A stretch of DNA of 64,000 bases from Laetmonice hystrix. Taxonomy: Eukaryota. Made by a program: the position numbers and the translations under genes. Below the pieces are notes generated by a model that had not been told where the DNA came from, ran no database searches, and saw nothing but the letters and a program-made list of their open reading frames with translations. Below are positions 1 through 64,000 of this stretch, piece after piece; within the stretch, counting starts at the first letter, position 1, and each line of letters starts with the position of its first letter. The stretch covers positions 12,896,001-12,960,000 of the forward strand of contig OZ249450.1 of NCBI GenBank assembly GCA_965235115.1, given 5' to 3'.

Positions 1-304
1 AATCATTGTCAACCTCCCCATTATAGATCTCAGGGCTGTCTGGCCTGGGTAAAGTGTACCTGTATATTCTCTCTGGACCGTCAATTGCATCGAGGCAGCC
101 GAAGCTAAATCTCACCCAAAAAAAAATTGTATTGAAAACATTCATTGGAGGAGACCCCCGCCACATGAACGAATCGCATCTTCGGCACTCGCCTCGGCCA
201 AATTCCCTTCAAATTTACGGCCTCTGTATATTCTAGATGAACAGTTTGGGACAGGGTATGAGTAGGGAAACTTCACGCCAGCCACTTGAGGAAGAGAAAC
301 ATAC

Positions 305-334
305 CAAAACCTGCGAAATGTAATTCGCCGACAT
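305..334 (-). other. candidate first coding exon of an unidentified gene running off the left edge (MSANYISQVL, phase 0)
   Basis: Minus strand reads agaaaATGTCGGCGAATTACATTTCGCAGGTTTTG|GTATGT: A-rich start context, then a good donor. A palindromic CRE site (TGACGTCA, 489-496) lies about 150 nt upstream. No in-window second exon keeps the frame open. Confidence 0.25.
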
Positions 335-1122
335 TTTCTGGATATCCACCTCGTTGTCTCCAAAAGAAATACTCAATAGAGTAGTGACAGCAAGAAGTTG
401 TGTAAAGGTGTCGCTTGCCGAAGGGGCATTTTTTATCGCATCCTAGTTGCTCTTCTTTTGCCTTTACTCGTCACTGATTACTAATTGCTGACGTCACGCG
501 TCGAATCTTACCTAACGATCGTCACCGCTACTTGATCGAGTTTCCCACCTTTCAGTATTGTTGTTTACGCGATCTCTGTATAACGCGGCATTCACAACGA
601 CAAAATTGGCAGGATCTACTTAACCACTTCATAAAGTGGTCCTAGTTTATTGACGCAACCAAATATGCCCCTATGTGATAGGTGTTGTATCTAGGGAGGC
701 CAGTGTCCCAGGTATAGAAGCGGGTCAGTATGATCAGTCATCTGTCCAATACAGTTGTACATGTACTTCATGGTCCACTGGGAGAGGCGAGCCACAGCCC
801 CGTGTAGGCGGAGCAACTCCGGCTCGTCTCTAGCTCGACAATGCCGGAGGTTAAGGTTAATCACAGTAAATCGTTATTATTGTTAACCAAGGATGCAATA
901 CGGAACTACCGGTGGGTCATTTTCAATACTTACATTATGTAAAAAATGTGGCAGGCGGCCAGGATTGGATACGTTGATTATGAGGTCAACGAATTTGGCA
1001 AAAGAATGCAATATGTTCTTCTTTGCAAAGTCATTCTGAAGCGTCACTCCTTGTTTTTAACCTGTAAAGTGTTTTAACATGTGTAAACTATATGGTGTAT
1101 CGTAGTTCACGGTTCACTGTGT

Positions 1123-1206
1123 CTGCTACTGCTGTTGTTGTTTTTGTTTGTTGTTGTTGCTGCTGCTGTTGTTTGTTGTGGTGGTTGTTGTTGCTGCTGT
1201 TGCTGC
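1123..1206. repeat. imperfect (GTT/GCT)n trinucleotide microsatellite
   Basis: Run of ctg/gtt/gct triplets; produces the poly-Q/poly-V/poly-C mini-ORFs in the track. Confidence 0.85.
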
Positions 1207-1517
1207 ATCATGTACCCATCCCCGGCGACCTTCGGTTTATTCTCACCCTGTAGATGGGTGTTTCGCGCAAAAACTAGTTTTTCCCTGGCATGTAGCAAGA
1301 TTATCTGGATTCCCGTGTGACGTCTTTAACATTAAATATACGTCAGATATTGTGACAAGGTAATGGTATCTGGACCTTGACGAGGTCACGTTTAGAGTCA
1401 TGTAGGCCTATATATAGGTGTACCCATTCCCAACGCCTAGCGTGTCCGAACGTCTTCAGCGTCTTTGGTCGACATTACGTAAATGGCAGCAAGCACCGGT
1501 CTCAAGTGACAAAACAG

Positions 1518-2739
1518 GTAAGTGATCTTTGCTGGCTACATCAAAGAACAAGGTTGTACTGATACAAAGAAATGATGGACACACAAAGACATCAAACATC
1601 GAGGGTGCAAACCCTGGGCATGTGATTTCAGCTGTAGCGACAATGACCATGTAAACTATATCCATTAATATTAGGTGCTTGGTAAGAATTTCTTTTCACT
1701 ATGTGATATAGGGCGTAGACTCATGTTTAAAGTACGTTTTGACTTTAGACCGGTATGTATACTGTAGGCCTACTTGCGTCCATATACAGGGATTCGGATC
1801 TGATGCATTGGTTTATAACATGTAGAAGTTTACAGGTGGCTGGAATGCTACCATATGTAGTTCTGTGGTTCTTTATTTGAACTAAGATTTGCCTAAATAT
1901 CTCGTTTATGACTGGAGGTCGTAACTAACCCCTTTCGAGGCTCAAAATTAAAACAGGGTGTTGTAAATACTCAGGGGCTGAACCTACTAACTTCGGGGAA
2001 AGCAATACGTGCTCCTGAGCAATCAGCGATAGGCCAACTGCTGCATAGCGTGCTGCAAAAAGTGAAACGACGAATTGGCAGTTAAAGCAATCAGAAAGTG
2101 TCTCTCATTTCAATGACTCCAAGATGCAGACATGGGCTGTTAGGTTAGCTTAGACTACGTAAGCCAATCAATGTAATGTATACCGACAGAAATGGAGAAA
2201 TCGGTTGATATTTAACATTCCAGTGCCGTTGTCGCCATGAAGCGAACGGCTCATGGTTGGTTGTTGACCTGGCATTGACTTGAACAGCTAGTGAAATTCT
2301 TTGGTTCATCGCCTGGTGAATTTTACTTCAAGTCAATACCATGTCAACTATTTTGTCAACAACCGGCGATAAAACTATAGCGGAAATGTTTGACAAATCG
2401 AGTATTGAAAAGTGCCAATGCCATTCGCTATCTCTCGACAAATCTCTAGCCGGCCCGGAATAGCGAGGCATGGACGGGACGGCCACGCTGTCTATAACAC
2501 AGATCTGATCTCTAGATGGTATCGTGTCTGTACTGAGTAGGTTATTGTAAATTGACGTTCTGGCTATAGTAGACTACAGACAATGAATGAGAGAGAGGGC
2601 TGAGTTTCAATTTTTGTTCAACATGCTGAGCAGCATGTTTTATTAGGGGATCTTGATGTTTTCACATGCTTGTACTATTAATCTGATTCTTTATGTTATT
2701 TATTAACCTAGTTTATTATTATTTTTTTGTTATTTCTAG
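1518..2739 (+). other. candidate 5'-UTR intron of GPCR1
   Basis: Consensus donor CAG|GTAAGT at 1518. T-rich tract ending tttctAG at 2739. TATA-like ctatatatag near 1408. The pairing of these sites is inferred. Confidence 0.35.
2259..2364. other. imperfect long hairpin (inverted repeat)
   Basis: gttgacctggcattgacttgaa (2263-2284) pairs 20/22 with ttcaagtcaataccatgtcaac (2327-2348). An inner agtgaaattc/gaattttact stem and an outer ggttgttgac/gtcaacaacc match are also present. Confidence 0.7.
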
Positions 2740-3041
2740 GAGGGCTGGCGTTTGGACACTTTAAGATATAGACTAGGCCAATGAAGTTCTCTGGTGATAT
2801 GTTGTGGAGGATATCCATTGAAAAAGACTTCTAGGAATTTTCTGTTAGAGAGGACTCTACTTCTGCATGAATTGATCTTCATTCCGTCAACGAGGAAGCG
2901 GAGTATTTTGTACGTGGCATCTGAAAAAGAAAACATTTGTTAATATTAAAAACCACGAAGGTAAAAGAAAGGAGAGAAGCAGAAACGGAAACTGACCCAA
3001 GGAACACGCGTATTTCACAAGAAATAAATACACACCCGGTG

Positions 3042-4202
3042 ATGACAGATTATAACGTCACGCACACAGAGATAGTAAGAGGAAGTGACGTCACAGAGTG
3101 GCAGTACCCGACAACCTCGTTTACAGTCGTCCACGGGTTCGACGATTTACTCAATACGTCAACCAATCTCTCAGCTACCGGGGCGACACCTGGTGTCGGG
3201 GTTAACCAGTATGATGCCTTGCAACACGTGATGTTGTTCTACGTCCCGTTCATCATGCTGTTTGGAACGTTTGGAAATATTCTTAGTGCTACTGTCATGG
3301 CCAGAAAAACATTTCGCAGGATACCCATGTCAGTGTACCTTTTTGCCCTGGCTGTGTTTGATACAGTGTTTCTGTTTGCAAATGCCACATTTAGGATGTG
3401 GGTAGGGCTTGTTTTCAATGTTCAATTTAGTCAGATCAGCTCGTGGGGCTGTAAGATTTATGTTTACCTGCTCTACTCGTCTAAAAGTATAAGTTCCTGG
3501 CTGATCGTGGCGGTGACTGTAGAACGAGCCATCGTGATTGCACTGCCGCACAAGTCTCGGGTGTTGTCCACCAGGCGGCGCTCTCTGTACGTCGTGGCGG
3601 CGCTCGTCTCGTGTGGGATGTTGTATTTTATCTGTATGTTATACTCGTTCGATTTGGTGCAGACCTCACTTACTAAGACGCCTCTGTGTTACATCCGAGA
3701 CAAAACAACCTTCAACGTCCTTCATGTCATTGACGTCTTTTTATACACTGGAATTCCTTTCGTCATATTGATTGCTGCAAACTCCATTTTGGTTCGGTCG
3801 CTTTTCAACCGCGTTGCAACTACCAAAAATATATCCACCCGAGGGAACCCTTCCCAAAATCTACGTGTTACCTTGTTAGTTTTATTAATAAACTGTGCGT
3901 TTATTGTGCTGACCCTGCCAATGGGAGTTATAAATCTGCTCATATCATTTAATATCGTTGTATATGAGGAGGTGTTCCCAATATGGGTATCTCTCTATAT
4001 TGTCAACGTTACAAACCATGGGCTGAACTTTGTCTTCTATTGCATCAGCGGGCCAATGTTCCGGAAAGAAGTTCTCGAGCTTTGTTCAAAATCCCGAAGT
4101 CGCTCCTATACGCCCAATCCGTCTTGTAGGTCGTCAACTATATCGACCTTTTCGTCTGGTGTTTTTTCTGTCTCGGAGACGATGGGCACATGGAAGATAT
4201 AG
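3042..4202 (+). CDS. class A (rhodopsin-like) GPCR, FMRFamide/neuropeptide-receptor-like, 386 aa, intronless CDS (GPCR1)
   Basis: Seven hydrophobic segments. TM1 GTFGN, TM2 LAVFD, ECL1 WGC, TM3 VERA (DRY variant), ECL2 Cys (LCYI), TM5 IPF, TM6 FxxxTLP, TM7 NHGLNFVFY, helix 8 FRKE. N-terminal sequons NVT/NTS/NLS. First ATG is at 3042; the ORF track starts at an upstream TTG. Confidence 0.95.
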   Translation: MTDYNVTHTEIVRGSDVTEWQYPTTSFTVVHGFDDLLNTSTNLSATGATPGVGVNQYDALQHVMLFYVPFIMLFGTFGNILSATVMARKTFRRIPMSVYLFALAVFDTVFLFANATFRMWVGLVFNVQFSQISSWGCKIYVYLLYSSKSISSWLIVAVTVERAIVIALPHKSRVLSTRRRSLYVVAALVSCGMLYFICMLYSFDLVQTSLTKTPLCYIRDKTTFNVLHVIDVFLYTGIPFVILIAANSILVRSLFNRVATTKNISTRGNPSQNLRVTLLVLLINCAFIVLTLPMGVINLLISFNIVVYEEVFPIWVSLYIVNVTNHGLNFVFYCISGPMFRKEVLELCSKSRSRSYTPNPSCRSSTISTFSSGVFSVSETMGTWKI

Positions 4203-5444
4203 TCATTGGATGTCAGAGAAAACATGCAATGGCATCGTAACTGTGACACAAGCGAAGGGGACGTCTGGTCAGATGTCTGGTCAGGCATAAAGTTCGCTTC
4301 AAGATTTGACATTCTGCCACCTGCAAGCTGTTCCTATATCGCGTGCAGCATTACTGAAGTTGTGAGGGGATTGGGTTACATTGCCTTCTACGTGTTAAGA
4401 TGGTCTACCAACTTCAAAAAGTCCCAGGACCACAACTTTATTTGACAGCTCTCCGATTTCTGCATATGTGCTATAATTCCATCGAAATGAGTACCCTACC
4501 GGGCCGTTGCAGAATATTTCAACAGAATTTATTTGGTATTTATATTAGTACTATAGGTATTGTGTAGTTGCGGTGATATGTAAATGAGAGGAATTCATTA
4601 TAATTGTGGAAGGGCCCTTGCATGAAACGATCGCAAATTCTAATGTATCAGTTGGAATACAGATCGTAAGTGTGCAGTAAATTTCTGGATCTTAATAATA
4701 AATAATTAATAAAATCCTCTTTGTTCTGATGATTGAATCTGTAAATAATAATATTCTGCACATAGTGCTCCCATTCTATATCTTCCCAGTTTACCCCCGT
4801 AACTTTCAACCGCAGTTATTTTTTGAATTCGGCCAAGGTATAATTCTCCCGGAGAATTGTCCTACGGTGGCGTTTTCTCAAGGGTGGCAGTCCTTCGGAG
4901 TCATTGTATCCGGACGGTTTTCCTGCCACTGTTACATTTATTGCATCATCGTTTTTGTGAATAACAGAAATAGACATTGACAGAAATTTTACTTGACGCT
5001 TACGATAAAAGAACGGCGTGTAGGGTTAATTGAAGGGGTGTATACTGGATCGTTGCCGGGGGGGGGGGGGGGGGTGAGGGATGTGGAGGTGACTATATGG
5101 TTATTATATATTTATTTATTATTTATGTATTTTATTATTTTTTATCTTCTATAAAGAGAGAAAATGTGTGTCTACTTTAGAGAGAGAGAAACGTTTTTAT
5201 TATTTTTTTGGAGTTAATTGGCTAGGTGATATGGAAGTCGATTGATCTGCCTGAGAGCATTTAGAGGGCCACCCTCCTCTATTTATGCGGATGTTTCCCA
5301 GTGTTCAGGGAGAGTGGCTGCACGGCTTTGTGAACTCCCAACTAAAGTGGATGTATGCATGCGCACAATTTATCATGTGACGGACAAAGGTAGAGCTTCA
5401 GGTATCGAAGCCTCTGCGCATGTCTCCGGGCTCCAATATATCTG

Positions 5445-5609
5445 TATAAATATCGGTTCGCCCACCTGAAATATCTCGGCAACACAGGGCGTTGTTTCAG
5501 AATGCTAGAGGGAACGCATCACTTTACAGTTTAGAGACGACTTGCTATTGTTTTACGTCCACATAAAATCAAAAGAAGATTTCAGCGCGTTTTTTGATTG
5601 CAAATATAG
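5445..5609 (+). promoter_or_regulatory. candidate TATA promoter plus non-coding first exon of GPCR2
   Basis: TATAAATA at 5445-5452. Donor TAG|GTAAGT at 5610. A matching strong acceptor (gttttcttctttcacAG, 8287) sits immediately before the GPCR2 ATG. The link between them is inferred. Confidence 0.4.
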
Positions 5610-5930
5610 GTAAGTGATAATTCTTCTTAGAGTAAAATCGTCAACTCGAGATATCGAAAGATTTTAAAACATTGACACAGCAGGACGTGAAAATATACAA
5701 AAAAGTCTGAAAACATTGACACAGTATTCAATAACACGAGTCTTGTTCATACTGGAAGTGATGGCACTTGAAATGTCTCCGCGCACTCAGTTGAGATCAG
5801 TGAAAAACTTTAAACAAAAACTGGCAGCACATGGAACAATTATGAATCTATAATATTCTATGCAAACCATCACAAACTGTTTATCTTGTACTGTTTGGAA
5901 CAGTTCTCTGCTCCTGTTGTGTACTGTACA

Positions 5931-6167
5931 GTTGCAAAATCCCGGATGTAGCCCCCCAGTTGCAAAATCCTGGATGTAGGCCCTCCCAGTTGCAAAATCC
6001 TGGATGTAGGCCCTCCCAGTTGCAAAACCCTGGATGTCGCCCCCAGTTGCAAAATCCTGGATGCCGCCCCCAGTTGCAAAATCCTGGATGTAGCCCCCCC
6101 CCCCCAGTTGCAAAATCCTAGACATAACCCCCCCTCCCCCAGTTGCAAAATCCTGGATCCGCCCCTG
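5931..6167. repeat. 8-copy ~30-bp tandem array ending in a MITE-type terminus
   Basis: Unit is a C-tract plus agttgcaaaatcctggatg(t/c)(a/c)g. The last copy ends ctggatccgcccctg, the reverse complement of the common CAGGGGCGGATCCAG invertebrate MITE end. Confidence 0.85.
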
Positions 6168-6764
6168 GCTTCCCCCTCACTTTTCTTACAGTGATTACCG
6201 TTGATACGTCGTATGACCCACTATTGCATATTTTGGGAAATGACCCCCAGCAAACTCGTCCGGTAGAGTTTTTGGGGGCTGATAGTAACAGCGCAGTGTG
6301 ATCGGTTAGTTTTGCGCTATTGCATGCCAGGAAGCAGGACTGAAACTTTGAAAGTATTCCTCTCGAAGGTGTTTGCTTAGAAATTTTTTTATATTTGTCT
6401 CTTAATCATTATATTTGTCTCTTAATCATTGTATCGAGGCTCACGATTCAATTTTTTGTAACTCAAGCTCGACTAAAGGCCCAGGACTGAAACTTTGAAA
6501 GCTCGACTAAAAGTTTTATATTTGTATCTTAATCATTGTGTCGAGGCTCATGATTCAATTTTATATAACTTAATGGCCTCAGGTTAGATAAGTTGATCTT
6601 TATTTTAAAATGCAAGTGTTCATTTGCAAAGGTGAAGTTCAAATTTCTGTGGGACTGATCTGAAATATGCAGCTTCCATTCATATTTTCCGGGTCGACTG
6701 TATATATCGAGGGAGTATATAGAGTAATAACTTATAGATCTTAGGTAATCGAATTAAAAAGTCC

Positions 6765-6975
6765 TTTTTTACATTTGTCGTAAAAGTTTTTCACATAATG
6801 TAGTAAAATATTTTTTTCACATTCAGCGTAAATTATTTTTACATTTGACGGAAGGTAGTTTTTACATATGCGGTAGATTTTTTCACATTTGACGGACGTT
6901 TTCACGTTTGTCGTAAATATTTGTTACATATGACGGCGTTTTTACATTTAGCGGAATTTTTACATTTGAGGGTGC
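6765..6975. repeat. degenerate ~22-25-bp tandem repeat (ttttacat(t/a)tg.cg core)
   Basis: About 8-9 recurrences of tttt(c)acat.(t/a)g.cg at irregular spacing. Confidence 0.55.
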
Positions 6976-8287
6976 AACACACGTTGTTATGTTCAACAAA
7001 TCCCAGTACTGGTTATTAAGAGTACATCTTGGTGTCAGGAGTAGAGGAGCACAACCATTGGGTTAGCCTGTTACCACCTTTTAAAGTGAACAAATACATG
7101 TTTCAAAATTACGTGAAGGCCTACCAATTTTCTCGTTCACTGAAGCAGTTACTGTGACTGGATGTCAGTTGTTCTCACCGTTGGATCCAAGTCCCCGCTG
7201 GACACAAAGTCTGTCTCACACCAGGGCCGTAGCTAGCGGGAGGGGGGCGTGGGGGGGGGGGGGGGGCAGCTGCCCTATGTGAACCCCAGAAAATTGTTCT
7301 GAGACCCCCCTGGCTGGGTGGGAAAATTAGATGCTCGCGGAGAAGAGTTATGTGCGAGGCGACACGAAAACCGCCGATTTCCAACAATATGCACCGATTC
7401 CCCACAAATCGTTCCGACACGATTACACATCACACATTACGATTTCCTACGACACGACAAGACAAACGGTCGTACGAGAGAAAAAATTTCAACATGATGA
7501 AACACCACGATACGCCAGAAAATTTATTCTGTCTTGTCGTATCTCACATATTCTTGTCGTGTCGTTAGAAAATCGTGTAGTGTGAGGTAGGCTTTAGGCA
7601 AAGCAAGTTTCACATTGAATTGCTAGAATGGATCCATTTCGCCCTTTTCATCACTTTGAGCTCGTTGGTTCCGAAACCATCGCGGAATTGTCATTTCGCA
7701 CAAAGCCATGCCACATTGCAAAATACTCTTCTTTTACCAGAACTTCGCGCCAACTAAAATATCGGAACGTTAGGCGCCATAATCCGAGTAAATGATGTAT
7801 GTGTTAATGTGGTTTCACTGACGCCATTTTTGAAACTTTTTGTTGTTGGCTCACGACTCTTTTGTACGTTAGACCGTACTGGAGATATATAACATAGATC
7901 ATTTTCACGTATCAATACAAGTAATTCAGCTTGGATATTATATCCCATGCAACATTTATTATATCGCCGTTTAGAATAAGGACTCGGTCCCGGCGCCAGG
8001 TCCTATATCACACCATTGTGTCTGCAAACTAAGCCATTTTTGTCATCTCATTTATAGTAAGTTAATAAATGTATTGCGATATATAGCTGTGAAACACATA
8101 GTGGGAGGGGGCCCATTCCCCTTGTTTTTAACATGGCTGGGGGTCCCGCAGCCCCCTAAGTGTCTTGTCTTTTTTCACCACCAATGCAACCAGGCCATAG
8201 AACTAATCCTCTGGGTCCTCATCATATGTCTATACAGCGCAAAATTGCTTCCTTATGTTGAAGTATCGATGTTTTCTTCTTTCACAG

Positions 8288-9454
8288 ATGATGGCAAACT
8301 ACAGCGTAACCGAATCGTTAACGATGGCACCAACTGGTGACGAGAACACATCGTGGACCTCGGCCTTGGTGATCGTCACGGAAGGCCTCAAGGTGGCGCA
8401 CAACGATTCAGGCAATCTCTCAGCTACACAGGCGCCACCTAGCGTCGGCCCTGGGAAATACGGCACCTTGCAGTACGTTATGTTGTTCTACGTTCCGTTT
8501 ATTATTCTATTCGGAACCTTTGGGAATGTTCTGAGTGGAATTGTCATGATGAGAAAAACCTTTCGGAAGATTCCAATGTCAGTTTATCTGGTCAGTCTGG
8601 CTGTGTTTGACACCGTCTTTCTGTTTGCGAATGCCATGTTCCGCATGTGGGTCGGACTGCTGTTTAACGTACAGTTTAGTCAGATCAGCTCGTGGGGCTG
8701 TAAGATTTATGTTTACCTGCTCTACTCGTCTAAAAGTATAAGTTCCTGGCTGATCGTGGCGGTGACTGTAGAACGAGCCATCGTGATTGCACTGCCGCAC
8801 AAGTCTCGGGTGTTGTCCACCAGGCGGCGCTCTCTGTACGTCGTGGCGGCGCTCGTCTCGTGCGGGATGTTGTATTTTATCTGTATGTTGTACTCGTTCG
8901 AACTGGTGAAAACTGAACATACGAAGGAGGCTCTGTGTTACATCCGGGACAGAAAAACCTTCAACGTCCTTCACGTCATTGACGTCTTTTTGTACACCCT
9001 CATTCCGTTCGTCATGCTGATTGTTGCAAACTCCGTTTTGGTTTGGTCTCTTTGCAACCGTGCTGCATTTCCTGGGAAAACGACAACCGACGCCTCAACT
9101 CAGATGCAGACGACTCGCGTCACGGTCCTAGTTTTGACGATAAGCTGCGCATTTATCACCCTCACGCTGCCCATGGGGGTAATAAATCTACTTTTGTCGT
9201 TCGGAGTCGTTATGTACGAAAAGGTCTTTCCGGTATGGGTGGCGCTATATCTAACAAACGTCACCAACCATGGCGTCAACTTCGTGTTCTTCTGCCTTAG
9301 CGGACCCATGTTTCGGAAGGAGGTTTTGGAGCTGTTTTCAAAGTGTCGCCCTCGTATCCGCGGACACTTTTTGGACAGCAAGTCGTCCAGCCAACCAACC
9401 CTTGACTCCGCCGTACCGTCCGTATCTGGAAATGTGAGTGCCGTCGAGATTTAA
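8288..9454 (+). CDS. class A GPCR, paralog of GPCR1, 388 aa, intronless CDS (GPCR2)
   Basis: Same motif set: GTFGN, LAVFD, WGCK, VERA, LCYI, IPF, TLP, NHGVNFVFF, FRKE. Sequons NYS/NTS/NDS/NLS. ATG ATG directly follows a splice acceptor at 8287. Confidence 0.95.
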   Translation: MMANYSVTESLTMAPTGDENTSWTSALVIVTEGLKVAHNDSGNLSATQAPPSVGPGKYGTLQYVMLFYVPFIILFGTFGNVLSGIVMMRKTFRKIPMSVYLVSLAVFDTVFLFANAMFRMWVGLLFNVQFSQISSWGCKIYVYLLYSSKSISSWLIVAVTVERAIVIALPHKSRVLSTRRRSLYVVAALVSCGMLYFICMLYSFELVKTEHTKEALCYIRDRKTFNVLHVIDVFLYTLIPFVMLIVANSVLVWSLCNRAAFPGKTTTDASTQMQTTRVTVLVLTISCAFITLTLPMGVINLLLSFGVVMYEKVFPVWVALYLTNVTNHGVNFVFFCLSGPMFRKEVLELFSKCRPRIRGHFLDSKSSSQPTLDSAVPSVSGNVSAVEI

Positions 9455-9630
9455 CATTGGAACACTGTATGGGCGTTTGTTATTGAAGGCTAACCTATAA
9501 CTCTTATGTTCCGTGGAACAGATTGATTTTGTTGGTTACTAAACAATCTAACATGTATTGTGTTTACTTGTTGTATTAGAAGACAGGTTTCATCCCTATG
9601 CGCACGCAAAAGTGTTGATTTGTTAACGAC

Positions 9631-9872
9631 TGTATAGGCACTTTTCGACTGCATGCAGGGAGGCAGTTTTCCATGCAGTTTTTTGATGATCTAAAACCAA
9701 CACATTTCGGATGTTGGGGTCAAAGTAATGATCATTTTCCAGATCACGAGGTATTCCTTTCACAGATTCTATGGCTTTCACTGTGTTACACATCGTAGGG
9801 ACGTACCAGTAGAGCACCAGAAAACTATGTGAAAAACTGCCTCTCTGCATGCAGTCGAAAAGTGCCTTTACA
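9631..9872. mobile_element. MITE-like element with ~40-bp inverted repeats
   Basis: aggcacttttcgactgcatgcagggaggcagtttt (from 9636) and aaaactgcctctctgcatgcagtcgaaaagtgcct (to 9867) are reverse complements with 1 mismatch over 35 nt; the match extends to tgta/taca. Confidence 0.75.
9683..9772 (-). pseudogene. fragment of Maverick/Polinton (adintovirus)-type packaging ATPase, Walker B region
   Basis: Reads IESVKGIPRDLENDHYFDPNIRNVLVLDHQ. As recalled, invertebrate Maverick ATPases read IEFVKGIPxxLExDxYFDxNxRNLIVxDDQM. The second Walker B Asp appears to be His (GAT>CAT). No Walker A is present. Confidence 0.65.
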
Positions 9873-10900
9873 ACACTTCTTCATGTGGTTCATTTGCGCA
9901 TAACTGCATGTGTGCGCACAGAGATAAGTATACATCATATATTATATTCTGGCGTGTGAACATTACGTGGATCTGATTGATTAACTAGACATTAATAATG
10001 ATCCTGCGATAATTTTAAGAATTGATATAGGCCTATAGGCCTATCGTCATGTTGTGGATATTATATTCGTTTTAAATTTTGAAGTGTCCAGCCGCTGCAG
10101 TATTGCATAAAGAATGTTGTATGCTTATTAAATATAATATAACTATTATTTTTGATAGTTTTGCATGTAGTGGTCTGCAGTTGAAATATTCATCAGCCCA
10201 ACGCTGGTTATTTTTGGTGGAGGATCCGCATAGATAGGACAATGTATGTATTGATATTATATGTCATTATGCGAATAAAGTTTCCTCAAGGCGCGAATTC
10301 TGAGAACACCAACACTAATCATGCTGAATTTCACTTTCATCCAAAGCGCTCAGCAAGTCTGCTCCAAATATCGCCGAAAAATGAAGCCTGTATAAGAGGT
10401 AAATATTTTTCATACAACATGTTGATCATTTCATCATTGTATTTCAGATTTTAATGAAGTGTCACGCCATCAGAATAACAAAATTCCAAAGAGACATTTT
10501 CTTCATTTTCTGCCGACTTGCCTCCTTAATACGTGACACAGATAACGAGAAACGTGAGGTAATTATTGGACAGTTTTACATGGCGATATTAGCTAGCAAA
10601 ATGTTATTATTCTGGAGTTGTGTTTTTCTAATTAGCTGTCCAGCTAGCTGTCAGTATGATACAGTGATCTGAATGATCTCACCTCCAGCTCTTCATTTCT
10701 CTACATGTATTTTCCATTAACAGACCGATGTGACCTTTTAGTTAAATAATTTTCCCCATTAATACATTTAAGGCTTACTAACGAGCAACAAATCTGCTGC
10801 CTTAATTTACTTTAAGTATAAATAGACCTAACCATGGATATTTCTTAGGGTTTAAGTCTAAGTTTAAGTGATAAGGGGGGAATTGAACTTAAGATGTGGC

Positions 10901-11037
10901 NNNNNNNNNNNNNNNNNNNNNNNNNNNNNNNNNNNNNNNNNNNNNNNNNNNNNNNNNNNNNNNNNNNNNNNNNNNNNNNNNNNNNNNNNNNNNNNNNNNN
11001 NNNNNNNNNNNNNNNNNNNNNNNNNNNNNNNNNNNNN
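10901..11037. other. assembly gap (137 N)
   Basis: Run of n characters. Confidence 1.
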
Positions 11038-11149
11038 AGAGGGGGAGAGAGAGAGCAGCTCCCGAACCGACACTCCATCAAGCGACGAACAGCGACAGAG
11101 ACCCCCCCCCCCCCCTCCGCCTCCGGCTGCGAGACCCGCTAGATTAGCC

Positions 11150-11409
11150 TCTGTTCGCCAGGTGGCAGTTCGATCGTACAATCGTACAATTAGCCGGCGG
11201 CGACCGGCCGGTTCACTGACAGTTTGAGAGCGAAGGGACGGGGCGCGGAACTTGTGAAACCGTGACGTGAAAACGTTTGGTAGAGTGCGCACGACCGGAC
11301 TACAGCACGATTACTGCGCCACGCGTGCCTGTTTTATACAGTGATAGGGTCAACGGATGTCGACTGATGGCTTCCCGGCGTCTTGGGATCGAGAAACCTC
11401 TGAGTAAGT
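11150..11409 (+). promoter_or_regulatory. CpG-rich promoter-like segment with CTCF-like site and candidate non-coding exon donor
   Basis: TCGCCAGGTGGCAG at 11155-11168, GC-box-like ggggcgcgg, tgacgt half-site, donor GA|GTAAGT at 11404. Confidence 0.35.
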
Positions 11410-11791
11410 ATAATCTGTATTCTAACTAATGTATTCCCTGATTGTTTGTCCACAATTATAGTGTACGCCTACCATAGTTTTAGTGTATTCGATTTGGTAA
11501 TCCCTCCCTCACACATGCATACATTGTATACATACGAAGTTGTAGCCTATATTTGGAATGAGGGCACGATTACTTTACAGTATGGTTTATAGCACGTTAC
11601 TTCTTGAAGAACAAAAAAACGCTAGTCCATAGTTTGTGCTTCACATGTTAGTTGCGATTACAAAGACAGAAATCATGATATTGATGTTATCATGTGGGAA
11701 CTTCAGAAAGATATAAAAATCTCAAAGTTCCCCAAACGCAGTAAGAGACCTTTCTTTAAGGAACGTGTTCTTGATGTTCTTTCAGGGAATA

Positions 11792-11987
11792 TTGAATCGG
11801 TGGTTGTACTGGAGACAACCATACTGTTTTAGGGAATTTGAGAGATTGATTCAATGGTTGTATTGGAGACAACCATACTGTTTTAGGGAATTTGAGAGAT
11901 TGAATCGGTGGTTGTACTGGAGACAGCCATACTGTTTTAGGGAATTTGAGAGATTGATTCGGTGGTTGTACTGGAGACAATCATACT
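11792..11987. repeat. 54-bp minisatellite, ~3.6 copies
   Basis: Unit ttgaatcggtggttgtactggagacaaccatactgttttagggaatttgagaga. Confidence 0.95.
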
Positions 11988-14900
11988 CTTTTTGGACCAT
12001 TTCGTTTCCCCCTTTTTTAACCCCATTTATTCTGTTTCAAAGGAAGAGATGGTACTAAACCCTGCTCCTCGCCCCTCGCGTTGATTTTATGAGCCAGTTA
12101 CTCGGTCCGTTTTATCCTGACTTGGAGATCATTCGGTCCGCAGAGATTAGCCCCTCCATTATTTTGCCATTCACCTTTTCCCGCCCGAACTGAAGCGACC
12201 CAAACTCCCCCAACGAAAGAACCATATATCACAGAGCGCCATGACAACCAATATCGGCGCCTGCGCAGTAAAAGACCTCCCGTTGAAAGGCGCCGGTCAA
12301 AGATGACGCCCCTGTGACCCTGAGTGAATGCTCGCGCCAAACTGGTTGGCCTCGGTGGAACCGATTTTTCCCCACCGCAGGATATGTAGGAAAAGTTGAA
12401 TACGTTTGCCTGCTTCGAAAATAAAGCAAGGCAACGGGTTAAAGCACAAAATTGGTAAAAGCAACGGGGCAGAATGTTGAAATCATACATATTATTTCTC
12501 ACGTTGTTTTCCCCATCTATAGGTTGGCTTATAGTTGCTTATCTCATCAAGAGTCCAACTTCCTGTTAAAATCTGTGAAAATAAGGGTATGAAAGAACAC
12601 GGCTATTTCACATGTAATGATAGATCAGAATCGTTGCTGAAATGCCTAGACTTAAAGGTACAACAACTTACCTCGGACTTTTCTAGAATATAGGGTTACT
12701 GGCCTATTCTGATAAATCACCCGAGTCCTGTGGATGTCACATTCTGGATGCAATGACAAAAACTTGACAGTGCAAAAACTTGAGATGACTTCAAGACGGC
12801 AAGAGGATCCGAACAAGTACAATATACATTGTAGTCCCGACTGTGTGGCGGAGTTTCGTTCCCATTTATGTTGTGATAATGACGTATTATGACGTCACGC
12901 GTCATACGGCATTGTTCCCTGTGAGGGCTCCTGAAGATGTAAGTATAGTGAGAACCCGGCCAAACCAATGGTCGCTCCCCAAACTCCCGCCACCAAATCC
13001 TGTCGCCTCGCACGGTAATTAGACTTGACAAATGACACCACGCCGGGGATCATCCTCTCTCATCCTTTAATCCACTCCATCCCGTTGCAGAGTTAGAACG
13101 AGGCTGTAATCATCCTGCGTAGGTCGTCCCCCTAAAACAACTCCTCGAGATTAAACAGGGTGTGTCTGGGGGTCGGGGGTAGGGGGTGGGGGTTTCCACC
13201 AGAAACCTTCTCAAAAGTCCTAATCATATACCCTTCTACTTTATCAGTGGGGAATTTGTTTTGACCTGTCCTCAAGTTTGAGAAAACGGACTTTGCTATT
13301 TTCGAACTTAAGCAAAGCCATCCCATAGAAAAGGGCATATGTATTCCTCATGTTAGGTTGAATTTGAACAGATATTATGTCGTTTTTCTTAGATGAACGA
13401 TCACCTTACGGGGGAAAATGATCTTATATACCAACGTTTTCAACGTTTTGAGCTTTCATAGACACAGTGGTTATTTTAAACGTGCACATGTTCTTTTTAT
13501 CCTTTGAATAGGAAGTCAGATATTTTGCCTTCTGTAAAGCTCATTTTACACCATTGGAAGAAACTCCATCTACGAGAGGGGTTTCTTTTTTCAACACATC
13601 AGGCCTGTTGAGATGATTACCAAGTAACATCCGTTTCTGATTCTGCTACTCGCCATTACAATGTTTTCCACTGTATAGGCGCCGTACCGTAAGCTCTCCT
13701 CCGATTCCCTCCTTAATCCATTTTTTTCTCGGACCTCTTCACCCCAATTTTCACCATCAGAAACTGGCGCGATTCAAGTCTGCCAGCGAAGCTTAAGGGT
13801 TTACGTCGCCAATGTTGCTTAGAGAGGATATAGAGATGGATTGTGGATCGATAGTCAACCTACGTCCAGCACCTAGGTTATCACTATTCTATAAATCAGA
13901 CGTTCCGCCGCCTCCAAATGGTCTCTTAACGTGAGTCCACCCACAGAGCTACACAAATAGAGCTTCAAACGCAAACAGCCAGCGAGCCCGGGGGGAAAAC
14001 GAAAAACTAACGAAACGGCACTTTCTCTAAAATCGGAAAAAAGGGGGAGAAGAAAACGAAAGAAAAAATGAATTAGTATTCCCGAGAAGGGACTGTAGGA
14101 TTATCACTGCTGCTTTCAGCGACGTTCTGAAAGAGGAGCCGAGTGTCGGGCTGGCGTATGGAGTGGGGCTTTGGACGGCCGGCTTACGTACTCCCGTCGA
14201 CATTGCTGACCGAGCATGGTTCAATCCTAAACTCTCCCCCTCTCCCTCTCTGCCCCGGATTGCTTCTAGTCCGGGACACGACCACACAGATGTGGCTGTG
14301 CATTTAAAAACCAAACTGGCCTTGGTCTGAAATGTGGAAAGCGTTCAGTACAAGTCGCGCAAATTGAAAGCTGTGTCGGGGAGCATTAGTGGCAGTCAAA
14401 GCTTCAGCTTCCGGGGACATCAGCATGTAAAACAAATTAGTCGACCCATTAAACGCTAGGTCTGCGTAGGGTTAGATTTATTGTTTAGTTTCCGGACTTC
14501 CTTTCTCACACTGACGAGTTCATCAATCTTTCACTGGTATCATCCATCCAGATATATATTTTATTAAAGCTAGATAGAGGGACTGTATCTCCACTTAATT
14601 CAACTTTAAAACTTTAACTTTGAAAATGATCCGGGGCAGATATTTAAATAGCATCTCAGCTGAATCAAACTCCGGCCCTAAGACACAGCGGTTAGCGTCT
14701 ATGGTATCAAGCTCTTGCCAACTCCGCCACCGCCACCTCCCCAAAGAAAGGCTTTGGAGGTGATGCAGGACAATGCCCCCTCTCCTTGCCCACATCTTCT
14801 GAACAACTATACGTGATGTTTTAATGTAACATGCGTATAATACTCACATGTTAGACCAATCCTACCACTGACTAAATGTTTTATTAAGGTAGAGAGATAG

Positions 14901-15104
14901 ATGTATGTACGTACGGATGCACCGATATAGATCTATGTGATGTGTTTTTTTTTATTTATGGATCTCTGCATACAAAGTAATATATCCTCACATGTCTGGG
15001 TATCATGTTTCTCTCTGCTAAAGAGATTGATTCTTTTAGAAGAGCAAGATGACCTGCCGATATTGATATCCACCAAGTGTCTACATTCTCCACATTTAAG
15101 ATAC

Positions 15105-15167
15105 TCCTCTCCCTTCTCCTTCTCCTCCCCTCCTCCTCCCCTCCTCTTCCTGCTCCTCCTCCCCCTC
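15105..15167. repeat. polypyrimidine (CCT/CT)-rich tract
   Basis: Nearly pure C/T run, ctcctctcccttctccttctcctcccctcctcctcccc... Confidence 0.85.
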
Positions 15168-15254
15168 CGTGAGGATGGATGGTTTCTGTGCGGGGGGTAG
15201 GCGGTCGACGCGGGAGAGCCCCTGGGTATACTAGGCTGGAACATGAGCTTTAAA

Positions 15255-17331
15255 GGTTGGAGGAGGTGGTGTAGGAGGGTCCAGACTTACAGCGGTCTAG
15301 GGTGGAGGAGGTGGTGTAGGAGGGTCCAGACTTTCAGCGGTCTAGGGTGGAGGAGGTGGTGTAGGAGGGTCCAGACTTACAGCGGTCTAGGGTGGAGGAG
15401 GTGGTGTAGGAGGGTCCAGGCATACAGCGGTCTAGGATGGAGGAGGTGGTATAGGAGGGTCCAGACTTACAGCGGTCTAGGGTGGAGGAGGTGGTGTAGG
15501 AGGGTCCAGACTTACAGCGGTCTAGGGTGGAGGAGGTGGTGTAGGAGGGTCCAGACTTACAGCGGTCTAGGGTGGAGGAGGTGGTGTAGGAGGGTCCAGA
15601 CTTTCAGCGGTCTAGGGTGGAGGAGGTGGTGTAGGAGGGTCCAGGCATACAGCGGTCTAGGGTGGATGAGGTGGTGTAGGAGGGTCCAGACTTACAGCGG
15701 TCTAGTGTGGAGGAGGTGGTGTAGGAGGGTCCAGACTTACAGCGGTCTAGTGTGGAGGAGGTGGTGTAGGAGGGTCCAGACTTACAGCGGTCTAGTGTGG
15801 AGGAGGTGGTGTAGGAGGGTCCAGACTTACAGCGGTCTAGCGTGGAGAAGGTGGTGTAGGAGGGTCCAGACTTACAGCGGTCTAGGGCTGGAGAAGGTGG
15901 TGTAGGAGGGTCCAGACTTACAGCGGTCTAGTGTGGAGGAGGTGGTGTAGGAGGGTCCAGACTTACAGCGGTCTAGTGTGGAGGAGGCGGTGTAGGAGGG
16001 TCCAGACATACAACGGTCTAGGGTGGAGGAGGTGGTGTAGGAGGGTCCAGACTTACAGCGGTCTAGGGTGGAGGAGGTGGTGTAGGAGGGTCCAGACTTA
16101 CAGCGGTCTAGGGTGGAGGAGGTGGTGTAGGAGGGTCCAGACTTACAGCGGTCTAGTGTGGAGGAGGTGGTGTAGGAGGGTCCAGACTTACAGCGGTCTA
16201 GGGTGGAGGAGGTGGTGTAGGAGGGTCCAGACTTACAGCGGTCTAGGGTGGAGGAGGTGGTGTAGGAGGGCCCAGACTTACAGCGGTCTAGGGTGGAGGA
16301 GGTGGTGTAGGAGAGTCCAGACTTACAGCGGTCTAGGGTGGAGGAGGTGGTGTAGGAGAGTCCAGACTTACAGCGGTCTAGGGTGGAGGAGGTGGTGTAG
16401 GAGAGTCCAGACTTACAGCGGTCTAGGGCTGGAGAAGGTGGTGTAGGAGGGTCCAGACTTACAGCGGTCTAGGGTGGAGGAGGTGGTGTAGGAGGGTCCA
16501 GACTTACAGCGGTCTAGGATGGAGGAGGTGGTGTAGGAGGGTCCAGACTTACAGCGGTCTAGGGTGGAGGAGGTGGTGTAGGAGGGTCCAGACTTACAGC
16601 GGTCTAGGGTGGAGGAGGTGGTGTAGGAGGGTCCAGACTTACAGCGGTCTAGGGTGGGGGAGGTGGTGTAGGAGGGTCCAGACTTACAGCGGTCTAGTGT
16701 GGAGGAGGTGGTGTAGGAGGGTCCAGACTTACAGCGGTCTAGGGCTGGAGAAGGTGGTGTAGGAGGGTCCAGACTTACAGCGGTCTAGGGCTGGAGAAGG
16801 TGGTGTAGGAGGGTCCAGACTTACAGCGGTCTAGGCTGGAGAAGGTGGTGTAGGAGAGTCCAGACTTACAGCGGTCTAGGGTGGAGGAGGTGGTGTAGGA
16901 GGGCCCAGACTTACAGTGGTCTAGGGTGGAGGAGGTGGTGTAGGAGGGTCCAGACTTACAGCGGTCTAGAGTGGAGGAGGTGGTGTAGGAGGGTCCAGAC
17001 TTACAGCGGTCTAGGGTGGAGGAGGTGGTGTAGGAGGGTCCAGACTTACAGCGGTTTAGGGTGGATGAGGTGGTGTAGGAGGGTCCAGACTTACAGCGGT
17101 CTAGGGCGGAGGGGGTGGTGTAGGAGGGTCCAGACTTACAGCGGTCTAGGGTGGATGAGGTGGTGTAGGAGGGTCCAGACTTACGGCGGTCTAGGGTGGA
17201 GGAGGTGGTGTAGGAGGGTCCAGACTTACAGTGGTCTAGGGCGGAGGGGGTGGTGTAGGAGGGTCCAGACTTACAGCGGTCTAAGGTGGAGGAGGTGGTG
17301 TAGGAGGGTCCAGACTTACAGTGGTCTAGGG
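15255..17331. repeat. 45-bp G-rich minisatellite, ~46 copies
   Basis: Unit gggtggaggaggtggtgtaggagggtccagacttacagcggtcta. Highly homogeneous, with scattered point variants and a few 44/46-bp units. Confidence 0.99.
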
Positions 17332-18861
17332 CCGGAGAGAGGGTGGGGGGCTGTCTGTGGTGAGAATGTTAGACAGACTTGTAGACTTCCCGCTGTGTAT
17401 AGAATGACAGTGAATGACATACAGGGTGTATTGTAGAGATGACCTTCACGTGGCGATCCTATCCTGAACAGATCCATTAGTGTAGAACAATGAGACGTCC
17501 TGATAACAAGACACCTAGGTGGTGTCCTGACGCTATGCAGGTGTCGGATAGAAACGCTGCAATTACAATGTTATATTTATTTTTTCTATATGTACAGATT
17601 AATTTCTAGAAAACGCCACAACAGATTTGTCACCCGATATCCCATATAATTTGCAAAGTTGGCCGATGTGGATATCCCGTTAATTTGCCGGGACACATTC
17701 AATTTTTAAATAAAGACCCGTCATTTCTTGTTATTGGTATATTCAATCAGCGAGTCCATGAGCTTAATTACAACACGCCATTCTTGTCAAAATTAAATTT
17801 GCAAAAACACTGGTCGGTTCATTCCTAACAATAATGAACACATTTGAGAAAGCTCTCTTGAAACGTTTTCTACCAGCCAGGAAGAAGCAAAATAGTGAAA
17901 CCTCTGAGACTGTCGCTGCGGGGTGGGGCTGGTTTTCGTCAGTTAAAAGTACCGACGTCCGGGAGAATCTCAGTGTTGTTTTGAGAGGACCAGGCTGCAG
18001 GCCATGTCGTTTGTCACACACCGCTAGCGTCCCTGCCCTTTGGTCCAGTCGTGTCGTTTGTTATAAATCGGCAGCGTCTTTGCCCGTTTGTCCAATCATG
18101 TCGTTTGTTATAAATCGGCCCCGTCCTTGCAGGGTCGTCCGATCTCAAACTAACCTCAGTCTTACAGGCACGTGACAGCCTTTAAGGCACACGTTAATTG
18201 CATGTGCGAAGTCCATGATGGATGACTTCCGCCCCGGCCCATGACAACGGTGGCCTGCCCCTATTGTCGCCCACCTCCCGTCTTCTCCAGCAGCGGGACC
18301 CCACATTATCCGGGTCTCCAGCCTCATTCTCAGTGTTGTCATTTCTTCACTGTCGGTTTCTCACCGCGTCATATGTCATAGAGGACAATGAGGAGAGAAA
18401 AAACGATAGAATAAGAGGCTAGTAGATTTGATGGTGATTATTGTTTTCAAAATCATTCTATAATTAAGTCTGTCTAGTGGTCATTGTTTTATAGTCACTG
18501 TCCTCAATCCACTGCGCTTGAATCATCTTACATAATATTTGTGAAGTACCATTGTATCTCCAGTTTCATAAGTGGTCATTGACCAAACAGAAATGAGTGT
18601 AACAACTCTTTGATTTCCTTTATTAGTGCGAGACTGAGCTGCTGTCTGAAATGCCAGTTTCTTGATTTGTTACCTTTTAGTCTGGTATTCTGCCTTTCTT
18701 ATGAAGGGAACCGATTCATATATTTGGACCCACGTTAATTCATTCATTAAATATCAAGGCAGTTAAGGAAGAAGAAACAAATTGCTGTACTACGGTTACG
18801 GCAGTTGGTGTCGGTGGATGAGCTCCGCTCACAAACACCCCTTTGTGTATATACTACTTGC

Positions 18862-19041
18862 GAACCGTAGCCTGGCCCAAATACGTGGAGGGGGGGGGGA
18901 GTAGGCCTGCCACGTGATAGCGCGTCATTGCGCCGGTCGAGCTGACCCGGGGTGTGGGTAAAAAAAAACACACACAAAAATGGAAATCCCAGCCCACTGG
19001 AATGCCCCCTGCCCCCCCCCCCCCCGCAGGCTACGGCCCTG
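18862..19041. mobile_element. degenerate G/C-tract MITE-like element
   Basis: Left ccgtagcctg plus G-tract; right C-tract plus caggctacggccctg. A related end (cagggccgtagc) occurs at ~7222. No TSD resolved. Confidence 0.3.
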
Positions 19042-19658
19042 GAACAGAACCGATTCTATTCGTGATCGCAAGGGACCGATCGTATTTCAATGGGTGACAT
19101 TTCATACCTAGTGGGGAGCTCCGACACTAGATATGTAGATCTATACGTAAAGTTCTTCTTATTCCTAAGGCTAAGAAAGCGCGATGTAAGGTGGCATTTA
19201 ATATGCAATAACGTTAACACGTTATACAATACTTGCACAGGCTAGGTAATCTAAGGTGTGCATCAATAGGGATGAAATAGAATTGCAAAGTGGGAGGTAG
19301 ACTGCTTGGGTACATTTACTATGATGAAACATCAAGTGTTCCAGCTGTAGCTCATGTAGTATCATTCTATGAGCTCGTAAAGTATAAACTTCACCCAGGT
19401 GTTTGCTCGGGTCATCCATTAGTAATTAGCGGGATAAACGTGTGAATGACTGCCATTCACCAGGGATCATAAACTTCTTGTCAGCCGTTTTAGTGGCGAC
19501 CTGCATTTTAATGTGTTGTCTGAATGATGTACGAAAACCGACCGTTCTCATGAATCTTAAAAAGGTCTGGTTGGCAACTACGTTAAGTATAATGATGTCG
19601 TTGTTTTGCGGTCTTTCATTATGGTAGGCCTATCAGTGGGTGTACTTGGGCCTCACTG

Positions 19659-21447
19659 GGCCGTCACACTGTGCCGTCACGGTAGGTCGTCACGGTAGGT
19701 CGTCACGGTAGGCCGTCACGGTAGGCCGTCACATTGTGGCGTCACGGTAAGCCGCCACATTGTGCCATCACGGTAGGTCGTCACACTGTGCCGTGACGGT
19801 AGGCCGTCACACTGTGCCGTGACGGTAGGAAGTCACACTGTGCCGTCACGGTTAGCCGTCACACTATGCCGTCACGGTAGGCCGTCACACTATGCCGTCA
19901 CGGCAGGTCGTCACACTACCGTCACGGTAGGCCGTCACACTATGCCGTCACGGCAGGTCGTCACACTACCGTCACGGTAGGCCGTCACACTATGCCGTCA
20001 CGGCAGGTCGTCACACTACCGTCACGGTAGGTCGTCACACTGTGCCGTCACGGTAGGCCGTCACACTGTACCGTCACGGTCGGCCGTCACACTGTACCGT
20101 CACGGTAGGCCCTCACACTGTGCCGTGACGGTAGGTCGTCACACTGTGCCGTGACGGTAGGTCGTCACACTGTGCCGTGACGGTTGGACGGTAGGACGTC
20201 ACACTGTACCGTCACGGTCGGCCGTCACACTGTACCGTCACGTTAGGCCCTTACACTGTGCCGTGACGGTAGGTCGTCACACTGTGCCGTGACGGTAGGA
20301 CGGTAGGACGTCACCCTGTACCGTCACGGTAGGCCGTCACACTGTACCGTCACGGTAGGCCCTCACACTGTACCGTCACGGTAGGCCGTCACACTGTACC
20401 GTCACGGTAGGCCGTCACACTGTACCGTCACGGTAGGCCGTCACACTGTACCGTCACGGTAAGCCGCCACATTGTGCCATCACGGTAGGTCGTCACACTG
20501 TGCCGTGACGGTAGGCCGTCACACTGTACCGTCACGATAGGCCGTCACACTATGCCGTGACGGTAGGTCGTCACACTGTACCGTCACGGTAGGCCGTCAC
20601 ACTGTACCGTCACGATAGGCCGTCACACTATGCCGTCACGGTAGGCCGTCACACTGTACCGTCACGATAGGCCGTCACACTATGCCGTCACAGTAGGACG
20701 TCACACTGTACCGTCACGGTAGGACGTCACACTGTACCGTCACGGTAGGCCGTCACACTGTACCGTCACGGTAGGCCGTCACACTGTACCGTCACGGTAG
20801 GCCGTCACACTGTACCGTCACGGTAGGCCGTCACACTGTACCGTCACGGTAGGCCGTCACACTGTACCGTCACGGTAGGCCGTCACACTGTACCGTCACG
20901 GTAGGCCGTCACGGTAGGCCGTCACGGTAGGCCGTCACGGTAGGCCCTCACACTGTACCGTCAGGGTAGGCCGTCACACTGTACCGTCACGGTAGGCCGT
21001 CACACTGTACCGTCACGGTAGGCCCTCACACTGTACCGTCACGGTAGGCCGTCACACTGTGCCGTCACGGTAGGCCGTCACACTGTGCCGTCACGGTAAG
21101 CCGTCACACTGTGCCATGACGGTAGGCCGTCACACTGTGCCGTCACGGTAGGTCGTCACACTGTACCGTCACGGTAGGTCGTCACACTGTACCGTCACGG
21201 TAGGTCGTCACACTGTACCGTCACGGTAGGTCGTCACACTGTACCGTCACGGTAGGTCGTCACACTATGCCGTCACGGCAGGTCGTCACACTATGCCGTC
21301 ACGGTAGGTCGTCACACTACCGTCACGGTAGGTCGTCACACTGTGCCGTCACGGTAGGCCGTCACACTGTACCGTCACGGTAGGCCGTCACACTGTACCG
21401 TCACGGTAGGCCGTCACACTGTGCTGTCACGGTAGGCCGTCACACTG
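19659..21447. repeat. 26-bp minisatellite (dimer of 13-mers), ~69 units
   Basis: Unit gtcacactgtacc+gtcacggtaggcc. Short runs of the bare 13-mer gtcacggtaggcc occur near 19680-19730 and 20900-20945. Confidence 0.98.
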
Positions 21448-22298
21448 ATTGGCTGGTCTAAGCCCGCCAATGAAGCGTTAATTCAGTTTAAGCTTAATGT
21501 GTTAAGTTTTCAGGAACTGGGCCTTTTCCATGGTGGTAGGGTTGATGATGAGCAGGGAAAAACTTGACCGTGGAGACGCCGGCCTACCAGCACTGCCCTC
21601 ACTGTACATGTCTGACTGTTGGAGAGAAACAGTTTGGGCCGATACCGAGGTATCTGTTCAATGAAGCGTGACAACTAATCAAATAACTCAACCACGCCTC
21701 GCGCGATTTCACTGGTGATGCGTGAATGTTGTGGCTGATAAAAGAAAAGCTGTTTTCGCGCAGCTTGCCGCCTTTCGAGATCCCTTTGTGGGACTGCTCT
21801 TTGTCATCATAACTGACCTTTAAAACGTAATTGTAATAAACATTTCGATTGGCCGAACGAGATTGAAGGGAAGGAAATGATAATGGGCAGTCTTGATGTG
21901 CACAATTGTCAGAAGTGCTTCATATGGACCATTTTAAGGGACTGTTTTTAAGAAAACGCCAAAATGTGAATTATTAATGTTGATGATACTTAACCTAAAG
22001 ATGCTGGCAGAATGGCAAAAATTTTATACGGCTGAGGGTCAAGTAAGCCTAAAGTTGTGATAGAGTCCTATTCTGTCTTTTGTCCATTGATACCATCAGA
22101 CTGGGTGTGAACACATCGCCAGAAAATCACTAATTTAACAGCTTTGATACTTAGGTATAAGCTGGGGTGGGATGGGGGTGTGGGTCAAGGAGCCCTTTGT
22201 CCCCTGGCTACATGTGCCCCTGATCAGAGATAGGACACGTAAGTCATCTATATAGAAGTTCCACAATGGTCTTCTTTTTGTATCCAGAATGTAGGACC

Positions 22299-23232
22299 CA
22301 GGGGCCGGTTTTACTAAAGGTCCTTATTTAAGGACGTCGCTAATTTAACATAGAAGTGAATGGTTGCTAGGTCGTTTTATTTTCGACCTAGCAACCCATT
22401 CACTTCTATGTTAAATTAGCGACGTCCTTAAAGGAGAAGTCCAGTCAAAAATCACATTTGGACAGATGCAAGGCCTCTATATATACTCACCTTTCAGAGT
22501 AGTGGTTGGAAATAAATGTCCCCCCATTCTAAGAAGTCATATGTTGAACATGACAACCGTGTCAAATCACTGGCTTCATCGGCGCAGCCATTTGTTGCTA
22601 TTGGGCTGGCCGGAAGTGACGTTCCGGGGCTAATCTATTGCATGCCGGGGCTAGGCTAGACTAGACTAAAGTAAAGGCAGCCGAGGCGGGTCGGCAGAAT
22701 CAACGGGGATCAGTCCCACAGTCACAGTCACAACTAAAACAGGTCTGTGCTGAACTGACCACAGGAGTCTGACACTGTCAGCACCCGCCCGCGGTCGAAG
22801 CCACGGTCAGGGCCCGGCCCAGTGGCCCTGCGGGTGCCGTCAACATCACGAATGCAGGTGGCCGAAACCCACGGCTGGAGCTTGCCCAGATCCGTGTCCA
22901 CCCTGATATATCCCCTGACATCGCTAGGCTTAATTCCTAGCCATTCCTCATCACTATGATCGATGGTTTTCGTCTATGTTCTGGAGAGCAGTGGTTGGAG
23001 CATGCGCAATGTGAGATTAGCCCAAGGAGCAGACAGCTATGGCCGCCATCACCAGCGGAGCAGGTTCTAAGGAGGCTCCGGCACTAAAGTGCTTATATCT
23101 TAACTATTTGAGCACCAATTGTGTTCAAATCTTTTTAAATTGCTTAGAATATCACGGCCTGTGTGCCTTGCCTGTACACACTGGCGGTGGACTTTTCTTT
23201 TAAATAAGGACCTTTAGTAAAACCGGCCCCTG
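22299..23232. mobile_element. 934-bp non-autonomous DNA transposon with perfect 32-bp TIRs
   Basis: caggggccggttttactaaaggtccttattta (22299) and taaataaggacctttagtaaaaccggcccctg (to 23232). Internal palindrome at 22328-22431. TSD not clearly resolved. Confidence 0.85.
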
Positions 23233-24139
23233 ACTCTGGGAGGATTTCCACAGGTATAACCATGTGATAGTAAACTGTCATGGACGTTATCCAGCACCTC
23301 TACTGGACAATCCTTGGTTTTGGGTGGGATGTGCCTTAATTGGAAGAATATGCGGCGGTAGGCGTTTCCGTTGTGTCAGAATTGGTTTACTCGGGCGCCC
23401 TCTGTTGGTTATCACGCATAATAAGAGGATGTTTGCTGGTGGTGGTGGGTGGTGGGGGGATAACGTTGGAAAGGTCGTCCAGCACTTGATCCCGTAGACT
23501 GCGTCATTATGAGAAGCAAACACTATGTGATACATAGCCTACCACCAACGACTCCGGGGATGGGCGTGGGCCCTTAACAGAATGACTGCTCCGCAGTGAG
23601 CTGTTCTCTGGTCATCGATCCCTCAAATGGCGCTGTGCCTTTAGTGTTATGAGACACGAAATGAAGGAATCGCGCTGTTTCGATTGGTAATTCCCATAAA
23701 ACGACCTTGACAAGGTCAACACGCCGGAGTGCTGTGGCCATGGAAACGAACATTGCCAGGTGACCCGCTACATCTCCAGGGTCCTGCTAACAGTGTTTTG
23801 GTGGTTGAGTTCTCATGTTTGCGAGATGTTGAGGCCTTTGGTACAGAACCGAATCTATCAGTCAATCCACATGCACTGCTTGAATTTCATGTAAACGGTC
23901 GAACTATGTTTTAAAAGTAATCGTCCTCAATCAACACACACTAGACATAAGTACCACATGGGCAGACTGGAGAGACACCAACGTTCAATTGAAATATTAA
24001 CAATCTTTTTTTGTCAGTTTTGACCATTATTCAGTATTTACACTCGATGTTAACCACTACATAGTTTTTATTTTTCATGGTGAGACTCAAGTCGTTTAGT
24101 ATTTTGTAGGGTAGTCACGTGACCGAACTATTTCGGTTA

Positions 24140-24500
24140 TTCTTCTGTGCATTGTCCTGCAATGACGTCGATCTTCTCTCGCTGCGGTCTTTCTCTGCCG
24201 ACCACTTCTGTAAAACTTTCTCTTGTCTTTAGTTTCTTGATACCTCTCCAATACCCGGTAAACCGTTTGGCAGCAGCAGTGAAACCATCTGGCAATATTC
24301 TGGACGGAAATACCTTCCTCTCCAAGGTAGATGACTTCTCCCCGTTCTGCATTTGTCAGATCTCGTACTTTTGCCATGGTAACACGAATGTCCTTCTGCA
24401 CTCTAAGATTTCCATAATGCGAAATTGAGAACACAGTTGAATGTGCGACTCTGGGAACTTCTAAAGAGGGCATGTTGCAATACGTTTTTTCTAGTGAGTG
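24140..24500 (-). mobile_element. 5'-end relic of a Tc1/mariner element with transposase N-terminal HTH
   Basis: From ATG at 24377: MAKVRDLTNAERGEVIYLGEEGISVQNIARWFHCCCQTVYRVLERYQET...RSGRQRKTAAREDRR, i.e. paired-like HTH plus GRPR-like motif and R-E-D-R. The element end reads TA|CACTCACTAG (24500). No DDE domain follows. Confidence 0.8.
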
Positions 24501-25215
24501 TATTATGCATTGATTAGGCGTATACTATGGGAGAAAATCGTTACGATTCAAAAAACACGATTTTTCAGTGCAGTTAGTGCATGGCGCGCAACTGGAGCCC
24601 ATCATCACGGGGGGTATATGTGGACAAGGGGGTAGGTATAGCTTCTGGCAGTCAAGGGGATGCCCCCCCCCTTCTTACTTTTTCCGCTGCTGTACTGAAT
24701 GAAATACGAGTCCTTGCTCCTGTGACCTGTGGGCAGACTGATTTAATATAGGTACATAGAAATCGGTATAGGCCTACATAGAGATGAGATTACAGTTAGT
24801 TTGGGGCACACACCTAGCGAAACACATACTGTAAGATAGATATGTTACTTCCGAAAGATATCAAACATTACATAGAAAACTTTGAAATAAGTTTAATTAA
24901 GAGTAGGTTTCAGACTATACGAGTTTATACGACGAAACTGAAGACGGTGGCGTGATAGATTTAGGGCGGCATTGTTTATTTTTCGTCTGCCCCGACTTCC
25001 TGCCTGTAACCATGTGAATAAAGTTACCATCGTCAATAGAAAGTGTGTCGCCAGATTTGTGTACTGCACTCTACAACAGAGTGAAACATTTAGTTGTATT
25101 CTTAACCGGCAAATCTATAGTGGATTCGTTTGGGCCACCAAGGCCTTCTATTCCCTAGGCTGTATTGGGAATCTTACCTTATGCCATGGTGGCACATGAA
25201 GGTCTCAGCTATACC

Positions 25216-25303
25216 TTTTCCTGGTTTGGGGATGGGAATGATTATTGCTTCCTGCCAGGAAAGGGTATACATTACCAGTTATCCAAATATTGTTGAAGAT
25301 GTT
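25216..25303 (-). mobile_element. decayed LINE ORF2 fragment (start of RT region)
   Basis: With a frameshift, reads NIFNNIWITGN..SWQEAIIIPIPKPGK, matching the LINE motif IFNxIWxxGxxPxxWxxAxxIPIPKPGK. Confidence 0.65.
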
Positions 25304-27761
25304 AACAGAACTTCCGACAGAGCTGAAATCAAATAGGGCACGTTTTCTATGGTTACGGATTTGATGAATATCAGACATTCTCTGGTGGCATTACGCAGTC
25401 TTCTGGCGTCTTTAATCGTGAGCCAAACAATGAGACCATCCGCTTGCTGTATCATGGTAATTAGAGGAAGAGAAAAGACCTCTGCCTCATGTCATAGCAC
25501 AAGTATGCATACACTCGTAGAGGTATGCACGGGAGTCGGAAGCTATTCCGAAGTGCCTAGGACATGGTCAATCTTTGACCTCGTCAGAGTCAACATTTGC
25601 CCTTTTGATTATTTCTGACCACCAAAGAAATTTTTTCACTGAGTAACTAACCAGGGGGAGTTTCTCATCATGTCATTAGCTTGTCGTATCGTTAACTCCA
25701 ATGTATTTTCAATGGGGATTTTAACGCACAACAGGATAACGATAGATGGAAAACGCGCCCCTGTGCACCAGTTCAGCATCTTCAAGCACCAATTATGTAC
25801 GTTTCTCTTGATAGTTCTTCGCCAGAACCTAGAGACTGCCTAGGATATCTCATTTACATTGTGTGCTGTTCCCCTGGACCAATTACCGTGCCGGGTATAG
25901 GAAGAAATAGGTGAATATTTATACTCTTAAGAACCAGCATGAATAAGACATAGGTCAGTTAGGGATAAACAAGTAATTTTATGTCAAATCTACAGACAAT
26001 GTTGACTTGAAGGGTTACATCAGTCCATCGATTTGGGTTCAGTTGTACCGTTTATAATCCTTTATTTTGTCAGAAATTTTGTCACTCCTGGTTTACCTCA
26101 CTTGCGCCGTTGACGTTGTGGAACGTTTCGCAAGTTAACTGGTAAAAAAAATGAAAGGGCCTGAGGTTGTTACTATAATTCTACTTTCAGCCGCAAGATG
26201 TCACTAATCCCACAAACTGAAATTACCAATCAGCACAGGCTAAAATGGAGGCCTGCAGTGAAGCGGAGGGCTGGGCCACAGGAGCCACCCCCAAACAAAC
26301 TGGGGAGAGACTAAGTTTTGCCCCCCCCCCCTCCCCACACGATCCATTTCTCAGTGGGCCTAGAGAGGGCTGAGTTCTGTCCACGCAGACAACCTAAAAA
26401 GCTCTTGGAACGGGACCTAGCCCCCCCCCCCCATATCTACTGCCACTTTGACCTTTTAGAAGTCTTTGTTTTAGTGTCCTGGTGTCCTGGCCATTTGACC
26501 TTACCCCGAAAGGTTTGACCTTAGATCTATACAATGTACATGTATATGCCAATATGGCTTTGAAAGATTTATGGGCGGGACAGGTCACGCCCGTCTCACC
26601 CAGTTTCAAAGCTGTATAATATACGTATATCTGCATATTATACAGACAGTTGCCGTGCCGTATAGGTAAACATTTCCATGGTTACTATACATAATCATCA
26701 CGCCCAAGGTCATGTGAAGGACATGGATCGATTGACCGGAATGTTGCTTCACGCCGTCTTGAACAGGCAATCTACCAACCAGTGTTCGCGACTGGGTTAT
26801 CCAAGGTGGGGGGGGGGGGGGGGGGTAAACCTGGGCCTATGTAATGTAGAACGTAACAGAATCCTTGCCACTTATCGATAAGAGTAGGGTCTTGGCCCGG
26901 TGTGCGAGGTTCTCCCGGCTCATCTTGCGATCACAAACGGCCACTTGTCTTTCAATCGCCAACTACTATGTCCATGCAAGTACCCCGTGTCCTTTGTTTC
27001 CTGGGACAGGGGGAATACACCGGGTGGGGAACATTCCAGGTGGGAATCTGACCAGGGGGGAAGATGACGGAAGGGAACGCGCCGGTGAGAGACCGCCGGT
27101 GGGGGAACCGCCGGTGAGAGACTGTCGGTGGGGGAACTGTCGGCGTCTAGGGCGGCCATAGCGAAGATATCAATGACTTATTCCCGGGTAATTGACCACG
27201 GCGAAGGTTATGTTTACTTTGTCCCTCATCTGGGACGCAGTAAAAGAAACGACATTTAATGTCTGACTGGGAATTGGAAGCAATCGGGAATATTGGGAGG
27301 GTCGGTGGTAGCGCCACCTCGCGGTCGTGACGGTCAGAGGTGGCGATGGATGCCGGCGTTCAAAGCCAGCGTTCCATCAGAGCCGGCGTTTTGTAAATGA
27401 CGTATAATTGTGACGGCTTGATTTGCATGAGAAGGGAGGAAGTCTTGATTGATTGGTTCTGAGTTGTGGTGATAAATGTCACGTATGGAACCTCTGAGAG
27501 CAGCGACAAACAAAGGAAAAAATGGAAAATAGGAAAAAAAGTTCCGTTTAATGAGAATTCTTGTATTTTTGTCTGGTGTCAGTTAAGTGGGGTTATCAAT
27601 CTGTTGCGCCGAGTGAAGCAAAAGGTGGTAAGACGGGTAAAGCCGCCATCGACTAACTCCTTGCGAAGACAACGGTGAAAATATCTAACTTTATTCTTTA
27701 AATCCGTTCAAGCTCTGAATCCATTTCTGAATTGGAAGCAAATAGTGAGATTTTCCAATAG

Positions 27762-27882
27762 CAATGATCGTTGTGAAGGAAATCGCAAGGAAAAGTCGCA
27801 TGGTGGACCTGAGCAGCAGAGACGTCTCGTTGCTGTGTGGATCTGGCTATACTTGGGAAATGCGAAATGGCTACGAATTAAG
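27762..27882 (+). other. orphan candidate exon
   Basis: Acceptor ttttccaatAG, donor AAG|GTATGC. Two frames are open (MIVVKEIARKSRMVDLSSRD... or NDRCEGNRKEK...). Product not recognised. Confidence 0.2.
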
Positions 27883-27890
27883 GTATGCTG

Positions 27891-29218
27891 ACACTGACAC
27901 ACACCAACCCATGTCATGCAGTGTGAACCGACCTTAGCACAGTCACACAGTCACACACTGGCAGACACCAACCCATGTCATGCAGGGCGTACCGACCTTA
28001 GCACAGTCACACAGTCACACCCAGGCACACACCAACCCATGTCATGCAGTGTGTACCGACCTTAGCACAGTCACACAGTCACACACTGGCACACACCAAC
28101 CCATGTCATGCAGTGTGTACCGACCTTAGCACAGTCACACAGTCACACACTGACACACACCAACCCATGTCATGCAGTGTGTACCGACCTTAGTACAGTC
28201 ACACAGTCACACCCACACACACACCAACCCATGTCATTCAGTGTGTACCGACCTTAGCACAGTCACAAAGTCACACCCAGGCACACACCAACCCATGTCA
28301 TGCAGTGTGTACCGACCTTAGCACAGTCACACAGTCACACACTGGCACACACCAACCCATGTCATGCAGTGTGTACCGACCTTAGCACAGTCACACAGTC
28401 ACACCCTGGCACACACCAACCCATGTCATGCAGTGTGTACCGACCTTAGCACAGTCACACAGTCACACCCTGGCACACACCAACCCATGTCATGCAGTGT
28501 GTACCGACCTTAGCACAGTCACACAGTCACACCCAGGCACACACCAACCCATGTCATGCAGTGTGTACCGACCTTAGCACAGTCACACAGTCACACCCTG
28601 GCACACACCAACCCATGTCATGCAGTGTGTACCGACCTTAGCACAGTCACACAGTCACACCCAGGCACACACCAACCAATGTCATGCAGTGTGTACCGAC
28701 CTTAGCACAGTCACACAGTCACACCCAGGCACACACCAACCCATGTTATGCAGTGTGTACCGACCTTAGCACAGTCACAAAGTCACACCCAGGCACACAC
28801 CAACCCATGTCATGCAGTGTGTACCGACCTTAGCACAGTCACACAGTCACACCCAGGCACACACCAACCCATGTCATGCAGTGTGTACCGACCTTAGCAC
28901 AGTCACACAGTCACACCCAGGCACACACCAACCAATGTCATGCAGTGTGTACCGACCTTAGCACAGTCACACAGTCACACCCACACACACACCAACCCAT
29001 GTCATGCAGTGTGTACCGACCTTAGCACAGTCACACAGTCACACACTGGCACACACCAACCCATGTCATGCAGTGTGTACCGACCTTAGCACAGTCACAC
29101 AGTCACACACTGGCACACACCAACCCATGTCATGCAGTGTGTACCGACCTTAGCACAGTCACACAGTCACACACTGGCACACACCAACCCATGTCATGCA
29201 GTGTGTACCGACCTTAGC
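27891..29218. repeat. 64-bp CA-rich minisatellite, ~21 copies
   Basis: Unit cacacaccaacccatgtcatgcagtgtgtaccgaccttagcacagtcacacagtcacacactgg. Identical 20-mers at 28081 and 29041 are 15x64 apart. Confidence 0.98.
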
Positions 29219-29742
29219 GCGGAGGTTCAACCATTTGTCAGAGCGCCTCCCATCGACGCTTTTTCCTCGACAGAACGAAGTAACTACTAATTCCACCCGG
29301 GGGACGATGGTGGATTGGCATCCAAGGCCAGCATTTCAATAGTAATTAGGTTCATTTCCCGTTTTGTATTCCTTTAATGGTCACTAGGGACATTAAAAGT
29401 CCTCAGGCAATCTCCCGCTGCATTTTCAGTGGCTTATCCTTCAGTGACGACGGGGCTCTGGTGGATCCACATTTGACCGAATTAGCTTGTCCAGATAATG
29501 CTCTCAGCACACATTGGGGACAGGATAATTGGTATACCGCTTCTCTGTGTAACATAAAGGATTAAAACCCACCGTTGTCTTTACCAAATATGTGGATGGA
29601 TGAACAGTATGTTCTAAAGGTTTTTAATTAAAAAAAAAAGAAGTCAATGGATTGATTGCACATGCTCATACTTTATGAAACCATATCGTTCGGGAACCCT
29701 CGAACGAGATTACAAGGCATTATTGTAATGACATGAGCTATT

Positions 29743-30275
29743 TCAGTTACATTTGACAGACAGTATGTCAGTTACATCTGACAGACAGTATGTCAGTTAT
29801 ACATCTGACAGACAGTATGTCAGTTACATCTGACAGACGGTATGTCAGTTACATCTGACAGACGGTATGTCAGTTACATCTGACAGACGGTATGTCAGTT
29901 ACATCTGACAGACGGTATGTCAGTTACATCTGACAGACGGTATGTCAGTTACATCTGACAGACGGTATGTCAGTTATACATCTGACAGACGGTATGTCAG
30001 TTACATCTGACAGACGGTATGTCAGTTACATCTGACAGACGGTATGTCAGTTACATCTGACAGACGGTATGTCAGTTACATCTGACAGACGGTATGTCAG
30101 TTACATCTGACAGACGGTATGTCAGTTACATCTGACAGACGGTATGTCAGTTACATCTGACAGACGGTATGTCAGTTACATCTGACAGACGGTATGTCAG
30201 TTACATCTGACAGACGGTATGTCAGTTACATCTGACAGACGGTATGTCAGTTACATCTGACAGACAGTATGTCAG
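29743..30275. repeat. 25-bp minisatellite, ~21 copies
   Basis: Unit gtatgtcagttacatctgacagacg; contains a TGTCAG-N6-CTGACA inverted repeat. Confidence 0.98.
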
Positions 30276-31348
30276 AACACGAACCAACACAATCAGGACT
30301 TATGGGAGACAAAGTGAAGAAATGGCATTATCTTTCAGTCGACAATAACCTATTGCTCCAAAAAAACACTATTTGCTGCTTGAAGGGATTGGAACAGTTT
30401 TTATTAAGAAAAAAGATATAGTTATGCGGAGACTCGGAATACAATGTACCTTTTTACACTCATAAGAATCAGAAATAAGCCAAATCGGATGAAGAAAAAA
30501 GCAGCGGGTAATGCAAAAACAAACGAAGTCGATCGAGGGTCGCGTAGAGATACTTATTGCATGTTTAATGTGTTTTGAGTGTAGATATGTACTGTACAGT
30601 GTATGTAAGAAGGCATATCATTCTAATTTCTTTCTGCCCGTGTGTACGTTAAAATACATGTATTTAAAGAACAATTACTTACATAAAAGTGTATGTGTAT
30701 AACATGTCTACACTTCTTACTGTTATACACATAAAAATGCGCATGTACACCTGTGTATGCAGGTACACGGGTGTGTGTGTGTAGGGTTGTATGTATGATG
30801 GGATGTATATATTATATTTAAGGGAGGTATAGGTGGTAGATAAGTACACAACATATTTTGGTAGAGTAATGCCCCACCTCCCTATTTGTGCTGACGTTTA
30901 GATCTACGCGCCCACGTAAAACGTTTGTGCACAGACTTGGTGAATATTGCCACCGTGTCAGTGGAAGCTCTGGATTCCAGGCACTGTGCCCACGCATATG
31001 GATTAACACCGCCAGCGCTGGGACCAGCAAACTGGCTGTAGGGCCTGTGAAAATGTACGAGAGAAGTGTCGGAGGGAGTTCCGTCCCAGACTGCCCGCAC
31101 CTCGCCGATTCGTGGCTGTAGATGTCATTCCGCCGCCACAGCTGTGATGCTGCATTCCCCGAGGGAATGTTGTGATATATCCTTCCGTAAACGACGCCAA
31201 GAAGCCGCCGTCCCATGTGGTCTCCTCGTAAGGCAGTGTGCTTTGTTTCTGAGAAATGGTAGCGTTTGCTGTATAGTTGCACAAAATAGCAGTTTTCGTT
31301 GAAGGCTTGGTCATGCACACCGTCTTTGGCTTGAACCAGAGAGTAATA

Positions 31349-31565
31349 AGGGCCTGATCCACTAGGGCGATTTCCCTTGCGACGGCAATGCGATTTTTAA
31401 TTTAATGGTGGAATTTCAATCTAAAATCGTTCCTGGCTGGCCGTCCCTGCTTCAGGAAAGGGGTTCGTTCCATCCTTTAATCTCAAAATCACAGTAAAAT
31501 AAAAGGGTGATGTCAAAATCGCATGGACGTCGCACGGAAAATCGTCTTAGTGGATTTAAGGCCCT
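31349..31565. mobile_element. MITE family A, complete copy (~217 bp)
   Basis: TIRs: agggcctgatccactagggcgatttcccttgcgacggcaatgcgatttt ... aaaatcgcatggacgtcgcacggaaaatcgtcttagtggatttaaggccct. Flanked by TA (or ATAA/TTAA). Homologous copies at 33412 and 60897. Confidence 0.85.
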
Positions 31566-33411
31566 TAAAAACACCTTCACGTCCTTAAAAATTTTGTGAC
31601 AACCATTTTTTTTGCTTTGGATGAATTTTGTTTAACAGAAACGGCTTTTAAAAATAATAACCGATGATGCTGAATGTACCCGACTTGGCATTCCGTCTTC
31701 GCGATAGACCTGACAGCTTGTCTCATTGGGGTACGTGACTTAAGGAATCCCAAACCGTACGCTCCTATCTTCCGCGTGCCTACATAAAACATTACGATGA
31801 TCAAAGGCACAGACGTAAAACATATAATGGCGGATCGGCTTTTGTAAAGAACGCCATTTAAAACCCCACTCAGGGTAGAATTTCTTATTCCTCCTTTCCA
31901 TTTTGTCATTGATGTGTACGCGCACGGATCGTGTTCTTCCAGCAAATATGTTAACATAATCTCGTGTTTTCTCGTGAAAAAACGCGATTAAGCGAGAGAA
32001 TGCGAGAGAAAACGAGACTCAACTCTTTCATCAATCCAGCTGAAGTTATAAGCTTACAAGCAGCAGTTGCTGAATTGGAACATTTGACTAAGTCTTGCAT
32101 GTTTCCATATTTTTTTAAAGCGTTGATTCACGGTGCTCTGCCAGGTGCTTGTTATACTCGTGGTCAGTGACCACGTGAAGGATGGCTGTCGTGAGAAGGT
32201 ACGATCGTCGACAATGTTCGCTCAGAACAATTTCAAGCCTCACTGAACATCTAGAATCCATCACTACCCAAGTATAAACCGTACTTCAGCTTACAACCTC
32301 CCAAATGATTTCGCTTCGGGGAAAAAGGCTCTTATCTAAATTTGGTAAGGCAGCAAAGTGGTAACTGGATATGAATACCAATAATGCAAGAGGCAATCCA
32401 TATTGCTGCATGAGTATATCATTATTATTAATGACTGACATAAGTCTTCTTCGTGCATACAAATCACTTTATTTCTCCAAGTTAGGATCTGCCGAGTAGG
32501 GATATGAAATGACATGACCTGCGGGACTGACATTGGGCTATCTCGGGGACGGCTGGGGGAGGAACAATCACATCGCTTCCTGGTGGATCTAAAAGGTTGC
32601 CCTTGATGTCCGACATCAGAAATCAGTGCTGGAGTCTTTAGGAAGCTTGTGAGGTGGGTGAAGGTGGGTGGATTCCATCGGATTGGTGTTCCTATCAAGG
32701 GACGCCAGGGGTCGAAGTAGATACAGTTGTGGGAGTTGTGTGCACGGACGTCGCAAGATATTTCAAAGTGGGTTGGACATCGTACACCTTTAACCTTGTA
32801 AATACTTCGGGCAGTTTTACCCTTATCGCGCGAGTTCTGTTAGACACTATACCCAACGCAGGGCCTGGCCTTTGATAAACTTTGCCAAATTTGTGAAACT
32901 TTTAACATCCAAACAGTTCTATAGACTCACTCCCATTAAAATCATGTGACATCCCCAATTACAAACGAGTAATTATACAAATTGATAATTGCCCATACAC
33001 CCATGGAAACCATGCATGACATTATCCTAAATAGGATAATGGCCAATACGTTGGGAGCCAAGTCGCCAAGTCTTGGCATCATCACTATGCCTTCTTTAAC
33101 ATAGTTAAAGTTTTTTGTTGTGCTGGGTATCGTCTGTTTCTGTACTTGAGCGACCCTAAGTTACTGATGAAAGAAATAGGTTATGGAGAAAAATCCGCGT
33201 TGAGTTTGGACTATGATTGTCTGCATGGAGTGAGTCTAAGCGAAACGTATGTGGCAGCTTCAGTGCATATAGTTACTCCGACATACGATCCTTTTAGAAA
33301 ACTTTTGAGGAAAATGTTCTACATGTCAGCACCGCTGGACATTATTACGAACTGAAGCCGACTTGAATTGGCCCGACGTTAATGTGGACATATTAACGTC
33401 GCTACTGACTA

Positions 33412-33625
33412 AAGGACTGTTTTCACTTTAAGGTGATTTCCCTTGCGACGGCCATACTATTTTTGATTTAATGGTGGAATTTCACTCTGTAATTTTTCTG
33501 GCTGGCCCTCCCTGTTTCCTGAAATGGTTTCCATCCTTTATTCTCAAAATCACAGTAAACTAATATAGGGTGATATCAACATCGCATGGACGTCGCAAGG
33601 AAAATCGTCTTAGTGGAAACATCCC
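33412..33625. mobile_element. MITE family A, second copy
   Basis: Shares gatttcccttgcgacggc...ttaatggtggaatttca...ctggctggcc...ctcaaaatcacagtaaa...atcgcatggacgtcgca..gaaaatcgtcttagtgga with the copy at 31349; ends ccc|ttaa. Confidence 0.8.
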
Positions 33626-33928
33626 TTAAGTGTGCACTGTACAAAATCTGGAGTTCAATCGTCTTGGTGGAAACATCCCTTCAGTGTGCACTGTACAAGA
33701 TCTTGAGTTCAGTCGCCTTGGTGGAAACATCCCTTAAGTGTTCACTGTACAAAATATGGAGTTCAATCGCCTTGGTGGAAACATATCTTAAGTGTGCACT
33801 GTACAAAATCTGGAGTTCAATCGGCTTAGTGGAAACATCCCTTAAGTGTGCACTGTACAAAATCTGGAGTTCAATCGCCTTGGTGGAAACATCCCTTAAG
33901 TGTGCACTGTACAAAATCTGGAGCTCAA
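33605..33928. repeat. 54-bp minisatellite, 6 copies, overlapping the MITE terminus
   Basis: Unit tcg(c/t)ctt(a/g)gtggaaacatcccttaagtgtgcactgtacaaaatctggagttcaa; units start at 33605, 33659 and onward every 54 bp. Confidence 0.95.
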
Positions 33929-34850
33929 ATGGAGAGGGTTGTGACTGGAAACGGTATGCAGACAGGAAACATAATTCCTTATCTGTGATATTTACAAGTC
34001 TGGGCAGTATTCGGCATTCATACGATACAAATACATGACTAGCTGTCGGTGTTATGGTCCACGTTGCCGGGGGAGATCTGTATTTACAAACATTGCATGG
34101 GATAGACGAGTTGTTGGACACGGAATGCCATTCTGGGCTCCCCAAACTGATGTCATCGGATACGACACTCCATTACATTCTCTATATGAGCTTTCGCTAC
34201 TACGGTATCGCTCCGGAAATGGGATGGACCTAATATGTTTTTCGTCGGATTCCCACAACTCCAGCGTCTATAGGCGTGGAAATAATAAACTGTCGTATCA
34301 AAATATTGAATTATTTGTAATTAAACTAACAACACTTTATTGTGTGGTGTTGAATTTATCCTTTTCTAAAAACACGTTTTCCACTGTTCACTGAGATTGT
34401 ATAGAGTTCATGTTTCTCGTTAACTAAACCATTATTTTATTCAGGAGTAAAAGCCGATTAAAACTGACTGGTAATTTACATATCGATAACGATATCCCTC
34501 TACAATTAATCGTGACACTAATACAGTCAAAGTGCAATAGACCGACATCAAACTATATAAGTCGAAAAAAAGCCAAGCAGAACTATAAAGTTTCATTAAG
34601 CTCTCCAACGGCAACGTCCATAAAAGATAGCGAAAACACGGTGGCAGTGAGCTGACACTGTCTCGGAACACAAGACTCTAGTATCGGAGTGTGTTAATTT
34701 TTGGTTCCACTGATTACATTAGCATACGTTTACGACCAGCCACGCCACCTCTCTATATGACCCAAGGCGTTCGTCAGATATTTCCTCATACCGTCTGCAT
34801 AATTCCTATCAGAGATGGTGGTATAATAAAATGTAAGGATCTCTTATTGT

Positions 34851-35437
34851 ATTACATTACAGTTGACCATATAGGTAAAGCTTACCTATTACATTACAGT
34901 TGACCATATAGGTAAAGCTTACCTATTACATTACAGTTGACCATATAGGTAAAGCTTACCTATTACATTACAGTTGACCATATAGGTAAAGCTTACCTAT
35001 TACATTACAGTTGACCATATAGGTAAAGCTTACCTATTACATTACAGTTGACCATATAGGTAAAGCTTACCTATTACATTACAGTTGACCATATAGGTAA
35101 AGCTTACCTATTACATTACAGTTGACCATATAGGTAAAGCTTACCTATTACATTACAGTTGACCATATAGGTAAAGCTTACCTATTACATTACAGTTGAC
35201 CATATAGGTAAAGCTTACCTATTACATTACAGTTGACCATATAGGTAAAGCTTACCTATTACATTACAGTTGACCATATAGGTAAAGCTTACCTATTACA
35301 TTACAGTTGACCGTATAGGTAAAGCTTACCTATTACATTACAGTTGACCATATAGGTAAAGCTTACCTATTACATTACAGTTGACCATATAGGTAAAGCT
35401 TACCTATTACATTACAGTTGACCATATAGGTAAAGCT
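34851..35437. repeat. 37-bp minisatellite, ~16 nearly identical copies
   Basis: Unit agttgaccatataggtaaagcttacctattacattac; contains an ATAGGTAA-agc-TTACCTAT hairpin. Confidence 0.99.
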
Positions 35438-36519
35438 GTTTCGAATATGGTTCCTCTTACTCTATACTCGCTGCTCTTACTATTCGCTTCGATTTAACCT
35501 GTTGGAATCATGTAACGATATGCATTTGCATAATCTTTGTAAGGCCAAAGAGTGTATATTGGGAAGACTGCTAAAGGGTTCGAATATACGACTATGAAAT
35601 CAGAATAGCTAACCTTTTTACGGAAATTGAGGTCTAAACAGAATCACTGCATGATACCCTATTTAGTGGACTATTCTAAAAGCATATCTCCAAGATAGAA
35701 GGTAGTTTTGCCATTCTGAAGCATGGGTTAATGGTTATGTGTACTAATGACTGTAACCATCGTGTTTAATGACACTGCTGGACATGGTATGCTTGATTAC
35801 CATAATATCACTCAAGGTGTCGAAGCGGAATGTCATTCTTATTGTTGATTGGTCATTGAGTAGTTTGAGTGGTCCAAGATCAGACACCTGTTATTGGAGA
35901 ACGTTCTGGGTGATCCAGCCATACAGGCTGGTATTAGATTTTAACTGGTATCGACACAAAACAAGGATTATGTACGGCCGCAAACTGAAACGGAGACGCC
36001 TCCGCAATACCCGAGGTTTGTGTAAGTAAATCCATCACTCAATAACGGTTCAGTAATTGTAGGTGAAACATTTGGGGAGTTCGGTTTCCGTTTTGTCTCC
36101 TGGTTCAATACACGATAGGCCTAGCCTACTAGTAGGCCTATTTATTTTAACGTAATTTTAAGACTATGGTCCTCTCTCGACCACCATAAATGAGCACTAC
36201 ATTTGTTCCAGGGTACGAAATGGGGAGGGGGGGGGGTTGTTCAGAAGGGATATCCCTAGCTGGGTTACCAATGGTGTCAAGGATGTAGGTATCTCGGGAT
36301 ATTCCCATTATCCCTTTATAGCAGCATCTTTGTTTCATATAGTCGTGATTGTGAAGGGTTTTCAGAGTAGATCTATTTTCATGAGTTTATTTTCATTATT
36401 TATCCGACAAGTATACTCAAGTTAACGTTTTCATCGAGCGGAAAATCCTTGAATGCCCTTTTTCGCGTCCTCTCCCCTTCTAAGCACAAACATATCAGTT
36501 TCTCAGTGTTCATGATGGA

Positions 36520-37560
36520 GCCAAGCCGGCCGACGCTAGTTTCTTCCCTCCGTTTTTTCCTCCCGTAAATTTGCGCTGGGTGAAGCCGACTGGGGGCCGT
36601 TGTGGAAGTCCGTCTGGTGGCAGCACCGGTCTGGTATCATTGGAAGAAGGGAGGGTTGGACACCGACCGGTAGCAACAGCTTCAGCAGCCGGAGCGGCGT
36701 GAGCACTGACTGGTGGAAACTACGTGACTGTATCATACTCCATCTCCCCGCCTGGGATGAGGCTGGCCCGACTGACTGACTGACGGACGGACTGGAGGTG
36801 GGTATATCACCCGACTGGAGCAGCGCTACCAGCCAGTCTCCAGTAACCCAGGATGCGAAGGGCAGAACCTGAGACGATACTGGAGGACGTGCCCCGAGTG
36901 TAGCCTACCTGTGGTTAACGGGAGACAGTCAGCGACAAGTCGGCTCTCAGCCAGCCAGCCAAACAACCAGCCTACTGCCTGCCTGCCTGCCTGCCTGCTG
37001 CTGTAACCCCGTCCTCGCTAGGTTTTCAGGACAACTCGTAAAGCCTGAGGCTCAACTGGAGTGAACTGAACAACACATCTGTTGTGCTGCTGGTTTGGGG
37101 AGACAGACAAAGGTGTAGGATACAGACAGCACATTGTGAGGGGTTGAGGCTGACTGCCGTGCCCACAGCCCAGACAGACACAGACTGCCTACCCCGTCAT
37201 CCCCGTGGGTTATTGTTCCCTTCACCCGAGCCACCTGGACCCAGACGGAGGAGCGGCTGACGGGGGAAGCGTGTGGGGGGAGTGGACAGATACAGCGGGT
37301 GGAGGCGGGAGTCGGTGGCGGCGGCGGCGGGTGGCAGCAGCGGCCGGGCCGGACGGTGGGAGGCCAACACGGACAACGGGCGGCATGCGGCCGAGCGCCG
37401 GCGGCAGCAGGGGCAGCGCGGCGGTGACGGTAAGCTATCGGCGGCCTACTGCCATGGGGAGGGATGGCAGCCGGGAGGGGGCCGGGAGGGGGCCGGGAGG
37501 AGGGGGGCTACTGCCTGAAGCCTGTCAATGAGCCGGCGGTGTTTTGTTATCTCTCCGTGA
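36520..37560. promoter_or_regulatory. GC/CpG-rich island, probable first-exon/5'-UTR region
   Basis: GGC runs, (gact)n and (ctgc)n microsatellites. Plus-strand donor GACG|GTAAGC at 37430, preceded by ATG at 37385 (MRPSAGGSRGSAAVT, phase 0). Minus-strand donor near 36910. Confidence 0.35.
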
Positions 37561-40527
37561 GGAGGGCGCCTGGTCTCAGACAGACTGGGAGCACAATAAG
37601 GTCTAGCCCACCAGTTCACAGTTCACAGTCAACGCATGTCGATATGTCGACGAGGCGGATTATATAGAGATGATGATGCGGGTGCAGGTGTACTAAACCT
37701 GGGTGACATCTTCCATGGTCTGACGGGCCCACAACGGGTTCAATGGTAAACTCTTCCGAGGAGAGGTGGGGGGAGGGGGGAGTGCATCAAAATGGAGAGG
37801 GGAACCGGGAGTGGCAGCTGGCAGTGGAGGGGGGCATTCTCCTATAGTTGGCAGGTCATGTGGGCTACTCGACACGTGCGTACACGTGCATGTCTGCACT
37901 CACTCCAGACGAACTCGGCGGACAAAGACTGGAGAGTCGTGTGAACCTGGTGACTGGTACAAGTCGAATGGTCATCGTAATAACAATATTGTGAACATGT
38001 TAGGTAATTAACGCAAATAATGATAATGACATGGTATAATTATTATGATATGATAATGACATGGTAATTATTTTATCATGATAATTTGTATGATAGAAAT
38101 TAGAACGACAGTAAAATGACTATACCTGATGAGAGACTGCGGTAGTATAGACCTATGTCCCCAAAAGAATGTCCAGGCCAAACTAGGCAACCTCAGAATA
38201 TAGGCTCCGTCATATCCTCATAGGGAATCTTCTTACATGGAAAACTGTCTTTAATTAATGGTGGAGCGAAGTATTTGTCCTTTTTTTACAGTGTTCAGTT
38301 CCAGCTGTCAGATAATGAGATCTGGATAATGAACTAGGCCTATAGGGCGTGACTTTACTGCGCTAAAAATGGCATAACTTTTGATTCGCTTGACTGATTT
38401 TCTGATGAAATAAGGACTGTTTTTCATGTAAGAAGATTCCCCATCAGGATCCGAGGGACATATAGATTCTTAGGTTGTCTGGTGCAGCGTGGACTGTTTG
38501 GGGGGGGACACCATGTATAGTGTCTGTATTCCGTCGTGGGTATACATTTGTATACGGTAAGTTCCATGGGGTCACAAGGAGACATGTACACTAATATACA
38601 TGTAAATGGAACACATGACAACATGCAGGATGTCGAGAGTGGGGACGATGTTGGCGATTTCCCACATGGCAAGGAATCAGAGCATCATTTTCTCCACTCG
38701 CGGGAAATCCCCCCCCCCCAGGCGGGAGAACGTTTGGTATAAATTAGGACTAGTCCTGTACTTTGTGAAGTTTACTCCCGTGGTTGGCCATCGGGAATAT
38801 TTCATCCATTGACTTGGTCTATTGCTTAGACCCACTGATAATCGAGTGTTAATCGATGAATCTGGTATGTCCTTCATACCCTGCGTGTTTGGCCGTACTC
38901 GTGTTACGTTTTCCCACGGGTTTAGGTATACAGTAAGCGCAGCACCATGCCGATCGCCTATATTGGTACCACCATGTTAACGTTCTTGTCAATCAAGGCG
39001 GGAAATGCCAAACGACTATTGGAAGATATCAGAGCCAATGTACTGGTGAGGTACATGGTCAGTGCGCTACCAGATTAATTAAACAAAACACGCTGGACTG
39101 GGCCGGACTGTGAGTAAATAATAACATAGTGATACAGAGCTGGAATTGGCCTGACGAACTGATGTTATAAGAAAACTATCTGCGCAGCTCGTTCTGACCG
39201 GGAGGTTGTCAGATAAAAACACGTCTGCTTTCTCTGTTTGACAGATATGAAGTCACGACTGGGACTATCTGACAGATAGTCACGACTGGGACTATTTGAC
39301 AGATATGAAGTCACGACTGGGACTATGCGGCGGTCCGTTGAACAGTTGTGGTTGATGTTGTAATGGAGGTTACAGTTATAGGGAGCGGAGAACAATTTAT
39401 TATCGGGGATTATTCCTGCTGCAGACCCCGGTACAGCCACAGACTCGTCCGTTGGACCTTTGCTGGCTGTTTTAACCACCAAGGGGTATATAGATCGACC
39501 AACTTGAATTAGAATAGGGGCCTCTCGATAACAGATGTCGCAGCATTCGGTTTTGGATCGAATCCAATTCGTGCATGTCGAAGAAAGATTGTTATGACAA
39601 CTGCCGTTTCATGCTGCAAGTAGTTTCCATCAATATGACCCTGATGGTTGCTGAGGTATGAAACACCAGTAAACTCCAACCTTTTCATGTTCTATAAATA
39701 GCTTTTAAAAGGACCACATCATACTTCCATCCCACAAAGCTGACAGAAGAGCCTGTCGCGTTGATCTGACGGGATTCCCAGTTGGATTATGTTTGGTAAT
39801 ACGCCTTAATCCCAGTGGCGGTTTTAAGTGGGCGGGGGTTACTGGGGTTACGAAGTAATTTTTCTTTTTTCCTGCTTGAACGATTCACACAAAACATACA
39901 CCCCCCCCCCCCCCGGTTGGCAACCCCCCCCCCCCCCCCGGTTGGCGCAAACCAGTACTAGATCCACGCCTGAATCTTGTGGATTATTCCATCCACATGA
40001 CTATAGGTATCCCTACACACATACATAGAACAGCTTGTGAGTGGATTTTTTTGTCATCAGTTATCCGGATAGAGCGAATAGGGAAAACCTTTTAGACGAT
40101 AAGTTCTGAGCTGAGCTGTGGTAACGGTCGGGCGGTCGTTTGGAGGTTTGGCTCTGGGTAAATTTGACAGGCCCACGCCTGCTGCGGAGCAGGCGTTGCC
40201 ATGGTAATACGGTTGGTTCCATATGGCGGAGGTGGTCATTTGTTTGTTTGTGTTGTGAGCCGCAGGGAGTGGGAGGTGGGTGGAGGGTTACGGACAGGTT
40301 GCCTTGACGTCATCACTGACCGACAGTGGTAGACCCTGTAGGAGATAGTTGCTATAGGTCAAGGAACGGATGTATTATACTTCATGTCTATACGATGTTT
40401 ACAGAGATCCATTTTTTCACTCAGCAGGCCGGTTTGTCGGTCTAAATCTGACGTTTCCCATCTCCCTGTGTGGGAATAGAATCTATCTGTATCCGTACAC
40501 TCAGCAGACCTACATCACCTTCATAAC

Positions 40528-42005
40528 GCCAGTCAATACATGTGGGGAGTCCTCACTGTAGTGTTTGCTCGAGTTTAAGGCCAGTCAATACATGTAGGGA
40601 GCCCTCACTGTAGTGTTTGCTCCAGGCTGACGCCAGCCAATACATGTAGAGAGCCCTCCCTGTACTGTTTGCTCCAGCCCAAGGCCAGTCATTACATGGA
40701 AGAAGCCCTCACTGTACTGTTTGCTCGAGTATAAGGCCAGTCAGTCCATGTGGGCAGCCCTCACTGTAGTGTTTGCTCCAGTCTAAGGCCAGCCAATACA
40801 TGTAGGGAGCCCTCACTGTAGGGTTTGCACCAGTCTAAGGCCAGACAATACATGTAGAGAGCCCTCACTGTAGTGTTTGCTCGAGTATAAGACCAGTCAA
40901 TACATGTAGGGAGCCCTCACTGTCGTGTTTGCTAGAGTATAAGGTCAGTCAATACATGTAGAGAACCCTCACTGTAGTGTTTGCTCGAGTAAAAGGCCAG
41001 TCAGTCCATGTGGGCAGCCCTCACTGTAGTGTTTGCTGCAGTCTAACGCCAGTCATTGCATGGAGGGAGCCCTCACTGTAGTGTTTGCTCGACAATAAGG
41101 CCAGTCAATACATGTAGGGAGCCCTCACTGTAATGTTTGCTTCAGTCTAAACTCAGTCAATACATGTAGAGAGCCTTCACTGTAGTGTTTGCTGCAGTCT
41201 GACGCCAGTCAATATTATGTAGGGAGTACTCACTGTAGTGTTTGCTCGACACTAAGGCCAGTCAATACATGTAGGGAACCCTCACTGTAGTATGACGCCA
41301 CTCAATACATGTAGGGAGTCCTCACTGCAGTGTTTGCTCGACACTAAGGCCAGTCAATACATGTAGGGAACCCTCACTGTAGTGTTTGTTGGAGTATAAA
41401 GCCAGTGAGTCCATGTGGGCAGCCCTCACTGTAGTGTTTGCTCCAGTCTGAGGCCAGTCAATACATGTAGGGAGCCATCATTGTAGTGTTTGCTCGAGTA
41501 TAAGGCCAGCCAATACATGTAGAGAGCCCTCACTGTAGTGGTTGCTAGAGTATAAGGCCAGTCAGTACATGTGGTGAGCACTCAGTGTAGTGTTTGTTCG
41601 AGTATAAGGTCAGTCAATACATGTTAGGAGCCGTCACTGTAGTGTTTGCTCGAGTATAAGGCCAGTCAATACATATGGGGAGCCCTCATTGTACTGTTTG
41701 CTCCAGTATAAGGCCAGCCAATACATAGAGGGAACCCTCACTCTATTGTTTTCTCCAGGCCAAGGGCGGTCAATACATGTAAGGAGCCCTCACTGTATTG
41801 TTTGCTCGAGTACATGTTGGGAGCCCTCACTGTAGTGTTTGCTCGAGTAAGAGGCCAGTCAATACATGTAGCGAGCCCTCACTCTAGTGTTGCTCCAGCT
41901 CAAGGCCAGTCAATACATGTAGGGAACCCTCACTGTAGTGTTTGCTCCAGTCTAAGGCTAGCCAATACATGTAGAGAGCCCTCACTGTAGTGTTTGCTCG
42001 AGTAT
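40528..42005. repeat. degenerate 52-bp minisatellite, ~28 copies
   Basis: Consensus gccagtcaatacatgtagggagccctcactgtagtgtttgctcgagtataag; several substitutions per copy, so older than the other arrays. Confidence 0.95.
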
Positions 42006-42422
42006 ATGTCAGTTTATCAGCATCATGGAAGATGCATAGAAACATGCATGGAGGCACCCAGAGTGTACTTGTATGTGGCATATAGTATAGCTGAACATCT
42101 GTCTCCTTCACACACATGTGCTCACAATTAGAAGACTTTATCAGGACCTCGTTCAGTACGCCCGCCTCTATCCACGCGGAGAGCACGTGTCTTTGTGAAT
42201 GCCTGGCCACAATCTGCCCGCATCACGTGGAGTGGACCTAATTATAAAAGATATGAGGTACATGTATCGTTTTCTCGAATCACTTGATGCTAGCATGAAC
42301 AGGCCCAGCGGGCTGCAACTATAGACAGTGTATCCGTGTACATACATGGCATTCAGACCGTCCGCCTGTCCCAGAGTTTATGATGTTACCGCAATCTGAC
42401 ACATCTGAAGTGATATGCCTTA

Positions 42423-42649
42423 CAGCGTATCCAGGAGGGGGGGGGGGGGTCCAATTATCCCGGAGCTCCCCTCGAAAAATTTAAGGACATTTTCGTAAAA
42501 AAAGGGTGTAAAATGCATTATTTTAACCAAAGGGAACCTTCATATTTCCACACGAAATGTCCCGATTGCATTAGCTGTATTTGATGTCTTTTTTTAATTT
42601 CCCAGAGGAGCTTCGGACCCCCCTTAAAATATTTCTGGATACCCCGCTG
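42423..42649. mobile_element. G/C-tract MITE-like element
   Basis: Left cagcgtatccagg plus G-tract; right C-tract...ttctggataccccgctg. Imperfect TIR. Confidence 0.5.
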
Positions 42650-43795
42650 CTTCCTCTCTCACTGGGAAGGACGCCCCTGTTCCGCGCCAGACAAGTTTCA
42701 GACACGGAACCGGACGCTATAGACAGTATACATAAACGAAAGGGACAGCATGTACATTATGGTAGGAGGAAATCATTGCCTCAGGGAAAAATTCAAATGG
42801 CTTGTCGCATATTTTGAGAAAGAGTCATATATCTCCTGCAAAAAAGGATTACTTATCATAAGTTATGGGTCCCCATGGCCTGTTTGTGTATGCTGAGCGA
42901 AAAGCTTTCGACGACTAGAAACAACCAATAGGTTTCGTTGACGGTTGTGCAGAGTCGGTCGACGTAACAGTCGTACGTGTGGATATGCAAGGTTTGTACA
43001 ATGCGCGATTCGACGAGAATTGTGGTTTGGCGGCCCAAACTGAGGACAGCGGAATTCCGGTTCCGGTCATTTAGCCTTGCTAGGCACATTGAAGAACTTT
43101 CTATCAACTTCAACCCATGATAGCTACATATTTATTGCTCTCTTATTCATCAAACTTCCTATACATGTACATGAGAACCAATTTCTTTTCTGTTAGAAAA
43201 AAATACATTGTATCCACAAGAGATATTTAATTGTCAAAAAAGGCTAAAATTTGTAGAGGTGTGCGTTCACCCTAATGTTCAACCAATGGGGAATTGTGAC
43301 GTAACGAAAGCTGCATGTCGTCAGCGATGCTTGTTAACATAACGTTTTGATAACTAGGTCACGAGACTTACGCTTCCTATTTAGAAGGTTATTAAGTCCA
43401 GTGATATAGCCAACAGCCTTCCACAGTGACCTTTAGACCTACTCATAAAATCCAGCATGTGCCCGGGTATGTGATGAAAGTAGTGTAGATTCACGGGGAC
43501 ATAAGTAGAAAACAGCACATAAGTTTGACAGAAATAAGAATAAACAAATTCACGCTGATACACACATCTAGCCCTAATTTAATATAGAGCGCATGGGCGT
43601 GGGTGGTGCCAGATAGTTTTCTAAAGGTCTGGATTAAAAACAGGAACGGACTAACGAGTTCCAACTGTGAAATCGTCCAGCCGCCCCCCCCCCCCTCCAC
43701 GACCATACCAATTTCTGCTGACATGTTCTTACACTTCCACAGGACTCGATGTTCGGTTTTGTGATATTATCTCTGAAAGTGTGTTGATGATGCTC

Positions 43796-44004
43796 CAGGG
43801 GCCCGTTTCTCTAAGCGAGGACATCCCCAAGTGGGGACATCCACGATTTAGAGACATCCCGTTTCACTAAAATGTCCTCGAAATTAACATTGCCTGAATT
43901 GGGGATGACCCCAGGGAGGGACATGTTAGTGGAACACTTTGAGTGGGGATGTCCCCAAATCAGGGATGTCCCGGGGATGTCACCGTTAGTGAAACGGGCC
44001 TCTG
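43796..44004. mobile_element. 209-bp MITE with CAG(G/A)GGCCC termini
   Basis: caggggcccgtttctctaa versus ttagtgaaacgggcctctg (17/19). Internal ggacatccc/gggatgtcc inverted motifs. Terminus type resembles the 22299 element. Confidence 0.7.
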
Positions 44005-46286
44005 ATGACAACTGCTGGCCCGCATTTACACCCTATAGGCCTAGGCCGTCTATGGACGCCTCATAAATCATACCTTGGGCGATCTCGTTCGTCTAATGAC
44101 TGTAGGCATAATAAAGATGACACCATTTATAATTATGATGATGACAGTGAAAGCAATGCTAACAATGCTGGCAGACTGGCCAAGCGTGTAATCTCAGTAT
44201 CTAAGGCCAAAGTCCTTGTAAGCCTAGGCCTTTAGCCTAAATGTAGGCGTTTGCAAACTATTTATATCAATCTAAATATAGGTACATGTCCGATATGACT
44301 TGCTGATCCGGGACGGGCTGATCAAGAGAATGGTCTCGGGAGAACTCCGACATCACGTGGGTGAGAACGCGAAAATGACGGAACGTAATCACATAAGTAG
44401 GTCAGTGAGGTGCCGCGTCCTGCCGGTTTGTTATCGAGAACGTCACGTCAACAGACGGACGCCACATAGGGCCGCCCAGTAATGAAGGGCAAGGGGCTCG
44501 ACGAAGTGTGTACGCCTAAATATGTGCGGGTTAACGCAAAGTGCGACCGGTTGGAACTGATTACTTTGATGTATGAGTGCGTTATGTAAGTCTCGACAGT
44601 AAGGGTAACGAAGATTTGTTCCCAGCTGTCACATTAGTTTGCCCTCTCTCGAGCACCCCCGTCTCTCAGCGTTCCTACCCAGTCGAGGGTCCTTGACTGA
44701 GAGGTCCTTGACTGAGAGGTAACTGAGAGGTCCTTGACTAAGAGGTAAAATAAACACCCGCTACAACCTGACCTAACCCGTGCTCATCACGGCGCATGCG
44801 CTGTGTAGCTCATTTACGGTCGCTTTAACAAGAACATTGAGGAGTGCGTCGAACCAACGTTCGCATTAATTAAATCTGGAAGCTTTGATGACATAATAGG
44901 CCCTCAGCCCCGGATGTAATTAAGAACAAAGCCCAGGTTTTAATCCCAACCTCGCGTGCCGACTGGGCCTTTTTTTTACCGGCCAATATTGAATTCATTA
45001 CAGCCGTTTGAGGTGTTTATTTTTGCATGACAGTCTCAGACAGAACCGCGTTGGTCGCCGCTCACTGACGGTTGACTGTACCTGTGTAGGTTAGAAATGG
45101 AACAACCGAAATCCTAAATGTCAAATAACTGGCACCCAACTATACGACGACCACCACCTCGCCACCGTGCTCCTAACAATATAACTACAACTGCCAACAA
45201 CAATGTGCAACTCCACTACAATGGGAAATGGGAACACATTTTTACCTTTAGCAGTTTGAGTGAAGAAAGGCAATGTGGGTGCTTTAATGTCGATGCTTTC
45301 AACAGACGGACATCTTTTGTGTATTTCACATTCATTACTAGTGACAAGAAAATAGGAACTGCGCATTAACTGTCTGTTAGATCCATTATGTATAGTAATG
45401 TACAACAGAAATTAAGCCATCTTTACCTGCGCCAGGAATAATTTTCAATGCTAATAGTTTCCTCATCCCACTGAGATAACCATATTGAGGAATTAGTACA
45501 GGCAGGTGGTTGAGCTTACAAGATTTCAAGGCGGAAGATATCTAAGATAACAAGGGGTACTTTTTTAAAAGTGGTTCTATAATTTGAATAATTACGATTC
45601 GGTATTAGGCATTTAATATGCAATACGTCCATAAGGATTCGTCCCGATATCACAGCATGGAGAAGGAAGGCAGATATCTGTCATCTATAATGACACTCCA
45701 TACTCGAGCGGTCTCTGGGAAATATATATACCATGAACTTAATTCCAAACTCGCGAACCACTTGTGTCTGCCGACCCTACAACAGCACCAACCCAAAACC
45801 AATATAAAACCAGCAGTATGGGATGCCAACAGGACCTTAATCCCATTCATAAACATCCATAATTCATAACAATATTCATGAATGAGAATTCCTTGTCGGC
45901 CTTCCATACGGACGAGGTCCATTGGGGAGTATCGCACCCTGTTGAAGGGAGACAACCCGTTGAGCTATGGGGGCGCCTCCAATTGTGACAGCACATTTAT
46001 AGTTCAATCCACCCCACTTTCTATTAGTAGGAGCACAGGACACCTGTACGCTGTCAGGGTGGCGCACCATACATTATTCAGCGGACAACGTAAAATCGGT
46101 CGGAAGTATGTATACTTAGTAGCGGAATACATCTATCATATTATCTTCAGAAGTACTTCATGGATAATTGTCAGGGAGGGTGACCGAGTCGCAGGAGAAA
46201 ATAACATGCTGGTAAGCGGTTGTACCTCGGCTACCATGCTCATTAGGGTGTAGCTTTATTTAAAGGAGAAAGTGGCTCCTGCATGC

Positions 46287-46544
46287 CGGTGTGAACGGAA
46301 TGTAAGTCCGCTGGTATGGAGGTCCGCCGGACCTGGATTTCTTGGTTATACAGGTCCTAGGTCATCAACTTCGTGGTATAGGACAATATAATTACGAAAA
46401 TCCAAATGAATTAGGGTTAAGGTTTGGATTAGCGATAGGATTATAAAAAAAAATTAAAATAATACAGCATTACGGACTTCAATTCCTATAGGAATGCAGG
46501 TCCGTCGGACCTGCATTTCAGGGGGACCTACATTCCTCTCACCG
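46287..46544. mobile_element. ~258-bp MITE-like element
   Basis: cggtgtgaacggaatgtaagtcc versus ggacctacattcctctcaccg. Subterminal aggtccg.cggacct palindromes and an internal ttagggtta-like stretch. Confidence 0.6.
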
Positions 46545-47146
46545 TTGATGCTCGGAAGTAGTCTATGGAAACAGGCCTATATTCCAGGAACTGTAAGGAA
46601 AGCCTGAAGGCGCGGCCGCTTTATGCAACCTTTTTCTTAAAGGGACTGTATCTCACAAACAAAACCTAACGTAAAGAGGACGCTATATTCTCATTCTCTT
46701 CCAGTCAGTAGTCTATAACGAGTACCGTGTTTATTTTGGTCGTGAATGTGTTAAGAGCGCGGCTTAACTCGATGGTATTTACGAAGGTGACCTTTGATAA
46801 TAGTCGTGTATACATCAGTATATGCATGACTTGGCGTAGTCATGGCAACAGGAGGGGGAAAGGAATAAAGGCCGGGTGAAAGTCCATATCAATGAGCGCA
46901 GCCATCAATCATGGAATGCTGTAAGATATTTGCCCTCCTCCTGTGTCATATAAGAAAGGGGAAGAGAGGTAGAAACGGATGAAAGGATAAAGGGATTATC
47001 TCAGTGTTAGAGGGAATCTTTGAGTGTAAAATCTTGTAGTGTAAAGCATGATATAAAAACTACCTTTCAATGCATCAGTTTAGAAAAATAGAACACTGGC
47101 ACACATACCAGGTACGTGGAGTAAAACAAGCCAGGCCTAATTAACG

Positions 47147-47313
47147 TATCAAGATATATCAACTAAAAGGTATCATTAATAATATATCAAGATATATCAA
47201 CTAAAAGGTATCATTAATAATATATCAAGATATATCAACTAAAAGGTATCATTAATAATATATCAAGATATATCAACTAAAAGGTAGCATTAATAATATC
47301 AAGGTATCAACTA
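47147..47313. repeat. 38-bp AT-rich tandem repeat, ~4 copies
   Basis: Unit aactaaaaggtatcattaataatatatcaagatatatc. Confidence 0.9.
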
Positions 47314-47647
47314 GAACAAGCCACCCTATTCAACGCAATGCCTACAGAAATGATGGAATATGCAACACCTTCTTACTTTATTCTCGTTTTGTTGCGAATG
47401 CTACAAAGTTTAGAACCTAATAGTTAATAAAGTCATTGATAAATTGATAAAGTTATAGATTTTGTCCCGGATTGTTGTAAATCCTTGCGGCTACCGTTGA
47501 GATAGGACCTTATTGATGGAACCAAGCTGGGGCATGCTCAGCGGCCGTTCATTATGAACTCAGCAGGCCGTGGTCAAATCGCCACGATCAGAGACCCGAC
47601 AAACGGCCCCAATGGACGAGAACCCGGGCTCGGTAGGTTATATCAAA

Positions 47648-47732
47648 GTCACGTGAGATTATGTCCAATCATGATTGGTTGGTTTCAACACGAGTCTGGG
47701 ACGCGCCCTCAAAGCCTGGTGCCCAGACTCGT
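47648..47732. promoter_or_regulatory. cluster of palindromic motifs (E-box, double CCAAT, 11-bp inverted repeat)
   Basis: GTCACGTGAG at 47648; perfect palindrome CCAATCATGATTGG at 47665-47678; acgagtctggg (47690) / cccagactcgt (47722). Confidence 0.35.
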
Positions 47733-48281
47733 TATTGAGAACCGGTCGACGCCGACCGGGGTAGAGACGGCAGCTACGTGCGAGAAACTATTTATCACCC
47801 CGGTATTGATTTCGGACTCTCAGCCACAGTGTTTCTCTTGGTGATATTAAGTCGAGAGTTTCGTCCAGTTTTTCTTTCATTAGTGCTTCATGTAATTGTC
47901 ACGTTTGGAACTGAATGTAGAGGAATTCATGCGCATATTTATACATACACGGCAAATTTCATACTATATTTAGTATTTGCACGCATTTGCGGAATTACTT
48001 TGGGCAGATTAGAAAGAATTCTGAAGTGCGTTTCTATTATGCATGTACGTCTCTCATCAAAGACGTCTTGTGTGTATGTACAAAAAGGAATTTGGCAAAG
48101 TTTGAGAGAACTTCTGGTTTTACGTGTCTGCCTGCAATATTCATATGCTGTAAAACATTAGCAAACAGCGTCGCCTGAGTTTATGCCCCTAGCATGGAGA
48201 TATAATGATATTGAGAAGTAACGTTACTTCTCACAAGCTGGAGATTAGTGCGTCTCTGCTTCTCATTTCTCGAACTATTGC

Positions 48282-48521
48282 CACCTGTTATTAGACACAG
48301 ATTGTGGGATCGCCTCTGTGCGGGTATAGTGGTTACAGTGTTCACCTGTCATTAGGCACAGATTCTGGGATCGCCTCTGTACAGGTATAGTGGTTACAGT
48401 GTTCACCTGTCATTAGGCACAGATTGTAGGATCGCCACTGTACAGGTATAGTGGTTACAGTGTTCACCTGTCATTAGGCACAGATTGTGGGATCGCCACT
48501 GTACAGGTATAGTGGTTACAG
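48282..48521. repeat. 61-bp tandem repeat, ~4 copies, with tRNA-like segment
   Basis: Unit attaggcacagattgtgggatcgcctctgtacaggtatagtggttacagtgttcacctgtc. Confidence 0.9.
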
Positions 48522-49216
48522 TTTTACCTTTTTCCATAATTCAGAGAGAAGGCTCACAGCATATATTTTCTTCTATTGGTGCCTATAGGCCTATACATTC
48601 TAGATGTTCCATATTCTATGTTTGATCTAGCCGCCTGGAAAACGTGAAATTGTAGGACATGTTTCCTGCCCACATGCCTTACCATAAATAACTTACGGCT
48701 GGCGTATAGCTGCGTCATAACGACACGCTGCTCACAGTCGACATTAGAGAAATTCCCATTCAAGTTGAATAATAGCCTCGTTACGAATCTCAAGTGAGTA
48801 TTTTTCAGTATGTTTTACGAGCTGTTGGCGTCCAACAGGAAGTTTGCGATAATCAATACACACTAGGTGTTGGCGAAGTCGGGTGCGGGAGGTAGAGATT
48901 GCCATCTTAGGTAACGTGCCTGTGTTTATAGATAGTCTACATGGGGCCGGCTCGTTTGTTGGGAGATTTACTACCGCTTGACCTCGGCAGTAACGGCGCA
49001 TGGGCCGCTCTTATGATGGCGGTGGAGATGGTGACACGGCTAGCTTGCGATCAATTGGTTATGGGTAACTTGGGGATACACAATATGGCGATGGTTGGCA
49101 TCCAGTCCCCAGGGACGGGCCATTTGATTTGTGGACGACCGCCTCCCTCATTGGATTCAGCAATAATCCGATTTAAGATGTCCACTTACAGCCGGAAGTG
49201 GAGCTTTTCTTATTCC

Positions 49217-49392
49217 GGACGTTCCAGGCTTGAAAACGGTTGGATCGTCTGGTGTTGTTATGACGTAGCGTGGCGCGACATGACGCTGTTTGACGTGACG
49301 GAACGTTCCACGCTTGAAAACGATTGGATCGTCTGGTTGTATTGTTATGACGTAGCGTGTCGCGACATGATGCTGTTTGACGTGACGGAACG
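49217..49392. repeat. 84/87-bp tandem duplication rich in TGACGT half-sites
   Basis: Two copies of acgttcca.gcttgaaaacg.ttggatcgtctgg...tatgacgtagcgtg.cgcgacatga.gctgtttgacgtgacgga. Confidence 0.85.
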
Positions 49393-52300
49393 TCGCGTGA
49401 TGCGGTTCAGGGAGTTATAGCCATATGCTAGAATAGTCTATATGTCTAGACATATAGAGCTAAAATCCATATACTCTGCCCTAAATCTCGATATACCTCG
49501 TTTTCTCATTCAACCCCACGGCAAACCGTACATTCACCTCCTGCCACATATATAACCGAAACAATGGAAGCCACATTGTGATCGCTCACAGAGACGCTGT
49601 GTCTCCAGCATCTGTAAGGAGCAGGAGACCCTGTCCTCCAGTCAGACGGCCGTCCTGCCTCCCATCTCCTCCAGCATGTAGACGCTGACATACATGAAAT
49701 CAATAGATGGGGAGTAGCCGCTGCGTCTGGCCGGAATGGGCGGGAATAATAAAGCCATCAGAGTGGGACCACGGGGCTGGAGGGACCGCATCCCAATCCG
49801 CCTTGTGGTGGATGGCCACATTCACACCTGAGACAGCCTTGCCGGTCCTGGAATGCTAGCAACACTTCAGGCTTATCTCCGGATGGGCTGGATTATAGCG
49901 CAGTGATTCTCAGATAAACGGGAGGGATATGTATCTATCCAGCAGGATGATGTGGGATAAACACCTGTCGGATACAGGGGGTGGTGCAGTGTTCTATTTA
50001 TAAAAATGTGTTTTTTCTCAATGTATGTGAAGGATATGTTAATGTAACGGTACGCAGCAAATAAATACACCGTTACATGCATACACACTATCGCTGAGAA
50101 AGAAATTAAGGAGCAGAGAAGCTTTTGACAGTCAATCCCCTACTTGCAAAAACTATATAGGGAAGTCTTTGTTGTACCTCATTGCAGGGGATACATGTCA
50201 AGGCGACAGGAGCTTTTAACGGGGTTACAAGTACAAGTATGCTTATGCGCATCACTTTCTGTTATAAAGAGTGGCATATATTATGTACAAGTAGACGTAT
50301 GAGTTCATGATAGCAATCTGCGAGGAAATAATAACTCCCCTCCCCCATCCTGATCATTAACTTCTCAGTGCGCACTGCCGACGGAAAAGAAAAGAAAAAA
50401 ACCAACGATAATGGAAGTCCAAGAATGAAAAAGTATTGATGCAGAAAACTGAGAAGGAAGGACTTTCTTTATCGAGAAGGCTGCGCCGAACAGATTAGTG
50501 TATTGCAAAGGCTTCCTTACCATACTTAGCTTCCTGTGCCATTTGTCATATGCAAGGGTTGCACGGAATCCTTGCAGTCGGCTCCGAGGAGGGGGATCTG
50601 ATTCAAGGAATGTTGTATTGAAGGATGGTTTTCGTCATTTCTTCTGTCAGTGAATATACTCAAGGCCTCGCATAGGTCTAGGAACACTCATTGGCCAATG
50701 TTGCTGCAATTGTTCCGTACATGTTATTACGTTAAAGATGACGCAAACTCTGGAAACATAGGCACATGCACATAATATTTTGAGGAAGATGTTTACAAAC
50801 GAGTCCGATACAGCTCTCCTTATTACATTGTGGCCAACATGAGTTTAGAAGAATACATTTACAAATATTTACCTACCCATGCATGTCCCTCTTGGCCCCA
50901 GCAGCTGGTTATTAATAGATAGTTTCTGGATGTTGTTTAGTGGATCCCCTGTATGGCTGTAGATAATGGAATGTTGGTGGTTTTGGTAGGAAGTAGGTGG
51001 AAGGGTGAATGTTCATGTCATACGTCATTGAAGCCACATTAACGGAAACCATACCGCACTCCTCACACTGCCATACCGCGGCGCCATGTATATCACTGAG
51101 ACATCGTTTATTGGCTAGGGACGACGTAAAGCAGGATTTCATGCCCAATAAAGGACGGAGGACGACAAGGATTCTAGGAAATGGAAGGTGATTTGGGAAA
51201 TCCTTTTACGGTGTTAGTGTCAGTATTACGAGTCTTGGATGAGATTCGTAATGAGATGCCTCGCAAACTGAATAGCAAAGGCATCCATAACCATAACCTA
51301 ATGAAAATCTCTTCGGGAACTGAAACGTTAGGTTTTTCAAATAGACCCGACCAACGCTGGGGATTTGGATACAAGATGTGGGAGGCGTAACGTAAAGCTA
51401 TCCACTCTCCTCTTCCAACAAACAAATTGTGAGATTTTCAAAAGTTCTCAAGTGAAGAGGATCGATTTCTTTCTTCAAAGGAATCTTTAGATGGAAAATT
51501 AGGACACCAATATTCATCTAATGTATCTGGTTCTGACGCCCTATAAAATCAAGTCCTCACGATCAGTGACGTGTTGTCACAAATTGGCCGTAATGCGAGA
51601 ACCGAGTGAGGCCTTGGGGCGATAGATTCGGGCTCAGTGCCTCTAGTGTTAAGGCAAGAGGAGCTTTATAGCTTTTGCTGCAGTCAGATTTGCATACCCG
51701 AATGGCTGGCGGCTCTGTATTGTTTCTCGACCGCCATTCCTCCAGCACGTTTGTACCGAACCGTTTACTTGCTGCTACGCAACACAGACTTTAGGCATGC
51801 AGTTACCACGGCAGTCTGGCAACACCCATACCTTAGATTTTTGTTCTCTGTCTCGAATACCGATAGATTTAGCCGGAATGGCCATCCCCTGGTACCCATA
51901 GAGTCTGGAGACCGAGGATTTCCATTCGCTGTTGAAGCCAGCCCGTAATTAAAGGGCCTGGTACCGTTCTGTCGCCAAACGCCACTAGATCAGATGCCAA
52001 CGCATGGTCCTCCCGTGCTTAAACCGTGGAGGGGTAAAGTGGGGTATTATCGGGTAGCTGGTAGGCGGGTTCCAGTGTCATTGGGCGCCGCTGGCGTCAA
52101 GATAATGGTTGTATATTGTATCAAATGCGTATATTATTACAGGGATGACAGAGGTTACACGCACAATTAATACACTAATATTATAGCGTATCCTCTTCGT
52201 AACATTTCACCGTCACGAGAGTTAAGTGTTTCACAGTGCAAAACGTTTTATAATCATATTGGAGTTCCGTTCGTAAATTTCCTTTTTTTTAGCGGCAGCC

Positions 52301-52503
52301 GTTAGATGCGAGGTTTAACATCAGCTTAGCCCGAGACCAGTATGCTAACTTTATGACTTTAGCCTCACTTTAGTTGGCCATTAAGCGATAAAAGCGCTAT
52401 GATTGATGGCCTTTTGCAAGGTATGATAAATTTATTACCGAGTAATGTGAATCGTGTCTGACAGTCACAGCACTCCAATAGTCGCCCAATGACGCGGTCT
52501 TGC

Positions 52504-52517
52504 GCGCCACCTGGCGG
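52504..52517 (-). promoter_or_regulatory. CTCF-like motif CCGCCAGGTGGCGC
   Basis: Close match to the bilaterian CTCF core consensus. Similar sites at 27311-27324 (-) and 11155-11168 (+). Confidence 0.4.
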
Positions 52518-53091
52518 AAAATGCCGCCGGGTTGGAGAGCCCGGAGGTATGGAGCGGCCTATGCCGTGGGTGCCCAGGGGCGGAGATTTTTCTACTGACC
52601 GCCAAACACTGTTAATACGGCATGGTCATTAAATTCAAGTCACCGAACATGGTGTGTATCTGAACATTAGCTACACACTGTGACTCATATTTAACTCTAG
52701 GAATAAAAGAGCAAAGCAAGGTTACTTTTGGCGGGCGGGTCTGCATGATGGGAAAGACCTATAGCAGACCTCTTCTCTACTCAGTGAACAAGGTTCTCAT
52801 CGGAAAGTTGGCGATGGAGTGGCATATGTTTTACAGTACAATGGACAATTAGAAGATGGCAGACTATAAAAGGTGAAGTTCTGTATCGTGAAGACACATC
52901 ACAGGTACTGTGGAAGAATAACATAGGTACCGTTGAACTGCTGTAAACATTATTTCATTTCGAAGACTTTTTGAATATTGGTCTTTTTCATTAACTAACT
53001 TCGTGATTACTTAGCTCGCCCCGTTCGTGTCTGTTGAGGAGGAATTTCTTGTATGGTCTTGAAAAACAAACCGGTACAGAGTAGGATCTTG

Positions 53092-53947
53092 GTGGATCCC
53101 GGTACACAAAACGAGCTGGATGGATCCCGGTACACAAAACGAGCTGGGTGGATCCCGGTACACAAAACGAGATTGATGGATCCCGGTACACAAAACGAGC
53201 TTGATGGATCCCGGTACACAACACGAGCTTGATGGATCCCGGTACACAAAACGAGATTGATGGATCCCGGTACACAAAACGAGCTTCATGGATCCCGGTA
53301 CACAAAACGAGATTGATGGACCCCGGTACACAAAACGAGATTGATGGATCCCGGTACACAAAACGAGCTTCATGGATCCCGGTACACAAAACGAGATTGA
53401 TGGACCCCGGTACACAAAACGAGATTGATGGATCCCGGTACACAAAACGAGATTGATGGATCCCGGTACACAAAACGAGCTGGATGGATCCCGGTACACA
53501 AAACGAGATTGATGGACCCCGGTACACAAAACAAGATTGATGGACCCCGGTACACAAAACGAGATTGATGGATCCCGGTACACAAAACGAGCTGGATGGA
53601 TCCCGGTACCCAAAACGAGATTGATGGACCCCGGTACACAAAACAAGATTGATGGACCCCGGTACACAAAACGAGATTGATGGATCCCGGTACACAAAAC
53701 GAGCTTGATGGATCCCGGTACCCAAAACGAGATTGATAGATCCCGGTACACAAAACGAGCTGGATGGATCCCGGTACACAAAACGAGATTGATGGATCCC
53801 GGTACACAAAACGAGATTGATGGATCCCGGTACACAAAACGAGATTGATGGACCCCGGTACACAAAACGAGATTGATGGATCCCGGTACACAAAACGAGC
53901 TTGATGGATCCCGGTACCCAAAACGAGATTGATAGATCCCGGTACAC
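53092..53947. repeat. 28-bp minisatellite, ~30 copies
   Basis: Unit gatggatcccggtacacaaaacgagatt, with gagctt/gagctg/gagatt and ggaccc variants. Confidence 0.98.
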
Positions 53948-54173
53948 AGTAGGACCTCTGTGGTTCCCTGTTACACAGAATGGCCTTGTTGGAATCCTAT
54001 AGCTGAAGGGTATCGGTAATCGGTAATTGACCTCATACACGATTACAGCCGGGGCATTCTCACGGAACCCCAGTCACAGCTCCCCACAAACCCTAGTCCT
54101 ATACATTGTGTAGGGTGCCTACCCCTGCGTCCGACTGGACCAGTGGGGTACCACCGCCACACCTCATGCTACC

Positions 54174-54187
54174 GTCTCCATGGCAAC
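54174..54187. promoter_or_regulatory. RFX X-box
   Basis: GTCTCCATGGCAAC fits the GTNRCC-N(0-3)-RGYAAC-type X-box. Confidence 0.4.
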
Positions 54188-55066
54188 GACGACTGTTGTA
54201 TGCACATGGGCGTGACAGCCGTTTTATTTACAGACGCTGAGTTTGCCTGGAGGAGATTGGAAACCGAGGGGATCGACAGCCACGCTGGTCCCAGCTTACC
54301 GGACACCCCGCCCCCTCCCTGCCCACCTTCCAGGGATGATAGCACTGCCCCAAATATTTATCTCCACTAATTGCTTTGGGTCGTCCAGGAAGAAACACTG
54401 TTATATCTGGGGAGTTTTTCCTTGACTGACCGGCTACCACAAACCTAAGTATATCGTTAGGTATGGGCCAATATATAACATAGCAAGAAGAGGTCGGCGA
54501 TTGGCGCCAAAATACACGTAGTGTGAAATGTTGTCTGGCTTCACTCATGTCTACTTGAAATGCGAGAGGGAATCTTAATATAACAATATAACATTGTTCC
54601 AGGCCAGACTGACTCTCGAATACAGTGTTTGATCTCATTGATTGCACTAAATTAGTATAATTAGTTCTAATATTCCTACTTCGAACTATCTTTGTTTTTT
54701 ACAAGTGTAACTGAATGACCAGTGAGGGCAATAGCTGGAGTAAGATTTAACGAAATATATCGAGAAAGATTCCGGTGAACACGGAGTTCTCTATATCCCA
54801 GATGGTGTTTGTATTCCGGATGAGACGCCGTCAGAAAGCCAACCCCAGCCACTTTCGGCGTCGAGCGTGTATTGATGCCTTCTCTATGGAAGCGGAGGGA
54901 ATTGAGAGAGCCAAGTACCAGAGACTGTGTGATATGTGTGCGTACTGAGAGCAGATAATATCAGAGGTTGATGGTGCGTTACTAAATTATGGACGTCGAC
55001 CCGGTGTGACGTGTCCCCAGATGTCTCACTAAGAGGACTTCTCTCTGAAGGTATTCTATGACTCCG

Positions 55067-55380
55067 CTATGACTGTCGACCTTCTCTATGACTGTCTACC
55101 TTCTCTATGTCTGTCGATCTTCTCTATGACTGTCGACCTCTCCTATGAATGTCGACTGTCCCTATGACTGTCGGCCTCCCCTATGACTGTCGGCCGTCCC
55201 TATGACTGTCGGCCTCCCCTATGACTGTCGGCCTCCCCTATGACTGTCGGCCGTCCCTATGACTGTCGACCTTCCCTATGACTGTCGACGTCCCCTATGA
55301 CTGTCGACCTCCTATATGACTGTCGGCCTCCCCTGTGACTGTCGGCCGTCCCTATGACTGTCGACCTCCTCTATGACTGT
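55067..55380. repeat. 19-bp minisatellite, ~16 copies
   Basis: Unit ctatgactgtcg(a/g)cc(t/g)tccc. Confidence 0.92.
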
Positions 55381-56295
55381 GGCCCACCGACGATCGAGAG
55401 ATTGCATGGTCTGAGACGGTTTGTATATTATACCGGTCCGGCGTCACAGCGGGACCTTTGGGTCACTGTGGGAAACCACTTGAGAGTACAGTTTGGGATG
55501 AGGTAAGGATTAATGGTGAAGTCAGGGGCTTTAGAGACAGGAGAACATCGAGTCTAGCCCCATGGATTAATGATCACCGTGACATACACTGGCACCGGGC
55601 GATGCTTCGTTTGGTCTTTTCTTCGTTTGGGGGGGGGGGGGGGGGGCAAGGGGGGGGGGTGGTTAAGCCTGCACTGTGGATGAAGTCAGGATTTTCTTTA
55701 AGACGGCTCGTCAGGTCTTCACTCATATTACGGTCTATAGACCTCAATCGCGTGATGTAAAGCTCTCGTGTTTCTATAAATCAGCATCATTTGGTGATGA
55801 TAAATAGCTAACTCATGACATTATAGCGTGAAATGGCACGGCACTCCACCTGCTTTTTATGACTTGACATAAATTAGCACAAACCATAGCATGAACCCGT
55901 AGCTCACTGCTTCACTACATCAGCCGCTCGTATTTTGCCGTCAGCCATGATATAGTATAGTGTAATTTATAACGAATCGTCATTCTGGCTTCGTTCCAGG
56001 ACCAGGCACGCTATTCACACAAAACTAAGATAGCAAATGTAACCGTTTGGATCCGACCATTTTTCACAATATTAAAGAGGAAAAATCATTTATCTGACAT
56101 TTCTATCATCACGCGTGCTTGTCGATTTGACAAAAAGGCCGTTTGGGGACATGGTAATTGAACGCATCCTGCTGGCCAATGCCAAGAAATCCTCGGCTTC
56201 AAGTTGGTCGTTTCGATCGATTTCTTTTCAAGTAGCGCTTTGCCGAATGATGTACATCTCCGCCGATGTGCCTTTCAGATCAATGATAAACTCAC

Positions 56296-56317
56296 CAGGC
56301 AGAATGTTACCCGACAT
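56296..56317 (-). other. candidate first coding micro-exon (MSGNILP, phase 1) with NRF1/EWG-like promoter
   Basis: Minus strand aaaacATGTCGGGTAACATTCTGCCTG|GTGAGT. TGCGCATGCGC at 56359-56369 and a CCAAT near 56427 lie upstream. Confidence 0.35.
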
Positions 56318-57389
56318 GTTTTCACACAGGCTCGATATTTCAAGTGTCTGCTGGGATGTGCGCATGCGCTGCAACATCCGGGTATCCCAGAACCGAGTGA
56401 ATGTTTTCTGTTTTTTGTTCGATCATTGGTTGGTCAACGCTCCCTCGTCCAGACTCGATGTCAGATATTGAATCGAACTGTAAAAGTAACCATGGAAATC
56501 TTACTCTTTTAATGCTTTCTTCTTTTAATGGTTACACTGGGAATGGGACGGGGATCGATGGATGATTTTAGTGATTCAAGTCGGCCTCCAACGATATGGA
56601 AGATATGTCATAGAATGAGTGATGATCCGAGACGTTCAGCACGTATCCTAGCTGGGATGTTGACCCCCCTCCCCCCTCCCCCCTCCCCCCTCCCCCCTCC
56701 CCAATTGATTCGCCCATGTAATCTACATTTCCATGTACGATCCCTTGGCAGGAGAAATTCTACAGTATTCCGGTATATGTAGTTGATGTATAGGTTTCGA
56801 TGGCCACAAAAGTATTGCGTAACGTATTGATTTATAATATATTTTTACGGTTAATATTCAAGTCTAGCACGCTTCCCTATAAAGATGAGATGAAAAGGAC
56901 CTATTGTACTTTATCGGTAGATTGGATTGAGGTGGGATGGAAATATTAAAGAAGATTAATATCTCGTGTTGAAAGTAGAGGAAGTAAAAGTTACTGATGT
57001 CGCTGGTTGACAATGGCTTCCTTTGTCTGAGACTTGCGATAGATGCGTCTCCTTTTCTTATCTAATATTTTCAGACCCGCTCTTTTCTGTTCACAGTACT
57101 ACAGAACAGTATTGAGTGTGTCGTTTAGATCTGATCCAGTTCAAAGACAGATTAATGTGCGCAATAATATTGATCAAGAGCCATGATCGGGTTGGTCTCT
57201 CAGCTGAGATGTGAAGGTCATGACCTTTGCCCTAGATGAATGGAGAATGATATTACCCATGCATTGGGCTTCAGGGAGGTTTGAATAGATTAGATGACGT
57301 GACATCATTACATGGGTTGCAAGATACATTCTCCCGTTCGTCCAGTCTGAGTGCAAACGACATGGGAACTTATAATCGTCCGTCCGGTT

Positions 57390-57650
57390 TCCGAGAGCCA
57401 CGGGAACCGGAAGTGACTAGTGCTAGGTACCGGAACCGGTAGTAGGGGCTGCGTGGCAATATAGATCCGCCAGAACAGAAAGAGAAGATTTCTATGCAAG
57501 GCTCGTGTGGTTTACAAGGAAATACCGCAACCGGAAGTAAGGACTGCTAAGCAACCAGTAGCCACCATAAGTGTCGGTTGCTAAGTAGGCCTATTGGAAT
57601 CAAAAGAAGCGGTTGCTAGGCAACGGAAAGCCAGCAGAACTGGAAGTGCT
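57390..57650. promoter_or_regulatory. ETS plus RFX motif cluster
   Basis: ACCGGAAGTG (~57407), ACCGGAAGTA (~57530), ACTGGAAGTG (~57639). Full X-box GTTGCTAGGCAAC at 57612-57624. Half-sites ctaagcaac and ggttgctaag. Confidence 0.5.
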
Positions 57651-57712
57651 ATTGCACACCCAGTGCGAATGGGTTACAGGAATAACATCCATGTATTTTG
57701 AATATGCCTTAA

Positions 57713-58386
57713 AGCTACAACGTTTTTAAAACCTGTAGGCCTAATATCGACCCCCTGCCATATAAATCAGCTTAGTGTCACATGTAAAACTCAAATAAAT
57801 TGAAGTGAGACCAACCTATTGTAATGTGGGAACATTCAGCTGACATTCAGCTTGGCCATTTTGGATAACCGGGCAACAGGGGAATTCCCTGATGCGCGTC
57901 TGTCGAGCACCCAAGCTCGTTTTTCCCACGCTGAGTTTCAGCGCCTCTAAGATGACGCTGATCGGAGCGTGGGTTTTCAGGTCCCTCCGCCGATCCATTT
58001 CAGTGCCGACACGAGCACTGTCACGTCTTCTGTCCAACTCCTTTCTCAGCTTTTTAGCTGATTCTGTTGCATACATTGACTTCCGTCGCGTACAAACGGA
58101 GGAATATTTACAAAGCAAGCGTATGATGATGGTCAAATATGGTGGAGCGATACCAGAAGTTAGCGTGGGGTTCCCCAAGACCTGGGACTATTATGGGATG
58201 TTGTTCGACGTCATTTGCATCGCCCCTTTTGGAGAGCGGAGGCAAATTCAAACTTCTGCAATTACCATGTTATAACTTCGGTCCGAATCCTAGTTAACAA
58301 AGATCATCATACTGCAGTACTGCAGCAACAGCTTGTCTTCACATAAGTCAAAGCGTTTTATTTTCGAAGTTACGTACGATGTACCT
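57713..58386 (-). mobile_element. Kolobok-like non-autonomous DNA transposon (674 bp) with decayed coding remnant
   Basis: Flanked by TTAA (57709-12 and 58387-90), termini AG...CT, short TIR ag(c/g)taca(a/t)cgt. The internal minus-strand peptide AKKLRKELDRRRDSARVGTEMDRRRDLK resembles a basic helical module recalled from animal DNA-transposon ORFs. Confidence 0.5.
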
Positions 58387-58847
58387 TTAACCAGGCAAAC
58401 GTTGACGAAATAACTGTAGTTTTAAGAACAGAAGTATAGATTGTAGAGTCTAACCCTCTGATAGCATATGAAATGAGCACCGTTATCCAAACACCCACAC
58501 GGTTGGGAGTTTCGCATCAGATGAAGCGTGCTGCCTCTTTGCGACGTTAGACCTTTGATCAAAACGCTGGACCGGAAGTAGCCGGTAGCAGACGGGGGTA
58601 GCCGGGATGACAGACGGCACATCACGAGGCAAGGTTCCATTGAAAAATCGATTCTTACAACGTTTAAGGCGCTTTGACCTTGGGCTTGTACCTTTGTTTT
58701 AATAACCGCGGAGAGTGAGGCGCCGCTGGCAACACGAGCACAAAGGTTGTCGGTTGTGGGGTTATTGTGGCAAATTTGGTGGAAGACATGAGAAAACAGA
58801 CAGATGTGATGTCGTACCGAGGCTATCTGTGACGTCAGCGGAGAGAC

Positions 58848-58912
58848 GGAGGGAGGGGGAGGAGGGGAGAGAGGGCGGGGGGAAGATGGAGGAGAGAGGG
58901 AGAGAGGGAGGA

Positions 58913-58950
<38 letters not shown>
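58848..58950. repeat. polypurine tract with (GA)n microsatellite
   Basis: ggagggaggggga... followed by ~17 GA dinucleotides. Confidence 0.9.
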
Positions 58951-58954
<4 letters not shown>

Positions 58955-60244
58955 TAGCATGATAGCACGAGGATAACACGCATGCGCCGATGTTTTCTAT
59001 GCCCTTAACAGCCCAAGTAAGAATGACATCCCAAGTAAAAAGTACAATCTTGAAACCCAGTAAAAGGCAATACGGCAGAATGTATTTTGTACGGCAAAAG
59101 AAAAGCCAATCAGAAAATTCCCCTTGCTAAAGATAGACTATAGCCAATCCGCGCTGGCCCAGGGACTGGCTATGCCGTATACTAGGTCCGCCAGATGGAG
59201 GCAGCTAGCCGCAATGTTCGCATTGTTCTGTCGGCTGATGTCAAAGGCGTATAATTATGACACTTGCACTACATTTGTCAACTTAGGTCAGTTGAATGGT
59301 GTGGAATTATCTGTGCCCTGTTTGTGGTGGTAATCAGGTCAACATGATGCATCATGTGCAAGGTTAAGTGTGCTCTCCTAAACTGCCTATAAATTATCTC
59401 TCTCATTGCGTTACATGTCCAACAGAATCTGAGGGGCAATAACAACTTGACGGGAACCGTCATTTGAAGTGTGAGGCAATCCTGTAGTGCTACGAAGTCT
59501 GTATACATGTAATTATGACCTCCAACCGTACACTGATCTTTGATTTGTTAGAGAAAGCAACGATTTTTTTCTATGCAAGACAGGGACGGGAAATCTATAT
59601 ATGGAGCGAGGGACCGCTTCCAGTGGTACGCCACAGCGACATTGTAGACTAGAAATACTTATTACCAACATAATATCACTAAGTGCTTCTTTATTGACCT
59701 GGGCGAAATTTAGCAAATCCACTGTGATATTGACACTACTGTGATGTTCGTATCAGACTTCCTCCTTCTCCTTCGTCCTCCTCCCCTCTCCTGTTGCTGC
59801 TTCTCCTCCCCTCCCCCCCCCCCGCCCTACACGGCAGACACGCCCCCCTTCAGTACATCGCGTGATACCCACACGTTATGGGGATCCATGACCACGTCCT
59901 GGCCGGGGGGGGGGGGGTCGGGGGGCTGGGCTCCGCGTGACGCGGGTAATGGTGCCGGAGAGTCCCCCCGCCAAAGGTCGGTGTGCCCCTAGCGGCGGTC
60001 GGCAGCACTACTTGACCTGCACGGCCTGCACACAGGGCAGGCCCGGGGCAGGCCGTAATGAGGAGGGTCGGGCCATTGTGGTCGCAAATAACACGGAGCT
60101 TGTTAACCTCACAGGCCTTTCACAAACTGCAACTGGGAGCGGACTGCATTTGGATTGACCGCAATCTATGGGTGGTTGGTAAACTAGGATGATTCGAGGA
60201 AAGTAGGAAGTTCTGTGGGGCTGAGACATCTGTATAGTCGCATT

Positions 60245-60868
60245 ATAACGGATATCATAATCCACCAACTGCGTATAACTGGATATCATAATCCACCAAC
60301 TGCGTATAACTGGATATCATAATCCACCCACTCCGCATAACGCGATATCATAATCCACCAACTCCGCATAACGCGATATCATAATCCACCAACTCCGCAT
60401 AACGGGATATCATAATCCACCAACTCCGTATAACTGGATATCATAATCCACCCACTCCGCATAACGGGATATCATAATCCACCAACTCCGTATAACTGGA
60501 TATCATAATCCACCCACTCCGCATAACGGGATATCTTAATCCACCCACTCCGCATAATGTGATATCATAATCCACCCACTCCGCATAATGTGATATCATA
60601 ATCCACCCACTCCGCATAATGTGATATCATAATCCACCCACTCCGCATAACGGGATATCATAATCCCCCCTCCGCATAACGGGATATCATAATCCACCCC
60701 CTCCGCATAACGGGATATCATAATCCACCCCCTCCGCATAATGTGATATCATAATCCACCCACTCCGCATAATGTGATATCATAATCCACCCAGTCCGCA
60801 TAACGGGATATCATAATCCCCCCTCCGCATAACGGGATATCATAATCCACCCACTCCACATAACGGGA
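60245..60868. repeat. 31-bp minisatellite, ~20 copies
   Basis: Unit gatatcataatccacccactccgcataacgg; GATATC recurs at 60499 and 60530. Confidence 0.97.
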
Positions 60869-60896
60869 CATTTGTATGTTTATGCGTGCGTAGTGC

Positions 60897-61026
60897 GCCA
60901 TGCGATTTTTGATTTAATGGTGGAACTTCACTCTGAAATCTTTCCTGGCTGGCCTTCTCCGTTTCAGGAAATGGGCTCCATTCTTTAATCTCGAAATAAG
61001 GAAAATAGCCTTAGTGGATAGGGCCC
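60897..61026. mobile_element. MITE family A, third (truncated/internally deleted) copy
   Basis: gccatgcgattttt.gatttaatggtggaa..tcactctg...cctggctggcc...tttcaggaaa...tctttaatctc...ccttagtggatagggccc. Confidence 0.75.
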
Positions 61027-61380
61027 TTTACACCTACATAATCTGTACATATATATTCATTCATACAAAGTTTGTTGATATGTATTGAACAAATTCTGCT
61101 CTATGATAACCTGGCCATATAATATACCCTGGAGCGTTTGAGGCAAAAGTACCGTAAGGATATGTATGTCCATCAAGTAACCCTTCAAACATAGATCTAT
61201 ACAGCGTATTAACCTACATTTTACATGTCAAAGATTGGTCATGTCTCGTTACGGTCTAGACTTGTCATATGCCGTTCTCAGTGGATGATTAAGCACGTAG
61301 AAGAATCAGGTTTATAGTGTCAGGAAATAAACGAGTTGTTTCTATAAACTTGTTTGTTTTGTGCTGCAGATGCTGGGGTG

Positions 61381-63408
61381 ATGTCGAGCGGTGTGGCGTG
61401 TTGCCAGGCCAACCTGCGGGCATGGATCAGTGTGGTGGTTATCGTCCAGTGTGCTCTCATCCTCTTATACTGGGACGTCACACGCAACCAGTCTCCCCAG
61501 TCTCCCCAGTCTCCCCAGTCCCAGCCGCTCCGGTTTCAGAGCTGGCCCGGGGATGGCGGAGACGGAGGTGGCGACAGGACGGGAGCTCGCGACAACGAGG
61601 ACGTCGTGAGGAACGCCAACAACGAAGCGCCACCTGGTGTTAAAGGAGGGAACCACAAAAATAGCCACAACGAGGCAACCGGCATGAAAGACGCCGGTCC
61701 TCCAAAACAGGTACAGGAGGACGCTGGAAACATCAACACTGCTGAAAGTGGTGTTCTTCGTATGGCGCCATCTGGTGGACAAAAGTTACAAAACTCGCGA
61801 GACTCTTCACCCAACAAAAACAACGCAACTCGGCAAGAAAATCACTACGCAGATACCAACGCCCTCCAACAACCTAACCAACGTCAGATCAAAGTTTCAG
61901 ACAATGCTAACAAACCCCCAAACTTACTACAATCAAAACGGTTGATTGATGGTTGGTTGGTATCCTACCGACCTCTCTCAAGCATCAAACCAACGAATAA
62001 GGTTCACGTGTTGCGGACTTCACAACATCAAAATATCACTTTTGATCGAGGTAGAGAGAGTGCGCATCCAGGTCTATCTCCAAAACTTGGCATGCCTGGG
62101 GTTAAGGGAAATATAACGTGGCGCTCTGACCTTGGACCACACGTCCACTCACCTATTGACCTCAACGAAAAGGTCAACTTCACCGACCCATACTCTGTCA
62201 ACGCCAGTAGCCAAATCTTTAACATGGAACCCATAGAAACGTTTTTGCAAAGATTCCCAACTTTGCCAGCGGTCTTTCAGTTGAAACCGGGAGATGACGT
62301 GTTCTCTCGGTATTTTATCAAAAATGGCGCCAGCCTCTGTTTTACTGGGGGCACGGCGCATGCGTCTGACGCGGCGGGTAAGATGTCCTACGACGGGTGT
62401 CTCTGTGAGAAAGGCTGGCATGGACGCTACTGTAGCATCCCGGAGTCGGTTTACTTCTCGACGGGGTCCCGCTTTGTCGAGGGTCTCAAACCTCGCAATG
62501 TCTCGCGGCGCGTGATTTCGGCCATGGCTTTCAATATGGAGTTCGAATTACTGGAAGCGAGGCTGCATGAGTTGCACGATGTCGTGGATGTTTTTATCAT
62601 ACTGGAATCGAATTACACCAACTATGGAGAATCGAAACCGTTACGGTTACTGCAGAGACTGCGAGACGGATACCTGAAGGAGTTTCACTCCAAGATTCTT
62701 TATCTGTTCTGGGGACGATTCCCGTCCGGTGGGAGGGAAGACGGCTGGATTGTTGACCAATACATGAGAATGTTTATTGGACAAGCAGGGATGCGACGCA
62801 TTTCAAACTCCCGTCTTGATGACATTTTTCTCTACACAGACGCCGACGAACTGCCGTCTAGGGAAGCCATTTTGTTTTTACGAATGCACGACGGTTACTC
62901 GGAACCGTTCGGTATTTCTCTCCGCTGGTCGGTGTTCGGATTCTTTTGGCGCCAGCTCGACGCAACTCGCGTTATGATTGGCTGTACAGTGGGAATGTTC
63001 AGATACGTGTTTAAAAATGACGGTTACCAGCTGAGGTCGGGCGACTACCAGGCTCAGTCAAACCGTATGCTCCATGCCTATATTAGATCTGGTGCTTTCG
63101 TTTACGAATGGCACCTTGGAGATAACTCGGCGTTCGCCGGCTGGCATTGCTCCTGGTGCCTGCCACCAGTGCGCGTGCGCACCAAGCTGACTTCCGCCAT
63201 TAACGCTGATTTCCCGAGGTGGGGCGACTTTCCACAGAAACTCCAGTTGTCCTATCTCCGACATTTGATTAAGTCAGGCACGTGGTTTGACGACAAGACC
63301 AGGTTTGGCCGCTTGGTCACAATGAGTGAAGAGCCAACCTTTGCACCAAAATACTTACTTGATAACTATAGTAAGTTTAAGTATTTACTTGATCTAGAAG
63401 CTGCTTAG
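61381..63408 (+). CDS. MGAT3: beta-1,4-mannosyl-glycoprotein 4-beta-N-acetylglucosaminyltransferase (GnT-III-like, GT17), 675 aa type II membrane protein
   Basis: Short tail, then TM (ISVVVIVQCALILLYW) and a long stem. Cys motif CLCEKGWHGRYCSIP; RRVISAMAFNMEFELLEARLHELHDVVDVFIILESNYTNYGESKPL; DxD in DDIFLYTDADELP; FAGWHCSWC. All match recalled GnT-III motifs. Acceptor tgctgcAG at 61369 precedes the ATG at 61381. Single coding exon, as in vertebrate MGAT3. Orthology versus paralogy was not tested. Confidence 0.92.
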   Translation: MSSGVACCQANLRAWISVVVIVQCALILLYWDVTRNQSPQSPQSPQSQPLRFQSWPGDGGDGGGDRTGARDNEDVVRNANNEAPPGVKGGNHKNSHNEATGMKDAGPPKQVQEDAGNINTAESGVLRMAPSGGQKLQNSRDSSPNKNNATRQENHYADTNALQQPNQRQIKVSDNANKPPNLLQSKRLIDGWLVSYRPLSSIKPTNKVHVLRTSQHQNITFDRGRESAHPGLSPKLGMPGVKGNITWRSDLGPHVHSPIDLNEKVNFTDPYSVNASSQIFNMEPIETFLQRFPTLPAVFQLKPGDDVFSRYFIKNGASLCFTGGTAHASDAAGKMSYDGCLCEKGWHGRYCSIPESVYFSTGSRFVEGLKPRNVSRRVISAMAFNMEFELLEARLHELHDVVDVFIILESNYTNYGESKPLRLLQRLRDGYLKEFHSKILYLFWGRFPSGGREDGWIVDQYMRMFIGQAGMRRISNSRLDDIFLYTDADELPSREAILFLRMHDGYSEPFGISLRWSVFGFFWRQLDATRVMIGCTVGMFRYVFKNDGYQLRSGDYQAQSNRMLHAYIRSGAFVYEWHLGDNSAFAGWHCSWCLPPVRVRTKLTSAINADFPRWGDFPQKLQLSYLRHLIKSGTWFDDKTRFGRLVTMSEEPTFAPKYLLDNYSKFKYLLDLEAA

Positions 63409-64000
63409 GCCAAAATCTTGTTCGTATCGAACAGGCTGTGTTTGTGCGTGTGGGGGTGAGTGTGTCTGTGTTCGTGTGGGATGTAATTAAGACGAAGCAC
63501 TGAAAAGTATTAAAACACGAGAAAAGGGGAAAGGGTAGAAACTCTTTGTTCAAAAGGTAGGGAATTTCCAGATATGTACATACATGTGTCAACAATTTCT
63601 TCTTAATTCAACCTTTTCTTCCGGTGTTTTCTTTCGATATTTTAGCCATATTTTCGAATGAGAGAATTACAATTTAAATGCCATTTTTGAATACACAATG
63701 TAGATTATAAACGACTCGAAATTTCGAATTGTTTATAAAAGAGAAAATTATGGATATGCAAATATAAGAAAGAATTATAGGTGGAAGTTGTTCCAAATAT
63801 AAATATGGTATCCGTAAAGTTTACGGAGATTGAAGAGGAAGTGCCAAATAATATGCTCCTTATATAAAGATTTAATCTTGAATCTGATATAACCAGACAT
63901 ATAATTCCGTAAAGATAACTACGCATTCTTGGTTTTGTGGATTAAACGACGCCTATTAAAATGATGCCAATAGCTGTTTGGCATTTGGAAATAAAGCCAT

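What the first reader, a model, noticed from the sequence alone, without database searches (positions are those of the whole stretch)
9631..9872. Maverick/Polinton-virus ATPase fragment packaged between inverted repeats next to GPCR2
Seen: ~40-bp inverted repeats enclose ~150 bp whose minus strand encodes ...AIESVKGIPRDLENDHYFDPNIRNVLVLDHQ, starting ~180 nt after the GPCR2 stop. Recalled: this matches the segment leading into Walker B of the FtsK/A32-like packaging ATPase of invertebrate Mavericks/adintoviruses. Inference: a small TIR element has captured a piece of an endogenous DNA virus, or it is an extreme deletion derivative. If inside the GPCR2 3' UTR, the arms would form dsRNA and the cargo would be antisense to viral ATPase mRNA, a possible source of antiviral small RNAs.
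Basis: partly seen in the sequence, partly recalled or inferred. Interest (0 to 1): 0.7.

Follow-up and report, generated by a model that had tools for sequence, protein, structure and literature searches.

The report
Mini-transposon carrying virus scrap, RNA-edited
A 330-base jumping DNA element carries a 104-base scrap of a resident Maverick virus gene and sits in the tail of a receptor gene's transcript, where its matching ends likely fold into a hairpin that the host's RNA-editing enzyme rewrites; the viral scrap itself is likely an inert passenger.

Summary
Its centre (9690-9793, minus strand) is 87-90% identical to the zinc-finger/A32 packaging-ATPase gene of a resident non-autonomous Maverick family (AGTAG ends, 6-bp duplications). 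The arms are not Maverick ends but those of a CACTA(TRC)-like family, so this is capture, not a deletion derivative. The cargo decays neutrally (13/13/14 changes by codon position; 6 of 12 copies broken). One run that behaves as RNA (GT..AG splice into the GPCR start) tiles through the element to just before an AATAAA; all 8 differences there are A>G and lie in the arms, against 3 of 16 elsewhere. That fits ADAR editing of a 3' UTR hairpin. A second copy shows three A>G as well. The viral piece lies in the loop, antisense, with no perfect 26-mer to 9 of 11 Maverick ATPase-gene copies compared, so an antiviral small-RNA role is unlikely though not excluded. One sample only.

The parts
9594..9923 (+). 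Whole non-autonomous CACTA(TRC)-like MITE copy, 330 bp; left end CCCTATG, right end eroded
   Evidence: 12 near-full copies
9592..9593 (+). Left 2-bp target-site duplication (AT)
9924..9925 (+). Right 2-bp target-site duplication (AT)
9594..9693 (+). Left arm (this copy has deletions in its outer part); homologous to one end of a longer, cargo-free CCCTA family
9810..9923 (+). Right arm; 9833-9867 pairs with 9636-9670 in a predicted 35-bp uninterrupted helix
9690..9793 (-). Captured piece of a Maverick ZnF/A32-like packaging-ATPase gene, ending at the Walker B codons; antisense to the host transcript; lies in the hairpin loop
   Evidence: 87.5-90.4% identity to donor copies
9794..9812 (.). Short linker of unknown origin between cargo and right arm, seen in other copies too
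   Evidence: only a 10-nt match in the donor element
9636..9836 (+). Eight A>G RNA-versus-genome differences (9636, 9640, 9657, 9827, 9833, 9834, 9835, 9836), likely A-to-I editing
8288..9454 (+). Rhodopsin-family GPCR coding exon (GPCR2), 388 aa
789..911 (+). Upstream exon spliced (GT..AG, 7376 nt skipped) to the GPCR2 start in run X3
9455..10279 (+). Inferred GPCR2 3' UTR; X3 contigs tile to 10263; AATAAA at 10274

Best explanation
The feature is a 330-bp non-autonomous CACTA(TRC)-like miniature transposon that carries a 104-bp piece of a resident Maverick's packaging-ATPase gene, and this copy likely lies in the GPCR2 3' UTR, where its arms likely pair into a hairpin that host ADAR edits. 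Shown: element, ends, 2-bp duplications, family, donor identity, neutral decay of the cargo, and A>G changes confined to the arms in one run. Inferred: (1) a single capture, probably by template switching during gap repair at a short junction similarity, from an older member of the Maverick lineage; (2) spread in trans by a CACTA transposase that I did not find; (3) the run is RNA and the changes are A-to-I editing; (4) the cargo is a passive spacer with no protein or defence role, and editing defuses the double-stranded RNA.
For: Family: 12 matches covering most of the query, self included, the other 11 at 81-91%. Target duplication: 2-bp match in 6 of 8 copies with both ends found, which is 4 of 6 independent insertions since three are one duplicated locus. 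A sister 3.2-3.6 kb family with the same first 13 bp matches 3 of 3. CCC ends with 2-bp duplication are the TRC/CACTA signature (PMC4298943, passages read). Donor: 5.2-6.6 kb elements with 415-632 bp TIRs; 4 of 7 examined show AGTAG ends with a perfect 6-bp duplication; ORF hits zf-C2H2 and Pox_A32 above cut-off. The donor shares TIR sequence and a 92%-identical ORF piece with a longer copy encoding DNA_pol_B_2 and rve. Arms absent from 8 of 8 donor regions and present without cargo in 8 loci. All 10 independent copies fall on one side of a branch, support 74/78. Neutral cargo: 13/13/14, P = 0.98; 6 of 12 broken; cargo 89% versus core arms 94% pairwise. RNA: GT..AG joint in X3 where X1, X2 and X4 run unspliced over 8117-8368. 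8 of 8 differences in 9505-10263 are A>G versus 3 of 16 elsewhere (Fisher P = 2e-4). All 8 are in the arms, which hold 35 of 214 adenosines (P = 2e-7); 7 are predicted paired and 1 is unpaired, facing a C in the fold. An X1 contig equals the window over 8962-9664. 11 of 11 other copies have A at the five right-arm sites. The only genomic match for a second X3 piece has A at three places where X3 has G. A_deamin genes are present.
Against: All four runs are one sample and one study, their kind is not on record, and they are contigs, not reads. The difference table was cut (75 rows unseen). An X4 contig of the other haplotype has 3 unseen differences within 9535-9664, so alleles cannot be excluded there, although X3's G at 9657 lies within 31 nt of window-haplotype letters at 9671-9686. 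No locus-specific DNA contig was listed for the right arm. X3 coverage has a gap at 8890-8955 and is in five pieces, so one continuous transcript is inferred. X1 and X2 have no cover from 10140 and X4 almost none, so the 3' end rests on the AATAAA. No transposase with matching ends was found among the 6 of 12 Transposase_21 loci inspected. The single-capture branch is weakly supported. The lack of 5' G at the 8 sites is not significant.
Confidence: 0.75

Rival explanations
1. Mobile antisense cassette: transcribed copies supply piRNAs or siRNAs from the captured piece that silence the Maverick ATPase gene.
For: The cargo is antisense to the ATPase in the transcribed window copy and, judged by A>G on the same strand, in a second copy; n = 2. 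The donor family is young, 11 further copies 96-99% identical in protein over most of the length. 21-30 of 79 26-mers have at most 2 mismatches to young donor copies. Captured pieces act as siRNA reservoirs against donors in maize (PMC13317346, passages).
Against: The cargo is in the loop, not the stem. It diverges faster than the arms. Longest exact run to 9 of 11 Maverick ATPase-gene copies compared is 17 nt, with no perfect 26-mer. Editing generally opposes Dicer processing (recalled, no call).
Confidence: 0.08
2. The element and cargo are as described, but the A>G differences are allelic variants or assembly artefacts and the hairpin is not edited.
For: One sample, contigs only, cut tables; DNA contigs collapse alleles, and X3 has other private differences such as 8563 T>C.
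Against: Four adjacent A>G in a row, 8 of 8 of one type, all in the arms, ancestral A in the other copies, and the same pattern at a second locus.
Confidence: 0.1
3. The UTR hairpin has been co-opted to regulate GPCR2 (stability, localisation or translation through editing).
For: Core arms of this copy are 97% complementary, the highest of 8 copies measured (range 83-97%), and it appears expressed and edited.
Against: Both ends are eroded like other old copies; no orthologous locus was available to test conservation; DNA-transposon hairpins are edited wholesale in other animals (PMC4317174, passages).
Confidence: 0.05
4. Extreme internal deletion derivative of a Maverick.
For: The centre is Maverick sequence, and deleted Mavericks abound in this genome.
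Against: Arms share nothing with donor TIRs; ends are CCCTA with 2-bp duplication, not AGTAG with 6-bp; cargo-free relatives of the arms exist.
Confidence: 0.02

Closest known systems
TRC group of CACTA/EnSpm (CMC) transposons, e.g. Spongebob/EnSpm-4N1_HM (PMC4298943, passages read)
   Same: CCC termini, 2-bp target duplication, short non-autonomous members in invertebrates.
   Different: Arms of about 100-115 bp, both matching the same end of a longer family; interior is foreign viral sequence; no matching transposase found.
Pack-CACTA / Pack-TYPE elements and cargo-carrying MITEs of plants (PMC6379663 and PMC8903248, search listings and abstract starts only; PMC13317346, passages read)
   Same: Non-autonomous TIR element carrying a captured gene fragment and multiplying it.
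   Different: Animal host, MITE size, and the donor is an endogenous virus-like element; the word 'viral' does not occur in the plant review's main text.
Maverick/Polinton elements (PMC8097293, PMC9683012, PMC8969392, passages read)
   Same: The cargo's donor has long TIRs, AGT-type ends, 6-bp duplications and an A32-like packaging ATPase.
   Different: The window element has none of these ends. The donor itself is a 5-7 kb non-autonomous form that keeps an open zinc-finger-ATPase ORF.
ADAR hyper-editing of DNA-transposon inverted repeats in non-coding RNA (C. elegans, PMC4317174; coral, PMC5850803; passages read)
   Same: Clustered A>G in a transposon hairpin in a UTR, including runs of adenosines.
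   Different: Nothing in kind; only the viral antisense loop is peculiar.

Membership tests
CACTA/EnSpm, TRC group (non-autonomous) | CCC terminal bases | tested here: met
   CCCTATG/CATAGGG ends in family copies; right end eroded in the window copy
CACTA/EnSpm, TRC group (non-autonomous) | 2-bp target-site duplication | tested here: met
   4 of 6 independent insertions; 3 of 3 in the sister family
CACTA/EnSpm, TRC group (non-autonomous) | Autonomous partner: CACTA transposase between matching ends | tested here: inconclusive
   12 Transposase_21 matches; 6 inspected, none with these ends; no tblastn hit of 3 transposases in sister or longer relatives
MITE | Short, TIR-bounded, non-coding, multi-copy, uniform length | tested here: met
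   330-373 bp in 7 copies; one more interrupted by a ~1 kb insertion; copy number modest (12 near-full, a lower bound)
Maverick (window element) | AG..CT ends with 6-bp duplication and Maverick TIRs | tested here: not met
Maverick (donor of the cargo) | Long TIRs, AGT-type ends, 6-bp duplication | tested here: met
   4 of 7 copies with perfect 6-bp duplication; a fifth has AGTAG ends; two ends not resolved
Maverick (donor of the cargo) | A32/FtsK-like packaging ATPase | tested here: met
   Pox_A32 24.4 and 26.1 bits, cut-off 22.8; Walker A and B visible
Maverick (donor of the cargo) | Protein-primed polB and integrase in the element | tested here: not met
   No tblastn hit in the 5.2-kb copy tested, so it is non-autonomous; both genes are in related longer elements sharing its TIRs or its ATPase type
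Maverick (donor of the cargo) | Capsid proteins and protease in the lineage | tested here: inconclusive
   A 457-aa ORF in the longer relative hit neither Pfam nor NCBIfam; not folded
ADAR-edited dsRNA | Clustered A>G on the sense strand within predicted duplex | tested here: met
ADAR-edited dsRNA | Absent from DNA reads of the same individual | tested here: inconclusive
   X1 contig has A at 3 left-arm sites; other haplotype and right arm not visible
EVE-derived antiviral small-RNA locus | Small RNAs from the viral piece that target the virus | not testable with these tools
   No small-RNA run offered

The most novel reading that the evidence does not exclude
A host-tolerated MITE family packages a viral ATPase fragment and scatters it antisense into transcripts, making a mobile source of small RNAs against a Maverick lineage that is still multiplying in the same genome: one transposon arming the host against another.
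Probability: 0.08. Interest if true: 0.78.

Novelty: new variant of a known kind. Interest (0 to 1): 0.42.

Why it matters
It is a compact animal example of Pack-CACTA-type capture in which the cargo comes from an endogenous DNA virus, with donor lineage, carrier family and an expressed, apparently edited copy all in one genome. I found no description of this combination in three searches (listings only), which is weak evidence of absence. Each ingredient is known. It becomes important only if the loop yields small RNAs against the young Maverick family; that is testable with one small-RNA library.

Tried and rejected
The 80-aa frame alone gave no Pfam family and only an E 1.4 PDB match; the donor ATPase domain gave no informative PDB or NCBIfam hit. 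A protein product from the cargo was rejected: no codon-position bias, 6 of 12 copies broken. The indel and frameshift columns were wrong (end-gap setting) and were replaced; only its pairwise identities are used. The search for an autonomous partner failed: the other end of the longer cargo-free relatives was not found within 10 kb in 9 stretches, and the sister family has no transposase hit. The linker's origin was not found. No run was on record as RNA; lack of X3 cover beyond 10263 is not used as evidence. No host gene was identified around the second transcribed copy. An early idea that one 8.4-kb Maverick-like element lacks a polymerase was dropped: its 1181-aa ORF aligns weakly to polB motifs. 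Look-ups in the scan's own notes gave two unrelated notes and nothing by sequence or words. No paper supplements were read.

Full report
Observation. The inverted arms (9631-9693 and 9810-9872; 63 nt, 86%) and the quoted minus-strand peptide are in the sequence. They follow a rhodopsin-family GPCR whose stop is at 9454. The stretch folds far better than shuffles (z -10.9). The peptide alone is too short for library hits.

The element. A DNA search of the own genome (627 Mb) gave 66 matches. Twelve cover most of the query (self plus 11 at 81-91%), others cover the cargo only or one arm; counts are lower bounds. Flank comparison extends the element to 9594-9923, with ends CCCTATG and CATAGGG in better-kept copies. 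Eight copies have both ends; six show a 2-bp duplication (AT, AG, CA, and TA three times in one duplicated locus), i.e. 4 of 6 independent insertions. The same arm occurs without cargo as one end of a longer, decayed family in 8 loci. A younger 3.2-3.6 kb sister family shares the first 13 bp and has 2-bp duplications in 3 of 3 complete copies. CCC ends with a 2-bp duplication mark the TRC group of CACTA elements (PMC4298943, passages); 2-bp duplications are also reported for CMC MITEs (PMC6004678, passages). CACTA transposase ORFs exist in the genome (12 matches), but none of the 6 inspected has these ends. The mobilising enzyme is therefore inferred.

The cargo. Window 9690-9793 matches, at 87.5-90.4%, an ORF of about 493 aa with C2H2 fingers, Walker A and Walker B. 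The protein match is 28 of 35 residues, and the ORF scores above the Pox_A32 cut-off. It lies in 5.2-6.6 kb elements with 415-632 bp TIRs; 4 of 7 examined show AGTAG ends with perfect 6-bp duplications, the Maverick signature (PMC8097293, passages). The copy tested has no polymerase or integrase but shares TIR sequence and an ORF piece with a longer element that has DNA_pol_B_2, rve and its own ATPase. A related zinc-finger ATPase (47%) sits beside an integrase and a divergent polB-like ORF in an 8.4-kb AGTAGT-ended element. The arms match none of 8 donor regions, so the element is not a shrunken Maverick. The closest match is an old decayed copy (90.4%). The 10 independent MITE copies fall together in a 96-column tree with weak support (74/78; L008 and L012 left out as duplicates of L009). 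At the Walker B junction donor and arm are similar over about 10 nt, which suggests template switching; this is inference. The cargo shows no coding constraint: variable states 13/13/14 by codon position, and 6 of 12 copies have a stop or frameshift in 32 codons.

Expression and editing. Four runs of one sample hold the stretch, none on record as RNA. X3 (58 Mb of contigs) joins 911 to 8288 across a GT..AG intron, while X1, X2 and X4 run unspliced there. I therefore read X3 as RNA. Its contigs cover 8287-8889, 8956-9427, 9398-9534, 9505-9736 and 9707-10263, ending 11 nt before an AATAAA. Of 24 differences listed for X3 over window 1-10890, 8 fall in 9505-10263. All 8 are A>G and inside the arms; 3 of the other 16 are A>G (Fisher P = 2e-4). 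Seven are predicted paired and one is unpaired, facing a C in the fold. Four are consecutive. Other copies have A at these places with one exception at one site. A second X3 piece matches one genomic place only, another copy on contig C19, and differs by three A>G. The genome encodes A_deamin proteins (15 matches). Editing of DNA-transposon hairpins in non-coding RNA is well documented (PMC4317174, passages; PMC5850803, passages). Limits: one sample, contigs only, cut tables. The second haplotype has three unseen differences in the left-arm region, and there is no DNA contig for the right arm.

Mechanism. Most likely a CACTA-type end was duplicated around a captured scrap of Maverick DNA, the product was copied to a dozen or more sites, and one copy landed 140 nt behind the GPCR2 stop. 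In the mRNA the arms form a helix of about 35 bp with extensions, which ADAR edits. The viral piece is the antisense loop and is probably inert. For a defence role: antisense orientation in 2 of 2 transcribed copies, and 21-30 of 79 26-mers within two mismatches of young donors. Against it: loop position, faster decay than the arms (89% versus 94%), and a longest exact run of 17 nt to 9 of 11 Maverick ATPase-gene copies compared.

Novelty. Cargo capture by non-autonomous CACTA elements is known from plants (PMC13317346, passages; PMC6379663 and PMC8903248, listings). Searches for a MITE carrying a Maverick fragment, for Maverick-derived antisense small-RNA loci and for edited MITE hairpins listed no paper whose title or abstract start describes this combination; I did not read them in full. 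Verdict: a real feature, a new variant of known kinds, moderate interest, with a small chance of a more striking defence function.

Noticed in passing
window 789-911 to 8288: The GPCR2 transcript's 7.4-kb intron contains the whole paralogous GPCR1 gene (2925-4202) on the same strand; whether both genes share the upstream exon was not seen. Two ATGs in that exon are out of frame with GPCR2.
   Followed up: partly
window ~3440-3640 and ~8690-8890: GPCR1 and GPCR2 share a 188-nt identical run, 99-100% over about 200 nt against 47-83% elsewhere, which suggests gene conversion.
   Followed up: partly
L030, L028, L026, L029, L025 (G000 C3, C7, C8, C18): Young non-autonomous Maverick family (5-7 kb) that keeps an open zinc-finger plus A32 ATPase ORF. 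It shares TIRs with a longer Maverick whose own ATPase is only 35% identical, so it looks like a chimera of two lineages.
   Followed up: partly
L031-L036 (G000:C8:29,305,000-29,337,000): Five tandem copies of the donor ATPase region, 6.0-8.3 kb apart, all with open ORFs.
   Followed up: no
L085-L088 (G000:C5:26,976,208-26,984,605): Compact 8.4-kb AGTAGT-ended element with 6-bp duplication: integrase-chromodomain, zinc-finger ATPase and a zinc-finger-bearing divergent polB-like ORF; no other ORF of 170 aa or more was listed.
   Followed up: partly
G000:C3:4,246,772-4,248,584; C5:35,547,414-35,549,036; C11:30,251,885-30,258,106: Maverick ATPase genes in inverted pairs close together, suggesting palindromic rearranged elements.
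   Followed up: no
L081-L084 (G000:C19, 17.1-19.1 Mb): At least 8 decayed fragments of the same ATPase gene on C19, forming one well-supported group in the 4 tested, probably spread by segmental duplication; several MITE copies and half-copies on C19 are likewise duplicated.
   Followed up: partly
L192, L193, L195: Young (95-99%) 3.2-3.6 kb non-coding family with CCCTATGTGCACA ends and 2-bp duplications, implying recent activity of an unidentified matching transposase.
   Followed up: partly
window 61348-63408 +: 686-aa open frame with a Glyco_transf_17 domain and a weak EGF hit.
   Followed up: no
window ~5940-6170, ~6750-6980, ~7230-7600: Several high-copy repeats between the two GPCR genes, with very high depth in the DNA-like runs.
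   Followed up: no
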